A stretch of 60,224 bases of DNA, filler included, from Actinomycetota bacterium (GCA_025963875.1; 5 parts of 5 records of this genome joined end to end with filler, not necessarily neighbours in it), one strand, 5' to 3'. Counted from the first letter of the whole stretch, positions 1 through 60,224 are shown. A program made the numbers and translations. The notes: generated by a model not told the origin, from the sequence alone.

Positions 1-106
1 ACTTGACCACGTAGGTGCCGAAGTCCTCCGCCTCCACGATGCCGGGGAGAGACCCGCCCTCCCGGAGAGGCGTGACGTAGCGGAGGGCGGTGGTGGACTC
101 GAGCAT
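1..106 (-). CDS. HipA-like kinase, N-terminus (runs off window start)
   Basis: Manual translation MLESTTALRYVTPLREGGSLPGIVEAEDFGTYVVK matches the YVTPLREGGSLP motif of actinobacterial HipA-family kinases. Confidence 0.75.
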   Translation of the reverse strand, partial: MLESTTALRYVTPLREGGSLPGIVEAEDFGTYVVK

Positions 107-220
107 CCGTCCACCCTACGGGCCGGAGGAGAAGGTTGGGAGCCTATCGCGCGCATGTGCGCGTTCGGCTCCCAACTTCGGGCCAGGGCCGACATCCAGA
201 GGCCGGCATCGACGGCCGGC

Positions 221-580
221 TCAGCGTTTCGACGCGACAAACTCCATCGCTTCCTCGGCCAGCGACAGCCAGGCCACCTGCGAGGTCGCTGCCAAGGCAA
301 CCCACTCGGCCATGGCCCGCCCCTTGCCGGCGTCGAAGTGGTCTCCCTCGCCGGAGGCGACCAGCGCATCCACGCGCAGGCGTGGCAGCTTCAGGACCAG
401 CCTGCCCCGGACGAGCATGGCGAAGATCCGGTTGTTGACCTTGAGTGCAGCCGCGCCGAACTTCCCTTCAGAACCGGGTGCGTCGGTTGGCGGTGTGACG
501 CCCGGGCGGTGGGCAAACTGATCCACCACTTCGGCGAACCACTCCTCGGGAGTGGGCAGCGGCAGACTCACGAGGCTCAA
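221..580 (-). CDS. TfoX/YjbR-like small protein
   Basis: FGAAALKVNNRIFAML...LVLKLP...RAMAEWV pattern. Confidence 0.6.
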   Translation of the reverse strand: MSLVSLPLPTPEEWFAEVVDQFAHRPGVTPPTDAPGSEGKFGAAALKVNNRIFAMLVRGRLVLKLPRLRVDALVASGEGDHFDAGKGRAMAEWVALAATSQVAWLSLAEEAMEFVASKR

Positions 581-633
581 CTATCCCACGGGCCTTCGCT
601 TTCGAGGCGAATCGCTGTAACCTCCTTTCCAAC

Positions 634-1233
634 ATGAACCGGCGCCCGTTCCTCTGGATCGCCGCCCTGGCTTTATCCGGCGTCGCAGCCGGCCACTCGG
701 TTGCCTACTACCTCGCCGCCCCCGGCGCAGGGCAGCGTCAGGCACTCCTCGCCCAGACGGGTCACTCTTACTGGAACGTCGCCGTGACGGTCGCCGTCCT
801 CCTCGAGCTCGCAGGGGTCTTTGCGCTTGCCGTCCGGCACTTCCGTGCGGGCCGGGCGGGAACGTCATCCCCCCAGCTGACGTTTGGTCAGCTCGCCGGA
901 CGCCTGGCCACGATGCAGGTGGCAGCCTTCACCGCCCTCGAGGTCACCGAGCGCCTCAGATCCGGGGTTCCGGTGAGCGAGATGTTCCACAACCACCTTC
1001 TGCCGATCGGTGTGGCCATCCAGCTGCTCGTGGCCTGCGCCGGGGCGTTGCTGTTTCGATGGCTGGCCCGAGCCGCAGCCGCAATCGGCTCCCTGTTCGC
1101 CCGGATGCCAGTCGAGCGCCGGGCGAGCGTGGCCGCGCGCCGGCCCAAGCCTCTCGACATCCCGGCTTGTCGCACGCTCTGCGATGCCCTGCGAGGCCGC
1201 GCGCCTCCCCTGCTGGCCGTTTCCCTCCGCTAA
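634..1233 (+). CDS. Conserved membrane protein upstream of metal-uptake gene
   Basis: About 4 TM segments, GHSVAY and HSYW His motifs, C-terminal RGRAPP. Confidence 0.6.
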   Translation: MNRRPFLWIAALALSGVAAGHSVAYYLAAPGAGQRQALLAQTGHSYWNVAVTVAVLLELAGVFALAVRHFRAGRAGTSSPQLTFGQLAGRLATMQVAAFTALEVTERLRSGVPVSEMFHNHLLPIGVAIQLLVACAGALLFRWLARAAAAIGSLFARMPVERRASVAARRPKPLDIPACRTLCDALRGRAPPLLAVSLR

Positions 1234-1329
1234 GCGCCGCAGAGGTCCCTACCAGCGCGTGAACCCCCTGCCGCACCGCGCGACTCAATGCCCTCTGTGG
1301 CCTCACAAACGACCCATTGGGAGGCCCCC

Positions 1330-2859
1330 ATGATCACCGAAGACCACCGCGCCGAAATGGCCGCCGAAGCGCGGCCGGATGCACCTGAACCCCGAAAGAA
1401 GCAGAAGCGCTCCGCCAAGCAGTCCGGGCTGTACCGCGCCGTCTGGCGGTGGCATTTCTACGCCGGGCTGTTCTCGATCCCGATCATCGTGATGCTCTGC
1501 CTGACGGGCAGCGTGTACCTCTTGAAGCCCCAGATCGAGGGCCTGCTCTACGGCCACCTCACCCGCGTGCCCCCGGGAGCCGAGACCGTTCCCTACCAGG
1601 CCCAGCTCCAGGCGGTGACCGCCGCCTACCCGGGCGCCACCGTGTCGAGCGTCACCCCGCCGCTGTCGGCCACGGGCGCAACCGAGTTCGAGGTCGTCCG
1701 CAAGGGCGTCGGCGGGAAGCTGGCGGACTTCGCTCTCGACTACTCGGTCTTCGTCAACCCCCACACCGGGCGGATCGTCGGCCACCGGGACAACAGCAAG
1801 GACCCCGTCAACGTCGCCGTCACGCTGCACGGCACGCTCGCCACCCAGCGCTTCCTCGGTTCCAGCAAGTGGGGTGGGCGCCTGATCGAGGTCGTCGCGT
1901 CCTGGGCGATCCTGCTGCTCATCACCGGAATCTTCCTCTGGTGGCCGCGGGGCAATCGCCGCTCCTCGCTCAAGGGGGTGCTCGTGCCCCGGATGGAGCA
2001 GGCCAAGGGGAGCCGGACGAGGTGGCGGGACGTTCATGCGATCACCGGCGTGCTCTTTTCCTTCATCACGCTGTTCTTCCTCGTCACCGGCATGCTCTGG
2101 ACGCAGGTCGCGGGCACCAACGTCCACAAACTCGTGCAGGGAACCTTCGGTCAGGCCTTCGCGCAGGCGCCGTCCTCGACCAAGATCAAGGACGTCAACC
2201 CGAGTGGGCCCTGGGCGACGTCACAGATCCCGGTGCCGCCGTCCGCACGGGCGGAGGCCCCGCAGTACATCGCCAGCCGGGCCGGGGACATCCGCTGGAA
2301 CCCGAAGGACGGCGCTCCGCTCGACGCGGTAGTCGCCCGTGCGCAGCAGCTCGACTTCGCTCCCGGCTACACCATCACCATGCCCTCCGGCGACACGGGC
2401 ACCTACCTGATCGGCACGTACCCCGATCTCGACGCCAAGCCGAACCAGCGCGTGTCCAAGGAACGGTTCGCCTTCGTCGACCAGTACACGGCACAGCCGC
2501 TCGGAGAGCTCCGGCACACCCAGATCGGCCTCTTCGGCCGGGCCATGGACACGGGGGTCGCGCTGCACGAGGGGCGGCAGCTGGGCGTCTGGAACCAGAT
2601 CGCCTCCCTGATCGCGGTCTGCGCGGTCCTCCTCTCGTGCGCCACCAGCGTCGTGATGTGGCGCAAGCGCCGGCCGGTCGGCCTCGGCGCCCCGAAGCCG
2701 GTCCCCAACCGCCGCATCAACCTGGCGATCTTCGCGGTCGCCCTCGTGCTGAGCGTGGCCTTTCCGCTGCTTGGGATCACGCTCCTTGCCGTCGTCGTGT
2801 TCGAGTCGCTGATGGTGCACCGGCTCCCTCGGCTTGCCCGCGCCCTGGGAGCCGCGTGA
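1330..2859 (+). CDS. PepSY-associated TM helix domain protein (iron-regulated membrane protein type)
   Basis: LYRAVWRWHFYAGL, ITGIFLWWPR, WRDVHAITG, ALHEGR motifs. Confidence 0.9.
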   Translation: MITEDHRAEMAAEARPDAPEPRKKQKRSAKQSGLYRAVWRWHFYAGLFSIPIIVMLCLTGSVYLLKPQIEGLLYGHLTRVPPGAETVPYQAQLQAVTAAYPGATVSSVTPPLSATGATEFEVVRKGVGGKLADFALDYSVFVNPHTGRIVGHRDNSKDPVNVAVTLHGTLATQRFLGSSKWGGRLIEVVASWAILLLITGIFLWWPRGNRRSSLKGVLVPRMEQAKGSRTRWRDVHAITGVLFSFITLFFLVTGMLWTQVAGTNVHKLVQGTFGQAFAQAPSSTKIKDVNPSGPWATSQIPVPPSARAEAPQYIASRAGDIRWNPKDGAPLDAVVARAQQLDFAPGYTITMPSGDTGTYLIGTYPDLDAKPNQRVSKERFAFVDQYTAQPLGELRHTQIGLFGRAMDTGVALHEGRQLGVWNQIASLIAVCAVLLSCATSVVMWRKRRPVGLGAPKPVPNRRINLAIFAVALVLSVAFPLLGITLLAVVVFESLMVHRLPRLARALGAA

Positions 2860-3034
2860 CGCAGTCCCGCCCGCCGGGGTGATCCGTCGGTGCCGGATCC
2901 GGGCCTTCGAGGGTCGCCGCGGTGGTCTCTCCCCCCCAGCCACGGCGGCGGCCCTCCGGGTTCCGGATCCGGCAACGCGCTCAAGCCATGAGGGTCCCCG
3001 TACCGAAGAACTTGGAGACAACGGAGGATGACAG

Positions 3035-3388
3035 GTGCGATTTACACTGAAGTGCCCCAGGTGTGCAGACGTGAGCGTCCCCCCGAGGGACCTCGAGCTC
3101 TTTCTTGCCCGAGGCAGCGCCGAGGCCGAACTGGCCTTCGATTGCCCGAGTTGCGACACCGTCGTTCGAGCCAAATGCGATCAGCCGATTGCTCGACTGC
3201 TCACCTTGAGCGGAGCCAGAGTCCATCGCGCGTCGGAAAAAACGCTCCCCTACCACCCACCGGCGCCTTCGCAAGGCGAAGCTGTGTCCGTGAGGGAGGA
3301 GGTCAGCGCATTCAGGACGCTGCTGGCGTCCGACGACTGGTTCGACCGGCTCCTCGCCGAGCCTCCGGGTCCGCCCGAGAGCTCCTGA
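3035..3388 (+). CDS. Conserved actinobacterial zinc-ribbon protein
   Basis: CPRC...CPSC pairs, C-terminal LASDDWFDRL; GGAGG RBS upstream. Confidence 0.65.
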   Translation: MRFTLKCPRCADVSVPPRDLELFLARGSAEAELAFDCPSCDTVVRAKCDQPIARLLTLSGARVHRASEKTLPYHPPAPSQGEAVSVREEVSAFRTLLASDDWFDRLLAEPPGPPESS

Positions 3389-3406
3389 CGGCGGGGCGCC
3401 TTCCGG

Positions 3407-3805
3407 CTACGCCATGCCGTCCAGAAGATCCTGCAGGGCCGTGGCGGCACGCTCGGCTGCCTCGGAGTGAAGACGGCAGTGCTCGTGGTGCTCGGCGTGG
3501 CGACCACATTCGAGGCGGCTGCCTTCGCAGGCGATGATGCAGGCCTGGACGAGAGCCTGCATCAGCATGGCGTCTGTGGAGCTCGCGCGGGAAAGAACCC
3601 GCAGTGTGGCTTGACAGACGTCCGCGCAGTCCAGGGCCCGGCGGGTGGCAACGGCGGTGTCCTCCCCCTCGCCGATCATCGCCATCGCGCATGACGTCGA
3701 CGCCTGCTCGCACTCCATCACGGCCTCGAGTGCGGCCGCCAGATCCGACAGGTCGACCGTGGGTTCCGGAGCCAGGGTCCTGAGCATTTCCAGAGTCTCA
3801 GCCAT
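3407..3805 (-). CDS. Four-helix-bundle copper-storage (Csp/DUF326-like) protein, Cys-reduced
   Basis: LDCADVC...RVLSR...AC..AC...ECGRHAEHHEHCR. Confidence 0.75.
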   Translation of the reverse strand: MAETLEMLRTLAPEPTVDLSDLAAALEAVMECEQASTSCAMAMIGEGEDTAVATRRALDCADVCQATLRVLSRASSTDAMLMQALVQACIIACEGSRLECGRHAEHHEHCRLHSEAAERAATALQDLLDGMA

Positions 3806-3946
3806 GTTCGTCTCCCCTTCTGTTTCGCCCAAATATATCTACTTGGCGAAGTTTGGTGATTCAGGCGATCTCAGGGCCGACGATACTCCTTCCCGCGTGA
3901 AGCTGCTCACACGGGAGCGTTGATCGGAGCGCGGGGGGTCGCGGCC

Positions 3947-4165
3947 CTAGCGCAGGCCTGCCCTCGCCGCGGGCCCCGTGGGAACGAGGTGGTTGTGCTC
4001 CTCCACGAGCTTGCGGATGTAGTTCATCACGGTGGCGCTCGCGGTCGGGACGCCGAGGTCACGGTGCCACGACTCCTGGACCTTCGCCAGGATCTGGTCC
4101 ATGGTCTCCGCCCTGATCACCTGCGGTGAGACGTGTCCTGCCCACTTCCAGCGGAACTCAAGCAT
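3947..4165 (-). CDS. DUF1059-like small protein lacking metal ligands
   Basis: MLEF...IRAETMDQILAKVQE pattern; GGAG RBS upstream. Confidence 0.45.
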   Translation of the reverse strand: MLEFRWKWAGHVSPQVIRAETMDQILAKVQESWHRDLGVPTASATVMNYIRKLVEEHNHLVPTGPAARAGLR

Positions 4166-4474
4166 CTCCTGGCCTCCCTTGCTCTTCATTCGTGGACAAC
4201 CCGAGGATAACAAGAATGAGACTTATTCTCAATCTCGCTTCGTCCAAGTCGGCGACCGGGTCACGTGACGAGAGATGGCCTGCCGGCACGGCAGAAGCCA
4301 TGCTGAACGCGCTCCACCAAGGCCCGGGTAGGGCCGTCTAGACGCAATTACCCCACATCGGGATGGTTTGCGGATATAGGGACTTCCCCGATGCGGCGGG
4401 CCCGCATGCTCCTCTAGCGTCGTCCAGGGCGACCGCGTTCGGTCGTTGCGAGGACACCCATCAGGGGGCAAACG

Positions 4475-5629
4475 ATGGGCGGGGCAGGTAATCCGGAACG
4501 GGTTCAGACCGTGATCGTCGGCGGAGGCCAGGCGGGCCTCTCCGTTGGGTACCATCTGGCCAGGCGCGGTTTGCCGTTCGTGATCCTCGACGCCGGCGAG
4601 CGGATCGGTGATGCCTGGCGGAACCGCTGGGACTCCCTCCGCTTGTTCAGCCCGGCTCGTTACGACGGGCTCACTGGGATGGCGTTTCCTGCCCCTGGCG
4701 CCTCGTACCCAACCAAAGGCGAGATGGCCGACTACCTCGAGGCCTACGCACGACGCTTTGGGCTCCGCGTTCAAACCGGCGTCGAGGTGGACGGGCTTTC
4801 CAAACACGGAGATCGGTTCGTCGTGACGGCAGGTGAACGCCAGTTCGAGTCGGAGAACGTGGTGGTGGCGATGGCGAACTACCAGCGACCCCGGGTGCCT
4901 GAATTCGCCGGGCAGCTCGACCCCCGCATCGTGCAGTTGCATGCTGCGGACTACCGGAATCCGTCCCAGTTGCGGAGCGGCGGAGTCCTTGTCGTCGGAG
5001 CGGGCAACTCGGGGGCCGAGATCGCCATCGAGGTGGTGCGCACTCATCCCACCTGGATGGCGGGTGCGGGAGCGGGCCACATCCCGCTCCGCCCGGAGAC
5101 GCTGGCCGCACGCTACGTGCTCATTCGCCTGGTGCGCTTCGTGGGGCACCATGTGCTGAGCGTCAACACACCGATCGGGCGGAAGGTCCGGCCAAAGCTG
5201 CTGCACAAGGCCACGCCGCTCATCCGCGTCAAGCCCAAGGACCTTGCCGCCGCCGGGGTGGAGCGGGTCCCCAGCGTCGTGGGTGTGCGGGGCGGGTTGC
5301 CGGTGCTGGAAGGCGATCGGGCCCTCGACGTCGCCAACATCATCTGGTGCACCGGCTTCCATCCGAGCTACTCCTGGATCGACCTCCCGGTCTTCGACGA
5401 GGCCGGCGACCCGATGCACGAGCGGGGGGTCGTCGCCAGCGAGCCAGGCCTGTTTTTCGTAGGTCTGCAGTTCCTCACGTCGATGACATCGGCTACGGTC
5501 ACCGGTGTCGGGAGGGACGCGGCGTATGTCGCCCAGGCCATCGCTTCGAGGGCCTCAGCAGGGCGGGCCGCGGAGGGGCCTGGGGGTCGTGGTCGCAGTA
5601 GCACGGTCCGACCCAGTGCTCATTGCTGA
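4475..5629 (+). CDS. Flavin-containing monooxygenase (CzcO-like FAD/NAD(P) oxidoreductase)
   Basis: GGGQAG, WRNRWDSLRLF, HAADYRNP, VGAGNSG, WCTGF. Confidence 0.9.
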   Translation: MGGAGNPERVQTVIVGGGQAGLSVGYHLARRGLPFVILDAGERIGDAWRNRWDSLRLFSPARYDGLTGMAFPAPGASYPTKGEMADYLEAYARRFGLRVQTGVEVDGLSKHGDRFVVTAGERQFESENVVVAMANYQRPRVPEFAGQLDPRIVQLHAADYRNPSQLRSGGVLVVGAGNSGAEIAIEVVRTHPTWMAGAGAGHIPLRPETLAARYVLIRLVRFVGHHVLSVNTPIGRKVRPKLLHKATPLIRVKPKDLAAAGVERVPSVVGVRGGLPVLEGDRALDVANIIWCTGFHPSYSWIDLPVFDEAGDPMHERGVVASEPGLFFVGLQFLTSMTSATVTGVGRDAAYVAQAIASRASAGRAAEGPGGRGRSSTVRPSAHC

Positions 5630-5792
5630 GGCCTTGAACTTCACCCCGCGTTGGGGCAGTGATTAGCCAGACGCGTGCGAGGTGTGGAAAAAATGTGTCG
5701 TTATAGCAAACATTTCTTCCACACCTGCCGGCTGCCCACATCTAAGGCCCGAGCTTGGGTAAGTCTTAGCCCGATCGGGACGGGAGGATGCT

Positions 5793-6263
5793 ATGAAGCG
5801 GGGGTGGCTGGTCGCGGTCGTCGTATTGATCGTCATGGCCGCGGCCGGGGCCTTCGAGCTGGGCAGGCTATCCAAGCAGAACCCCGTCCGGGCGGCGGCC
5901 TCACCTCGGATCGGTCCCACAGTCACGGTGACGGTCACCCCATCTGTTACGCCCACAGTGTCGAATGGAGACTCCGGAACCCAGTCGCCCACGACTGAGA
6001 CTGGGCTTTCGGTGGCGGCCACCTTCAACCGGCTGTGCGGCGGAGTTATGTCCACGCAGTGCCTCACCCAGGCCAGGGCAGCGATCAAGAACGATCAGGC
6101 ACTGACTCGCCAGAACTGTGCCGCAGGAGCTGTCCAGGCCTGTCCCAGGCAGTTCGGCGACCCCCTCGTGCAAGGGTGTTTTCCCGCCAGCGACGCACAG
6201 GGGCCTGCCTGGGGACCCGATGGCTGGTGCACCCTCGTCAACAATCTCCTGACGGGCGGCTGA
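5793..6263 (+). CDS. Secreted or membrane-anchored Cys-rich protein with Thr/Pro linker
   Basis: N-terminal hydrophobic segment, TVTVTVTPS linker, 6 Cys; GGAGG RBS. Confidence 0.6.
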   Translation: MKRGWLVAVVVLIVMAAAGAFELGRLSKQNPVRAAASPRIGPTVTVTVTPSVTPTVSNGDSGTQSPTTETGLSVAATFNRLCGGVMSTQCLTQARAAIKNDQALTRQNCAAGAVQACPRQFGDPLVQGCFPASDAQGPAWGPDGWCTLVNNLLTGG

Positions 6264-6295
6264 GAACACCCCGCAACGGTGGATCGGTCGTCGGG

Positions 6296-6784
6296 TCAGG
6301 CCAAACGCTGTCCGGGTCCCCGGTCGAAGCCTTGGTACACCCCCTCCCGACCCAGGAGATCCTCGACATCGAGTTGCCTCAGGAACTCCGGATGGACGGC
6401 GGCTCTCCACTCCTCCTCAGTGAAGAATCTCTTGTGCTCTACGGAGCCGTCGAGATCCTTCCACCCATCCGCAAGCTGACTGGCTTCCACGGTGGCAAGG
6501 AAGAAGCATTCGGCTTTGTGCCGGTTGAACTCCTGCTCCCAGAACTCCGAGACATACACCAGATTGCCCACTTCGACCTTGAGACCCGTCTCTTCATAGA
6601 CCTCTCGCACGACACATTCCTTCAACGACTCTCCCGGCGCGAGCCGGCCCCCCGGCGTGTACCACCTGCGCCCGTCGTCGCTGACGAGGAGACGGTCGGC
6701 TGAGCCCCGCGTTACGAGGCCCCGGGCTGTGACGGCGATCGTGGCGCCTTGTTCGGTCACAGGCCCTGGTGCATTCGGGCTCAA
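6296..6784 (-). CDS. NUDIX hydrolase
   Basis: Nudix box GGRLAPGESLKECVVREVYEETGL; start overlaps the KaiC-like stop. Confidence 0.9.
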   Translation of the reverse strand: MSPNAPGPVTEQGATIAVTARGLVTRGSADRLLVSDDGRRWYTPGGRLAPGESLKECVVREVYEETGLKVEVGNLVYVSEFWEQEFNRHKAECFFLATVEASQLADGWKDLDGSVEHKRFFTEEEWRAAVHPEFLRQLDVEDLLGREGVYQGFDRGPGQRLA

Positions 6785-8178
6785 CCCTCCGGGAGGGCGG
6801 GGAGCGGCTCGACGAGGCAGATGCCTCCTTCCCCGATTCGGAACTGCTGCCGGAGCGGCTCATGGGCGCTGGCCCGGGTCTTGAGGACGGTGATCGCCCG
6901 GCGCAGTTCGTCGCCTGCCCGCACGTACTGGAGCAGGACGACGTTGTCCGACAGATGCGACACGCCGAACTCCGAGAGTTGCACCAGGTCGAAGAGTTGG
7001 GCTACCTCGTGGGTCATCAGCAGGCTGACCTGAAGGCGGGCACACCGCTGCACCAGCGAGTACATGTACTCCCGGAAGCGGAGCGTGTCGCCGGCGGCCA
7101 CCAGCAGGTCGTCGATCGAGTCGACCACAAGGCGGCGCGCGCCGGTTTGCTGCACGGTATCAAGCACGTCGTGCAGCCATTCGTCGATCAGGAGGTCGAC
7201 GGGCGAGCGGCTGTACACCTCGACGCCGGGATCGTCGAGGGTCCAGCCGTACCCCTCGACGATCCGCGCAAGGTGGGCGCGCGACTCCTGCAGTGTTGCA
7301 AGAACGCCGGCTTCACCGCTCTCGGCCCCGCGGAACAGGAAGTGCAACCCCATGAGCGTCTTGCCGGAGCCAGTCGGGCCTGCCACCAGTGTGGACGCCC
7401 CGGGCCAGTAGCCATCGTGGAGGAGATCATCGAGCGCACCGATGCCTGACGAGACACGCTTGGTCGCCTGCTCGTAACCAGAGGCATCGAGCGGATCCGC
7501 GATGCGGGGGAAGATACGCAGCCCCGTCGAGGAGATGCGGTAGGCGTGCGCGCCAGAGGCGTAGTCGCTCCCGCGCATCTTGAGGACCTCGAGGTAACGG
7601 GCGGTGCGGTAGCCGTGCCGCTCGGACGTAAGGGAGATGATCGTGTCGGCAACCGCAAACTCGGCGGCGGCCCCCTGTACCCCCTCGCCCGCGTACTCCC
7701 CGAGGAGAAACGTCGAAGCGGCAAGCACCGAGAGCCTGCCCACCAGCTCGTGCAGGAACCGCCGGTACTCGGCGCGGCTTGTGGCAAACGCGTGCAGCGC
7801 CTTGAAGCTATCGATGACAACGATCGCCGGAGGACTGGCTTGCAGGAGGACGTCGAGCCGTTCGAGCACGGCCGCCAGACCCTCCGGCTGGGTTGCGACG
7901 GCTCCGAGGTCTTCGAAGAAGACGGAGGAGCCGACAGCGGTCACGTCGAAGAAGTCGAGGGTTTGCCCGTAGCGCAACAGCTTGTCCAGCGACTCGGACA
8001 CCGTGGTGCAGTAGAGAGCCGGGCGCTCGAGCGTGGCGTTGTGAAAGACAAAGTGTTGGGCCAGGATCGTCTTGCCGGTACCGGGCTCCCCTGCGACCAG
8101 TGTGAGGGCGTTCGCCGGCAGGCCGCCGCCGAGCAGGGCATCGAGCTGCGGCAGGCCGCTCGAGAGCCGGTCGCTCAC
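6781..8178 (-). CDS. KaiC-like double-domain RecA-fold ATPase
   Basis: Two Walker A motifs (GEPGTGKT, GPTGSGKT), LEVLKMRGS and VLKTRAS; phosphosite region reads VSHLSDN. Confidence 0.92.
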   Translation of the reverse strand: MSDRLSSGLPQLDALLGGGLPANALTLVAGEPGTGKTILAQHFVFHNATLERPALYCTTVSESLDKLLRYGQTLDFFDVTAVGSSVFFEDLGAVATQPEGLAAVLERLDVLLQASPPAIVVIDSFKALHAFATSRAEYRRFLHELVGRLSVLAASTFLLGEYAGEGVQGAAAEFAVADTIISLTSERHGYRTARYLEVLKMRGSDYASGAHAYRISSTGLRIFPRIADPLDASGYEQATKRVSSGIGALDDLLHDGYWPGASTLVAGPTGSGKTLMGLHFLFRGAESGEAGVLATLQESRAHLARIVEGYGWTLDDPGVEVYSRSPVDLLIDEWLHDVLDTVQQTGARRLVVDSIDDLLVAAGDTLRFREYMYSLVQRCARLQVSLLMTHEVAQLFDLVQLSEFGVSHLSDNVVLLQYVRAGDELRRAITVLKTRASAHEPLRQQFRIGEGGICLVEPLPALPEG

Positions 8179-8846
8179 CGGGGGGCGTTCGCTGCGCGTC
8201 CGCGCGCCAGACGGCTTGTGCCGACGAGGTCCTTGATGGTGGCGAGCAGGTGCAGCGGGTCGAAGGGCTTGGCCAGGAACGCCTCGGCGCCCGCTTTGAG
8301 TGCGGCCTCACCGAGTCCAGCAAGGGCAGAGACGGCCACGATCCGGGCCCCGGCGGCATGGAGCTGACGGCAGAGGTCGACGCCATCACCACCCGAGATG
8401 ACGAGCTCGACGAACACCAGATCCGGGTGGCGTTCCTGGAACACCTTCAGGGCGTCTGCCGGACCGAAGGCGACCGCCACCTCGTAGCCTTCGGTCCGAA
8501 GGAGATACTCGATGACGTCGGCGGTATAGACGTCGCGTTCTGCCAGGAGGATCAGCACCGGCCCAGTCGAATCGGGGATCGGCGGGACGAGGGTCATCCC
8601 CTCCTCCAGGCGTGCGGCAAGCAGCCGGTGAGCCTCTGCCGCGTGGAGCCCGGACCCCATCAGGTTCTGGACATAGCGGAGCTGGTCCACCTGATCGCGC
8701 GAGTAGAGCCGCTGGTCCCCTGCGCTCCGGACGGGCACCACCACGCCGTATCGTTCCTCCCAGGTGCGCAGCACGGCAGGCGCGATATCCAGCATCCGGG
8801 CGACTGCCCCGATGCCGTACACCGGCTCCGCTCCGGCCCTGGTCAC
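8175..8846 (-). CDS. MerR-HTH plus receiver-domain regulator (atypical receiver)
   Basis: YGIGAVARML..LRTWEERYG..QRLYS then a REC domain ending FLAKPF; the acceptor position appears to be Glu (VFVEL). Confidence 0.85.
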   Translation of the reverse strand: MTRAGAEPVYGIGAVARMLDIAPAVLRTWEERYGVVVPVRSAGDQRLYSRDQVDQLRYVQNLMGSGLHAAEAHRLLAARLEEGMTLVPPIPDSTGPVLILLAERDVYTADVIEYLLRTEGYEVAVAFGPADALKVFQERHPDLVFVELVISGGDGVDLCRQLHAAGARIVAVSALAGLGEAALKAGAEAFLAKPFDPLHLLATIKDLVGTSRLARGRAANAPR

Positions 8847-9019
8847 ACCCGGACGCTACTCCCACCCGGCTGGAGTGTCGACTGCATCCCTAGGTCTTCC
8901 GCAGGACCTACGCGATTACGTTGTTGTGCTTTACGAGGTTGACATCCGAGCAGCTGAGGGAGTGAACTCACTACAACTTGCCGAGGTTTTGTTGAAGTCA
9001 TGGGAAAGGGAGATCGAGC

Positions 9020-9559
9020 GTGCTGCAGGACACGAGCGGCCACCCTCGCCGCTGGGACACCGACCAGGGGGCCATCGGCACCACCGAGGCGCGGGTGGCG
9101 GTTGCTCCGCTGCTGCGCCTCCTGGAGGCATGCCTGCGGCCCGGCTGGGTCACCGAGGATCCCGGCACATACGTCGGACTGGCGCTTCGACACCAGTGCG
9201 AGACCCTGGAATGCCCATGGCGGTGGGTGGGCGAAGCCCAGGACGGGGACGGGGTCTATGTAGTGGACGTCGAGCACGTCCCGGCCTCGGACCATCAGCT
9301 CTGGGAGGACGCCATCTGCCTGCTGTCCGCCGTTGCTGAGGACTCCTTCCACGTGCGCCGTGTGGATCGCCGTACCGTCGAGTGCGTGACGGGCATGCTC
9401 GACGGTGATGGGGAGTTCGCATCCCATGGGCACGCGATCCGACTCCGGATAGATCTGCGGGAGGTCGGCGCAGATTCGCCCTGGCCCAGAGCGTCGTCGC
9501 AAGGAGATCCTCTGCGCCTGCAACGGTGTGGTGCCGCGCTTCATAACGGCCCTTCATGA
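9020..9559 (+). CDS. Hypothetical protein
   Basis: 179-aa ORF with coding-like composition; no family recognised. Confidence 0.55.
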   Translation: MLQDTSGHPRRWDTDQGAIGTTEARVAVAPLLRLLEACLRPGWVTEDPGTYVGLALRHQCETLECPWRWVGEAQDGDGVYVVDVEHVPASDHQLWEDAICLLSAVAEDSFHVRRVDRRTVECVTGMLDGDGEFASHGHAIRLRIDLREVGADSPWPRASSQGDPLRLQRCGAALHNGPS

Positions 9560-10209
9560 CGCCTCCAACCCTCGAACACCACATCGTCGAACAGCATCTT
9601 GTGATGGGTCTTGAGCAGCCCGATCACCATCCCCGCGAAGTGGGCGACGTCGAACAGGCAAAGGATCGCTTGTGGGTACTGAGGCGCGAAGCGCTTGAGC
9701 TCGGATTCGTAGGCCAACAGCTCCTCTTGAGGGGAGTCGCTCAACGACCGGGGCATCTCGCCGATGACCCGGACGAAGGCGAAGCGGCCGTCCGCCATCG
9801 CGGCGCTCACGGAGTCGTCCAGATAGGCCAGTAGCGCATGGGGCGAAAATCGCCCCGACTGAAGGTACGCTTCACTCGAGCTGCGGACCTCGAGTTGCCC
9901 AGAGCCCACGTGCCTCTCGACGTCGATGCCATTGCCCGGGTCCGCCAGCAGTTGCAACGGCTCGCTCGAGTCCACGATAGAGATGCACTTGTCTCCCGTC
10001 CGAAGCCCCTCGCACAGGAAGGGCAGCATGACTTCGTCTCGCTGCTGGGAGCTTCGGTACAGTGCGCAGATGTGATCCCCCCGCTGCACGCTGAGGCCGG
10101 GTATGCCGAATTCGGGGGAGCGATCCACCTGGCTTTGCCTCCGCAGCTCAGGAACAGGCGCGGGGCTGTTTGCCGCAACACGCAGGTCGGCCACCCCGTT
10201 GTCCTGCAC
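9541..10209 (-). CDS. Stand-alone MEDS sensory-domain protein
   Basis: GDHICALY, FLCEGLRTGDKC, VRVIGEM, YESEL, LCLFD. Confidence 0.88.
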   Translation of the reverse strand: MQDNGVADLRVAANSPAPVPELRRQSQVDRSPEFGIPGLSVQRGDHICALYRSSQQRDEVMLPFLCEGLRTGDKCISIVDSSEPLQLLADPGNGIDVERHVGSGQLEVRSSSEAYLQSGRFSPHALLAYLDDSVSAAMADGRFAFVRVIGEMPRSLSDSPQEELLAYESELKRFAPQYPQAILCLFDVAHFAGMVIGLLKTHHKMLFDDVVFEGWRRHEGPL

Positions 10210-10306
10210 GCCATGAACAGGAAGCTAGGTGGATCTGGCCGACCCGTCACCGGTACAGGTACGTGTCTCGTCCCGTGTTCCGCAGAGTTTCTGAACGAAC
10301 GCCCAG

Positions 10307-13306
10307 TCACAGGGCCAGGTCGGACGCCCTCCGCACAAGCTCGAACTTTGAACGGATCCGAAGCTTGGCGTAGATGCTGGCGAGGTGCCCCTCGACCGTG
10401 CGCTCCCCGATGCAGAGGCGTTCGGCGATCTTCCGGGCGGTCAGCCCGTGGGAGGCCAGGCAGGCCACTTCGCGTTCGCGTCGCGTGAGGGAGGCGGGCC
10501 CCAGCACGGCTCCAGCCGCCCTGCGTCCCCGGCCTCGCAGTGCCCGCAGTGTCGCCAACGCCTCGTCCAGCCGCCAGGCGGCCCCGCAACCGTCGAAGGT
10601 GCCGGCGGCCTGCTCGAGCGCCTCGATGGCCCCTGTCCGGTCGGAGGCGAGCAGGGATCGCCCAAGCACGGAATGGGCGCGCCCGAGGTAGCCGGGGTAG
10701 TCGAGTCCGGACAGGAGGGTGATCGCCCGTTGCGCGCGCGCCGCGGCCTCGTCGACCGCTCCCCGCCCCAGGCTCGCCGTCGCGCCGGCCAGGGCGGCCA
10801 GCCCGCGGTGGAGATTGCGATCGAGACGTTGGGCCACGTCGGCTAGGTCGGCTGCCGCCTTGTCGGCTGCGTCGGTATCCCCCACCTCGACTGCGACCTC
10901 GACCAGGTCGACGAGCGCTGGCGAGGCGAAGGGGAGCAGCTCCTTCTCGAGCAGGCACGACGTCACGTCCCCCAGGACAGCAAGGGCTTCCCTGGGCTTG
11001 CCCTCTCGCCACGTCACCACCGCGTCGGCGTAGGAGGCGTAGTGGCTGAAGAACATGAAGGGGCACTCCTCGTAAATACTCTTCGCTCTGGTGGCGTATG
11101 CCCGAGCGTTGTCCAGCTCGCCGGCTTCGGCCCCCGACAGAGCGGCGAGCGCCAGGAGCAGGCCGCGTCGCTTGCTCGTCCCGACGGGCTTCCAGGCGAC
11201 GCCCTCCTGGACGGCGACGAGCGTCTCCCGGTTGTCGCCCCTCATCCAGTGAACGTACGACTCAAATCTGGGAAGAGCGGCGGCATTGACCCCCTTCGCC
11301 TGCTTGACGGCGTCCAGCGCCTCTTGCATGCGTCCCTCGTGGGCGAGCAAGATGGCCAGCAGCGAGAGGATCCAGGTCTGCTCAGCAAGCTTCCCGTCTT
11401 CGGCCGCGATGGCAAGGCCGAGTCGCAGGACCGCTTCCGCCTCCTCGAACCGGCCGCGGAACGTGGCGGCGGATCCGGTGATCGTGCAGGCCTGCATCAG
11501 GGCACCCCGTTCGCCGTGCCGTTGGGCCTCTTCCACCACCCGCCTGCCCTCCGCCTCCATCCCCGCCAGGTCGCAGGCGATCCCTTTGATCGCGGCGAGC
11601 GCGTTGCGTGCGAGGAGGGTCCTGGAAACGTTCCCGGTCCGCTCGAAGAGCTCCACGGCCTCCCTGCAGACCCGGTCGGCCTCCTCGATCTCGGGGGTGC
11701 CCCACGCCAGGAAGCTCGCCAGGCGGAAACTGATCGTGGCCCGAGCTTCGAGATCTGGAGACCGAGCGAGCACGGCGCTCATCTCCCGCATCGCCCGGAC
11801 GCCCAGGAACGTGTTGTCCGCTTGGTGGTCGACGACCCAGTCGGCGCGCCACGACATCGCTGCCGCCACATCGGCCCAGAGCGGATCGCCGCTGGGCACC
11901 AGTTCGGCCAGAGCGCCGAGGATCTCCAACGCCTCTCTCTCGGTCTCGCGCTGCTCGGCCTGGCGCAGAGCCTCGCGGAGCGCCTCGATGGCTTCCAGAT
12001 CTCCGGGATCGGCCGACCGGGTGAAGTGCGGCGCCGCGTCCCCGGGCCGTCCGGAGGCGAGGAGGGACCGGCCCACCAAGCGGTGGAGCGCCCGGCGCCG
12101 CCCATCTCGGATGCGCTGGTAGATGGCTTGCTGGATGAGCGGGTGGCCGATCTCCCAGGTCAGCTCGCGCCCCCGCCACTCCTCCAGGACCATCCCTGCC
12201 GACAAGAGACCCGACAACGTCTCGTCCAGAAGGTCCCGGGGAAGGTTGCTCATCGCCGCCAGCTCCGCGTTCCCGGCGCGACGTCCGAGCACCGCCAACA
12301 TTTCCAGCGTGGCCAGCCCGGGCTCGTCGATCCGGCTCAGGCGGTTTCGCAGACAGTCCGCCAACGCCTCGGGGATTCGCCGGAGGACCGGCGCAGCCAG
12401 GTCCGCCTTCTCGTCGATGAGGGCCTGGAGGAGGCCGAGGGCGAAGAGAGGGTTCCCCCGGCTCCTCTCGCTGAGCCAGTCCACCAGCACCTGGGGAGCT
12501 GGCCCACCGACAACCCCGGCGGCCAGCTCGCCGACCGCGGCGGCATCCAGCGGCTGGACCGGTAGCTGTTGCAACAACGCTTCTTGCTCCAAGCCAGGGA
12601 GCACCTGCGGAGCAAACGGATGGTCCGCAAGCTCCATGGGCCGGGCGGCGGCCACGATGAACAGGCGGCCCTCGGGAAGGTTGTGGACCAGATAGGAGAG
12701 GGCCTCCCAGGAGGACGAGTCGGCGAGGTGAACGTCATCGAGGACGACAATGACCGGGTTCTGCCGGGCAAGGTTCGACAGCGCCACGGCCAGGGCCTGG
12801 AGGAGCTGGAGTTGCGGCGGCTCTCGTTCCGGGACGGAGCCCCGGACGACCGCCACGCTGCGGAGCAGACCCGCCAGGTCATCCAGGAACCCGCCACAGA
12901 CAGTCACCACCTCCTCGGCGGGGACGGTACGCAGGTAACCCTCAAGGGCCTCGGCCCACAGCCCGAACGAAGCGCTGCCCCCGAACAGGTACCCACGAGC
13001 CGACAGGACGAGGGGTCGGGGACGCGCACGAGCCACGAACTCGGTGGCCAGCCGGGTCTTGCCAACTCCAGCCTCGCCAACGAGAAGAACGCATCGCAAG
13101 TTTCCGACCCGCGACTCGGCAAGCCCGGCCCGCAGTACGGCAAGCTCTCGCGCCCGTCCAACGAATCTGGGGCCCCGCGACGGCGGGGAGCTGTGGCTGT
13201 TCGAGTGGGTACCCGCCAACCCTATGGACAGTCCGGGCCTCATACCCTGCCCCCCATCCACCGAGTAGGTCCCCTCGAACGAGCGTTTTATCCTACCCCC
13301 GGCCAC
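10307..13306 (-). CDS. LAL-type LuxR regulator (AAA ATPase + TPR + LuxR HTH); start uncertain
   Basis: FVGRAREL, GEAGVGKT, LDDVHLAD, GNPLF; C-terminal LTRREREVA...TVEGHLASIYAKL. Confidence 0.92.
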   Translation of the reverse strand: MAGGRIKRSFEGTYSVDGGQGMRPGLSIGLAGTHSNSHSSPPSRGPRFVGRARELAVLRAGLAESRVGNLRCVLLVGEAGVGKTRLATEFVARARPRPLVLSARGYLFGGSASFGLWAEALEGYLRTVPAEEVVTVCGGFLDDLAGLLRSVAVVRGSVPEREPPQLQLLQALAVALSNLARQNPVIVVLDDVHLADSSSWEALSYLVHNLPEGRLFIVAAARPMELADHPFAPQVLPGLEQEALLQQLPVQPLDAAAVGELAAGVVGGPAPQVLVDWLSERSRGNPLFALGLLQALIDEKADLAAPVLRRIPEALADCLRNRLSRIDEPGLATLEMLAVLGRRAGNAELAAMSNLPRDLLDETLSGLLSAGMVLEEWRGRELTWEIGHPLIQQAIYQRIRDGRRRALHRLVGRSLLASGRPGDAAPHFTRSADPGDLEAIEALREALRQAEQRETEREALEILGALAELVPSGDPLWADVAAAMSWRADWVVDHQADNTFLGVRAMREMSAVLARSPDLEARATISFRLASFLAWGTPEIEEADRVCREAVELFERTGNVSRTLLARNALAAIKGIACDLAGMEAEGRRVVEEAQRHGERGALMQACTITGSAATFRGRFEEAEAVLRLGLAIAAEDGKLAEQTWILSLLAILLAHEGRMQEALDAVKQAKGVNAAALPRFESYVHWMRGDNRETLVAVQEGVAWKPVGTSKRRGLLLALAALSGAEAGELDNARAYATRAKSIYEECPFMFFSHYASYADAVVTWREGKPREALAVLGDVTSCLLEKELLPFASPALVDLVEVAVEVGDTDAADKAAADLADVAQRLDRNLHRGLAALAGATASLGRGAVDEAAARAQRAITLLSGLDYPGYLGRAHSVLGRSLLASDRTGAIEALEQAAGTFDGCGAAWRLDEALATLRALRGRGRRAAGAVLGPASLTRREREVACLASHGLTARKIAERLCIGERTVEGHLASIYAKLRIRSKFELVRRASDLAL

Positions 13307-13527
13307 GGGGCGCCGGTCAGGCCCTCGACGAAGTTACGGTCCGAATGTGCCGGTCTCCACCAGGCCACCAAAATCCCGTCAATCCCCGTCTTCCGAACTT
13401 AATCCCTGAGAAACCCGACAGAAATCCTCTGCGCCGAGAATGGTCGCCGAGGAGGTCGGCCTCGTCGCACGTGCCACGTGTACCGGTAGGAAGCGAGCGA
13501 ATCGACTCGCAGAGAGGAGTCTGGGAG

Positions 13528-13905
13528 ATGGGGCCCACAAAAACGGATGTGCGCACCGAAGAATTCATGCTCGACTATCTGGACAACGCCGTGATCGGGC
13601 TTCACTGGGTTGACGGCAACGCGATGACCATTTGGGCGAACAAGGCCGACTACGAGCCGCTCGGCTACACCGAAGACGAGTACGTGGGGCACAGCATCAC
13701 CGAGTTCCACGCCGATCCCGACGTGATCGCCGACATCCTCCAGCGTCTTCTCGGTGGTGAATCGCTCTACAACTACAAGGCCCGCCTCCTCTGCAAGGAC
13801 GGGTCGACCATGAGCGTGCTCATCGCGTCCAGCGGCCTGTTCGACGAGGACGGCAACTTCGTCCACACGCGCTGCTTCACCATCAAAGACCCAAGTGCGG
13901 CGTAA
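13528..13905 (+). CDS. Stand-alone PAS-domain protein
   Basis: LDNAVIGLHWVD..WANKA..LGY..EYVGHSITEFH...CKDGS...HTRCF. Confidence 0.88.
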   Translation: MGPTKTDVRTEEFMLDYLDNAVIGLHWVDGNAMTIWANKADYEPLGYTEDEYVGHSITEFHADPDVIADILQRLLGGESLYNYKARLLCKDGSTMSVLIASSGLFDEDGNFVHTRCFTIKDPSAA

Positions 13906-14289
13906 CACGCCTCGATCGGTACCTGGGCCGACCGACCCGGCCCCGGGTACCTTCACAGCTCCCGATCAAGCTCCGACCTCAGCCCGCTCGGGCAGTGGTG
14001 ACCATGGCGCAGTCGCGAATGAAGGTGCTGCTGGAGGCGGGACGTTACGCGAGAGTCGGTGGCCCAGGTCTGCCGCCGGCACGGCAGCTCACGAGACACC
14101 GACTACCTGTACCGGCGCCTGACACCTCACCGATGGGAGGAAAGGCAGCCACCAGAGACATGGCAACGCCGGCGGGTTCAGGCCTCGGTGGTTTGAGGGT
14201 TTTAGTATGGGTGGACGTCGGGCGCTGGACGAGGGGCAGGAGTGGGACGTAAGCGAGCCAGCTTCCGTGAGGGCACGAGCGAGGCCGAG

Positions 14290-15677
14290 ATGGGCTACGC
14301 GCAGGCCCTCCGGGACATCCGCGATGCGCGGGCGGAGACCCAGGAGGAACTCGGGCGGCTCCTGGGTTGGAGCGCCCCCGTGGTCTCTCGATTCGAGGCG
14401 GCCAACTGACACCGGCTCCCCAGCCCAAGGCCTTGGCCGCTCTTCTTTCCAATGAGGAGTGGCAAGCCCGAGCCCTGGAAGGGGCCGGACTGTACGAGCT
14501 GCTGGAGAAGCGATACCCGGGCTACCCCGTCCTCACGTTGCCGGGCGACGAGTCCAGCCTGCTGCCCGTGTGGGCCGAGGTGGCCTCCCCGGAACAGTGG
14601 TCGGACACGGAGGCGGGGCTGGGCAGGCTGAAGGTCTCCTTGCCGATGCCGCACGTGCGGGACTGGAACAGCGGGGAGGACTACGACCCGAGGGCGGAGA
14701 CCGATTTTCGCCGGCACCTCGATGACTGGGACCGGCAGGTCCGGGAAACGCAGACTGGCCGGCGGGCGCATCTGGACAAGTGGAACCAGCTCACGTACGA
14801 CCTTGACCGCATCGAGCGGACCGACACTGGCCTCAAGATGCACTGCAAGATGGGCACGTACTTCCACTCGCTTGCGACGTCGGAGTCCCTTGCCGACGAG
14901 GTGATGGAGGTGTACGCAGCATGGCCCGACTACACGCCGGAGGACGGGTGGCCAAGGCTGGAGCGGCGTTGCTGGTTGCACGAACGAGTCGCTGACCCGG
15001 TGATCGACGGAGCGCACCGTTCCTCTGCGATCGGGGTCTCGACGCTGACGGTGGTGCGGGTGCGGCGCACGGGCTTCGATGGCTACAAGATGTTCATCTC
15101 CCCGCGCTCGATCAGGGTGGCGACGAGCCGGCGGCGCTATCACGTGATCCCGTCGGGCATGTTCCAGCCGTTCATCGCCGACGAGTCGGGGCCTTCGATG
15201 CACAGCCAGTTCTCCGTCTCTGCCACCGTGCTCCGGGAGTTCGTGGAGGAGCTCTACGGCGTCGAGGAGCTCGAGACGGGCGACGGGCGCATTGACCCGG
15301 ATGCGATCTACCACCGTCGAGAGGCGAAGTTGCTGACCGGCATGCTGGAGTCGGGGTCGGCTCGGTTGCTCTACACGGGGATCGCGGTCAACCTGCTCGC
15401 GCTCCGCCCCGAGATCTGCACCCTGCTCGTGATCGACGATCCCAGGTGGTTCGAGAGCGAAGGCGGGGAGATCCGGTTCTGCGGGGAGTACCTTCGCCAA
15501 AGCGAGCGGACGGATCTGCTGCCGGACCAGCGGTGGGTGCAGCTCATCGAACTCCACGGAGATGATCTCCAGCCCGAGTTCGGATGGAAGCGGCATCTGC
15601 GGCCGGGGACGCTGGTGGCACCGGGATGGGCGGGGACGGTGCTCGGTCTACAGGTCGCACGTGAGGTGGTCGGCTAA
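14290..15677 (+). pseudogene. XRE-HTH regulator with C-terminal NUDIX-like domain, split by frameshift or deletion
   Basis: 14290-14409 encodes MGYAQALRDIRDARAETQEELGRLLGWSAPVVSRFEAAN*; a different frame continues to 15677 with YHVIPSGMFQP...LREFVEELYG. Confidence 0.65.
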
Positions 15678-15836
15678 CAGGCAGCCTCACGGCAGGCCTG
15701 ACGGCGCAGAGTCCAGCGGCGAAACCGCTGGATTTTTTCTTTCCAAGGTTTTTCTCAACGACTCCTTTCGCTTGGCCGAGACGATGCGGTCCGAAGCCTT
15801 CACCCGTCAGGTGGAGCAAGGACGGAAGGAGCAAGC

Positions 15837-16085
15837 ATGAAGATCCAACTGCCGATCGACACATCCGCCGTCCCGATCATCGACGCCATGCCGCTGGGGC
15901 CGGTACTCGACCGCCAGACCAAGCACCAGAAAGCGGACGCGAACGGCGAGCCGCCGTACTCGATCGAACTGGTACCCATCGTGGCCGAGGGCGGCAGGGG
16001 TCCTGAACGTTCAATTCCCGGGCACTCCCCCGGCCGGGATCCTGCAGGCATGCCACAGTGGCGCCCGACTGGCTTGAACCGATGA
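15837..16085 (+). pseudogene. SCO3933/Pra-like protein of actinomycete integrative elements, degraded
   Basis: IDTSAV...PVLDRQTKHQKADANGEPPYSIEL resembles the family N-terminus; the C-terminus degenerates. Confidence 0.55.
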
Positions 16086-16594
16086 AGCCACAACCACAGT
16101 TCCTGAGGATCCGGTGGGAGGAAACCACGGAGGAGGGTGGCGCTCACGTTGGAGGCGATGGCGTGCCTGCGACATCGCCGGGAGATCGCCCTCGCTTACC
16201 CCAGCGCCCGAGGCGCCGGCGGCCGGGGGGAGGCATGTGACCTCTGCTCGGGACGCCATCCCCGACCCCTCGGATCGGATCTCTCCCAATTCGCGGGCCC
16301 AGCCGGGAAGCGTATAAATCTCGCACCCTCCGCCAGCATGAAGCCGAGTTCAGGTCCCCCGAGGATCGGGGCGGAGCACCGAGACGCCCATTCCCTCACC
16401 CACGCTGTTGGAGGCAGCCTCGTGGTTTGCGTAGGCATCTCAAATCCCGCTGTTAGCCCGTTTTGCTCCTCCAGGGTATTCTTACCCCGCGCATCTACGC
16501 CATGTCCATCAACGTCTGGAGGGAACGCCAGGACTACGAACCGGCCGGTTTGGAAGAGAGGATTGGGGGGGCCTGACGAGCGGAAGGTGGCGAG

Positions 16595-19348
16595 ATGTCG
16601 ACCCAAGCCCCCGAAAGCAATGACTGGCGGGACCCTCCCGTGCGATCAGATGGCGAGCTACGCTTTCGTCAACTTGCTGAGAGTTTCAGCGATGCGTTCA
16701 TGCTGCGTACGGTCAACCCATCCGAGTTCCTCTACGTAAGCCCCGCGTACGAGCGTATCTTCGAGCGCAGCGTCGATTCCCTCTACAAGAACCCCTCGTC
16801 ATTCCTCGACGCGGTCCACCCCGACGACCGTGAGCGGGTGGAGGAACAGCTCACGGTTCAGGGCCCTCGGCCCTTACTCGAGATGGAATACCGGATCGTC
16901 CGCCCCGATGGAACCGTCCGGTGGATTCGAGCAAAGCGAGCCCTGGTTGACGGAGTTGGCAGCGCTATGAGAGTCGCCGGCACGGTCGAGGACATTACCG
17001 ATCACAGAACGGCGGAAAAGGCGAGACGGGAGACCGAACAGCTCTTCCGCCTGCTTGTGGAGAACGTCGCTGACTACGCCATCATGATGCTCGACGACCA
17101 GGGTGTGATCGTGAGCTGGAACGCGGGAGCCGAGCGGATCACCGGGTATGCCGGCCGCGAGATCATCGGCAGGCACGTCTCCGTTTTCTACAGTCCGAAC
17201 CAGGTTCACGCGGGCCATCCGGAACACGCTCTGGCAACGGCGGAGGAGACCGGGCGCTTCGAAGAGGAGGGTCTGCGGATACGAAAAGACGGATCGACCT
17301 ACCTGGCAGACGTCGTGATCGCGCCGGTGCACAACCCTGACGGCTCGCTTCGAGGTTTCGCAGAGGTTACCCGGGACGTGACGGCGGTGCGGGAGCGGGA
17401 GGCGGGGCTTCGCACGTTGATGGACGCGAACATCGTCGGGGTCATCGTCGCTGATTCCGAGTTCATCCTCGACGCGAACGACCTCTTCCTCGGCATAGCC
17501 GGGTACACCCGCACTGATCTCAGCGCCGGACTCCATATTCGGAACCTCACGCCCTCCAACCGGCTGGAGGCTGGTGCGGGTGTACGGGCCGAGCTCCTCG
17601 AACGGGGAGCCTTCACACCCTACGAGTCGGAACTCAACCACAAGGACGGGAGGCGCATCCCAATCCTTTTCGGCGGCGCCCTCCTGAGGGCGGAACCGTT
17701 GAAATGCATCTGCTTTGCGCTAGACCTGTCCGAAGCCAAGCGAACCGAGTCCGCGTTGAAGAACTCACAGGCTGAGGCGGCTCGCGCGAACGACGCCAAG
17801 ACGGAGTTTCTGTCTCGCATGAGCCATGAGCTGCGGACGCCCTTGAACGCCATCCTGGGCTTTGCCCAGCTTCTGGAGCTGGGGGACACCTCCGGCTATC
17901 AGCGCGAATACGTGGAAAACATTCTGAAGGGCGGTCGTCATCTCCTGGATTTGATCAACGAGGTGCTCGACATCTCCCGTCTCGAAAGCGGAAAGATACG
18001 CCTATCGCTCGAACCGGTGTCGTTGTCCGACGTGGCGTCTGAGGCGCTGGACCTGATCCAGCCGATGGCCTCAGCCGGCGCAGTCCGCCTTGCAAGCCTC
18101 CCGACGTTCGCAGGCGCGGTCCACGTCCACGCGGACCGGCAACGTCTTTTGCAGGTGCTGCTCAATGTGCTGTCGAACGCCGTCAAGTACAACCGCCCAG
18201 GTGGCGATGTCCGCATCGAGTGCGAAGCACTCGACGGCACGTGGGTCCGACTCGTCGTCACGGATACCGGCATCGGCATCGCCGAGCATGACGTTGCTCG
18301 CCTCTTCACGGCGTTCGAGCGGCTGGGAGCGGAGGATTCGATCGAAGGCAGCGGGCTGGGGTTGGCACTGAGCCGGCGGCTGGTGGAAGCGATGGGTGGG
18401 CGGATCGGGCTGACCAGCAAGGCGGACAAGGGCACCAGCGTCTGGATCGAGCTGACCGCTCTGGCACCTCCATCTCTGGATGGGACGGCGGCATGGGAGG
18501 AGGACGAGACGAGCGTCAAAACGGCGCCGGCCGTGGCCAGCGTCCTATACGTCGAAGACAACATCGCAAACGTTAAATTGGTCGAGCACATCGTCTCCCT
18601 CCGGCCCGGCATCACGTTGCTGTCGGCAATGCAGGGAAGTGTGGGCCTGGAGCTGGCCCATGAGCATCGCCCTGCACTGGTTCTGTTGGACCTCAACCTT
18701 CCGGATATTGGCGGCCTCGAGGTCCTCCGCAGGCTCCGGGGTGATCCAGCCACGGAGGGGATCCCCGTCGTAGTCGTGAGCGCCGACGCCAGCCCGGGCC
18801 AAAGCCAGCGCCTCTTGGCCGCCGGGGCATCCGGCTACCTCACCAAGCCCTACGAGATCGCAAGCCTCCTGGAATTGATCAACCTGCATTGCGTGTCCGG
18901 CGATCCCCCGGGTCCTCAACCCGATCCCCCCAGCGCCAAGCCCCCGAGTGTCCAAGGACTGAGCGTCGACAACATCCTCGACGCCTCTGTCATCGCCGGG
19001 TTCCGGCGACTCGAAGAAAGGGGCGGACCGTCCATGGTGGGGCAGATGATCGGTTCCTTCCTTGCCGAGACTACCGTCGAGCTGCCCGCGCTCGCCGCGG
19101 CCGCCGCGGCTTCCGATGTAGAAAAGGTCCATGAGTTGACGCACCTTCTGCGAGGGAGCACCGCCTGCTATGGGGCGCACCGCATGACGGCGAGCTGCCA
19201 CAAGCTCCAAGAATTAATTGAGTCCGGGAAGCTGCCCGAGGTACAGGCAGGGGTGCGACTCCTCGAAGCTGAGTTCGTGGAAGTGCGGAAGGCGCTCGTT
19301 GCTGAGTTCCCGTCGCTGGGAAGCAATATGGCCCGACGTGACCATTAA
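16595..19348 (+). CDS. Hybrid sensor histidine kinase (3xPAS-HisKA-HATPase-REC-Hpt)
   Basis: Three PAS domains, MSHELRTPLNAILGF, NAVKYN, DTGIGI, GSGLGL, LLDLNLPD, HLLRGS. Confidence 0.95.
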   Translation: MSTQAPESNDWRDPPVRSDGELRFRQLAESFSDAFMLRTVNPSEFLYVSPAYERIFERSVDSLYKNPSSFLDAVHPDDRERVEEQLTVQGPRPLLEMEYRIVRPDGTVRWIRAKRALVDGVGSAMRVAGTVEDITDHRTAEKARRETEQLFRLLVENVADYAIMMLDDQGVIVSWNAGAERITGYAGREIIGRHVSVFYSPNQVHAGHPEHALATAEETGRFEEEGLRIRKDGSTYLADVVIAPVHNPDGSLRGFAEVTRDVTAVREREAGLRTLMDANIVGVIVADSEFILDANDLFLGIAGYTRTDLSAGLHIRNLTPSNRLEAGAGVRAELLERGAFTPYESELNHKDGRRIPILFGGALLRAEPLKCICFALDLSEAKRTESALKNSQAEAARANDAKTEFLSRMSHELRTPLNAILGFAQLLELGDTSGYQREYVENILKGGRHLLDLINEVLDISRLESGKIRLSLEPVSLSDVASEALDLIQPMASAGAVRLASLPTFAGAVHVHADRQRLLQVLLNVLSNAVKYNRPGGDVRIECEALDGTWVRLVVTDTGIGIAEHDVARLFTAFERLGAEDSIEGSGLGLALSRRLVEAMGGRIGLTSKADKGTSVWIELTALAPPSLDGTAAWEEDETSVKTAPAVASVLYVEDNIANVKLVEHIVSLRPGITLLSAMQGSVGLELAHEHRPALVLLDLNLPDIGGLEVLRRLRGDPATEGIPVVVVSADASPGQSQRLLAAGASGYLTKPYEIASLLELINLHCVSGDPPGPQPDPPSAKPPSVQGLSVDNILDASVIAGFRRLEERGGPSMVGQMIGSFLAETTVELPALAAAAAASDVEKVHELTHLLRGSTACYGAHRMTASCHKLQELIESGKLPEVQAGVRLLEAEFVEVRKALVAEFPSLGSNMARRDH

Positions 19349-19636
19349 CCGTAGCTAATCCGACGAGGCCCTATCGGACAAGAGGCTCTGCGTTTCCGAA
19401 GGCGGAAATGTCTCGTGGGCCCGCCGGCCCGTTCATACACTCATAATCCAAGAGCCTCGAAATCACCGCAAGTGTCCCACTGGTCGCAGGTTCGATCCCT
19501 GCGGGTCACGATCCAATCGGGCATCGATGCCTGCTCTCGAGCGCTCCTTCGAGTGGGGGCCTTGAGTGACGCCTGGACGGTGGGGCATAGTTCAAGCCTC
19601 TTTATAGCTCTCTGCAAGTCTTAACACTCTTCTATA

Positions 19637-19666
19637 TTGACATGTCCTACCAGCGGGATCTACACT
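19637..19666 (+). promoter_or_regulatory. sigma70-type promoter candidate
   Basis: TTGACA-N18-TACACT upstream of the secreted-protein gene. Confidence 0.5.
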
Positions 19667-19748
19667 TCCACTCGGGCGTCTCACCGGGATAGGGACGACT
19701 GTGACAGTAGCCCCTGGCTGCCCACCTCCCAAGAGAAGGCGGAAGACG

Positions 19749-20336
19749 GTGCCCTATGCAGGACGAAGTGGAGGCAGACACTCCCGAGTCAAGTTCGCGT
19801 TCTTTGCGATCGTGCTACTTAGCGGGATACTGCAAGCGCCTGCAGAGGCTCAAATGCATTCGTCGGGGATGGGAATGGGGACCGTCATGGTTCAGGGTCA
19901 TCCACATCTGGTTCCGACTGACTTGGCAAACAAGATTAGCTCTCAGGACTGGACAGGCTTGACGGCAAGTCAGTTGGCAAAGGCTGGCATTTATCCAGGG
20001 ATGTCTTCGGCAGACAGGGCACCGAAGGCGACGGTTAAGCCGAGGACAGTGCATCGTCAGTCAGCATTTGGCTGCACAGCAAACGTTTGCATTTATGTGT
20101 TCGGCCAGGGGACTTACGTATCTGACTGGGACACATCAGCGGCCAACGGCTACGGGTACTTCTGTTCCTTCGCGGCGTACTACACAAATGCGAGCATCAA
20201 CGCGACGAGTAACCAGGTGTGTGGCAGCGGTGACTTTTGGGCATACTGGAACATTCGGTACAACTTTCCCAAGGATACGGTGCTGTGCAACAGGTGGGTT
20301 GGGTTTGCCGGTACGCCTTGTGAACTAGTCTATTGA
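19749..20336 (+). CDS. Secreted Cys-containing protein with putative pro-region; start uncertain
   Basis: Signal peptide ending APAEA-Q; C-terminal 6-Cys beta-rich domain GCTANVCIYV...LCNRWVGFAGTPC; lower GC than flanks. Confidence 0.7.
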   Translation: MPYAGRSGGRHSRVKFAFFAIVLLSGILQAPAEAQMHSSGMGMGTVMVQGHPHLVPTDLANKISSQDWTGLTASQLAKAGIYPGMSSADRAPKATVKPRTVHRQSAFGCTANVCIYVFGQGTYVSDWDTSAANGYGYFCSFAAYYTNASINATSNQVCGSGDFWAYWNIRYNFPKDTVLCNRWVGFAGTPCELVY

Positions 20337-20611
20337 GTCACCATGACAAGGAGCATCCTGGTATGAGGTCACGGCCAAGGCTTAGAGCTCGTCTGCACTT
20401 TCGAGTAGCTCGACTCTTCATGCGTTCGAAGAGTTCTCGAGGCCAGCCTTCCGAGGTTGGAGGTGTGCCGACAGATCAGGGGTGGGAAGGACTCACAGCT
20501 CAAGATCTGGCCAAGGATGGCGTGGTCCCGGGCATCGCACCCAAGGGCCTGGGTGCACCCCGAGCGTTCAATACTCGACCTGGTCCGCCGCCCTCGGATT
20601 GGCCGGGTTAG
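20333..20611 (+). CDS. Small protein sharing a 20-aa motif with the upstream secreted protein
   Basis: QGWEGLTAQDLAKDGVVPGI; start overlaps upstream stop (alternative ATG at 20363). Confidence 0.45.
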   Translation: MSHHDKEHPGMRSRPRLRARLHFRVARLFMRSKSSRGQPSEVGGVPTDQGWEGLTAQDLAKDGVVPGIAPKGLGAPRAFNTRPGPPPSDWPG

Positions 20612-21141
20612 GTGCCTGCAGGCTAACCAGGCAGGACGACCCTCCGACCGAGGGCCGAGGGCGGCGACCGCAGGGAACTGGCCTTGGCCATCAGCCTTTT
20701 TGCCGGCCCCGACCATCGTGCGATGGAGGGGACAGCAGGGGTGTCCGGCATGTCGCTGGCCTGCGGCTATGGCCGTCTTGGGCGGTCAGAAGGCATTTCT
20801 TGGTGCCGGTCAGTTGCCTTGTTCTGTGGTACATCGGGAGGCCACATTCAGGCCACATTCCATCCACAACTCACAAGGATGCAATGTGGAGCCTGCTCGC
20901 TGCCATGGACAGGGGTCCGGGCCCCCAGAGGTTGGCAGGGTAGGAACCGCGCAGCTGAAGGTATAGGCCTGCGGCCGTGCCACCAGGTATGCAACCCAGG
21001 CTCCACCCCCGGTCAGCGCGGAAAGGATGCTGCATCCGATCACCCAGGCGCGGTCGCGGATCCGGCGCCACAGAGCGATTTGAATTCGGAGGACCAACAG
21101 CACCGGGATCAGGAGCGCGCTGATAACGCCGATGGTCAGAC

Positions 21142-21207
21142 TTAGCGGCATGCTCCCGAACCCAGGTCACGCACGTAGGTGAAGCCCGCGTCGGACAGCA
21201 TGGTCAT
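21142..21207 (-). pseudogene. cheR: CheR N-terminal stub
   Basis: ATGA-coupled to cheB; MTMLSDAGFTYVRDL then unrelated sequence and a stop. Confidence 0.6.
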
Positions 21208-22280
21208 CGCCCCCGGCTCCTCTCGCCGACTCGCCGGGTGACCTCGGACGCGATCCGGTCGAGGGGCACGACCACGTCCGCCAGCCCCGCCGCCACCACT
21301 GCCCCGGGCATGCCCCAGACCACGCTCGACGCTTCGTCCTGGGCCAGCACCTGGCCGCCGGCGGCGCGGATCGACTCGCACCCCCGGCGCCCGTCGTAGC
21401 CCATCCCGGTCAGGATCACGCCGATCGCATGGGGACCGAACGTCTCCGCGACCGAGCGGAACAGCACGTCGACGGCTGGCCGGCAGGAGTTCTCGGGCGG
21501 TCCCTGGTGCGTCCGGAGGCCCACGCGGCCGTCGAGGCGATGCACGACGAGGTGAGAATCGCCGGGGGCGATCCACACCTGCCCGGGCTCGAGGGCCTCG
21601 CCGCCCCCGGCCTCGCACACACGGAGCGCGCACTGGGCGTCCAGGCGCTCCGCGAGGTAGCGCGTGAAGATCGGGGGCATGTGCTGGACGATCACCGCGG
21701 GTACCGGCAGGTCGCCGGGCAGGGAAGAGAGGACCTGGGCGAGCGCGGTCGGTCCGCCGGTGGAGACACCGATCGCCACAACGTCGATGCGGGAGGGGGG
21801 CAGGGCCGGGCGGGCGGCGGCGGAGCCCGGCGGGGAAGGCACCGGGGATGGAGGCAAACCCGAAGGCGCCCCGCACAGGGCCTTCACCTTAGGAACGAGC
21901 TCCTCGCGCACCCGGTCGATGGCCATCCCGAGGTTGCCGACGTTCGAAGGCTTCGTCACGTAGTCGTTGGCACCGAGCAGGAGCGCTTCGATGGTGACCG
22001 CGGCCCCTCGCGCGGTCGCCGAGCTGAACATGATCACCGGCAGCCGTGGGTGGCTGGCTCGAAGGGCACGGAGCGTGGCGAGGCCATCCAGCTCCGGCAT
22101 CTCCACATCCAGGACCACGAGGTCGGGGCTGAGCTGCGTCACCTTGGCCAGCGCGATGTGGCCGTTCGAGGCCGTGCCGGCCACCTCGATGAGCGGATCG
22201 GCAGACAGAACGTCCCGCAGGAGCCTGCGGATGACCACGGAGTCGTCGACGACGAGCACACGGACGGGAGACACGACCAA
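21204..22280 (-). CDS. cheB: Chemotaxis protein-glutamate methylesterase
   Basis: REC domain plus GVSTGGP, VQHMPP, RPAVDVLF, LTGMGYDG, VVWGMP. Confidence 0.96.
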   Translation of the reverse strand: MVVSPVRVLVVDDSVVIRRLLRDVLSADPLIEVAGTASNGHIALAKVTQLSPDLVVLDVEMPELDGLATLRALRASHPRLPVIMFSSATARGAAVTIEALLLGANDYVTKPSNVGNLGMAIDRVREELVPKVKALCGAPSGLPPSPVPSPPGSAAARPALPPSRIDVVAIGVSTGGPTALAQVLSSLPGDLPVPAVIVQHMPPIFTRYLAERLDAQCALRVCEAGGGEALEPGQVWIAPGDSHLVVHRLDGRVGLRTHQGPPENSCRPAVDVLFRSVAETFGPHAIGVILTGMGYDGRRGCESIRAAGGQVLAQDEASSVVWGMPGAVVAAGLADVVVPLDRIASEVTRRVGERSRGR

Positions 22281-22399
22281 CAGACTATGGGTCGATGAGA
22301 TCGAACTTCTCCAAGGCGACTATGTATCGAAGAGCTTCAGGACATCCTCGCCTGGCCCAATTCGGGTGTGGATCTTCTGTGTACCTGCGACGATCGCTG

Positions 22400-22889
22400 C
22401 TACTCATGCACAAGAGGCTTTAGGACCTTTGGACCTGGGCGGGACGGCGGGAGGGGACGTGCCCCGGGCCCGGAAGGCGGCGCCGGCCTGGGGGATCGCA
22501 CCTTCTCCCGCTCGACGAGCGCCAGCAGCACGTCCGCCATGCGGGCGAGGCCGGTTGCGGACTGCCGGACCCGGGCGGCGGCGTCGGTGGTCGAGCCCGC
22601 TGCATGGGCCACCGAGGAGATGCTGCCGGCGATCTCGGCCGATCCCCGGGCGGCCTCGGTGACGTTGCGCGAGATCTCGTTCGTCGTCGCCGTCTGCTCC
22701 TCGACGGCCGAGGCGATCGCGTTCTCGATGCCGGCGATCTGGTTGACGATGGCGGCGAACTTCCCGATGGCCTCCACCGCTCCGGAGGTGTCGGTCTGGA
22801 TGGCGGCGATCCTTCCCGAGATCTCCCCCGTCGCCCTGGCCGTCTTCTTGGCAAGCTCCTTCACCTCGTTGGCGACCACCGCGAAGCCC
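22400..22889 (-). CDS. Methyl-accepting chemotaxis protein, C-terminal part (contig edge)
   Basis: [14 protein letters not shown]...[19 protein letters not shown]. Confidence 0.92.
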
Positions 22890-22989
22890 NNNNNNNNNNN
22901 NNNNNNNNNNNNNNNNNNNNNNNNNNNNNNNNNTTAATTAATTAANNNNNNNNNNNNNNNNNNNNNNNNNNNNNNNNNNNNNNNNNNNN
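22890..22989. other. Artificial contig linker
   Basis: N run-TTAATTAATTAA-N run (six-frame stop spacer). Confidence 0.98.
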
Positions 22990-23255
22990 GGGTGGGTCTG
23001 GCGCTGCAGCGGGTCCTCACCGTGGAGCTCGAAGTACGCCGCTTCGCGGAGCCCGACGAGCGTCCCTTTTGGGATCCCCAGTTGAACTTCGTAGCCTTCG
23101 ACGACGTCGGCCGGCGGGAGGCGATGGCCGCGCTCGTATTCCACGAGATTGCTGTGGGACAGGTACAGCAGCTTTGCGAGCGCCCGAAGCGAGAGACCTC
23201 GCTCCTTCCGGGCACTTCGCAGCGCGGCACCCAGCCGTTCCTCGGGTCGCGGCAC
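22990..23255 (-). CDS. XRE-HTH regulator, N-terminal part (runs into contig edge)
   Basis: LGAALRSARKERGLSLRALAK...SNLVEYERGHRLP. Confidence 0.8.
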
Positions 23256-23407
23256 TACCCCGCCCGGGCCCTCGTCCTCCTCCGTCAAAGCCTGCTCTCT
23301 CCGGGTGACCATTACGCCATCGTTGCCTAGAATGTCAGTCTTTTCCCGATGGGGGCAGGATAATTCAGAATCAACCGAATTGAGGCTAGGTATTACTCTC
23401 GAGGGCC

Positions 23408-23956
23408 TCATGGCTCGCGGTAGCGAGCCGCCTGCTCGTCCAATTCTTTAGGCAAAACATCTGGCGGCACGCCCAGGGCACGCAGGAAACGGTCGAGCAC
23501 TTGAGTCGGGTCAAGCCGTTGCCCAGGTTCGAGGCGCGCAGGTTGACGTAGAGCTGGCCGTCGGGGAAATCGGGGGCCAGCTGGTGCGCCAGGTGAACCG
23601 CCGGCACGCAACTTGCCGAGCTCAGCCTCCCGACCAGTGAAGCCGGCGATGTCTGGCGGGAGCTGGTGGGGCGCATCGAACGCGGGGCGCAACACGTAGG
23701 TCCGGACGTGTGAGCGGTCTTCTCCGTACAGCTCGAGCCTGGCCGCCTCGTGGACTGCGACGAGGGCCCCCGCCCCCAGTCCCAGCTCGGACTCGTAGGC
23801 CTCGACGACGTCGAGAGGCGATGGCCCCCGCTCGTACTCGACGAGGGTGCTGTGCGAGCGGTGGAGCGTTCTCGCCAGAGCCCTCAGCGAAATGTTCCGG
23901 CTCTCACGGGCGCGGCGGAGGGCCAGTCCCAAACCAGCCTCCCGCCCATCTGGCAC
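23408..23956 (-). pseudogene. XRE-HTH + NB-ARC regulator, internally deleted and truncated paralogue
   Basis: HTH, PHQLPPDIAGFTGREAEL, no Walker A; AVHLAHQLAPDFPDGQLYVNLR lies in another frame; stops after AARYR. Confidence 0.8.
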
Positions 23957-24092
23957 GTCCCGATCCCCTCGCAAAGGTCGGAACCAATTCTCCTCTCGTT
24001 GGTCGGTCTTTTCTCCGACCGGCCCCCGACCAGCGCAGCATCTAAGGAGCAGCCGCATCGCCCCGCCGGAAAACCGACAAAAGGGGGTACCG

Positions 24093-24647
24093 ATGGCGAC
24101 GCTGAGATTTGACCCTCCCCGCAGGTGGGGCCGGACTCCCTGGGCGCATCCCGGGAGGACCGCCCGGGAAGAGGGCATCGAGGAGTGCCAGGCCTCCGAC
24201 GAGCAGGAGCTTTTCGTTACTCGGCGACACCCCATCGTCCTGGGCCCCACCCTCGTGGTCGCGTTCGGCGTGGCGACCATCGGTTGGGCATCGGGCGTCG
24301 GCTTGGTCCTCATCCCGCCGGCGACCCTGTTCCTCGGGTGGAGGGTCTGGCGGTGGAGGGAGGCCTGGTATGTGCTCACGGACCAGCGGCTGCTGTTGGT
24401 GGATGGCATCGCCCAGATGCGGGTCACCGCACTTCCTCTCGAAAGCGTGCTGGACGCGACCTGCCACCGGAGCCTCGCCGGGCGGCTCCTCGGTTACGGG
24501 GAGATCAGGCTGAGGGTGAACCTCGCTGAGCGGTCGCCACTGCGCAAGCTGACCAGGCTCCCACGGCCGGAGACCCTCTACCTTTCGATCCTCTCCCTGA
24601 CGGCGGTCCGGGACGTGACGGAGAACATTCCGTTGAACGAGGGTTAG
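24093..24647 (+). CDS. Bacterial PH-domain membrane protein
   Basis: RRHPIVL, 2 TM, YVLTDQRL..GI, RSLAGRLLGYGEI. Confidence 0.8.
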   Translation: MATLRFDPPRRWGRTPWAHPGRTAREEGIEECQASDEQELFVTRRHPIVLGPTLVVAFGVATIGWASGVGLVLIPPATLFLGWRVWRWREAWYVLTDQRLLLVDGIAQMRVTALPLESVLDATCHRSLAGRLLGYGEIRLRVNLAERSPLRKLTRLPRPETLYLSILSLTAVRDVTENIPLNEG

Positions 24648-25039
24648 TCGCCGTCCGGCGCCCGGATGGCGAGGGTGCAGGTGGAGAAGGCCACCAAGCG
24701 GCCTGCCTCGTCGGTGATCCGCATCTCCCAGAGCTGCGTCGTCCGGCCGAGATGGATCGGCACCCCGGTGCCGGTCAGCCATCCGTCCCTGGCCGGTCGC
24801 AGGTGGTTGACCTTGAGCTCCAGCCCGAGCACCATCCGGTCGGGGGCGTTCAGCCACCCGCCGATGGAGGCGAGGGTCTCTGCGAGAACGCCCGAAGCCC
24901 CGCCGTGCAGGAGCCCGAAGGGCTGGGTATTGCCTTCGACGGGCATCCTCGCCACCACCCGCTTCGGATCAACCTCGACCCACTCGATCCCCATCTTGGC
25001 GGCGAGGGCTCCGCTGGGGATGACCTCGTCATCGCTCAC
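24644..25039 (-). CDS. PaaI-family hotdog thioesterase
   Basis: NTQPFGLLHGGASGVLAETLAS, VNHLRP, HLGRT. Confidence 0.92.
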   Translation of the reverse strand: MSDDEVIPSGALAAKMGIEWVEVDPKRVVARMPVEGNTQPFGLLHGGASGVLAETLASIGGWLNAPDRMVLGLELKVNHLRPARDGWLTGTGVPIHLGRTTQLWEMRITDEAGRLVAFSTCTLAIRAPDGD

Positions 25040-25044
25040 GCGGC

Positions 25045-28000
25045 TCAAGCCTTGGCCTGCTCGGCCGACCCCTCGTGGCTCCCCTCGATCTTGGCCACCT
25101 CGGCCTTCGGGGCGATCCGCCAGAACTTGTGAGCGTGTTCCTTCCACTCGGCGAGAAGCCCGGCGGAGCGAGCCGAGCCCGTCAGGTCGGCGTGCTGGGC
25201 GACCAGGCCCTTGAGGAACGTCTGCTGCGGCCCGTCGGGCCGGACGGTCGACACCAGCTCGGGGTTCACCTTCGCGGGCAGCGACAGCTCGGGGTCGTAC
25301 ACGTAGGCCTGGCCCCCCGTCATCCCGGCCCCGAGGTTCCAGCCAGTCGGGCCGAGGATCACGACGGTGCCGCCGGTCATGTACTCGCACGCGTGGTCGC
25401 CGGCCCCCTCGACCACGGTCGTAGCCCCGGAGTTCCGCACGCAGAACCGCTCGCCCCCCCGGCCGGCCACAAAGAGTTCGCCGCCGGTGGCGCCGTAGAG
25501 GCAGGTGTTGCCGATGAGGTAAGGGTCCCCGGCGTCGTCCTCGGGGGCGATGATGACGATCCGGCCCCCGCCCATCCCCTTGCCCACGTAGTCGTTCGCC
25601 TCGCCCACGAGCCGGAAGTCGATGCCCTCCGTGAGGAAGGCGCCGAAGCTCTGGCCGGCCTCGCCGGTGAAGTTGACCCGCACCGACCCCGGAGGCGCCG
25701 ACGCGCTGTGCACGTGGGCGATGGCCCCGCCCAGGCGGGCCCCCACCGTCCGGTCGGAGTTGTGGATGTCGTACGTCAGGGTGATGTGCTCGCCGCCCAT
25801 GACCGCGGAGAAGGCGTCGTCGTAGATCTTGTCGCCCAGTACCGACCGGGGCTTCTGGATCGGGTGGGCGGCGACGAAATGCCGCGGGCCTTCCCACGCC
25901 TCGACGAGCAGGGACAGGTCCAGCATCTCGGCCCGGTGTCCCGGCAGCGAGCGCCGGCGCAGCAGGTCCACACGGCCGATGGCCTCCTCGAGGCTCCGCA
26001 GGCCCAGCGAGGCCAGCAGCTGCCGGATCTCCTCGGCCACGAAGTTCAGGTACGCGGCGACCTGCTGGGGCGTCCCGGCGAACTTGTCCCGCAGGTCCTT
26101 GCGCTGGGTGGCGATGCCAACCGGGCAGGTGTCGCGGTGGCAGGCCCGGACCATGATGCAGCCCTCGGCCAGCAGCAGGGAGGTCCCGAACGAGTACTCG
26201 TCGGCCCCCAGGAGGGCGGCGACCAGGACGTCACGGCCGGACTTGAGACCCCCGTCCATCCGCACCCGCACCCGGTCCCGCAAGCCGTTCTCCATCAGCA
26301 CCTGCTGGGTCTCGGCGAGGCCGATCTCCCACGGAAGCCCGGCGTTCTTGATGGACGACAGCGGGCTGGCGCCGGTGCCGCCGTCCCATCCGCAGATCTG
26401 GACGACGTCGGCGAGTGCCTTGGCGACCCCTGCCGCGATCGTCCCGACGCCGGCCTCGGACACCAGCTTCACCGACACGTCGGCCTTGGGGTTGACCTGC
26501 TTCAGGTCGAAGATGAGCTGGGCGAGGTCCTCGATCGAGTAGATGTCGTGGTGCGGCGGCGGGGAGATCAGCGCCACGCCCGGCTGGGTGTGGCGGAGGC
26601 CGGCGATCTCCTCGGTCACCTTCTTGCCCGGGATCTGGCCCCCCTCGCCCGGCTTGGAGCCCTGGGCCATCTTGATGTTCATCTCCTCGGCGAACGAGCA
26701 GTACTCCGGCGTCACCCCGAAGCGGCCCGAGGCGATCTGCTTGATGCGGCAGTTCTTGTCGTTGTGGTAGCGGGCCGGGTCCTCGCCCCCCTCGCCGGTG
26801 TTGGCCTTGCCGCCGACGAGGTTCATGGCCTGGGCGATGGTCTCGTGGGCCTCCTTGCCGATGGCGCCGTGGCTGATCGCCCCGCTGGAGAACCGCCGCG
26901 TGATGGCGGAGGCAGCCTCGACCTCGTCCACCGGCACGGCAGGCCCGGCGGCGACGAGCTCGAGCAGGTCCCGGGGCTCGGTGGGCGGACGCTCGGCTAC
27001 CAGCTTGGCGAACGTGGCGTACGCCTCCCAGTCCCCCTTCTGCACGGCCTCGTGGAGGGAGTCCACGACTGCGGGGTTGGTGACGTGGTGCTCGATGCCC
27101 TTGGCGTGGTGCTTGTAGTAGCCGGGGTTGACCAGCTTCGGCGCCTCGTCGAAGGCCAGCTTGTGCCGGGTCAGGACGTCCTCGCCGATGGTCTGGAAGC
27201 CGATGCCGCCGAGCGGCGAGGCGCACCCCGTGAAGCAGGTGTCGATGACCTCCTGGCCGAGGCCGATGGCGTCGAAGATCTGCGCGCTCCGGTACGAGTC
27301 CGTGGTGGAGATGCCCATCTTCGAGAGGATCTTGAGGACGCCCTCCTCCACGGCGTTGCGGAAGCGCATCAGCGCCTCGGAAACCGGGATGTCCTCGCCG
27401 AGGCGGCCCTTGTTCACCAGCTCGGCGATCGACGCCAGCACCAGCGACGGGCACACCGCCTCGGCCCCGTAGCCGAGCAGGCACGCCATGTGGTGGACCT
27501 CCCGGGCCTCGTCGGTCTCGACCACGATCGACACCCGGGTCCGCTGGCCGGCCCGCAGCAGCCGCTGGTGGGTGGCTCCCACCGCCAGGAGCATCGGGAT
27601 CGGGGCGCGGCTGGCGGAGATGTCCCGGTCGGAGATCACGAGGATGCCGCTGCCGAGGCCCGCCGCATGCTCGGCCTCGTCGGCAAGGCGGTCCAGCCCG
27701 GTGCGCAAGCCGTCGGGACCGTCGGCGACGGGGAAGGTGGCGTCGAGGCGGTAGCCGCCCGGCGCCTTGAAGAGCAGGAACGTCTCCAGCTCGAGGAGCG
27801 ACGCCCCCTCAGGCCGTTCCCACAGCACCGGGTCGTGCGGGCCGATCAGGGTCCGGATGCTCATGACGCCCCGCTCCCGGATAGGGTCCATCGGCGGGTT
27901 GGTCACCTGGGCGAAGCGCTGCTTGAAGTAGTTGTAGATCGGCCGCTGGTGGTCGGCAAGGCCGCCGGGGGCGGTGTCGTCGCCCATGGAGGAGGTCGGC

Positions 28001-29457
28001 TCGTGGCCGGACGTCGCCATCGGCCGGATCACGGTGGTGAAGTCCTCGTGCGAGTAGCCGAACGCAATCTGCCGGCGCATCAGATCGGGGGGGATCTCGG
28101 GGTTGGGGTCGCCCAGCGGGGCGGGGTTCAGGAACCGCCGGACCCACTGCCCGTAAGGCTGCGCCTTGGCCAGGCGGTCCCGAACCGGGTTCTCCTGGAA
28201 GCCGCCGTCGGTCGGGTCGACGCAGATCATCTGGCCGGGTCCGAGCTTGCCGCGGCGGACCGTACCGTGGCCGCGGGTGTAGACCGACCCCGCTTCGGAG
28301 GTGCAGGCGACCATGCCGTCCTCGCAGACGAAATAGCGCATGGGCCGCAGGCCGTTGCGGTCGAGGGTAGCCCCCACCCGAGTGCCGTCGGTGAAGATCA
28401 CGCCGGCCGGGCCGTCCCACGCCTCCATCAGGCAGGCATGGTACCGGTAGAAGTCCCGCACGTCGTCGCCGATGTCGGTGAGCGTCTCCCACGCCGCGGG
28501 GATCAGCATCGCGGCAGCGTGCCGCACGTCCCGGCCCTCCCGGGTGAGCAGTTCCAGGACGTTGTCCAGCATGGCGGAGTCGGACCCGGAGGTGTCGATG
28601 ACGGGCCGCAGCAGCTCCTCCTCGAGCAGGTTGATCTTCCCGAGGCGGCCCTCCCGGGCCCGCATCCGGTTGACGTTGCCCTGGATAGTGTTGATCTCGC
28701 CGTTGTGGCAGAGCATCCGGAACGGCTGCGTCCGCTCCCACGTCGGCAGGGTGTTGGTCGAGAACCGCTGGTGGAAGACCGCCAGCGGCACCTGGTAGCG
28801 CTCGTCGACCAGGTCGAGGTAGAAGTCCCCCAGCTTGTCCGCCAGGCACATGCCCTTGTAGGTGATGGTGCTGAAGGAGAACGACGGGAAGTAGACCCGG
28901 ATACCCACTTCGGCGCAGGCCTTCTCGGCCCGCTTCCGGGCCCGGACGCAGCGGCGCTCCGCCTCGGCGTGATCGACGCCGATCGGCCGCAGGAAGAGGG
29001 CCTGCTCGATGACCGGCTGCGTGGCCTTCGCCCGGTCGCCGAGGGTCTCGGGGTCGACGGGGACCTCCCGCCACCCGATGACCTCGATGCCCTCCCAGCG
29101 GCAGGCGTCCTCGATGATGCTTCGGTGGCCGTCGCTCCAGACGAAGGTCATGGCGACGCCGATGAATGCCGGATCCGCCGGCGTGCCCATCCGGGCCGCC
29201 TCGGCCGCGAAGAAGTCGGCCGGCAGCGACGTCAGGATCCCGGCGCCGTCCCCGCTCTTGCCGTCGGCGTCCACGGCGCCACGGTGGCGCACCCGGCACA
29301 GCGAGTAGACGGCCGTCTCCAGGATGGAGTGGCTCGCCCGCCCTTCCACGTCGGCGACGAATCCGACGCCGCAGGCGTCGCGCTCGTGAGCCGGGTCGAA
29401 GATGTCCCGATTCCTGCTGCTCGCCCCCGACATGGAACCCGGTTTCAGAGTTGGCAT
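25045..29457 (-). CDS. gltB: Glutamate synthase large subunit
   Basis: ERDACGVGF, HQRFSTNT, HNGEINT, IKMAQGSKPGEGG, 3Fe-4S Cys motif GCIMVRACHRDTC, GXGXG domain. Confidence 0.98.
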   Translation of the reverse strand: MPTLKPGSMSGASSRNRDIFDPAHERDACGVGFVADVEGRASHSILETAVYSLCRVRHRGAVDADGKSGDGAGILTSLPADFFAAEAARMGTPADPAFIGVAMTFVWSDGHRSIIEDACRWEGIEVIGWREVPVDPETLGDRAKATQPVIEQALFLRPIGVDHAEAERRCVRARKRAEKACAEVGIRVYFPSFSFSTITYKGMCLADKLGDFYLDLVDERYQVPLAVFHQRFSTNTLPTWERTQPFRMLCHNGEINTIQGNVNRMRAREGRLGKINLLEEELLRPVIDTSGSDSAMLDNVLELLTREGRDVRHAAAMLIPAAWETLTDIGDDVRDFYRYHACLMEAWDGPAGVIFTDGTRVGATLDRNGLRPMRYFVCEDGMVACTSEAGSVYTRGHGTVRRGKLGPGQMICVDPTDGGFQENPVRDRLAKAQPYGQWVRRFLNPAPLGDPNPEIPPDLMRRQIAFGYSHEDFTTVIRPMATSGHEPTSSMGDDTAPGGLADHQRPIYNYFKQRFAQVTNPPMDPIRERGVMSIRTLIGPHDPVLWERPEGASLLELETFLLFKAPGGYRLDATFPVADGPDGLRTGLDRLADEAEHAAGLGSGILVISDRDISASRAPIPMLLAVGATHQRLLRAGQRTRVSIVVETDEAREVHHMACLLGYGAEAVCPSLVLASIAELVNKGRLGEDIPVSEALMRFRNAVEEGVLKILSKMGISTTDSYRSAQIFDAIGLGQEVIDTCFTGCASPLGGIGFQTIGEDVLTRHKLAFDEAPKLVNPGYYKHHAKGIEHHVTNPAVVDSLHEAVQKGDWEAYATFAKLVAERPPTEPRDLLELVAAGPAVPVDEVEAASAITRRFSSGAISHGAIGKEAHETIAQAMNLVGGKANTGEGGEDPARYHNDKNCRIKQIASGRFGVTPEYCSFAEEMNIKMAQGSKPGEGGQIPGKKVTEEIAGLRHTQPGVALISPPPHHDIYSIEDLAQLIFDLKQVNPKADVSVKLVSEAGVGTIAAGVAKALADVVQICGWDGGTGASPLSSIKNAGLPWEIGLAETQQVLMENGLRDRVRVRMDGGLKSGRDVLVAALLGADEYSFGTSLLLAEGCIMVRACHRDTCPVGIATQRKDLRDKFAGTPQQVAAYLNFVAEEIRQLLASLGLRSLEEAIGRVDLLRRRSLPGHRAEMLDLSLLVEAWEGPRHFVAAHPIQKPRSVLGDKIYDDAFSAVMGGEHITLTYDIHNSDRTVGARLGGAIAHVHSASAPPGSVRVNFTGEAGQSFGAFLTEGIDFRLVGEANDYVGKGMGGGRIVIIAPEDDAGDPYLIGNTCLYGATGGELFVAGRGGERFCVRNSGATTVVEGAGDHACEYMTGGTVVILGPTGWNLGAGMTGGQAYVYDPELSLPAKVNPELVSTVRPDGPQQTFLKGLVAQHADLTGSARSAGLLAEWKEHAHKFWRIAPKAEVAKIEGSHEGSAEQAKA

Positions 29458-29486
29458 GAAACCCCCTGTTAACGAATCATTCGGAC

Positions 29487-29520
29487 AAAAAAACGCCCGC
29501 GCAAGGAACCGCGCGAGCGT
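29487..29520 (-). terminator. Intrinsic terminator inside the gltB leader
   Basis: Minus strand ACGCTCGCGC-GGTTCCTT-GCGCGGGCGT followed by a T run, about 30 nt before the gltB ATG. Confidence 0.8.
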
Positions 29521-29541
29521 CGTTGCTCGGGTGGCCTCCAA

Positions 29542-29579
29542 CTGATGCGACAGGCTGGTGCGACGGCTGATGCGACAGG
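29542..29579. repeat. Three tandem 12-13 nt repeats in the gltB leader
   Basis: CTGATGCGACAGG / CTGGTGCGACGG / CTGATGCGACAGG. Confidence 0.85.
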
Positions 29580-29598
29580 GCGGCCAGGAATCAGTCCC

Positions 29599-29627
29599 AT
29601 TGTAAAGCCGGTCATGACAAGTGTCAC
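29599..29627 (-). promoter_or_regulatory. gltB promoter candidate, overlapping a TGACA-AG-TGTCA palindrome (29615-29626)
   Basis: GTGACA-N17-TACAAT on the minus strand; the palindrome resembles sites in front of DesR-type ABC operons. Confidence 0.6.
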
Positions 29628-29708
29628 GCCCATGTTGTGACGCCCCGCACTACCGGCCGCTCCCCGCACTCCGTAGCGTGATCCTCGCAACCACACAGGA
29701 GGGACCAC

Positions 29709-30601
29709 GTGACACCCAACGCCATCGAGATCCACGATCTGCACCGGAGCTTCGGCGCCGTGAGGGCGGTCGAGGGGCTCAGCCTCACGATCGGCAAGGG
29801 GGAGAGCGTCGCCGTCCTCGGCCCCAACGGGGCAGGAAAGTCGGCCACCATCGCGATGCTGCTCGGCCTCCTGGCGCCGGACGCCGGGTCGGTGGCGGTG
29901 TGGGGCATGCCGCCCGGGGAAGCCGTCGCCAGGGGCCACATCGCCGCCATGCTGCAGGAGGGCGGCCTGATGCCCGGCGTCAAGGTGGCCGAGCTCGTCG
30001 GCTTCGTCCGCGGCCTCTACCCCGACCCGCTTCCCCTCGACCGGGTGCTGGAGGCGGCGGGGCTGACCGCCCTTGCCGGGCGCCACGTCGACAAACTGTC
30101 CGGCGGCCAGACGCAGCGGGTGCGCTTCGCCCTGGCTCTCGCCGGCAACCCCTCGATCCTCGTCCTCGACGAACCGACGGCCGGGATGGATGTCGAGTCG
30201 CGCCGGGCGTTCTGGACGAGCATGCGGGCGGAGGCCGCCGCAGGGCGGACCGTGCTCTTCGCCACCCACTACCTCGAGGAAGCCGACGACAATGCCGGCC
30301 GCATCGTCGTCGTCGACAGGGGCCGGATCGTCGCGGACGGCCCCGCCACCGAGATCAAGGCCGCGGCGGGGGGTCGTACCATCCGGTTCTCCCTTGCCGG
30401 GGGACCTTCGGCGGGCCTGGAGGCCCTCCCCCCGGCGTGACGTCCGTCGAGATCCACGGGAACAGCGTCCTGCTGCGTAGCGTCGACGCAGACATCACCC
30501 TTCGTGCCCTCTTCGCGGCCAGGGACCAGGTCCACGACATCGAGGTCACCGGCGCCGGCCTGGAGGAGGCCTCTCTGACGCTCACGGGAGGTGTCCGGTG
30601 A
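29709..30601 (+). pseudogene. ABC transporter ATP-binding protein, frameshifted in a C6 tract (30428-30433)
   Basis: GPNGAGKS, LSGGQ, LDEPT; the C-terminus GVTSVEIHG...LEEA continues in another frame. Confidence 0.85.
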
Positions 30602-31332
30602 TCACGTACCTTCGCCTCGAGGTGCTGCGGGTCATCCGCAACAGCCGCTACCTGTTCCTCAGCCTGGTGACGCCAGTCGGCTTCTATCTCCTGTTCAGCA
30701 GCCTGTTCGGGAGCCAGCCGGCCGAGGGGCTCAAGCAGTCCGTCCAGCTCATGGTCTCGATGGCCGCCTACGGCGCCATCGGGGCGGTCCTCTTCGCCAC
30801 CGGCCCCCGGGTGGCAGCCGAGCGGGGCTCCGGCTGGCTCCGCCAGCTCCGGACGACCCCCCTGCCGGCGGGCAAGGTGATCGCCGCCAAGGTGCTGGCG
30901 GCCATGGCCCTCGGCTTCCCGGCCGTCGTGCTGATGAGCCTGACGGCCGCCCTTGCCCACAGCGTGCGGCTCACGGCGGGGGAGTGGGCTGCCTTCATCG
31001 CCCTCACCACACTCGGCACGGCCCCGTTCGCCATGCTGGGCCTGATGATCGGCTACCTCGCCGACGGCGACTCCTCCTACAGCCTCACCCTTGCCGCCTG
31101 GTTCGTGCTCCCGGCGATCGGTGGGCTCTGGATGCCGCTGTCGATCCTTCCAAAGGCCCTGCGAACTATCGGCCACGTCCTGCCGACAAACCGCCTCGGG
31201 GACCTCGGGTGGCGGATCGCCGCCGGCCACGCGCCGTCGGCATCCAGCGGCCTTATCCTCGCGGGGTGGACCGCAGCCCTGGCGGTGCTTGCCGCCTGGA
31301 GCTACCGGCGGGCCAGCGTGAGGGACTCATGA
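30598..31332 (+). CDS. ABC-2 type permease
   Basis: 6 TM; ERGSGWLRQLRTTPL. Confidence 0.9.
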   Translation: MITYLRLEVLRVIRNSRYLFLSLVTPVGFYLLFSSLFGSQPAEGLKQSVQLMVSMAAYGAIGAVLFATGPRVAAERGSGWLRQLRTTPLPAGKVIAAKVLAAMALGFPAVVLMSLTAALAHSVRLTAGEWAAFIALTTLGTAPFAMLGLMIGYLADGDSSYSLTLAAWFVLPAIGGLWMPLSILPKALRTIGHVLPTNRLGDLGWRIAAGHAPSASSGLILAGWTAALAVLAAWSYRRASVRDS

Positions 31333-32382
31333 GCGGGAGCCCACAGAGTTTCTGGGTGCGGGTGGCGGCCTTCTCGGTCTGGCTGGTCTTCCTTGCCTAC
31401 CCGATCGGGGACCTGGTCCACGGCAGGATCCGTGGTCCGAAGGCGGCGGTCGCGTGGGCCGGAGGCGTGCTGTTCGTCGGGCTGTACGAGCTGGTGGTCT
31501 GGCGGTTCCCCTGGGGCCAGCCCTGGGCCATTGGTGTTCGGCTTCGGGGCCAACTGGATCGGTCTGCTGATCTACCTGAGCGTGGCGTACGGGGCAGCGT
31601 TGGCCCCGAGGCGCTCGGTCGTCGCCATCCCCGCAGTCACGGTGGTGGCGCTTGTGGCGACATAGGCCTTGCATGTCGGAGCCGCCAACACTGCCTTCTT
31701 CGGCTTCATGACGCTCATGATCGGCGGCATGATCGTCGCCTGGCGCCAGACGATGGTCCTCGTCGCCGAGCTGCGGGAGGCGAGGGCCGAGGTGGCCCGG
31801 CTCGCGGTCAGCGAGGAGCGGCTGCGGTTCGCCCGGGACCTCCACGACCTGCTCGGCCACAGCCTGTCGGTCATCGTGCTGAAAAGCGAGCTTGCACGAC
31901 GCCTCGCCGACGCCGATCCCCAGGCCGCTGTCAGGGAGGTTCGGGAGATCGAAGCCGTCGCCCGCCAGTCGCTCGTCGAGGTACGGGAGGCGGTGACCGG
32001 CTACCGCTCCCGAGGCCTCGCCGAGGAGCTGGACCAGGCCCGCTCGGCGCTGTCGGCGGCCGGCATCGACCCGGTGGTACGGGTGAGCGCCGGCCCACTC
32101 AGCGCCGGCCTCGAGAGCGTGCTGGGCTGGGCGGTCCGGGAGGGCGTCACGAACGTCGTCCGCCACAGCGGGGCTCGGCGCTGCGAGATCAGCGTGCTGC
32201 GGCGGGGCGACGACGTGGTGGTCGAGGTCCGCGACGACGGGCGGGGGCCGGGGGCCTCGCCCCGCGCCGGCAGTGGACTGCCCGGCCTGTCGGAACGCAT
32301 GGCCCTTGCCGGCGGCACCCTGGAGGCGGGCCCCGGAGAGGAGGGGGGCTTCCGCCTGGTGGCGACGTTGCCACCCGCATGA
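31329..32382 (+). pseudogene. DesK-like (HisKA_3) sensor kinase with frameshift near 31525 and in-frame TAG at 31663
   Basis: TM region split over two frames; ERLRFARDLHDLLGHSLS, REGVTNVVRHS, DDGRG intact. Confidence 0.85.
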
Positions 32383-32996
32383 TCCGCATCCTCCTCGCCG
32401 AGGACCAGGGCATGGTGCGGGGTGCGCTCGCCTCCCTGCTCGGCCTCGAGCCCGACCTCGAGGTCGTGGCGCAGGTGGCCTCGGGGAGCGACGTCCTCGA
32501 GAAGGCCCTGGAGGTGCGGCCCGACGTCGCCCTGCTCGACATCGAGATGCCGGGGATGGACGGCCTCCGGGCGGCCCGGGAACTGCGCAGCCACCTGCCC
32601 GCGTGCAAGACGGTGATCCTCACGACGTTCGGCCGGCCCGGCTACCTCCGCCGGGCCATGGAGGCGGGGGCCTCCGCCTTCCTGGTCAAGGACGGCCCCG
32701 CTGCGGACCTCGCCGTCACCATCCGCCGGGTCTTGAAGGGCGAACGGGTCATCGACCCCACCCTCGCCGCAGCGGCGCTCCATGCAGGCCCCAACCCGTT
32801 GTCCGCCCGGGAGTGCGACGTCCTGAGCGCCGCCGGCGACGGCTCGACCGTGGCGGACATCGCCCGGCGGCTGTTCCTCTCCGAGGGGACGGTGCGCAAC
32901 TACCTGTTGTCGGCCATCGGCAAGACCGGGGCCCGCAACCGGATCGAGGCAGCCCAGGCAGCGGAGGCGAACGGCTGGCTTACCGCTGATTCCTGA
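32379..32996 (+). CDS. DesR-like NarL-family response regulator
   Basis: MIRILLAEDQ, LLDIEMP, TTFGRPGYL, GTVRNYL. Confidence 0.93.
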   Translation: MIRILLAEDQGMVRGALASLLGLEPDLEVVAQVASGSDVLEKALEVRPDVALLDIEMPGMDGLRAARELRSHLPACKTVILTTFGRPGYLRRAMEAGASAFLVKDGPAADLAVTIRRVLKGERVIDPTLAAAALHAGPNPLSARECDVLSAAGDGSTVADIARRLFLSEGTVRNYLLSAIGKTGARNRIEAAQAAEANGWLTADS

Positions 32997-33161
32997 GTCG
33001 AGCCGCAGCTATTGAGGCGCGTCGAATTTTCACCGCTGAGCGAGGACTATTCGACGCACCCCTGCTCCAGATTTTTTCGCGCTCTCTGAAAATCGCACGC
33101 TGAGTGTCGGTGGTGGTCCTTACGGTTGAGGTCCTTGATCTTGCGAAGCGGAGGAAAAGGT

Positions 33162-33773
33162 ATGACTGCAATCACTCCACCTGAGTCCCCGGACCACCAA
33201 GATACGGTTCGCGCCTGGGGCTGTGCGATCAACTTACAGCTTTACGATGCGGATCCGGGGCCGCGGGCTGTCGAACTGGCTGGTGGTCTGGAGACTCGCA
33301 AGGTAGATCGACGAGAAGCACTCATCGATCTCTATAGCCGAAACCTACTCTCCGGGCTGGCCGGCGATCCTGCCCGCCTGGAAGCCGTTGAGGCCGAATG
33401 CCAACGAAGGGCCCGAATCGATGCCACGTTCGTTTCATCCCTCCGCTTCGCGGTACGTCGCCTCAAACCGCCCTGGCGGTGGCATTCATGGTGCTCCGCT
33501 CTTGAGGCATGCACGCGGCGAGATCGGCGGGAGCGCAAAGAGGTCTGGCTCGTTGCTGCAGAATTGGCTGCACACGCGAGGCGTAGCGTCTCGGAAGCCG
33601 GTGCCGACACCGACAGGACAGCCCGCGCTCGATTGCTTGCTGCAACCGAATACAGCCTCACCCGCGACATTCTTGGCAGCTTCCTGCCGCCAGAGATTCT
33701 GGAGGAGCAGGCTGAGGAACTGGTTGAGCGACTCAACCAGGGTGAATCGCCTTCCGGGCCCGCAGAGGGGTGA
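33162..33773 (+). CDS. Hypothetical protein
   Basis: 203-aa helical ORF with GGAGG RBS; lower GC than flanks. Confidence 0.55.
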   Translation: MTAITPPESPDHQDTVRAWGCAINLQLYDADPGPRAVELAGGLETRKVDRREALIDLYSRNLLSGLAGDPARLEAVEAECQRRARIDATFVSSLRFAVRRLKPPWRWHSWCSALEACTRRDRRERKEVWLVAAELAAHARRSVSEAGADTDRTARARLLAATEYSLTRDILGSFLPPEILEEQAEELVERLNQGESPSGPAEG

Positions 33774-33789
33774 TCGACAGTTCGAGGTA

Positions 33790-35151
33790 CTACTTCGGAT
33801 CCGGCTCGGGATCGGGCGGGCGCCCCCGGGGCAACTTTGGGATCCGCCTGTCGTTGCGGGAGAAGAACCGCATGACGTCGTTGTGCTCGACATGGATCCG
33901 ATCGGTGCGCCTGGCCCCGTAGCCCACGTCCACGTCCAGGTCGAGCTGGCCGTCGTGGGGGCCCGTCTCGATCCGCACCTTGTCGATCACCGCCCCGTCG
34001 GGCCGGCTGAACACCAGCGACTTCGACTCCGAGTCTCTGGCGAGGCCGAAGCCCCCCTCGTGGATCAGGTGGTGGTGGAACCAGCAGAGCTGGGTGAGGT
34101 TCTCGAGCGACGTCTCGCCCCCGTGCGCCCAGTGCGTGATGTGGTGGGCCTGGACGAAACGGGTCTGCCCGCAGCCCGGGAACACGCAGCCCTTGTCCCG
34201 GCACCGAAGCGCCCGGGCCATCGCGGGCGAGACCTTGCGGGTCTTGCGGCCCATCGACAGCACCTCGCCCGAGGCATCCTCGACCACGCCCACCACCGCG
34301 GCGTCGCAGGCAAGACGCCGAGCCGTCTCGGGAGCGATCTCCGGTCCGTCCTCGATCTCGCAGTGCTCGCCCTCCCCGGTCCCCGCCAGGGTCTCCGCGG
34401 ACACGTGCACGATCACCTGGGTGGCGTCCGACCCCGCCCGTGACTCCAGCCCCCGGGCAAGGCACGACTCCGCCATGGCGACGAGGGCGTCCGCCCGGTT
34501 GGCGGCCGCAGGGATCCGTGCCCGCCCGGGCGGCTGGTCGTCGGCGGCGTCGTAGACGCCGGACTGCGCATCCTCCGCCCGCAGCTGCGCCGCCGCCGCC
34601 TCCAGGGCCTGGCGAAGCACCGTCCCCGCCTCGGCAGGGAGGCGTCCCTTGAAGCAGAAGAACCCCTCCGCGTCGAAGGACCAGTGCAGCTCCCGGCCCG
34701 CAAAGGCAGCCTTGGCATCCGCATAGGAGGCGAGCACGCGCCGGTAGGACGAGACGATGCGCCCCAGCTGCGAGCCGGTGGCGACCCTGGCCATCTCCAC
34801 CATGTCAGCCTCCGTCTCGGGCGTGGCGATGCGCACCAGCGCCTTCACTGCGTGGTAGTTGAGCTGGCCCTTGCCGAACGCCTCGGTGATCGCAGGCAGC
34901 GACCGAAGTCGCCGGGCCACCCGCACCATCTCCCAGGAGGCTGCCATGTCGTAGCCGCAGCACCCCGACAGCCAGTGCGCCGCCGACTTGCAGTCCCAGG
35001 CGAATGCGGCGTCCTCCCGGGCGTCGAACTCGGCCAGCTTCAGCAGCATCCGGCACTGGGCGGCTGCGATCTGGCCAGACTCCTCCGCGATGGCATCGAC
35101 CAGCTCCCCGATGGGGAGGCCGGATGCGGAGCGAGAAGCTGAGTCGAACAT
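33790..35151 (-). CDS. DUF222 + HNH endonuclease (13E12-repeat-like)
   Basis: ARRLACD, RDKGCVFPGC, AHHITHWAHGGETSLENLTQLCWFHH. Confidence 0.92.
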   Translation of the reverse strand: MFDSASRSASGLPIGELVDAIAEESGQIAAAQCRMLLKLAEFDAREDAAFAWDCKSAAHWLSGCCGYDMAASWEMVRVARRLRSLPAITEAFGKGQLNYHAVKALVRIATPETEADMVEMARVATGSQLGRIVSSYRRVLASYADAKAAFAGRELHWSFDAEGFFCFKGRLPAEAGTVLRQALEAAAAQLRAEDAQSGVYDAADDQPPGRARIPAAANRADALVAMAESCLARGLESRAGSDATQVIVHVSAETLAGTGEGEHCEIEDGPEIAPETARRLACDAAVVGVVEDASGEVLSMGRKTRKVSPAMARALRCRDKGCVFPGCGQTRFVQAHHITHWAHGGETSLENLTQLCWFHHHLIHEGGFGLARDSESKSLVFSRPDGAVIDKVRIETGPHDGQLDLDVDVGYGARRTDRIHVEHNDVMRFFSRNDRRIPKLPRGRPPDPEPDPK

Positions 35152-35159
35152 GTGTTCGA
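35144..35159. promoter_or_regulatory. LexA SOS box
   Basis: TCGAAC-ATGT-GTTCGA, a perfect actinobacterial consensus overlapping the HNH start codon. Confidence 0.88.
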
Positions 35160-35227
35160 TTGTACCAACCTCTGCGCACGATTGCAAGCGAGAATGCAAC
35201 GTGAATAGGGAGAGGAAGGAGGCGCTG

Positions 35228-35629
35228 ATGCCGTGGGAAACGAAGTCCATTGGGGAGCACCCGGACGTTCTTGCACCGGACGGTTCAGAGGTCTATCTCG
35301 GGCTGGAATGCTCGCGGGGCGGTCTCTCCGTTTTCGTTCTCCCCGCAGGCCGAACCTCCAGGGCCATCCGGCACCGCACGATCGAGGAAGTCTGGTATTT
35401 CCTCCACGGCGAAGGTGAGATGTGGCGACGGAGCGGGGAGGCGGAGGAGATCTGCCGGGTAGGGCCGGGGGTCTTCCTCACCATTCCAACCGGCACGGCG
35501 TTTCAGTTCCGGGCCGTCGGAGAGGAACCCCTGCGGTTCGCCATCGCCACCATGCCCCCGTGGCCCGGTCCCCATGAAGCAGTGCCGGCAGAGGGACCGT
35601 GGGTCCACGACGGCGAATCTGATTCGTAA
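35228..35629 (+). CDS. Cupin-domain protein
   Basis: APDGSEV, HRTIEEVWYFLHGEGEMWR, IPTGTAFQFR, TMPPWPG. Confidence 0.88.
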   Translation: MPWETKSIGEHPDVLAPDGSEVYLGLECSRGGLSVFVLPAGRTSRAIRHRTIEEVWYFLHGEGEMWRRSGEAEEICRVGPGVFLTIPTGTAFQFRAVGEEPLRFAIATMPPWPGPHEAVPAEGPWVHDGESDS

Positions 35630-35652
35630 CGGTCGAGAAACCAGTTCGCAAC
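35626..35652 (+). promoter_or_regulatory. GlnR box upstream of narK
   Basis: GTAAC-N6-GAAAC-N6-GCAAC. Confidence 0.8.
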
Positions 35653-35698
35653 CTTCTTCGGGGATGCTCCCTTCCAAGCGACGAGCGGGAGGGGCGCA

Positions 35699-37120
35699 TT
35701 GGCCATCAGGGCGAAGCCGTGGATCGAGGACTGGCAGCCGGACGACGACGAGTTCTGGGAGCGCCAGGGGAAGTCGGTGGCACGTCGCAACATCACCTTC
35801 TCGATCTTCGCCGAGTTCCTCGCCTTCTGCGTCTGGACGCTGTGGAGCGTCACGGCGGTCAGCCTGAACAAGGCCGGCTTCCACTTCTCGACGGCGCAGC
35901 TCTTCACCCTCGTCGCCCTGCCGACGCTGATGGGCGCGACCTTGCGGGTTCCCTACACCTTCGCCGTGGGCCGCTTCGGAGGGCGCAACTGGACCACCAT
36001 CAGCGCCCTGCTCCTGCTGATTCCCACTGCGCTGCTCGTCCTGATGGTCTCGCATCCCGGCACGCCCTACTGGGCCTTCCTCCTGGCCGCCGCCACCGCG
36101 GGGTTCGGCGGCGGCAACTTCGCCTCGAGCATGGCCAACATCTCCTACTTCTATCCCGACCGGCGCAAGGGGGTGGCCCTCGGTCTCAACGCCGCAGGGG
36201 GCAACGTCGGCGTGGCGGTGGCGCAGCTCGTGGTCCCCATCGTGATCACCTGGAGTGCCATCGCGGTGGTCGGCGGCTCGCAGGGCAAGGTCTCGCAGGG
36301 TAGGAACGGGGCGGTGTTCCTCCAGAACGCGGGGCTGTTCTGGATGCCCTTCATCGTGGTGGCGGCCATCTGCGCCTGGGTGTTCATGGACAACCTCAAG
36401 GTCTCCCGGGCCCGCATCCGGGACCAGCTGGGGATCTTCCGGCGCAAGCCGACCTGGGTCATGTCCCTGCTCTACATCGGCACCTTCGGCTCGTTCCTCG
36501 GCTACTCCTCGGGGCTTCCTCTGCTGATCAAGTCGCAGTTCCCCAACGTCACCCTCTCGGTCGCCTATCTGGGGCCCCTCGTAGGTTCCCTGGCCAGGCC
36601 CGTCGGTGGGTGGCTGGCGGACCGGCTCGGTGGTGCCCGGGTCACCCTCGGTTCCTTCGGGGCGATGATCTTCGCCGTCGGGGGTGTGATCTTCTGCCTC
36701 GCGCACCGCACGGAGCCCTGGGCGTTCGCAGGCTTCTTCGCCTCGTTCCTCCTGCTGTTCATCCTCACCGGCATCGGCAACGGGTCCACGTTCCAGATAA
36801 TCCCGAAGGCCTTCCAGGCCCATCACCTCCGGTCGGCCGCCGGAGCCGGCGAGGCCGCACGACTCGCCGCCCTGGGCACGGCGCGGGTGGAGACGGCGGC
36901 TGCCCTCGGCTTCATCGCTGCCATCGGCGCCTACGGCGGGTGGCTCATCCCGCAGGGCTACGGCGTGTCGACGTCCCTCACCGGCGGCCCCATCGCCGCC
37001 CTGTGGGGCCTGATCGCCTTCTACGTGGTGTGCCTTGCCATCGTCCGGTGGAACTTCCTGCGGCCGTCTCCGGCGGCCGTGGAATCCGAGCCCACCTTCG
37101 CGGCGCTCGCCCGTCGGTAA
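35699..37120 (+). CDS. narK: NarK/NasA-family nitrate/nitrite MFS transporter
   Basis: WQPDDDEFW, GFGGGNFASSMANISYFYP, YIGTFGSF, GIGNGSTF. Confidence 0.93.
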   Translation: MAIRAKPWIEDWQPDDDEFWERQGKSVARRNITFSIFAEFLAFCVWTLWSVTAVSLNKAGFHFSTAQLFTLVALPTLMGATLRVPYTFAVGRFGGRNWTTISALLLLIPTALLVLMVSHPGTPYWAFLLAAATAGFGGGNFASSMANISYFYPDRRKGVALGLNAAGGNVGVAVAQLVVPIVITWSAIAVVGGSQGKVSQGRNGAVFLQNAGLFWMPFIVVAAICAWVFMDNLKVSRARIRDQLGIFRRKPTWVMSLLYIGTFGSFLGYSSGLPLLIKSQFPNVTLSVAYLGPLVGSLARPVGGWLADRLGGARVTLGSFGAMIFAVGGVIFCLAHRTEPWAFAGFFASFLLLFILTGIGNGSTFQIIPKAFQAHHLRSAAGAGEAARLAALGTARVETAAALGFIAAIGAYGGWLIPQGYGVSTSLTGGPIAALWGLIAFYVVCLAIVRWNFLRPSPAAVESEPTFAALARR

Positions 37121-37176
37121 CCGCCACGAAATCATTCGGAAACAGCGGCTTAACAGCAAGCTCATTGGCGCGTAAC
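37117..37176 (+). promoter_or_regulatory. Extended GlnR-box array for the next gene (beyond contig end)
   Basis: 11-bp phased pentamers GTAAC/GAAAT/GAAAC/TTAAC/CTCAT/GTAAC. Confidence 0.7.
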
Positions 37177-37179
37177 ACG

Positions 37180-37279
37180 NNNNNNNNNNNNNNNNNNNNN
37201 NNNNNNNNNNNNNNNNNNNNNNNTTAATTAATTAANNNNNNNNNNNNNNNNNNNNNNNNNNNNNNNNNNNNNNNNNNNN
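37180..37279. other. Artificial contig linker
   Basis: N-TTAATTAATTAA-N. Confidence 0.98.
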
Positions 37280-37710
37280 GGACGAGGTACAGCGGGTGGA
37301 GTTCCTCGGCCCCGAGGGCGACTGGCGCTGGGCCGGTCCGCTGGTGGGCTGACAGACCTCGCAAGAGAGCAGCTGCATCCACCGATCGAAGGGTCGCGCC
37401 GCAGGAAGTTCCTCTTACGGGGCGGACGACGTGATAAGGACAAAGCCCGTGGAGTGCATTATTACATCCGAAGAAGTTGTCCCGGTAGGAGGGATCGTTC
37501 TCGTATTACGGTAAATATCTGAATTTGGTTCAGAGGGTACCAATTCGACTTGGGATGCTTCCGTGACTGGATCTGCTTCGTCGGTATCCAACAGAGTTGC
37601 GATTCCAGGATCCCGGGATCCCGCGACGCCTTCTCCCTGCCTGCTGGTGAAGGGCGTCCGGAGAGGCTGGCCGTTGTTCGCCGACTGGTTCCTCCCCTTC
37701 TGGGAGAACT

Positions 37711-38913
37711 ATGAACCCTTTGGGTCCGACGCAGATGACGGCGAGTCGGCGTAACGGGCACCCGGCGTCCGGAAAGGCAAGATCCCTTCGCCCGGAGGAG
37801 AAGGGCCAGCCGCGCTCCCGACAGCTTCCACCCGGAGCAACGCCCTCAGGTTGCCGCGGTCCCGCCGGGCGGCGACGGCAATCTCAGGCGGTGTCCGTAC
37901 TGGCTGCCATGGCGGTCCTGATGAGCGTCGCATCGTGTTCGGGAGAGCGGGGGTCGCTCGGGCGAGGATCCTCGTCTCGGCCGGGACAGACCCCGGCAGC
38001 GCCCGGACCGACGGGCTCCACCTCTGCGCCGACGAGCGGCTCCGAGTCCACGGTGACAACGACGCCGCCGGCGGCAGACGCTGCCGCTGGTGACGGAACA
38101 CCTCGCTTCGCGGTCGGCACGGTTCTCCGCGACTTCACCGATACGAGCCGGCAAAGGGTCCTTCACACGATCGTCCATTTCCCAGCCAAGGGTCGGCCCG
38201 GCCAGGCCGGCACCGAGCCCGTTGGCGGGGCGTTCCCTCTGGTGCTCATGGCTCACGGCTTTCGCCTGCCCGCTGCCGGATACGAGCGCATCCTCGACAG
38301 GGTGACCGCCGCGGGCTACATCGTGGCGGCCCCGGCGTTTCCCCACACCAGCGCCGAGCGCGGCGACGGCAACCGCAGCGACATCGTCAATCAGCCAGCT
38401 GACCTGTCGTTCTTGGTCGACGCGGTGACCAGCATGGCGAAACAGCAACCGCAGCTGCTCCCACCCGTGGCCGATCCCGCACGGGTCGCCGCTCTCGGTC
38501 ATTCAGACGGCGGCCTAACAGTTTCGGCTTGGGCGTACAACAACTCCCTCAGGGACCGCCGAGTCGCCGCTGCAGTGGTGATGGCCGGAGGGATCGGGAT
38601 GTTTCCTGGCACCTACTTCGCCCCTGACTCGCCGCCGCTTCTCGCAATCCACGCCACCGCTGACCAGACCAACCCGTATTCGGCAAGCGTCAGCCTGTTC
38701 AATGCTGTGCCACCAGGGATCCCCCACTTCTTGCTGACCATCGACGGTGGCTCGCACCTGGGTCCGTACATGAACGACACCGCAATGCCCGAAGTCGGCC
38801 AAGTCATCGTGGACTTCCTTGACGGGTACTTCTTCAAGGACGCCGGCGCCCGCCAGCGATTGCCCGCTGACGCCGACCATCCCGGCATCACGACCCTGCG
38901 CAGCAAGGCCTGA
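37711..38913 (+). CDS. Alpha/beta hydrolase lipoprotein; true start probably later
   Basis: Lipobox-like VASC, FPLVLMAHG, GHSDGG nucleophile, D in HATADQ, H in GGSHL. Confidence 0.85.
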   Translation: MNPLGPTQMTASRRNGHPASGKARSLRPEEKGQPRSRQLPPGATPSGCRGPAGRRRQSQAVSVLAAMAVLMSVASCSGERGSLGRGSSSRPGQTPAAPGPTGSTSAPTSGSESTVTTTPPAADAAAGDGTPRFAVGTVLRDFTDTSRQRVLHTIVHFPAKGRPGQAGTEPVGGAFPLVLMAHGFRLPAAGYERILDRVTAAGYIVAAPAFPHTSAERGDGNRSDIVNQPADLSFLVDAVTSMAKQQPQLLPPVADPARVAALGHSDGGLTVSAWAYNNSLRDRRVAAAVVMAGGIGMFPGTYFAPDSPPLLAIHATADQTNPYSASVSLFNAVPPGIPHFLLTIDGGSHLGPYMNDTAMPEVGQVIVDFLDGYFFKDAGARQRLPADADHPGITTLRSKA

Positions 38914-39045
38914 TAGTCACAGGTGCCAGGGGAGGGACTTCGCTGACCGGCCGCAATCACTGGGGGGCCATCCCCTGCATTTGCCGTCCTCGCGTTTAAG
39001 CGCTCGGCGCGCTGGCGCATTCTGCCGACGCAGGGCCTTGCCACG

Positions 39046-39330
39046 AAAAGCAGACGCTCTACAAGCGCTGTGCGGTTTTCTAGGCTCAGAATGGGCCTGA
39101 CGTACGTATTCTTGCGAGTTCGTGCGACACGTTTATACTCATCAAGACATGGGGCCGTATCTCAGTACGTAGTGCGTCTGCTTTGCAGGTAGATAAGCGC
39201 AAACGCTGTGCATTTGTGCGTTTCCGCAGGTCGTGCATGAGCGCTGAGGCCAGAATTATCCGCTCTTCGGCGAGGCCCTGGAATGCTCGGAGATCCGCGA
39301 TCCGAGGGCGGACGGTATGAAACCATACCT
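39046..39330 (+). repeat. att-like repeat copy 1: promoter, degenerate 5' half of tRNA-Ala(UGC) (39151-39187), right arm
   Basis: Aligns by eye with copies at 41804 and 43282; TTGCGA-N16-TATACT; GGGGCCGTATCTCAGTACGTAGTGCGTCTGCTTTGCA. Confidence 0.9.
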
Positions 39331-39423
39331 TCGCCGACGGGTGGCGGGGGGGCTCGCTGACAGGGCCCTCACTGTCAATCCTGGCGTGCGTCGTCGATGA
39401 CACTCCCCTTGGGGAGCGGGCCC

Positions 39424-39505
39424 GGGGCCGACGAGCGCTGTGCCCAGAATTATCGGCTCTTCGGCGGAATCTCAGAATCACCGGAGAGCGGCGATCCGAG
39501 GGTGA
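39424..39505 (+). repeat. Partial copy (right arm only) of the att-like repeat
   Basis: GAGCGCTGTGCCCAGAATTATCGGCTCTTCGG...CCGGAGAGCGGCGATCCGAGGG. Confidence 0.8.
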
Positions 39506-39654
39506 GTGGCAACGAGCCTTCGGGCGCCACCACTTGGCACGCCTCGCTCAGGGCGCCGGCGGGCGAGGGCCGCCGATGCAGAAATCGGCGGTGGACTCCC
39601 TTGCTCGCCCTGCCCCGAAGGGCCCTCCGACCCGAGCCAAGTCTCGGGCCGGAC

Positions 39655-39790
39655 GTAGGCACTTGCCGATGCTCGATCGACAAAAGTCTGTCTATGCGGC
39701 CATAGACGTGCCAGCGGCGATGCCAAGGTCGCCGAAGAGGGTCTGCATGCCAATACGCAGGGCCTCGTAGTCGCGGTCGATGCGGGTCCA
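39655..39790 (-). mobile_element. 3' end remnant of a putative IS-like element
   Basis: WTRIDRDYEALRIGMQTLFGDLGIAAGTSMAA* plus conserved tail TTTTGTCGAT-N8-GCAAG.G.CTA; paralogue at 47476. Confidence 0.7.
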
Positions 39791-39919
39791 GGCTGCGGGC
39801 TTGCGACCCTGTCGTGGGCTGCGTAAGTGACCCTTTCTGGTTGTCTCCGACGACGCGTTCAACCGGAGCCGTGTCGATCGTCCCCCTGACCACCCGGCCC
39901 CGGAGGATACCGACCCTCC

Positions 39920-40795
39920 TCAGGGCATTGCGCTCTGGCCCCTGACCAGGTTGCCGCACGACAGAGGTGTGAAGCCCACCTGCGTGGACACGTCCGTCGT
40001 GTTGTGGACGTTCACGTACCAGGTGCTCGGGATGGCGGTGGCGGTGACGCCGGAGAAGGTCGCGGTGACCGAGCCGGTGCCGGTCGCGTCGGATTTCACG
40101 TTGGGGAGCGAGTAGACGACGGGACCCTGCGCCTCGCAGCTTCCCTCGTGGACATGGGCCGCATGGGCCGTGTTCGGGTCGAGACCGTGGACCGTCAGGG
40201 ACATCCCGAGGCTGTGAGCGGTGGGGTCGAGCGACACGACGGCCGTACCCGTCACGTCGTTGCCGGTACCGGGCACGGGCTTGAAGGCGCCCGTGAAGGT
40301 GGCGGCGTGCGAGGGATTGGAGATGTCGATGCAGGCGATGGGGCGGTACTGGTCGGCGGGGGTGAGCGCAGGTCCAGTGTGGACGTTCAGCGACCACCCG
40401 CTGGCAGGGATGCCGCCCCCGACGTTGGACACGGTGGTCGTGACGGTCGCATCACCCGTGGCGGTGGCCGTCACGGGGTCGAGCGGATAGATGACATTGC
40501 CGGTGTTGGCGCACGTTCCACTGTGGATGTGGGCAGGATGGGTCGAGTTCGGCCCGAGGCCGATCATCGAGATGCCGACCGTCAGCTTGTTGCTGGAGGA
40601 GGCCCAGGACATGGTGACGGTGCCGGTCGGCTCGTGGTCGAGCATCGCCGTTGCCGTCGAGGTGGTGGGCGTCGAGGGGGTCGCTGAACTGGTGCCGGAC
40701 GCGCTCGGCGTGGGCGATGCCGTCTGCTTGCTCGAGCACGCCCACAGGCTGGCGCTTGCGAGAACGAGAATCGTAAGAACCGCAACTCTACGCAT
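39920..40795 (-). CDS. Lipoprotein with two tandem CHRD/Cu-Zn-SOD-like domains
   Basis: LWAC lipobox; twice H.AH(I/V)H.G.C...NVH...C. Confidence 0.75.
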   Translation of the reverse strand: MRRVAVLTILVLASASLWACSSKQTASPTPSASGTSSATPSTPTTSTATAMLDHEPTGTVTMSWASSSNKLTVGISMIGLGPNSTHPAHIHSGTCANTGNVIYPLDPVTATATGDATVTTTVSNVGGGIPASGWSLNVHTGPALTPADQYRPIACIDISNPSHAATFTGAFKPVPGTGNDVTGTAVVSLDPTAHSLGMSLTVHGLDPNTAHAAHVHEGSCEAQGPVVYSLPNVKSDATGTGSVTATFSGVTATAIPSTWYVNVHNTTDVSTQVGFTPLSCGNLVRGQSAMP

Positions 40796-41205
40796 GTTTG
40801 CTCCCTCCCCGGCTACGGCAAACCGAGCTACGACAAACCGACGCACCCTCACCTTCGTCCCGTTCCTCCACAGCCGAACATCAATGAGGGTGATTCCCCT
40901 GCAACCACCGTCCTACAACCACACGGGGTCGTAACTCAAGGCGAGCCGTGGTCATGGAGGTGGGGCGGTGGTGACTGGGCCCCGGCCCGACGTGCAGCTG
41001 TCTGTCCCCACGCGTTCCGGAAACGAAACGCAGGGGACAGACACCACGGGCAGATCCTGATCCCTGACCGTGGCCCGACGGGGGCCTCCAAGGAACTCAT
41101 CTGGTTGTCCGCACGCTGTCGGGACCGGCCGAACTCAAGCTTCGTCGAAGAGCGCTACGAGCTGTTCCGCCATGCGGGCTGATGGCGAGGCGCCAAGGCC
41201 ACTGC

Positions 41206-41485
41206 CTAAAGCTGCAGCAGCAGCCGCAGGCGCTCCCCGATGGCATCCAGGACCTCGGCCGGCACCGTCCCCAGGGGGCCGGTCATTAAGCGCTCGGTCG
41301 ATACGGAACGGAGGTCTTCGCAGCGCGCCCAGCTCGTCTCGTGCAGACCTCCGTCGGGAGGGTGGACCTCGACATGGGTCGGGATCCCCCGGGCCCTGGT
41401 GGTCAGGGGGACGACGAACACCAGACCGGCGCGGCTCCGGTTGAAACGGTCAGCCGAGACCTCGACAATGTCAAGGCGCCGGCCC
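41206..41485 (-). pseudogene. PemK/MazF toxin, N-terminus lost
   Basis: VSADRFNRS...VVPLTT...CEDLRSVSTERL; no intact start and no antitoxin. Confidence 0.8.
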
Positions 41486-41803
41486 TTGACACCGGCTCAG
41501 ATAGAACGAAGGCAGGAGCCCGGGAGCGCTCCGGCAGTGCTTGCAGTACACCCGGCGGATCCAGTTCCTCTACGCCGGTCTTCCTCATCCTCGGGTCCGA
41601 ATGCGGCGGGTGTCCAACTATCTCGACTGGGCCCCGCACCGTTGGCCCCTGTGCGGTAGTGGGCGGCACGCGCCCCCCCCGTGCCCTCTTTGGCTAGCCA
41701 CCCTGGTCGACGGTGTACTTAGCGCGTGGGGGGGTGGACTCCTCCTGAGAACCAACGCCGGGCGCTCTCCGGGCCTTTCTGCTGCAAGGCCCAAACTGCG
41801 GGC

Positions 41804-42090
41804 AAAAAGCAGGCGCTGAGTTAGCGCTGTGCGATTTTCCTCGCTCAGAATGGGTGTGATCCCCGTATCCTTGCGGGTTGTCTGGTACATGGTTATACTC
41901 ATCAACGCATGGGGCCGTAGCTCAGTGGGTAGAGCGCCTGCTTTGCAAGTAGATAAGCCCAAGCGCTGTGCGTGAGTGTGTTTCCGCAGGTGGGGCCATG
42001 AGCGCTGAGGCCAGAATTATCCGCTCTTCGGAGGCATCCCAGAATCGCCGGAGAGCCGCGATCCGAAGGTGGGCGGTATGAAACACACCT
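41804..42090 (+). repeat. att-like repeat copy 2: promoter, 5' half of tRNA-Ala(UGC) (41911-41949), right arm
   Basis: TTGCGG-N17-TATACT; GGGGCCGTAGCTCAGTGGGTAGAGCGCCTGCTTTGCAAG then non-tRNA sequence. Confidence 0.92.
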
Positions 42091-42168
42091 CGCAGACCAG
42101 GTGACGGGTGTCTCTGGCGGGTCCTGACCGTCGCGATGGGCAGGTGGAGTGGAGGCGGCGGCCTCGGC

Positions 42169-42531
42169 TCAACGTTGCAGGAATACGACGGCGTCGGTCA
42201 AGGGCCTGTCCTCGTCCAGGAACTTGTCGAGGGCGCTGACAAGCGCCCCGATGAAGGCTCGATCCTGGGGGAACGCTTTGGTTGAGACGAGCACGAGGCC
42301 GGCGTGGATCCTGCCTGACGCCTTGTAGCGGTGATCCAGGGGCGTGAAGTCTTTGATGTTGGCCGTTACAAAGGCCCGGCCCTGCGCGGCTGCAGCGGCA
42401 AGGATCTCCTCGTCAGGCAGGGCCATCAGCGAGGGATCTTCGACCACCGCCATGACATCGTGGCCTCGGGACCGGAGTTGCTGGGCGATGGTGTGGCTCA
42501 GCATCTCGTCGAGCAGAAGCGTGCACGTCAC
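42169..42531 (-). CDS. DUF5615/PIN-like toxin (VapC45-type)
   Basis: LLLDEML...LRSRGHDV...DEEIL...FVTANIKDF...HAGLV. Confidence 0.88.
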   Translation of the reverse strand: MTCTLLLDEMLSHTIAQQLRSRGHDVMAVVEDPSLMALPDEEILAAAAAQGRAFVTANIKDFTPLDHRYKASGRIHAGLVLVSTKAFPQDRAFIGALVSALDKFLDEDRPLTDAVVFLQR

Positions 42532-42534
42532 CGG

Positions 42535-42981
42535 CTATCGCGAGAGAAGGTCGCGCTCATGTCGCCATGCCAGCTCGGCAGCAGTCTCGGCGTCATCAGC
42601 GAGCGCGATCTCGGCGTCGATCTCTGAGGGATGGCTCGCCCAGTAGCTCAATGCGGTCCGTACCATGCGCGCGGGCACCCCACTGTTCTCCACGACCAGG
42701 GCAACCACTTCGGCTTCGCTCAGTTCCAGTTCGGCGACGCGGGCTGACTTGATTGCTCGCATCACCTCCCATACGTCGGGGCCACCGGCGAGAGCGGCCC
42801 GGCGCCCCGTCGGACCGTCCCGGAACACGACGCCAGGATGCTCGGTCGTACGCAGTCCCTCGTCCACCAGCAGGTTGGCTGCCGCCGACAGAGAGAGGCC
42901 CGGGTGAGATGCGGCAAACGAACTGAGGCGGCGAGCCACCTCGGGGTCGAACCTCACGGGTATTGGTGATCTCCGAGCCAT
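42535..42981 (-). CDS. Cognate antitoxin (RHH-like + DUF433-like HTH)
   Basis: LVDEGLR..EHPGVVFRDGPTGRRAAL.GGPDVWEV; immediately upstream of the PIN gene. Confidence 0.85.
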   Translation of the reverse strand: MARRSPIPVRFDPEVARRLSSFAASHPGLSLSAAANLLVDEGLRTTEHPGVVFRDGPTGRRAALAGGPDVWEVMRAIKSARVAELELSEAEVVALVVENSGVPARMVRTALSYWASHPSEIDAEIALADDAETAAELAWRHERDLLSR

Positions 42982-42983
42982 CA

Positions 42984-42996
42984 ACTACAGTGTAGT
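42984..42996. promoter_or_regulatory. TA operator palindrome overlapping the -10 of a leaderless antitoxin gene
   Basis: ACTACA-G-TGTAGT; TACACT on the minus strand just before the ATG. Confidence 0.6.
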
Positions 42997-43281
42997 CGAT
43001 GGTGCTTGCAGTGTCTACAGCGAACGGGCACTCGTCGTCGCGATCGCGGGGGTGGCCAAAGGGTTGAATCGTTGGCCAATCCCGTGAGCACCTCCGCCCA
43101 GTGCGCCAGGGGCTCGAGGGTGCGGAGTAGACCTGAGGAGAGGCGCAGCTCGCCGATTGACGGACCGGGGGCACCCTCGGGCCGTCGGGAGGATGACTGG
43201 TGGCACGGGCTGGCGAAGAGAGCATCGGAGTTCTGCTGGTGTTCCGCGTGCACCGGAACACAGGCCGATATGGAACACCTC

Positions 43282-43568
43282 AAAAAAGCAGACGCTCTTC
43301 AAGCGCTGTGCGATTTATAGGCTCAGAATGGGCCTCACGCACATGTTCTTGCGAGTTTAGTGGGCCACAACTATACTCATCAACGCACGGGGCCGTAGCT
43401 CAGTTGGTAGAGCGCCTGCTTTGCAAGTAGATAAGCCCAAACGGCTGTGCGTTTATGCGTTTTCGCAGATGGGCCGTGAGCGCTGAGGCCAGAATTATCC
43501 GCTCTTCGCCGAGAGCCCAGGATCGCCTCAGAGCTCCGAACAGGTATCCCGGAGGGTGAAACCCTCCC
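43282..43568 (+). repeat. att-like repeat copy 3: promoter, 5' half of tRNA-Ala(UGC) (43389-43427), right arm
   Basis: TTGCGA-N17-TATACT; GGGGCCGTAGCTCAGTTGGTAGAGCGCCTGCTTTGCAAG then non-tRNA sequence. Confidence 0.92.
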
Positions 43569-43605
43569 TAGGCAGCCAACTGGCTCTCACGCGTTGACGT
43601 GCCGC

Positions 43606-43710
43606 TTAGCCTCTTCGCGCCCGGTCTAGGTCGGCGAGTTTGGCGCGCCGGCCGGCGTCGACGTCGGCCTGGCGGACCTACTCCCGAACCGCTGTCTCAG
43701 CCAGGTCCAT
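43606..43710 (-). mobile_element. IS3-family OrfA remnant
   Basis: DLAETAVRE*VRQADVDAGRR (Trp codon changed to TAG). Confidence 0.6.
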
Positions 43711-44374
43711 CTCTGAGGCGGAGTTGAGCTTCTGCGTGGATGCTCTCAACTTGGCTGTGTATCCCCGGGCTCTGAGGAGGAGCAGGCTTTTGGACTAAGG
43801 GCGCACGCATCAATAATGCCCTCGATATGGGACTCGCTGATATAGGTCGGGTGATGCGGGCATTCGTGGTGACCGATGAAGGTTTGACCACCTTGCTCAC
43901 CACGGTGATGCCGCATCTGAAACTAAAGTGCATCGGCAGGTCCGGCTCCGGATCGACCCGCTTGGAGCAGCGCATCATCTCACGCATGTCCATGGCGGCA
44001 CCTTTTTTGCCGCAAGTGCCCGTCTCGAGTTGCCATGGCTGTGACGATTGTAGGGCACTGGTCGGGACTCGCTCTTTCGGGCAGAGCATTGTGCACAATC
44101 GCCTCTCGCCGGGCTGCCCCACCCGTACTAGGTTGTCCAAGTGAATGTCAACCGCTCTGCCTGGCCCCGAAGGCTGAGCATGGCGAGACTTTCGGCGGTC
44201 GGCCCACTCTTCGTGCGATAGAGCGGAACCTGGCCGGCAATGTCGCTCGCGGCCGGGAGATCCAAAGTCTGCTCGGCCTTCAGTGACTCGCAGGCAACCA
44301 GGCTGTCTCACTAGTGTCAAGGGCGGATTTTGCGTAGGTCGAGTTTGAGCAGTGCGCTACGAAAGGACTGACCG

Positions 44375-47300
44375 ATGGCAATCCCCACAATTCCCAGTCT
44401 CGGACCGGCAACTCAGTCTGTGAGCACCCGTAGCACTCGGCCCTCCCCCACGAAGGCGCTCGAAGGTGCGATCCGCGCCGAGATCGGTCGGGGCATCCCG
44501 CTTTCGGACCGCCTGAGGGATGCGCTGGAACGGGCGTACGGCGCTCACCTCGACGGAGTACGGCTCCACGACGACGAGACGGCCGACCACCTCGCCGCGT
44601 CGATTCGCGCCGACGCCTTCACGGCCGGTGCCGACGTGTTCTTCCGGGCCGGATCCCTCCGCCCCGACTCGGATGCCGGGCTCGAGCTGCTCGCCCACGA
44701 GGTCGCCCACGCGGTCCAGCAGTCCGGAAGCCGTCTGCTGTCCAGTCCAGAAGTGGCCGAGTGGGAAGCCGCAGCCTTCGCCGGGGCCTTCGCCCGCGAC
44801 TGCCTGCCGGACCGCTCCCGCCGGCGCCGGGTCCGGGCACTCAGCGAGGGTGACGCCCTCGTCCTACAGTGCCATTCCTCGTGGGAGCATCGCATGCTGG
44901 GCGACCTGCGCACGGTGGACTTCGCGGCGATCGCCGCCGGTGGCGCCAACCGAAAGAACTTCCTGGAGCGCGTACAACAGTACCTTCGCATGTGGGAGAC
45001 AAACCCGAAGGCGGTCAACGCCGAGCGGATCAGGAAGGAGTTCGACAACATCCGGCCGCTCACCCTCGGGGGCAGCGGGTTGGTTGTCACCTACGGCGAG
45101 CTGAACACCCTGGCCGACTACCTTGCCTCGCCGGCCGAGCTCGACGCTCTGCCTGGGGGCTACCTTCTGCCGATCCTCCAGCAGGTGCGCCAGGAGGGGT
45201 ACGCCTGGGTCTCGTGGGTGATCGAGGACCGCTGGCTCGACAAGCAGGTCTACTTCGGCGGATTCGAAGACTCGGTGGCCGACACCTTCGGATGGGACAC
45301 CGCCGACTCAATTTGGGAGACGCGCAAGATGGACGCCTTCACCGAGGCCTTCGGGCCCCGGGGGATTGACCACTACACCGGCCTGCTCGCCCGCAACGCT
45401 TGTCACTTTGCGCCCCACTCCTGGTACCGCTGGGAGCAGTTCTACCTTCAGGCTCGAGCCTTCGCCGAAGAGGCCTACCACGCCAAGGGCGACCGTAGGG
45501 CCCGCCTGACAAACCTGGCCTGGATCCACCAGGGCTACGCCGACCACTTCCTGCAAGACTCCTTCGCGGCCGGCCACCTGGTCAACAAGACGCTGGTGAT
45601 GCAGTGGTACCTCGACTGGGTGGCCCCGACGTGGACTGCGGTGCCTGATTGGGACCTGGTCCAGTTCATGAACCTGGCACGTCAGCCGGACCTGGCCGGG
45701 CGCTCGCTCTACTCGGCGTTCACGAACCCGGCCGCCCGAGGAGACGTGCGGGATCCGCAAACCGCCAGCGAGCACTGGTCGCCGAAGAGGCGAATGCAAG
45801 TCTCAGGTGTGCGGGCCGACGGGAGCACCCAGGAAGCCTCGTACAAGCGGTGGCTGGCGTTCCTTGGCAACGGGGTGGTGCAGTTGGCCAGCAACTCCGT
45901 TCACAACCACTTCAACGATTCGTCGCTTCTGGTGTCGTCGGAAGCACACCCTCAGGCCTTCCAGATCTACGGTGACAACACGATGATCCGCGGGGGCAAC
46001 GGGTACCAGATCGCCAACGAGACGGCGCAGCTGTCGCAGAAATCCATCACTGATCTGCTCGACAAAGGCACCACTGAGGTGAATGCGGCGGACATCTTCA
46101 GACACTTCCCCACCAAGGTGCACGATCCGCAGAAGCCGGCCACGTCTCAGTCGCTTGAGGCCTGGGCCTACGGCTTCAAGGACCAGGCTGTACCCCTCTT
46201 CGACGGCGTCAAGAACCGCGCGGTCGGCGCGTTCCGCTCACGCATCGCGCCGGTGAACATCGACAATACGGGCGGCTGGCGCTGGTCCGGGATTCCCGGC
46301 AAGGCCACCGACATCGCGGTGGGCGGCGACAGGTTGGTGTGGTCGATCGGTGAGCTGGGCTCGGACGGCAACGGACCGGTCCAGCGCTGGAATCCGGCGA
46401 GCACGGCGTCGTGGGACAAGCAGGATGGCGCTGGCGTGCGCATCGCCGCTGACGGCGCGGGAGTCTTGTGGGTCGTGAACGCCGCCGGCTATTCCTACCG
46501 CAAGCCCCGCGGCGCCAAGAACTGGGAGCGCGGCCAACTCCCGAAGGTACGAGGCGTCGACGGTCTGGTCGACATCGCCGCTGGAACGGACGGGTCGGTG
46601 TGGGGCCTGGCCAAGGCCACGGTCCCGGGGGGCCACCAGTTGATGCGCTGCGTACCTGGCAACGGGACGCACACCTGGGAACCGGTGAGCGGCGCGGCGA
46701 CGGCCGTCTCGGTCGGCCCCGACGGGCTGCCGTGGGTGGTGAACGACGGGGGGGTTGTGATGAACCTGACGCCGGGCAAGGGGCCGGACCGCTTCAACGG
46801 GCCCGGGGCGGTGTGGACCGATGTCTCGCCGAACCTGCCTGGCAATGGCAAGTCCACCGACGTCGGCGTCGGCGTCGGGGCCCTGCTGCACGCCTGGGTC
46901 ACCACGGACTCGGCCATGTACGCCTGGAACGGCCGGCGCCCCAACAACCCTGCGCAGGGCACCCGCCTCCTGCTCGACTGGGAGGCTATGGGTGGAGCCG
47001 CGGTCCGCATCGCCACCGGGTACGACGGCTTGCCCTGGGTAGTGAATGCGAAGAACGACATCTATCGCCTGGTCGCCGGTGGGGAGGCCACGGCCGCGTT
47101 CACCACCTCCGACGCTGGCAAAGTGACCGGCCGGGCGGTCGCGGCTGCCGGCTCGCTGTTCCAGGGCGAGACGGTGTCGATCAACGGCTCAACGGACCTG
47201 AGCAAAGTGATCGTGGGCAACAGTGGCGCCCGCGTAAACTGGATCAAGCTCGATCGCTCGATGATCCCAGGTGTGTTCTACACGCTGTCGATCCACGGGC

Positions 47301-47479
47301 GGGGCCCGTCGGGGGTCGGCTCGGGGTCGATGTACATCTACATCGAGGACGAGGGCGGCTTCACCGAATACAAGTGGTTCTGGTCCAGCCAGGAGCACAC
47401 CCTCACCATCGACTACAACGGCACCAAGGCCGGCATCAAGCGCATCAGCTGGTCGGACAGCGGCACCGACCCTCACTAG
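44375..47479 (+). CDS. DUF4157 (eCIS core) protein with Zn-phospholipase C/HET-C-like domain, tectonin-like propeller and C-terminal beta domain
   Basis: VRLHDD...ADAFTAGADVFF...LLAHEVAHAVQQ; NACHF and YADHFLQDSFAAGH; repeated (I/V)(A/S)VG.DG.PWVVN. Confidence 0.85.
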   Translation: MAIPTIPSLGPATQSVSTRSTRPSPTKALEGAIRAEIGRGIPLSDRLRDALERAYGAHLDGVRLHDDETADHLAASIRADAFTAGADVFFRAGSLRPDSDAGLELLAHEVAHAVQQSGSRLLSSPEVAEWEAAAFAGAFARDCLPDRSRRRRVRALSEGDALVLQCHSSWEHRMLGDLRTVDFAAIAAGGANRKNFLERVQQYLRMWETNPKAVNAERIRKEFDNIRPLTLGGSGLVVTYGELNTLADYLASPAELDALPGGYLLPILQQVRQEGYAWVSWVIEDRWLDKQVYFGGFEDSVADTFGWDTADSIWETRKMDAFTEAFGPRGIDHYTGLLARNACHFAPHSWYRWEQFYLQARAFAEEAYHAKGDRRARLTNLAWIHQGYADHFLQDSFAAGHLVNKTLVMQWYLDWVAPTWTAVPDWDLVQFMNLARQPDLAGRSLYSAFTNPAARGDVRDPQTASEHWSPKRRMQVSGVRADGSTQEASYKRWLAFLGNGVVQLASNSVHNHFNDSSLLVSSEAHPQAFQIYGDNTMIRGGNGYQIANETAQLSQKSITDLLDKGTTEVNAADIFRHFPTKVHDPQKPATSQSLEAWAYGFKDQAVPLFDGVKNRAVGAFRSRIAPVNIDNTGGWRWSGIPGKATDIAVGGDRLVWSIGELGSDGNGPVQRWNPASTASWDKQDGAGVRIAADGAGVLWVVNAAGYSYRKPRGAKNWERGQLPKVRGVDGLVDIAAGTDGSVWGLAKATVPGGHQLMRCVPGNGTHTWEPVSGAATAVSVGPDGLPWVVNDGGVVMNLTPGKGPDRFNGPGAVWTDVSPNLPGNGKSTDVGVGVGALLHAWVTTDSAMYAWNGRRPNNPAQGTRLLLDWEAMGGAAVRIATGYDGLPWVVNAKNDIYRLVAGGEATAAFTTSDAGKVTGRAVAAAGSLFQGETVSINGSTDLSKVIVGNSGARVNWIKLDRSMIPGVFYTLSIHGRGPSGVGSGSMYIYIEDEGGFTEYKWFWSSQEHTLTIDYNGTKAGIKRISWSDSGTDPH

Positions 47480-47758
47480 ACGCTTGCGGTTTCTGTATCG
47501 ACAAAAAGTTGTTCATGCGGCCATGGGGGTGTTGGCGGTAAGCCCGAGATCGCCGAAGAGGGTCTGCATGCCGACGCGGAGCGCCTCGTAGTCCCGGTCG
47601 ACACGGGTCCACGCTTTGGGGGGTCGGCCCTGGTGGGGAACCCTCACGCCGGCGACGAGGGGGCCGATGACCTGGTCGCGCAGGACGCAGAGTGCGGTGA
47701 TCGTGCGGGCTGCCTCCGCAGGAACCAGGTAGCGCCGGGACCTGCCCGGCTTCTCGAC
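47476..47758 (-). mobile_element. Second, longer 3' end remnant of the same putative IS-like element
   Basis: VEKPGRSRRYLVP...LRDQVIGPL...WTRVDRDYEALRVGMQTLFGDLG...MAA* plus tail ACAACTTTTTGTCGAT...CGCAAGCGTCTAG. Confidence 0.72.
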
Positions 47759-47759
47759 G

Positions 47760-47890
47760 AGGCTCGCTTCCACTCCGCGCCGTGGCCCGCTCGCCAGCCG
47801 GCCAGCACGTGGCCGAGTTCGTGCAGCGTGGTCCCCGCCACCTGGACCAACGATTCCTCCCCTGCCGCGGCGATCTCCACCACCTCGACG
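47760..47890 (-). pseudogene. SprT-like zinc metallopeptidase fragment
   Basis: TTLHELGHVLAG..GHGAEWKRA fused to the IS remnant. Confidence 0.45.
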
Positions 47891-47935
47891 GGGCGAGACC
47901 CCCGGGGCCGCTGTTGCTCAGCCGGTCGGTAGCGG

Positions 47936-48404
47936 CTAAGGCCGGGGTGATGACGCGCCGACCCCCTCGGGCTGCTCAGGCTGGGCCGGGGCCACGATTC
48001 TGCGCACCAGTCCTGCGTCAAGGTCGTAGACGTAGCCAGCGACGGTGATGCGAGGAGACACTTTCGGTGAGGCCAGCAAGCGGGCTACGTCAGCACGAAC
48101 AGTGGCCTCGGGATCGGTTACCGCCTGGGCGGCGAGCCCCTCCTCGTTGGCACCGACTTGGGCGGCATAGGCGGAGCGGAAGCCCGGGTCGGCCAGGAAG
48201 CCCGTGCCGCAGCCGGTGTGGTGGATGACCGCCACTTCGAACAGCGGGCCCTCGGGTAGCATCGTTGCAGCCAGGAAGCCAATGAAGGCGACGTCATCGA
48301 CGACCGCCTCGGTCACTCGGCCGCCGGCGTTGCGGACCACCGCCGCGTCACCGAGCCCGATGCCGAGGAACGCTGCAGGGTCAATCCGAGGATCGAGGCA
48401 GGTG
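47936..48404 (-). CDS. Beta-class carbonic anhydrase (5' end at contig edge)
   Basis: TCLDPR, RNAGGRVT, HHTGCG, GYVYDL. Confidence 0.9.
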
Positions 48405-48504
48405 NNNNNNNNNNNNNNNNNNNNNNNNNNNNNNNNNNNNNNNNNNNNTTAATTAATTAANNNNNNNNNNNNNNNNNNNNNNNNNNNNNNNNNNNNNNNN
48501 NNNN
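48405..48504. other. Artificial contig linker
   Basis: N-TTAATTAATTAA-N. Confidence 0.98.
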
Positions 48505-48563
48505 GGTGATGGTCGTGATGCCGTGACGGACGAGGAGGAGCAGCAAGGGCAAACGGAACCGCG

Positions 48564-50006
<1,443 letters not shown>

Positions 50007-50016
50007 AGTGGGGGGC

Positions 50017-51198
50017 ATGCGCATCGGGTCCGCGTTGTCCACAAACCCGAACTCTCTCGAGGCCGCCGGGGAGGCACTCAGCCGGGCGCTGGCCTCGCTC
50101 GAAGGAGAGGCACCGCAGCTCACGCTGCTGTTCTTCTCGGTCCACCATCTGCCCGTGATCGACAAGATCGCTGAGGTCGCCGCCAAGGCTGCGGCACCGG
50201 GCACGCTGCTGGGCTGCACGGCGCAGGCGGTCGTGGGCGACGGGAGGGAGGTCGAGGAGGGACCGGCATTCAGCGTCTGGACCGCCAACCTCGGTGGGGC
50301 CGTGATCGAGCCGTTCACACTTGCGGTTGCCGACACCGACGACGGGCCGACGGCGCTCGGGCTGCCGGTGATCGACCCCGAGACCAAGGCGGTCATCCTC
50401 CTCGGGGATCCCTACACGTTTCCCGCCGAGGTCCTGGAGCAGCTCTCGGCCGACGGGCCGGCGGTGCCCATCATCGGGGGCATGGCCAGCGGCGGGCGGG
50501 GGCCGGGGCGCCACGCCCTGGTGCTCGACGGCCACGTCAGGTCCTTCGGCGCGGTCGGCGTGACGCTCGGCGGCGACGTGCGGATCGAGACCCTCGTGTC
50601 CCAGGGCTGCCGGCCGATCGGGGCGTCGTACATCGTCACCGCCGCGGAGGGCAACGTCATCCACAGCCTGGCGGGGTCGCCGCCGCTGGAGCGGCTGCGG
50701 GACCTGTTCGCCGGGCTGTCACCGGAGGACCAGGAGCGGGCCAACCGGGGCCTGCACATCGGGGTGGTGATCGACGAGTACGCCACCGAGTTCGGGCCCG
50801 GCGACTTCCTCATCCGCAACGTCATCGGCGCCGACCAGAACACCGGGGCGGTGGCGGTGGGCGACGACGTGCACGTCGGCCAGACGGTCCAGTTCCACAT
50901 CCGGGACGCCTCGGCCGCCGACGAGGACCTGCGGAGCGCCCTCGGCGTGCTGGAGCTCTCCCGGACCGGGGATCCCAACCCCCTTGCCGGAGCCCTGATG
51001 TTCACGTGCAACGGCCGGGGGTCGCACCTGTTCGGCACACCGGACCACGACATCGACACCGTGCGGAGGAGCATCGGCCAGCTGCCGGTGGCGGGGATGT
51101 TCTGCGCCGGCGAGATCGGCCAGGTCGGGGGAAAGAACTTCCTGCACGGCTTCACGGCAAGCCTGGCGCTGTTCATTGCGCCGGCCCCGGCGCCTTAA
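50017..51198 (+). CDS. FIST signal-transduction domain protein
   Basis: IGGMASG, VSQGCRPIG, FLIRNVIG, FTCNGRG, FCAGEIG. Confidence 0.92.
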   Translation: MRIGSALSTNPNSLEAAGEALSRALASLEGEAPQLTLLFFSVHHLPVIDKIAEVAAKAAAPGTLLGCTAQAVVGDGREVEEGPAFSVWTANLGGAVIEPFTLAVADTDDGPTALGLPVIDPETKAVILLGDPYTFPAEVLEQLSADGPAVPIIGGMASGGRGPGRHALVLDGHVRSFGAVGVTLGGDVRIETLVSQGCRPIGASYIVTAAEGNVIHSLAGSPPLERLRDLFAGLSPEDQERANRGLHIGVVIDEYATEFGPGDFLIRNVIGADQNTGAVAVGDDVHVGQTVQFHIRDASAADEDLRSALGVLELSRTGDPNPLAGALMFTCNGRGSHLFGTPDHDIDTVRRSIGQLPVAGMFCAGEIGQVGGKNFLHGFTASLALFIAPAPAP

Positions 51199-51288
51199 CA
51201 CTGTTCTAGATTCTTTGAGCATATTCCGGTGCTCTACAGCACTATTTACTCACAGACTTCCCCAAGTTCGCGCGAGCTAGATCTAGAT

Positions 51289-51564
51289 CTAGAGGCCGGG
51301 CCAGTCCTTCTTCGTGGACGCCTTCTTCAGGGCGTCCTCGAAGCTCGCTTTCGCGGGCGGGGGTGGGGGGTCGTCGAGCGACCGCTTGCCCTTCAGGGTG
51401 CCCGCGGCCCGGAGCACGTCGTCGAGGCTCTTGCGGGGTGCCCCGTCGATGCGGATGCGGATGGCCGCGAGCACTTCCGCATGCACGTCGCTCAGACCCT
51501 GGTTGCGGTCGATCTCCGCCAGGGTTGCCTCGGCCCGCCGGAGGAGCGCCTCGTCACCGTCCAT
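51289..51564 (-). CDS. Small hypothetical protein, leaderless
   Basis: 91 aa, TACAAT 6 nt before the ATG; repeated (K/R/A)S(L/F)(D/E)D motif. Confidence 0.65.
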   Translation of the reverse strand: MDGDEALLRRAEATLAEIDRNQGLSDVHAEVLAAIRIRIDGAPRKSLDDVLRAAGTLKGKRSLDDPPPPPAKASFEDALKKASTKKDWPGL

Positions 51565-51597
51565 ACTGCGATTGTAAGCGGTGCCCATAATGGGGGC
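51565..51597. promoter_or_regulatory. Back-to-back -10 elements for two leaderless genes
   Basis: TACAAT (minus, 51571-51576) and CATAAT (plus, 51586-51591), each 6 nt from an ATG. Confidence 0.65.
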
Positions 51598-54141
<2,544 letters not shown>

Positions 54142-54241
54142 NNNNNNNNNNNNNNNNNNNNNNNNNNNNNNNNNNNNNNNNNNNNTTAATTAATTAANNN
54201 NNNNNNNNNNNNNNNNNNNNNNNNNNNNNNNNNNNNNNNNN
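54142..54241. other. Artificial contig linker
   Basis: N-TTAATTAATTAA-N. Confidence 0.98.
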
Positions 54242-54493
54242 TCGATCAAGCCCATCCTCAACGTGTCGAGGCCGGTGGACGGGGGTTCGTTCCACCCGAC
54301 CGGGGACGGCCAGCGTCAGCTCGCCGCGCTCGTCGCCTGCTACCTGGATCTCAACCGCCAACCGCCCAACGCCTTCGTGGGAGGCCCGCCGCGCCCGCTC
54401 ACGGTCAGCGGGATCGCCGAGCCGTCGGCGCTGGGCCTCGTCGCCGCCCCGGGCTCGAACGCCGCCCCACTACACTGCGCAGGTGTCGGCTGA
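54242..54493 (+). CDS. SGNH/GDSL hydrolase, C-terminal fragment
   Basis: Block V-like GSFHPTGDGQRQLA. Confidence 0.6.
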   Translation, partial: SIKPILNVSRPVDGGSFHPTGDGQRQLAALVACYLDLNRQPPNAFVGGPPRPLTVSGIAEPSALGLVAAPGSNAAPLHCAGVG

Positions 54494-54710
54494 GTAGGTC
54501 CGATAATTCCAATACGACACCGATCCGTATCAGATACGTGCTATTACGTGCTATGCTGACAGGAGAGAAGCACGTCCGCGGGCTACTGGCAGCACGCCTG
54601 CAGCACCGATCACCGTAACCAGCTCTCCTCGAGGAGGATCGAGCCACGGTATTTCGGCGCGTAGGCGTAGAAGCACACGAGGCGTAACCCGCAGAAAGGA
54701 TGGCGAGACG

Positions 54711-55235
54711 ATGGCGGATGACCAGAAGGATCTCGCCGCTCTGAATGCGGCCCGACGGGCCTTGGGCGGCGGCGACAACCCCCTTCCTGCGGGTACCGGC
54801 ACGCTCCAGCGGCAGGCCGATCAGCTCGCCAGCATGGGCGACTGGGGACCCGGAGCCGAGGACGTGAACCGCCGTCTTCTCGAGGTGGATCCTCAGCGCA
54901 AGGTTGCCATGACCCGGCTCGCCAGATGCCTCAGAGAGAAGGGTGACGGCGAGGCCGCCGAGGCGCTCTACGTCGAAATCCTCGCTCTCGACCCCGCCAA
55001 CATGATTGCCTCCAACTTCCTTCGGGGTCTCAGGCTCAAGCGTGAGCGGGTCGTCGCTGACGAAGTGGAAGCCGCCGTTGCGGCCAGGAAGGCCGCTGCG
55101 GCAGCCAAGAAGGCTGAGAACGTCATCAAGAGGGCCGCCGCTGCCACGAAGAAGGCCGAGAACGCCGCCAAGAAAGAGGCCAGCGCGGCCAAGAAGGCCG
55201 CCGCCCCCATTGCGGAGCCAGCCTTCAGCGACTAA
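54711..55235 (+). CDS. TPR-like protein with Lys/Ala-rich tail
   Basis: AMTRLARCL...AEALYVEILALDPANMIA; AAKKAEN repeats. Confidence 0.75.
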   Translation: MADDQKDLAALNAARRALGGGDNPLPAGTGTLQRQADQLASMGDWGPGAEDVNRRLLEVDPQRKVAMTRLARCLREKGDGEAAEALYVEILALDPANMIASNFLRGLRLKRERVVADEVEAAVAARKAAAAAKKAENVIKRAAAATKKAENAAKKEASAAKKAAAPIAEPAFSD

Positions 55236-55264
55236 CTCCGCTAGCACATGCCGACGGGCCGTCC

Positions 55265-58240
55265 CTACGGGCAGTTGCCGATGTCGCTCTCGGACGACGC
55301 GACGATCACGTCCACCTTCGCAAGGCCGAGGACGTCGAGGGTGGCGTGCACGGCGTTCACCGTGAGGCCCCTGTCGGGAGTGCTGAACGGGATCTGCTCG
55401 TTGAGGACCAGCTTCACCAGGCCGACGGTGATCGTCGTATTGGGGGCGACCTGTGTCGGTGTGGAGATCACCACGTTGTTGCCGACCGCGAGGTAGTCGA
55501 TGGTGGTGGTGCCGGTTGACCCATCGCACCTGGTCGTCGACGTCGACTTGACGGCTCGCACGGTGATCGTCGGGGAGGCCGGGCGCTCGTCGTCAGACTC
55601 GCTCTCGCGGTCCTCGTCCTGGCCCTTCTCGTCGTCGTCGTAGGAGTGGCTCTTCAGGTAAGAGTCCCTTGTCACGTAAGAATCTCTCGCCACGCCGGAC
55701 TCGCTCGTCATGTAATCGGTAATCACGTACGAGAGACTCTTCTGCTCGTACGGGTCGCTCTCAACGCAGGAGTGACCCTTTCCGGAAGACGCGCCCCCGT
55801 AGACTTCGCCCTTCCCGTGGCGGTCAGCCGTCTTGTCGGGGTCGCTCATCGTGCACGAGCGGTCGAGCGTCCCCACGGTAGCCTCGGCGAGCGACGCGCT
55901 GGCCGTCGACTTGCCGGGGAATCCGTCCGTGGTGACGTTGGCACAGAGAACCTTGGCGCTCAGCAGGTCGCCGAGTTTCGCCACACACGGCGTGGACGTG
56001 CTCGACGAGGAGGTCGTGGAGATGGCGCCGGTGTCGGGTGTCGGGCTTACCTTGACGAGCTTGCCGAGGACAGACGTCACCGTGGCCGACAGCCCGTAGG
56101 CACGTCCCGTCATGCGCTGTCCGGTGACGATGACCGGCTCACTGCCACAAGGTGATGTGACGGACTCGTTGCTGGCGTCGCCGCCGTAGGTGGCCACCCA
56201 GTTGTGGGGGCCTGCTGCTCCCACGGTCACCTCGCCCGAGGAGGCGCTGCCGCCGCCGACCGAGCCGGTCTTGGTGGCGATCGGCGTCTTGCAGGTCGGG
56301 TCGCCCGGTGCGTAGAGGGTGAAGACCACCGAACCTGCCGGCGAGAAGCCCCCACGCAACGTGGCGGCGTCGGAGACCTTGCCTCCTGCAGGCACGGAGC
56401 CCGATGGGGTGGTGGAGATGGACGGCGTTGCCCTGGTGACCGCTACGGTCTCACTGCCACAGGGTGAGGTGACGGCGTTGTTGGTGGCGTCACCGTTGTA
56501 CGTCGCTACCCAGTTGTACGTGCCCACACCCCCGGCGGGGACGTTGCCCGAGGAAGCCGTGCCGGTGGCGACCGTGCCGGTGGTCGTGCCGATCGGCGTG
56601 GTGCAGGTGGGGTCGCCGGGAGCGAACAGCTGGAAGGTCACGCTGCCCCCGGGGTTCAGGCCACCGGAGACCGTCGCCGTGTCGGAAACGGCGCCGCCTG
56701 CCGGTACCGAGCCGGACGCCGTCGTCGTGATGCTGGGGCTGTACTTTGCGACGATGAACGGCTCCGCTCCGCAGCCTGAGCTCACTGGGCTGTTGTTTGG
56801 ATCGCCGCCGTACGTGGCGACCCAGTTGTACGTGCCGGGGCCCCCAACTCCCACGTTGCCGGATGAGGCGATGCCGCCGGCCAAGGTGGCGTCCTGACTG
56901 GCAATCGGGGTCTGGCAGGTTGTGTCGCCCGGAGCAAACAGCTGGAAGGACACGCTGCCCCCCGGGTTGGAGCCGCCCGCGAGCGTGGCCGAGTCGGAGG
57001 CGATGCCGCCTGCCGGCACCGGGTTCGCCGCCGCGGTGGAGATGGTTGGGCTGGCTTTGACCCAGGTCTTTGCGGCGGAGGCCACCGCAGCACAGGGAGG
57101 CCCGGACGGCTCGTAGCAGGCGCTGATCATGTCGGAGCCGAGAGCGGTGCCGGTGTACGTGAATGTGGCATCTCCGCTCGGATCGGTGGTGCCGGAGCCG
57201 CTGGTGGAGTTGGGTCCGGTGACCGTGAAGTCGACCGGTGCGCTGGGGATGCTGTTGCCTTTCGTATCGGTCAGGCGCGCCGTCACCGTGTGCGTCGTCC
57301 CAACCGGGTTGGTCGCCGACGCAGGAGAGACGGACAGCTTGAAGTTCACGGGGGTCGCCCCGGGCACGCAGTTCACTGACGGGCTCGGGACAAAGCCGAC
57401 CGTCAGGTTGTCGAGGAAGGTGGCCGAGTCGAGACGGTGATCCCCCTGGTCAAAGATCGAAAAGTAGACGGAGTGAGGCCCTGGTGTCACCTGGGTGGAG
57501 GCGTGGAGGAGGCCGGTCGCACCACCAGCGTTGCCGGGCGGCGCGAAGAAGTTGGCGTTGTACGACTGGGTCCCGTTGAAGGCGGTCCCTGCCCCGTTCG
57601 CCGCCGTCATGCTGCCGAGGCCGGTGGAGTTGATGCTGACGGCCTGGTGCGAGCTGTCGAAGGCAAAGTCATCGGGGGCGGTGATCGTCGATCCCGATGT
57701 GGTCCATGTGGACGTATCCAGCTCGGCGACGAAGGCATCGTTGTAGCCGGTGTTCACGAACCCCGGGTACTCCTCCGAGAGGAACTTGAAGTCGAAGGTC
57801 AAGCAGTTGGCGCCGGGCTGGACAGTGAGGTCGGCCTTCAGCACCGTGACGTCGAAGTCCGTGTTGCCTCGGATGTTGCCGCCGTGGAGATCGGTGTTGG
57901 CGAAGGTGGCCGTGTTGGGCACGGACTTGACGTTGCCGGTCGTGAGGATGCCGAAGCTCGAGCCCTCGGTGGGAAACTCAGCCAGCGGCGTGGTTGACGT
58001 GCCGTTCGGCGTGCCGCCGGGAGCGGCGACGAACGATGCGCCGGTGATGGTTGCCGATGGGGCTGCGATCGCCTGGGCGATGGCCAGCGCCCCGCTCGGC
58101 CCCGTCTGGGGTATGACGTCCGCGAGTGCTGGGGCTGCGCCGATCGCGACGGTCAGCCCGGAAACGAGGCTGACCAACAAAGCCACCTGGCCCGCGGCCC
58201 GCACGGCGGAACGGCGTCGCTGTTGCTGGTTGCCGACCAT
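55265..58240 (-). CDS. Large secreted protein: choice-of-anchor-L-like domain, Ig-like domain, three ~100-aa repeats, choice-of-anchor-P-like C-terminus
   Basis: Signal peptide (APALA-D), FKFLSEEYP..YNDAF, three F.L.APGD.TC..PI...NWVATY.GD..N..V.S.CG.E repeats. Confidence 0.8.
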   Translation of the reverse strand: MVGNQQQRRRSAVRAAGQVALLVSLVSGLTVAIGAAPALADVIPQTGPSGALAIAQAIAAPSATITGASFVAAPGGTPNGTSTTPLAEFPTEGSSFGILTTGNVKSVPNTATFANTDLHGGNIRGNTDFDVTVLKADLTVQPGANCLTFDFKFLSEEYPGFVNTGYNDAFVAELDTSTWTTSGSTITAPDDFAFDSSHQAVSINSTGLGSMTAANGAGTAFNGTQSYNANFFAPPGNAGGATGLLHASTQVTPGPHSVYFSIFDQGDHRLDSATFLDNLTVGFVPSPSVNCVPGATPVNFKLSVSPASATNPVGTTHTVTARLTDTKGNSIPSAPVDFTVTGPNSTSGSGTTDPSGDATFTYTGTALGSDMISACYEPSGPPCAAVASAAKTWVKASPTISTAAANPVPAGGIASDSATLAGGSNPGGSVSFQLFAPGDTTCQTPIASQDATLAGGIASSGNVGVGGPGTYNWVATYGGDPNNSPVSSGCGAEPFIVAKYSPSITTTASGSVPAGGAVSDTATVSGGLNPGGSVTFQLFAPGDPTCTTPIGTTTGTVATGTASSGNVPAGGVGTYNWVATYNGDATNNAVTSPCGSETVAVTRATPSISTTPSGSVPAGGKVSDAATLRGGFSPAGSVVFTLYAPGDPTCKTPIATKTGSVGGGSASSGEVTVGAAGPHNWVATYGGDASNESVTSPCGSEPVIVTGQRMTGRAYGLSATVTSVLGKLVKVSPTPDTGAISTTSSSSTSTPCVAKLGDLLSAKVLCANVTTDGFPGKSTASASLAEATVGTLDRSCTMSDPDKTADRHGKGEVYGGASSGKGHSCVESDPYEQKSLSYVITDYMTSESGVARDSYVTRDSYLKSHSYDDDEKGQDEDRESESDDERPASPTITVRAVKSTSTTRCDGSTGTTTIDYLAVGNNVVISTPTQVAPNTTITVGLVKLVLNEQIPFSTPDRGLTVNAVHATLDVLGLAKVDVIVASSESDIGNCP

Positions 58241-58397
58241 ACAGGGCTCCTGATCTCTCGGGTCGAATGAGGAATTCGGATGGGGGACGGACCCGCGTTC
58301 GATCCATCACGACCCCTCTTTGTCTGCTGTCGGCCGGATGACGGTGGACTCAAGGGGGGCGTCGAGAAAGTTCTCGCGACGCAGGTAGCATCGATCT

Positions 58398-60224
58398 GTG
58401 GCACACATCCTTGGAGCCGAGGCCCTGCATCTCGAGTTCCCGACCGGCGTGCTATTCGACTCGTTGAGCCTGGGCATCAACGAGGGCGACCGCATTGGCA
58501 TCGTCGGTCGCAATGGTGACGGCAAGTCGACCCTGCTCCGCCTGCTCGCCGGACGCCTGCAACCGGATACCGGGCGGGTGACGATGCGGCGCGGTACCAC
58601 CGTCGGGACGCTCGACCAGTCGGAGACATTCGACGCCGGTACGACGGTTGGCCGTGCCATCGTTGGCGATAGGGACGAGCACGTGTGGGCTCGAGATGCG
58701 CGTGTGCGAGACGTCATCGACGGCCTCGTGTCGAGCCTTCCATGGGACGCAGCCGTCGACTCTCTCAGTGGTGGCCAGCGCCGGAGGGTGGCCCTGGCCG
58801 CAACGCTGGTCGGGGACCACGACCTCTTGCTCCTGGACGAGCCGACCAACCATATGGATGTCGAGGGCATCGCCTGGCTCGCCGAGCACCTGAAGCGGCG
58901 CTGGTCGGCAAATGTCGGCGGTCTGGTGATCGTGACCCACGACCGATGGTTCCTCGACGAGGTCTGCACCACGACGTGGGAAGTGCACGACCGGGTTGTC
59001 GAAGCGTTCGAGGGCGGGTATGCGGCGTACGTCCTGCAACGCGTTGAGCGCGACCGGGTAGCGGCAGCGTCCGAAGCCAAGCGCCAGAACCTCATGCGCA
59101 AGGAGCTGGCATGGCTCCGCCGAGGCCCGCCGGCGAGGACGACGAAGCCGAAGTTCCGCATCGATGCGGCCAACGCGTTGATTGCCAACGAGCCGCCCGT
59201 CCGTGACACCGTCGCGCTGTATCAGATGGCGACGAGCCGGCTTGGCAGGGATGTCGTGGATCTGCTGAATGCCTCCGTCTCCTTCGGCGACCATCAGGTG
59301 CTGAGGAACATCGAGTGGCGTATCGCTCCGGGCGAGCGGACCGGCATCCTCGGCGTCAACGGCGCCGGCAAGTCCACGTTGCTCAACCTGGTCACGGGGG
59401 CTGTGCCGCCAAGCACCGGTGAGGTCAGGCGGGGCAAGACCGTGAAGGTAGCGAGGCTGAGCCAGGAGTCGAGCGAGCTGGATGCCCTGGGCAGCGAGCC
59501 GGTTCGCGACGTTCTCCAGACGAGGCGCACCACCTACGTCGCAGGTGGGAAGGAACTGACGCCGGCGCAGTTGCTCGAGCGGCTTGGCTTTACGAACGCG
59601 CATCTCTCCACCCCGGTGAGAAGGCTCTCCGGTGGCCAGAAGCGCCGCCTGCACCTGCTGTTGATCTTGCTGGAGGAACCCAACGTCCTCGTACTGGATG
59701 AACCTTCCAACGATCTGGACACCGAGATGCTGGCCGTCATGGAGGACCTTCTCGATTCATGGCCCGGGACCCTCCTGGTCGCCTCCCACGACCGGTATTT
59801 CATCGAGCGGGTGACCGATCAGCAGTATGCGTTGATCGACGGAGGGCTCCGCCACCTCCCTGGCGGTGTCGAGGAGTACCTCACGCTCCGGCGGGACGGC
59901 ACGCAGGCCGAAGGGAAGGCCGCGCGGGCATCCCAGCAGACCGCTACGAGCAGCAGCAGGGGAGCGACCCGAAGGCAGGAAGTCGCGGTGCAGCGCGCCG
60001 CAATCAAGGAGCTGGCAGCGGTCGAACGCAGGCTTGCCAAGATCCCCCAGGAGATTCACGAGGTCAACACCCGTATCGCTGAGCATGACCAACGTGACTA
60101 CATGGGAGTTGCTGCGCACATAGAGGAGCTCAACAGTCTGGAGTCCAAGCTGTCGGACTTGGAAACCCGGTGGCTCGAGCTGACCGAACAGCTGGAGGGG
60201 ACCACCGGAGGCCCTGCACGTGCA
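58398..60224 (+). CDS. ABC-F family ATPase (Uup-like), no stop inside window
   Basis: Manual reading from GTG 58398: GRNGDGKS, LSGGQ, LDEPTNH, ELAWLRRGPPARTTKPKFRI, GVNGAGKS, C-terminal coiled coil; absent from the ORF track. Confidence 0.92.
   Translation, partial: MAHILGAEALHLEFPTGVLFDSLSLGINEGDRIGIVGRNGDGKSTLLRLLAGRLQPDTGRVTMRRGTTVGTLDQSETFDAGTTVGRAIVGDRDEHVWARDARVRDVIDGLVSSLPWDAAVDSLSGGQRRRVALAATLVGDHDLLLLDEPTNHMDVEGIAWLAEHLKRRWSANVGGLVIVTHDRWFLDEVCTTTWEVHDRVVEAFEGGYAAYVLQRVERDRVAAASEAKRQNLMRKELAWLRRGPPARTTKPKFRIDAANALIANEPPVRDTVALYQMATSRLGRDVVDLLNASVSFGDHQVLRNIEWRIAPGERTGILGVNGAGKSTLLNLVTGAVPPSTGEVRRGKTVKVARLSQESSELDALGSEPVRDVLQTRRTTYVAGGKELTPAQLLERLGFTNAHLSTPVRRLSGGQKRRLHLLLILLEEPNVLVLDEPSNDLDTEMLAVMEDLLDSWPGTLLVASHDRYFIERVTDQQYALIDGGLRHLPGGVEEYLTLRRDGTQAEGKAARASQQTATSSSRGATRRQEVAVQRAAIKELAAVERRLAKIPQEIHEVNTRIAEHDQRDYMGVAAHIEELNSLESKLSDLETRWLELTEQLEGTTGGPARA

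Follow-up and report, generated by a model that had tools for sequence, protein, structure and literature searches.

Arrays of small gene cassettes can occur without an integrase, as in the arrays known as CALINs. Williams is said to have found in 2002 that the anticodon loop is a typical sublocation for tRNA integrases and that identity blocks end at the anticodon or T loop; Zhao and Williams, in the same year, reportedly described integration on the 5' side of a tRNA gene ("reversed orientation") by an integrase-bearing island. CIMEs (cis-mobilizable elements) are described, in the available part of the account, as products of ICE or IME decay that sit at the 3' end of a target gene, and a model of their site-specific accretion is given (PMC5704250). 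Tycheposons of marine cyanobacteria (Prochlorococcus) are described, in the available portion of the preprint, as using a tyrosine recombinase and att sites of about 40 nt (bioRxiv 10.1101/2020.12.28.424599). For the additive flexible genomic islands at tRNA genes of Alteromonas, the text at hand describes a repeat downstream of the inserted cassette that comprises only part of the tRNA (PMC4898812).

Here we describe a 285-base unit, present in three copies between small gene cassettes of a soil actinobacterium. Soil metagenomes show it joining many different sets of genes, a pattern suggestive of a system for swapping cassettes. The window, 60,224 nucleotides of DNA from an Actinomycetota bacterium (GCA_025963875.1), consists of five contigs stitched by N/TTAATTAATTAA linkers. 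The initial annotation had reported three same-orientation repeats of ~285 bp plus a partial arm on one contig. Repeat search and alignment confirmed the repeats and the arm, and all of them do lie on one contig; however, this array contig is only 37280-48404 (11.1 kb), the window being five contigs joined. The features of the array contig are as follows.

37711..38913, plus strand: alpha/beta-hydrolase gene (Pfam Chlorophyllase/Peptidase_S9/Hydrolase_4), upstream flank of unit 1 (type U5)
39046..39330, plus strand: unit 1 (repeat search, alignment, 31-mer search, promoter call), with hairpin 39054-39068 (minus strand), promoter-like site 39112-39139, decayed tRNA-Ala 5' half 39151-39189 and 31-mer 39239-39269
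39430..39517, plus strand: partial second right arm, without tRNA half; 31-mer with 3 mismatches at 39433-39463
39920..40852, minus strand: cassette A, CHRD / Cu-Zn-SOD-like protein (Pfam CHRD 5.3e-16, Sod_Cu 4.7e-05)
41206..41421, minus strand: cassette A, PemK/MazF toxin remnant, profile positions 39-109 only (Pfam PemK_toxin 2e-11)
41805..42090, plus strand: unit 2 (repeat, alignment, 31-mer and tRNA-pattern searches), with terminator-like hairpin 41813-41827 (minus strand), TTGCGG 41871-41876, TATACT 41894-41899, tRNA-Ala 5' half 41911-41949, variable centre 41950-41999, invariant 31-mer 42000-42030 and tail to ~42090
42169..42531, minus strand: cassette B, DUF5615 / PIN-like toxin (Pfam DUF5615 2.7e-14)
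42535..42984, minus strand: cassette B, 149-aa partner ORF, presumed antitoxin (no family match)
43283..43570, plus strand: unit 3 (repeat, alignment, 31-mer and tRNA-pattern searches, promoter call), with hairpin 43292-43306 (minus strand), promoter-like site 43349-43377, tRNA-Ala 5' half 43389-43427 and 31-mer 43478-43508
44375..47479, plus strand: eCIS_core + Tectonin protein (Pfam), same sense as the units; downstream flank type D2

The repeat search resolved the units into three co-oriented families, of 75 nt (39046/41805/43283; 60-76% identical), 123 nt (39083/41843/43321; 63-82%) and 88 nt (39236/41997/43475; 68-84%). Mean column identity in the three-way unit alignment is 84%, the partial fourth copy shows 70% identity, and the spacing from start to start is ~2760 and 1478 nt. 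Each unit comprises, in order, a minus-strand terminator-like hairpin, a promoter-like site, 39 nt of tRNA-Ala(UGC), a variable centre and a right arm containing an invariant 31-mer, which occurs four times (three exact, one with 3 mismatches) compared to 0 expected from 100 shuffles. A promoter-like TTGCGA-16/17-TATACT was predicted in two of the three units (1 and 3); in unit 2, where no promoter was called, TTGCGG-17-TATACT was found by eye. A 13-nt inverted repeat connects the left edge (AAAGCAGRCGCTC) with the tRNA D/anticodon stem, with ~105 nt between the arms. A near-invariant GCAGG follows the right arm, 83 nt past G1, in at least 45 of 47 copies of the wider family, and could by its sequence pair with CCUGC of the anticodon stem. 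Additional right arms like 39430-39517 are present in L006, L017, L018, L024, L027, L051 and L056.

The tRNA segment had been called the 5' half of tRNA-Ala(UGC), stopping at the anticodon loop, and this call stands. Copies 2 and 3 match the 37-nt 5'-half pattern exactly, and copy 1, as read from the alignment, has 6 mismatches to copy 2 over the 39 positions. Genuine tRNA-Ala contigs part from unit 3 after 43427, which is tRNA position 39, one base beyond the anticodon loop, and annotated phage tRNA-Ala genes match the unit by BLAST over query positions 110-153 only. The Rfam tRNA model scores 25.3-25.6 bits, below the cut-off of 29, because the 3' side is unpaired. The 3' half, already reported missing, was likewise not found in the window, where ARAGORN detected 0 tRNA genes. 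Intact tRNAs also numbered 0 in 72 fetched loci, which were chosen by a right-arm pattern that a terminal tRNA copy should lack and include no array end.

Pfam agrees with the cargo calls of the initial annotation for the hydrolase, CHRD/Sod_Cu, PemK remnant, DUF5615/PIN-like and eCIS_core+Tectonin genes. Cassettes A and B, 1.2-2.5 kb in size, each have a unit on either side and contain cargo genes only. The genes of these two-unit-bounded cassettes lie on the strand opposite to the unit, with promoters of their own; one promoter-like site lies ahead of the cassette B partner ORF (43017-42989, minus strand). Beside the stack, the hydrolase and eCIS genes read in the sense direction, and unit 1 has a P-like left arm; the contig thus shows neither end of the array. 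The U5 hydrolase flank also adjoins a unit in L002 and L067, with different downstream flanks. Copies of toxin-antitoxin cassette B, 96-97% identical, occur in L010, L016, L020, L038 and L064/L065 with differing neighbours, and a unit is followed by the D2 flank in L023, L040 and, over the first ~230 nt only, L002.

The repeat was also sought in related DNA. Its right-arm pattern matches 70 loci in soil metagenomes, and nhmmer detects the unit in 67 of these. The transcribed part has 47 distinct versions, 46 of which carry an almost perfect 39-nt tRNA half. From the tRNA half through the right arm, copies are mostly at least 90% identical; the left arm is less conserved. The initial annotation had named random orientation as contrary to its reading, and the copies are co-oriented in 13 of the 13 sources with at least two. 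The flanks carry toxin-antitoxin pairs, MNT, Schlafen/AlbA, AAA_16/NACHT, ISAzo13 transposases, MarR, MFS and eCIS genes, a cargo that is typical of mobile cassettes. Short motifs common to both arms keep one orientation. Among 65 anchored units, TTATCNGCTCTTC lies at +105 in 61 and at -90/-110 in 13, AGCGCTGTGCR at about -85 in ~28 and at +50 in 36, and YCAGAATSG at -65 in 17 and at +125 in 40.

As the initial annotation had anticipated, cargo varies: comparison of cassette order across related DNA gave 36 distinct flank combinations, 8 of them replicated in at least two assemblies. Downstream type D0, for instance, is preceded by U1, U4 and U8, each pairing occurring in two assemblies. The 28 junctions seen once may be chimeras that assembly created across the repeat. 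The arms were compared in 47 pairs of loci sharing only the upstream flank, 38 sharing only the downstream flank and 1072 unrelated pairs. Where the upstream flank alone is shared, the left arm shows 0.3-2.0 mismatches per 15 nt (3.8-10.1 in unrelated pairs) and the right arm 3.2-7.6 (3.6-6.9 in unrelated pairs). Pairs sharing only the downstream flank show the reverse, with right arms alike and left arms at the unrelated level. The left arm is therefore inherited with the upstream flank and the right arm with the downstream flank; the centre (41955-41999) is linked to neither. This sequence pattern is as would be expected for P-O-P' hybrid junctions and supports that interpretation. In the 12 best-fitting triples, exchange points fall in the tRNA half (7), the centre (4) and the right arm (1), and of 8 distinct junctions, one has its exchange in the left arm and another has it in the tail. 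Exchange points thus span about 90-150 nt, with no single place. As they are scattered, homologous recombination between units accounts for the shuffling equally well. The attP-like, serial-insertion reading of the initial annotation is partly supported, by the variable cargo, the co-orientation, the arm linkage, the anticodon-loop boundary and the lack of a recombinase in the flanks searched, but not by the exchange points, which do not fall at one place.

The reading we favour, at slightly better than even confidence, is that integrase-less cassettes are stacked on the 5' side of tRNA-Ala and mobilised in trans, the units being the hybrid, attP-like junctions between them. What is seen directly is the anatomy of the unit, its family, the tie of each arm to its own flank, the variable cargo and the lack of a linked recombinase; we infer insertion at a real tRNA-Ala gene, the enzyme, a circular intermediate and the point of crossover. 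The right arm (centre, invariant 31-mer, CAGAAT box and tail) would be the left end of the following cassette, while the left arm (minus-strand terminator, CAGAAT box and promoter) together with the tRNA-Ala 5' half would be the right end of the preceding one; the two ends joined would resemble an attP site (P-O-P'). Acting on a circular cassette with such a site, a site-specific recombinase from another locus would insert it in the 5' portion of tRNA-Ala(UGC), at the anticodon loop or close to it. The tRNA would stay intact because the arriving cassette would supply a promoter and a new 5' half. The displaced old 5' half would be left behind as a unit, and successive insertions would build a co-oriented stack. 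Unit-unit recombination, site-specific or homologous, may then delete and reshuffle cassettes.

Consistent with the initial report of no recombinase on the contig, Pfam found none in 20 array-contig ORFs. The same held elsewhere, with no match to Phage_integrase, Resolvase or Recombinase in 150 flank ORFs (25 of them rescanned at a laxer cut-off), in 37 other window ORFs or in 7 ORFs of contig C265 of G001. Circles of the kind suggested at the outset did not turn up, the contigs of 4 runs containing neither a circle nor a deletion joint.

The scatter of exchange points over the most conserved 90-150 nt, instead of one site, is what would be seen if the unit were a dispersed module, either a small RNA gene or a regulatory or insulator block, shuffled by RecA-type recombination in its near-identical core. 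A dedicated recombinase and a tRNA anchor would then be unnecessary and the tRNA half a fossil, in keeping with the lack of either a recombinase or an intact tRNA in the window and flanks searched. Every unit also has a promoter-like and a terminator-like site, and RNA-library contigs over 41836-41915 and 41949-42111 of unit 2 give a weak hint, with depths of 2.3-14.6 compared to 2.4-4.5 for cargo contigs. However, this explanation does not account for a unit copy between each pair of cassettes, for co-orientation in every multi-copy source, for a near-perfect 39-nt tRNA half that would be functionless, or for a tRNA likeness ending exactly at the anticodon loop, and we consider it unlikely. 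A still less probable view takes the RNA itself as the functional product: a ~190-nt transcript with a tRNA-Ala-like 5' domain, an expanded anticodon arm that CCUGC/GCAGG would close and a conserved 3' domain, which could act as a guide or bridge RNA steering a recombinase to tRNA-Ala, as a regulator or as a decoy. The transcribed part is indeed much more conserved than the promoter arm, GCAGG is nearly always kept and the unit is covered by RNA-library contigs. Furthermore, helix columns 60, 82 and 99, each with an alternative standard pair in at least 12 sequences, change only to G-U/A-U, and 98% of cells are paired. However, none of the 26 predicted pairs shows a compensatory change, the observed score is reached by 500 of 500 shuffles, and the RNA folding energy is no better than that of shuffles (z-score +0.21). 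Rfam 15 gives only tRNA, below the gathering score; L018, L028 and the partial copy in the window have lost the G-C pair that closes the 31-mer hairpin; and the 5' and 3' parts are inherited separately.

Numerous copies in varied contexts, together with the 13-nt inverted repeat, might also suggest a small non-autonomous transposable element (MITE or tRNA-derived SINE type) inserted repeatedly between genes. We regard this as very improbable. The inverted repeat is not terminal, as the right arm lies outside it, and the repeat search found no terminal inverted repeat of at least 30 nt. Copies within arrays are all co-oriented and the unit halves are inherited with different flanks. Furthermore, the difference between L002 and the window amounts to two complete cassettes together with two units, rather than a single unit.

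Beyond the junctions themselves, it is conceivable, though on present evidence doubtful, that soil Actinomycetota possess a dedicated integron-like gene-capture platform at tRNA-Ala(UGC), with a shared pool of 1-3-kb cassettes and the recombinase elsewhere. If so, this environmental pool would carry toxin-antitoxin, defence, regulator and secreted-protein genes, and every cassette would bring a complete 285-bp site in which protein-binding arms accompany a terminator, a promoter and a spare tRNA 5' half. The recombinase, which was not recognised in any flank and may be of a kind not yet described, would insert and reshuffle the cassettes, and the tRNA-like transcript from each junction could have a role in selecting sites or in control.

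Like chromosomal integrons and CALINs, the array consists of small co-oriented cassettes in which toxin-antitoxin genes are frequent and which are delimited by recombination sites; cassette order differs between strains and the integrase can be absent. IntI, which marks integrons, was not found on the contig or flanks; a CALIN needs none, so this alone does not speak against a CALIN. Unlike attC, the 285-bp unit carries a promoter and a tRNA half and is not an imperfect palindrome, its only long inverted repeat being 13 nt; the minus-strand DNA fold has a z-score of -2.0, with 7 of 200 shuffles folding as well. Unlike integron cassettes, genes between two units point against the unit and are served by promoters of their own. 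As in reversed-orientation tRNA integration, the element would have to replace the 5' part of the tRNA gene and therefore supply a promoter, whereas the island that Zhao and Williams reportedly described bears an integrase and the elements here are integrase-less mini-cassettes in a stack. Of the hallmarks of tRNA-targeting islands, direct repeats of a tRNA segment and a boundary at the anticodon loop are present here, and no integrase in or beside the element was found in the ORFs scanned.

Tycheposons likewise integrate at tRNA genes, with nothing more than an incomplete tRNA copy between neighbours and with remnants and partial tRNAs accumulating in islands, but the available portion of that account does not mention a conserved 285-bp junction with promoter and arms. 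Nor does it support the earlier statement that tycheposons carry the proximal half, "proximal" there being the island end beside the tRNA (bioRxiv 10.1101/2020.12.28.424599). No tycheposon-type tyrosine recombinase, replication or packaging module was found in the array-contig and flank ORFs scanned. Conserved arms or a promoter are also not described for the Alteromonas islands in the text at hand (PMC4898812). CIMEs and tandem tRNA arrays, as far as the available account goes, are similarly att-bounded elements without integration genes, stacked at one tRNA with chimeric att sites between them, and a related integrase could move them (PMC5704250). Here, integration and transfer genes are absent, with no integrase, relaxase or transfer-gene remnants in the flanks scanned, and att-like units are kept on both sides of cassettes A and B. 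Unlike the CIMEs of that account (PMC5704250), these are one-operon cassettes of 1.2-2.5 kb with a 5' tRNA half that has its own promoter, and the 285-bp junction module is strongly constrained across the 47 distinct copies. The small size and conserved junction may favour cassettes built as such over decay of an ICE or IME.

The array sits on an 11.1-kb piece of the window (37280-48404). The window comprises five contigs joined by runs of N around TTAATTAATTAA at 22934, 37224, 48449 and 54186, so gene neighbourhood across these positions is meaningless. A repeat search of the window recovered three co-oriented copies of a composite repeat (hereafter, the unit) starting at 39046, 41805 and 43283, together with a partial right arm, confirming the repeats and partial arm reported in the initial annotation. 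Aligned to one another, the three copies span about 290 columns, with a mean identity of 84% per column, and the 31-mer GAGCGCTGAGGCCAGAATTATCCGCTCTTCG has three exact occurrences plus one with three mismatches, compared to zero expected. Pfam agreed with the gene identities proposed earlier and, as also stated there, found no recombinase on the contig. The partial arm and the elements of unit 2 are:

39430-39517: partial right arm, from the repeat search
41827-41813, minus strand: left edge of unit 2, a terminator-like hairpin and T run
between the left-edge hairpin and the promoter-like site: first CAGAAT box of unit 2
41871-41899: promoter-like site of unit 2, located by eye (called in units 1 and 3; TTGCGA/G-16/17-TATACT over the three units)
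from the promoter-like site to the tRNA half: 11-nt leader of unit 2
41911-41949: tRNA half of unit 2
41950-41999: centre of unit 2, with an 8-nt tandem repeat (GTGCGTTT twice)
42000-42030: invariant 31-mer of unit 2
after the 31-mer: second CAGAAT box of unit 2, then a variable tail

A terminator scan placed the terminator-like hairpin at the equivalent position in all three units. Read by eye and then folded, the left edge is an inverted copy of the tRNA D/anticodon-stem segment (AAAGCAGRCGCTC versus GAGCGYCTGCTTT). Loci L018 and L068 (L numbers denote unit-holding or pattern-matching loci, mostly from soil metagenomes) have a second type of left arm, in which the promoter is TTGACA-17-TATCTA and two AGTTATCAGCTCTTC boxes lie in tandem; it is joined to the usual tRNA half and right arm. 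These left arms retain AGCGCTGTGCG and a tandem pair of TTATCAGCTCTTC boxes but differ in promoter. At the DNA level, common boxes are found in both arms of the unit in one orientation, and they look like arm-type protein-binding sites. A uniform 'GAAA' terminal hairpin was dropped as a candidate terminator, as the folds of the 47 tails differ. Repeated TGTTCC/GGAACA boxes lie directly upstream of unit 3 (43240-43278) and just upstream of the left arm in L006, L007, L009, L010, L016, L017, L048, L050, L055, L061 and L064. They span several distinct upstream-flank types and may be the operator of the cassette's own promoter.

Other repeats were seen in the window. The CHRD gene lies between inverted repeats of 46 and 37 nt (39843-39916 and 41376-41460; 85% and 76% complementary). 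The right copy is within the PemK remnant and the left, when read by eye, specifies a degenerate peptide resembling PemK on the opposite strand; either two oppositely oriented PemK fragments or an inversion could account for them. A 156-nt direct repeat (39656-39811 and 47477-47632, 74% identical) resembles the remnant of a gene: the minus strand of each copy encodes a common C-terminal peptide of about 40 aa (…AWTR(I/V)DRDYEALR(I/V)GMQTLFGDLG…; partly our own translation), which is followed by a terminator-like hairpin at 39707-39690 and shows no likeness to the ISAzo13 transposase of L002. A neighbouring contig of the window encodes a DUF222 protein (33793-35250, minus strand), a family common in Actinomycetota.

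The proposed 5' half of tRNA-Ala(UGC) was borne out, as copies 2 and 3 contain an exact 37-nt match. In copy 1 the half is decayed: read off the alignment, 6 of its 39 positions differ from those of copy 2. Resemblance to genuine tRNA-Ala stops at position 39. ARAGORN found no tRNA in the window, and the Rfam tRNA model scored the units at 25.3-25.6 bits, below the threshold of 29, because the acceptor 5' strand has no pairing partner. Since no T arm or 3' acceptor strand follows, we dropped a group I intron, a split tRNA, a tmRNA and a complete but odd tRNA as candidates.

Searching metagenomes with a 23-nt degenerate right-arm pattern yielded 70 soil-metagenome loci, and an HMM built from the three window copies detected the unit in 67. 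The remaining three (L033, L066, L069) have the pattern without the unit and are therefore chance matches. The transcribed part is represented by 47 distinct sequences, and the tRNA half is near-perfect in 46 of these 47 copies. Identity is at least 90% in most columns between the tRNA start and the far end of the right arm, the exceptions being the centre and some of the right arm; conservation of the promoter arm is much lower. All 13 sources with at least two copies (counting L063-L065 as one contig) have them co-oriented. Locus words occur at a share of at least 0.41 in 17 soil DNA runs from 12 studies.

Outside metagenomes the unit is scarce. The right-arm pattern had zero matches in the public genome collection, and a junction pattern matched twice, once in a true partial copy at the end of a contig (L072) and once by chance (L071). 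Two patterns had no match in viral contigs, and in plasmids and phages the tRNA segment alone matched, to annotated tRNA-Ala genes. The partial copy is the only one in its genome, G001, on the 6.2-kb contig C265; 40 relatives of G001 have genuine tRNA halves only. The genome's own tRNA-Ala(UGC), downstream of what was identified by eye as the end of a GreA-like gene, has no left arm and mismatches the unit's half at 7 of the 39 positions (hand count), which is why C265 may be mis-binned in this MAG labelled Bacillota. The seven ORFs of C265 have no Pfam match, and five of these also have no NCBIfam or PADLOC match. In the centre of the C265 copy (L073, about 1585-1620), GTGCGTTA occurs four times, compared to two 8-mers elsewhere, an expansion that looks like slippage.

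The units join different flanks in different contigs. Clustering of 150-nt flanks (BLAST, at least 80% identity over at least 50 nt) gave 27 upstream (U) and 31 downstream (D) types in 36 junctions. Type U0 is joined to five downstream types, the window's U1 to four and its hydrolase flank to three, while D0 is joined to four upstream types. As assemblers can mis-join across a 285-bp repeat, we checked recurrence: 8 of the 36 junctions recur in independent assemblies, including D0 after each of U1, U4 and U8 in two assemblies. The other 28, seen in one contig each, could be assembly chimeras. The toxin-antitoxin cassette between units 2 and 3 is present at 96-97% identity in L010, L016, L020, L038 and L064/L065 with other neighbours. 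In L002, the window's hydrolase flank meets its D2 (eCIS) flank through a single unit, and therefore both window cassettes are absent. Cargo between units thus varies across related DNA, in contrast to the invariant cargo that the initial annotation had named as one contrary outcome.

Each arm follows its own flank. In pairs sharing only the upstream flank type, the left arm has 0.3-2.0 mismatches per 15 nt, compared to 3.8-10.1 in unrelated pairs, and the right arm is at the unrelated level; pairs sharing only the downstream flank show the reverse. The centre (41955-41999) is linked to neither flank, and the tRNA half is too conserved for this comparison. We also compared 78 triples in which one unit shares its upstream flank with a second and its downstream flank with a third. 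Where the fit was at least 95% (12 triples), the switch falls in the tRNA half (7), centre (4) or right arm (1). Its position varies across eight distinct junctions, with the left arm (L002) and the tail as extremes. The unit is thus a joint of two independently inherited halves, although the joints are not at one nucleotide.

The cargo was surveyed in 150 of 190 called flank ORFs, after dropping those shorter than 104 aa and four unit-less loci. It is heterogeneous, comprising a DUF5615/PIN-like toxin with its partner, HTH_66/DUF433, MNT-type nucleotidyltransferases, Schlafen/AlbA_2, AAA_16 and NACHT-like NTPases, two ISAzo13-type transposases, eCIS_core, and MarR, MFS, GNAT, methyltransferase and LeuA-family genes. 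No integrase, resolvase or other recombinase family was found among the 150 ORFs, and no recombinase in a laxer rescan of 25 of these larger ORFs that had no earlier match, in the other 37 window ORFs or on C265. In seven cassettes bounded by two units (the window's two and those of L006, L010, L027, L062 and L064), the called ORFs are antisense to the unit; family support among these is confined to the window's two and the DUF5615 cassettes. The genes lying outside the stack, for the hydrolase and the eCIS protein, are in the sense orientation. The LeuA-family (isopropylmalate/homocitrate synthase) gene lies, cassette-like, between two units on a 10.3-kb metagenome contig (L063-L065); if it is a cassette, metabolic paralogues may also be cargo.

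Contigs from two DNA and two RNA runs contained no circle or deletion joint, including the circle joining copies 2 and 3 that the initial annotation had proposed to look for. Two junctions were seen in them: the first connects corresponding left-arm positions of units 2 and 1, and the second, with a low depth of 2.7, leads backward from 42809 to 41561. High depth over 43316-43499, with loose ends at 43427, was rejected as a sign of an array end or expression because it comes from other organisms' genuine tRNA-Ala genes.

We consider it on balance probable that the units are P-O-P' junctions (left arm, core, right arm, as in attP) produced by serial insertion of circular cassettes into the 5' part of a tRNA gene. 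Several observations fit this: the arms are inherited with their respective flanks, similarity to genuine tRNA-Ala extends no further than position 39, every spare half is preceded by a promoter, all copies are co-oriented, and the cargo is small, variable and integrase-free. Cassettes would enter one by one, each supplying a promoter and a 5' half so that the tRNA stays whole, and selection at each insertion would have kept the half near-perfect in 46 of 47 copies. The attP-like reading of the initial annotation is thus partly supported: the arm-flank linkage and variable cargo favor it, but the sequences surveyed yielded no enzyme, intact terminal tRNA, circle or defined crossover. The spread of the exchange points shows that homologous recombination or gene conversion between units also acts. 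The same spread would favor such exchange as the sole process, which we regard as unlikely.

That the unit is a functional tRNA-like RNA seems distinctly improbable. In RNAalifold predictions the 31-mer forms a hairpin, and the CCUGC of the anticodon stem pairs with a GCAGG that lies 45 nt downstream and hardly varies. Two stretches of unit 2, 41836-41915 and 41949-42111, are covered by contigs from a single RNA library. This coverage only hints at transcription of unit 2, as expected for an RNA and for a DNA site alike. However, none of the 26 predicted pairs shows compensatory changes, all 500 column shuffles reach the observed covariation, and the transcript folds no better than shuffled sequences (z +0.21). 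A MITE-like repeat is very improbable; both this and the functional RNA fit less well than P-O-P' junctions.

The integron, the classic system by which bacteria accumulate single-gene cassettes and reorder them, is essentially a Gram-negative feature. If serial insertion is correct, abundant uncultured soil actinobacteria have a second route to cassette arrays, unrelated to integrons, in which a tRNA gene is the dock and a promoter-bearing spare tRNA half the price of entry. It would explain part of the strain-level variation in gene content in these bacteria, point to a recombinase with a long, well-defined site, and make the 31-mer and tRNA/arm junction a sequence tag for harvesting the cassette pool from metagenomes. 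Read conservatively, the array is still a clear natural example of 5'-side tRNA integration, with the insertion itself inferred. Word searches of open-access main text turned up neither the 285-bp unit nor any cassette array of this kind in Actinomycetota. According to the accessible text of PMC6563490 (after Zhao and Williams 2002), integration on the 5' side of tRNA genes is considerably less frequent. Tandem stacks at tRNA sites, with integrase-less elements kept between att sites, are described in the accessible part of PMC5704250 as CIMEs and accretion. Related cases, as far as the available portions of these sources describe them, are tycheposon islands (bioRxiv 10.1101/2020.12.28.424599) and additive islands (PMC4898812).
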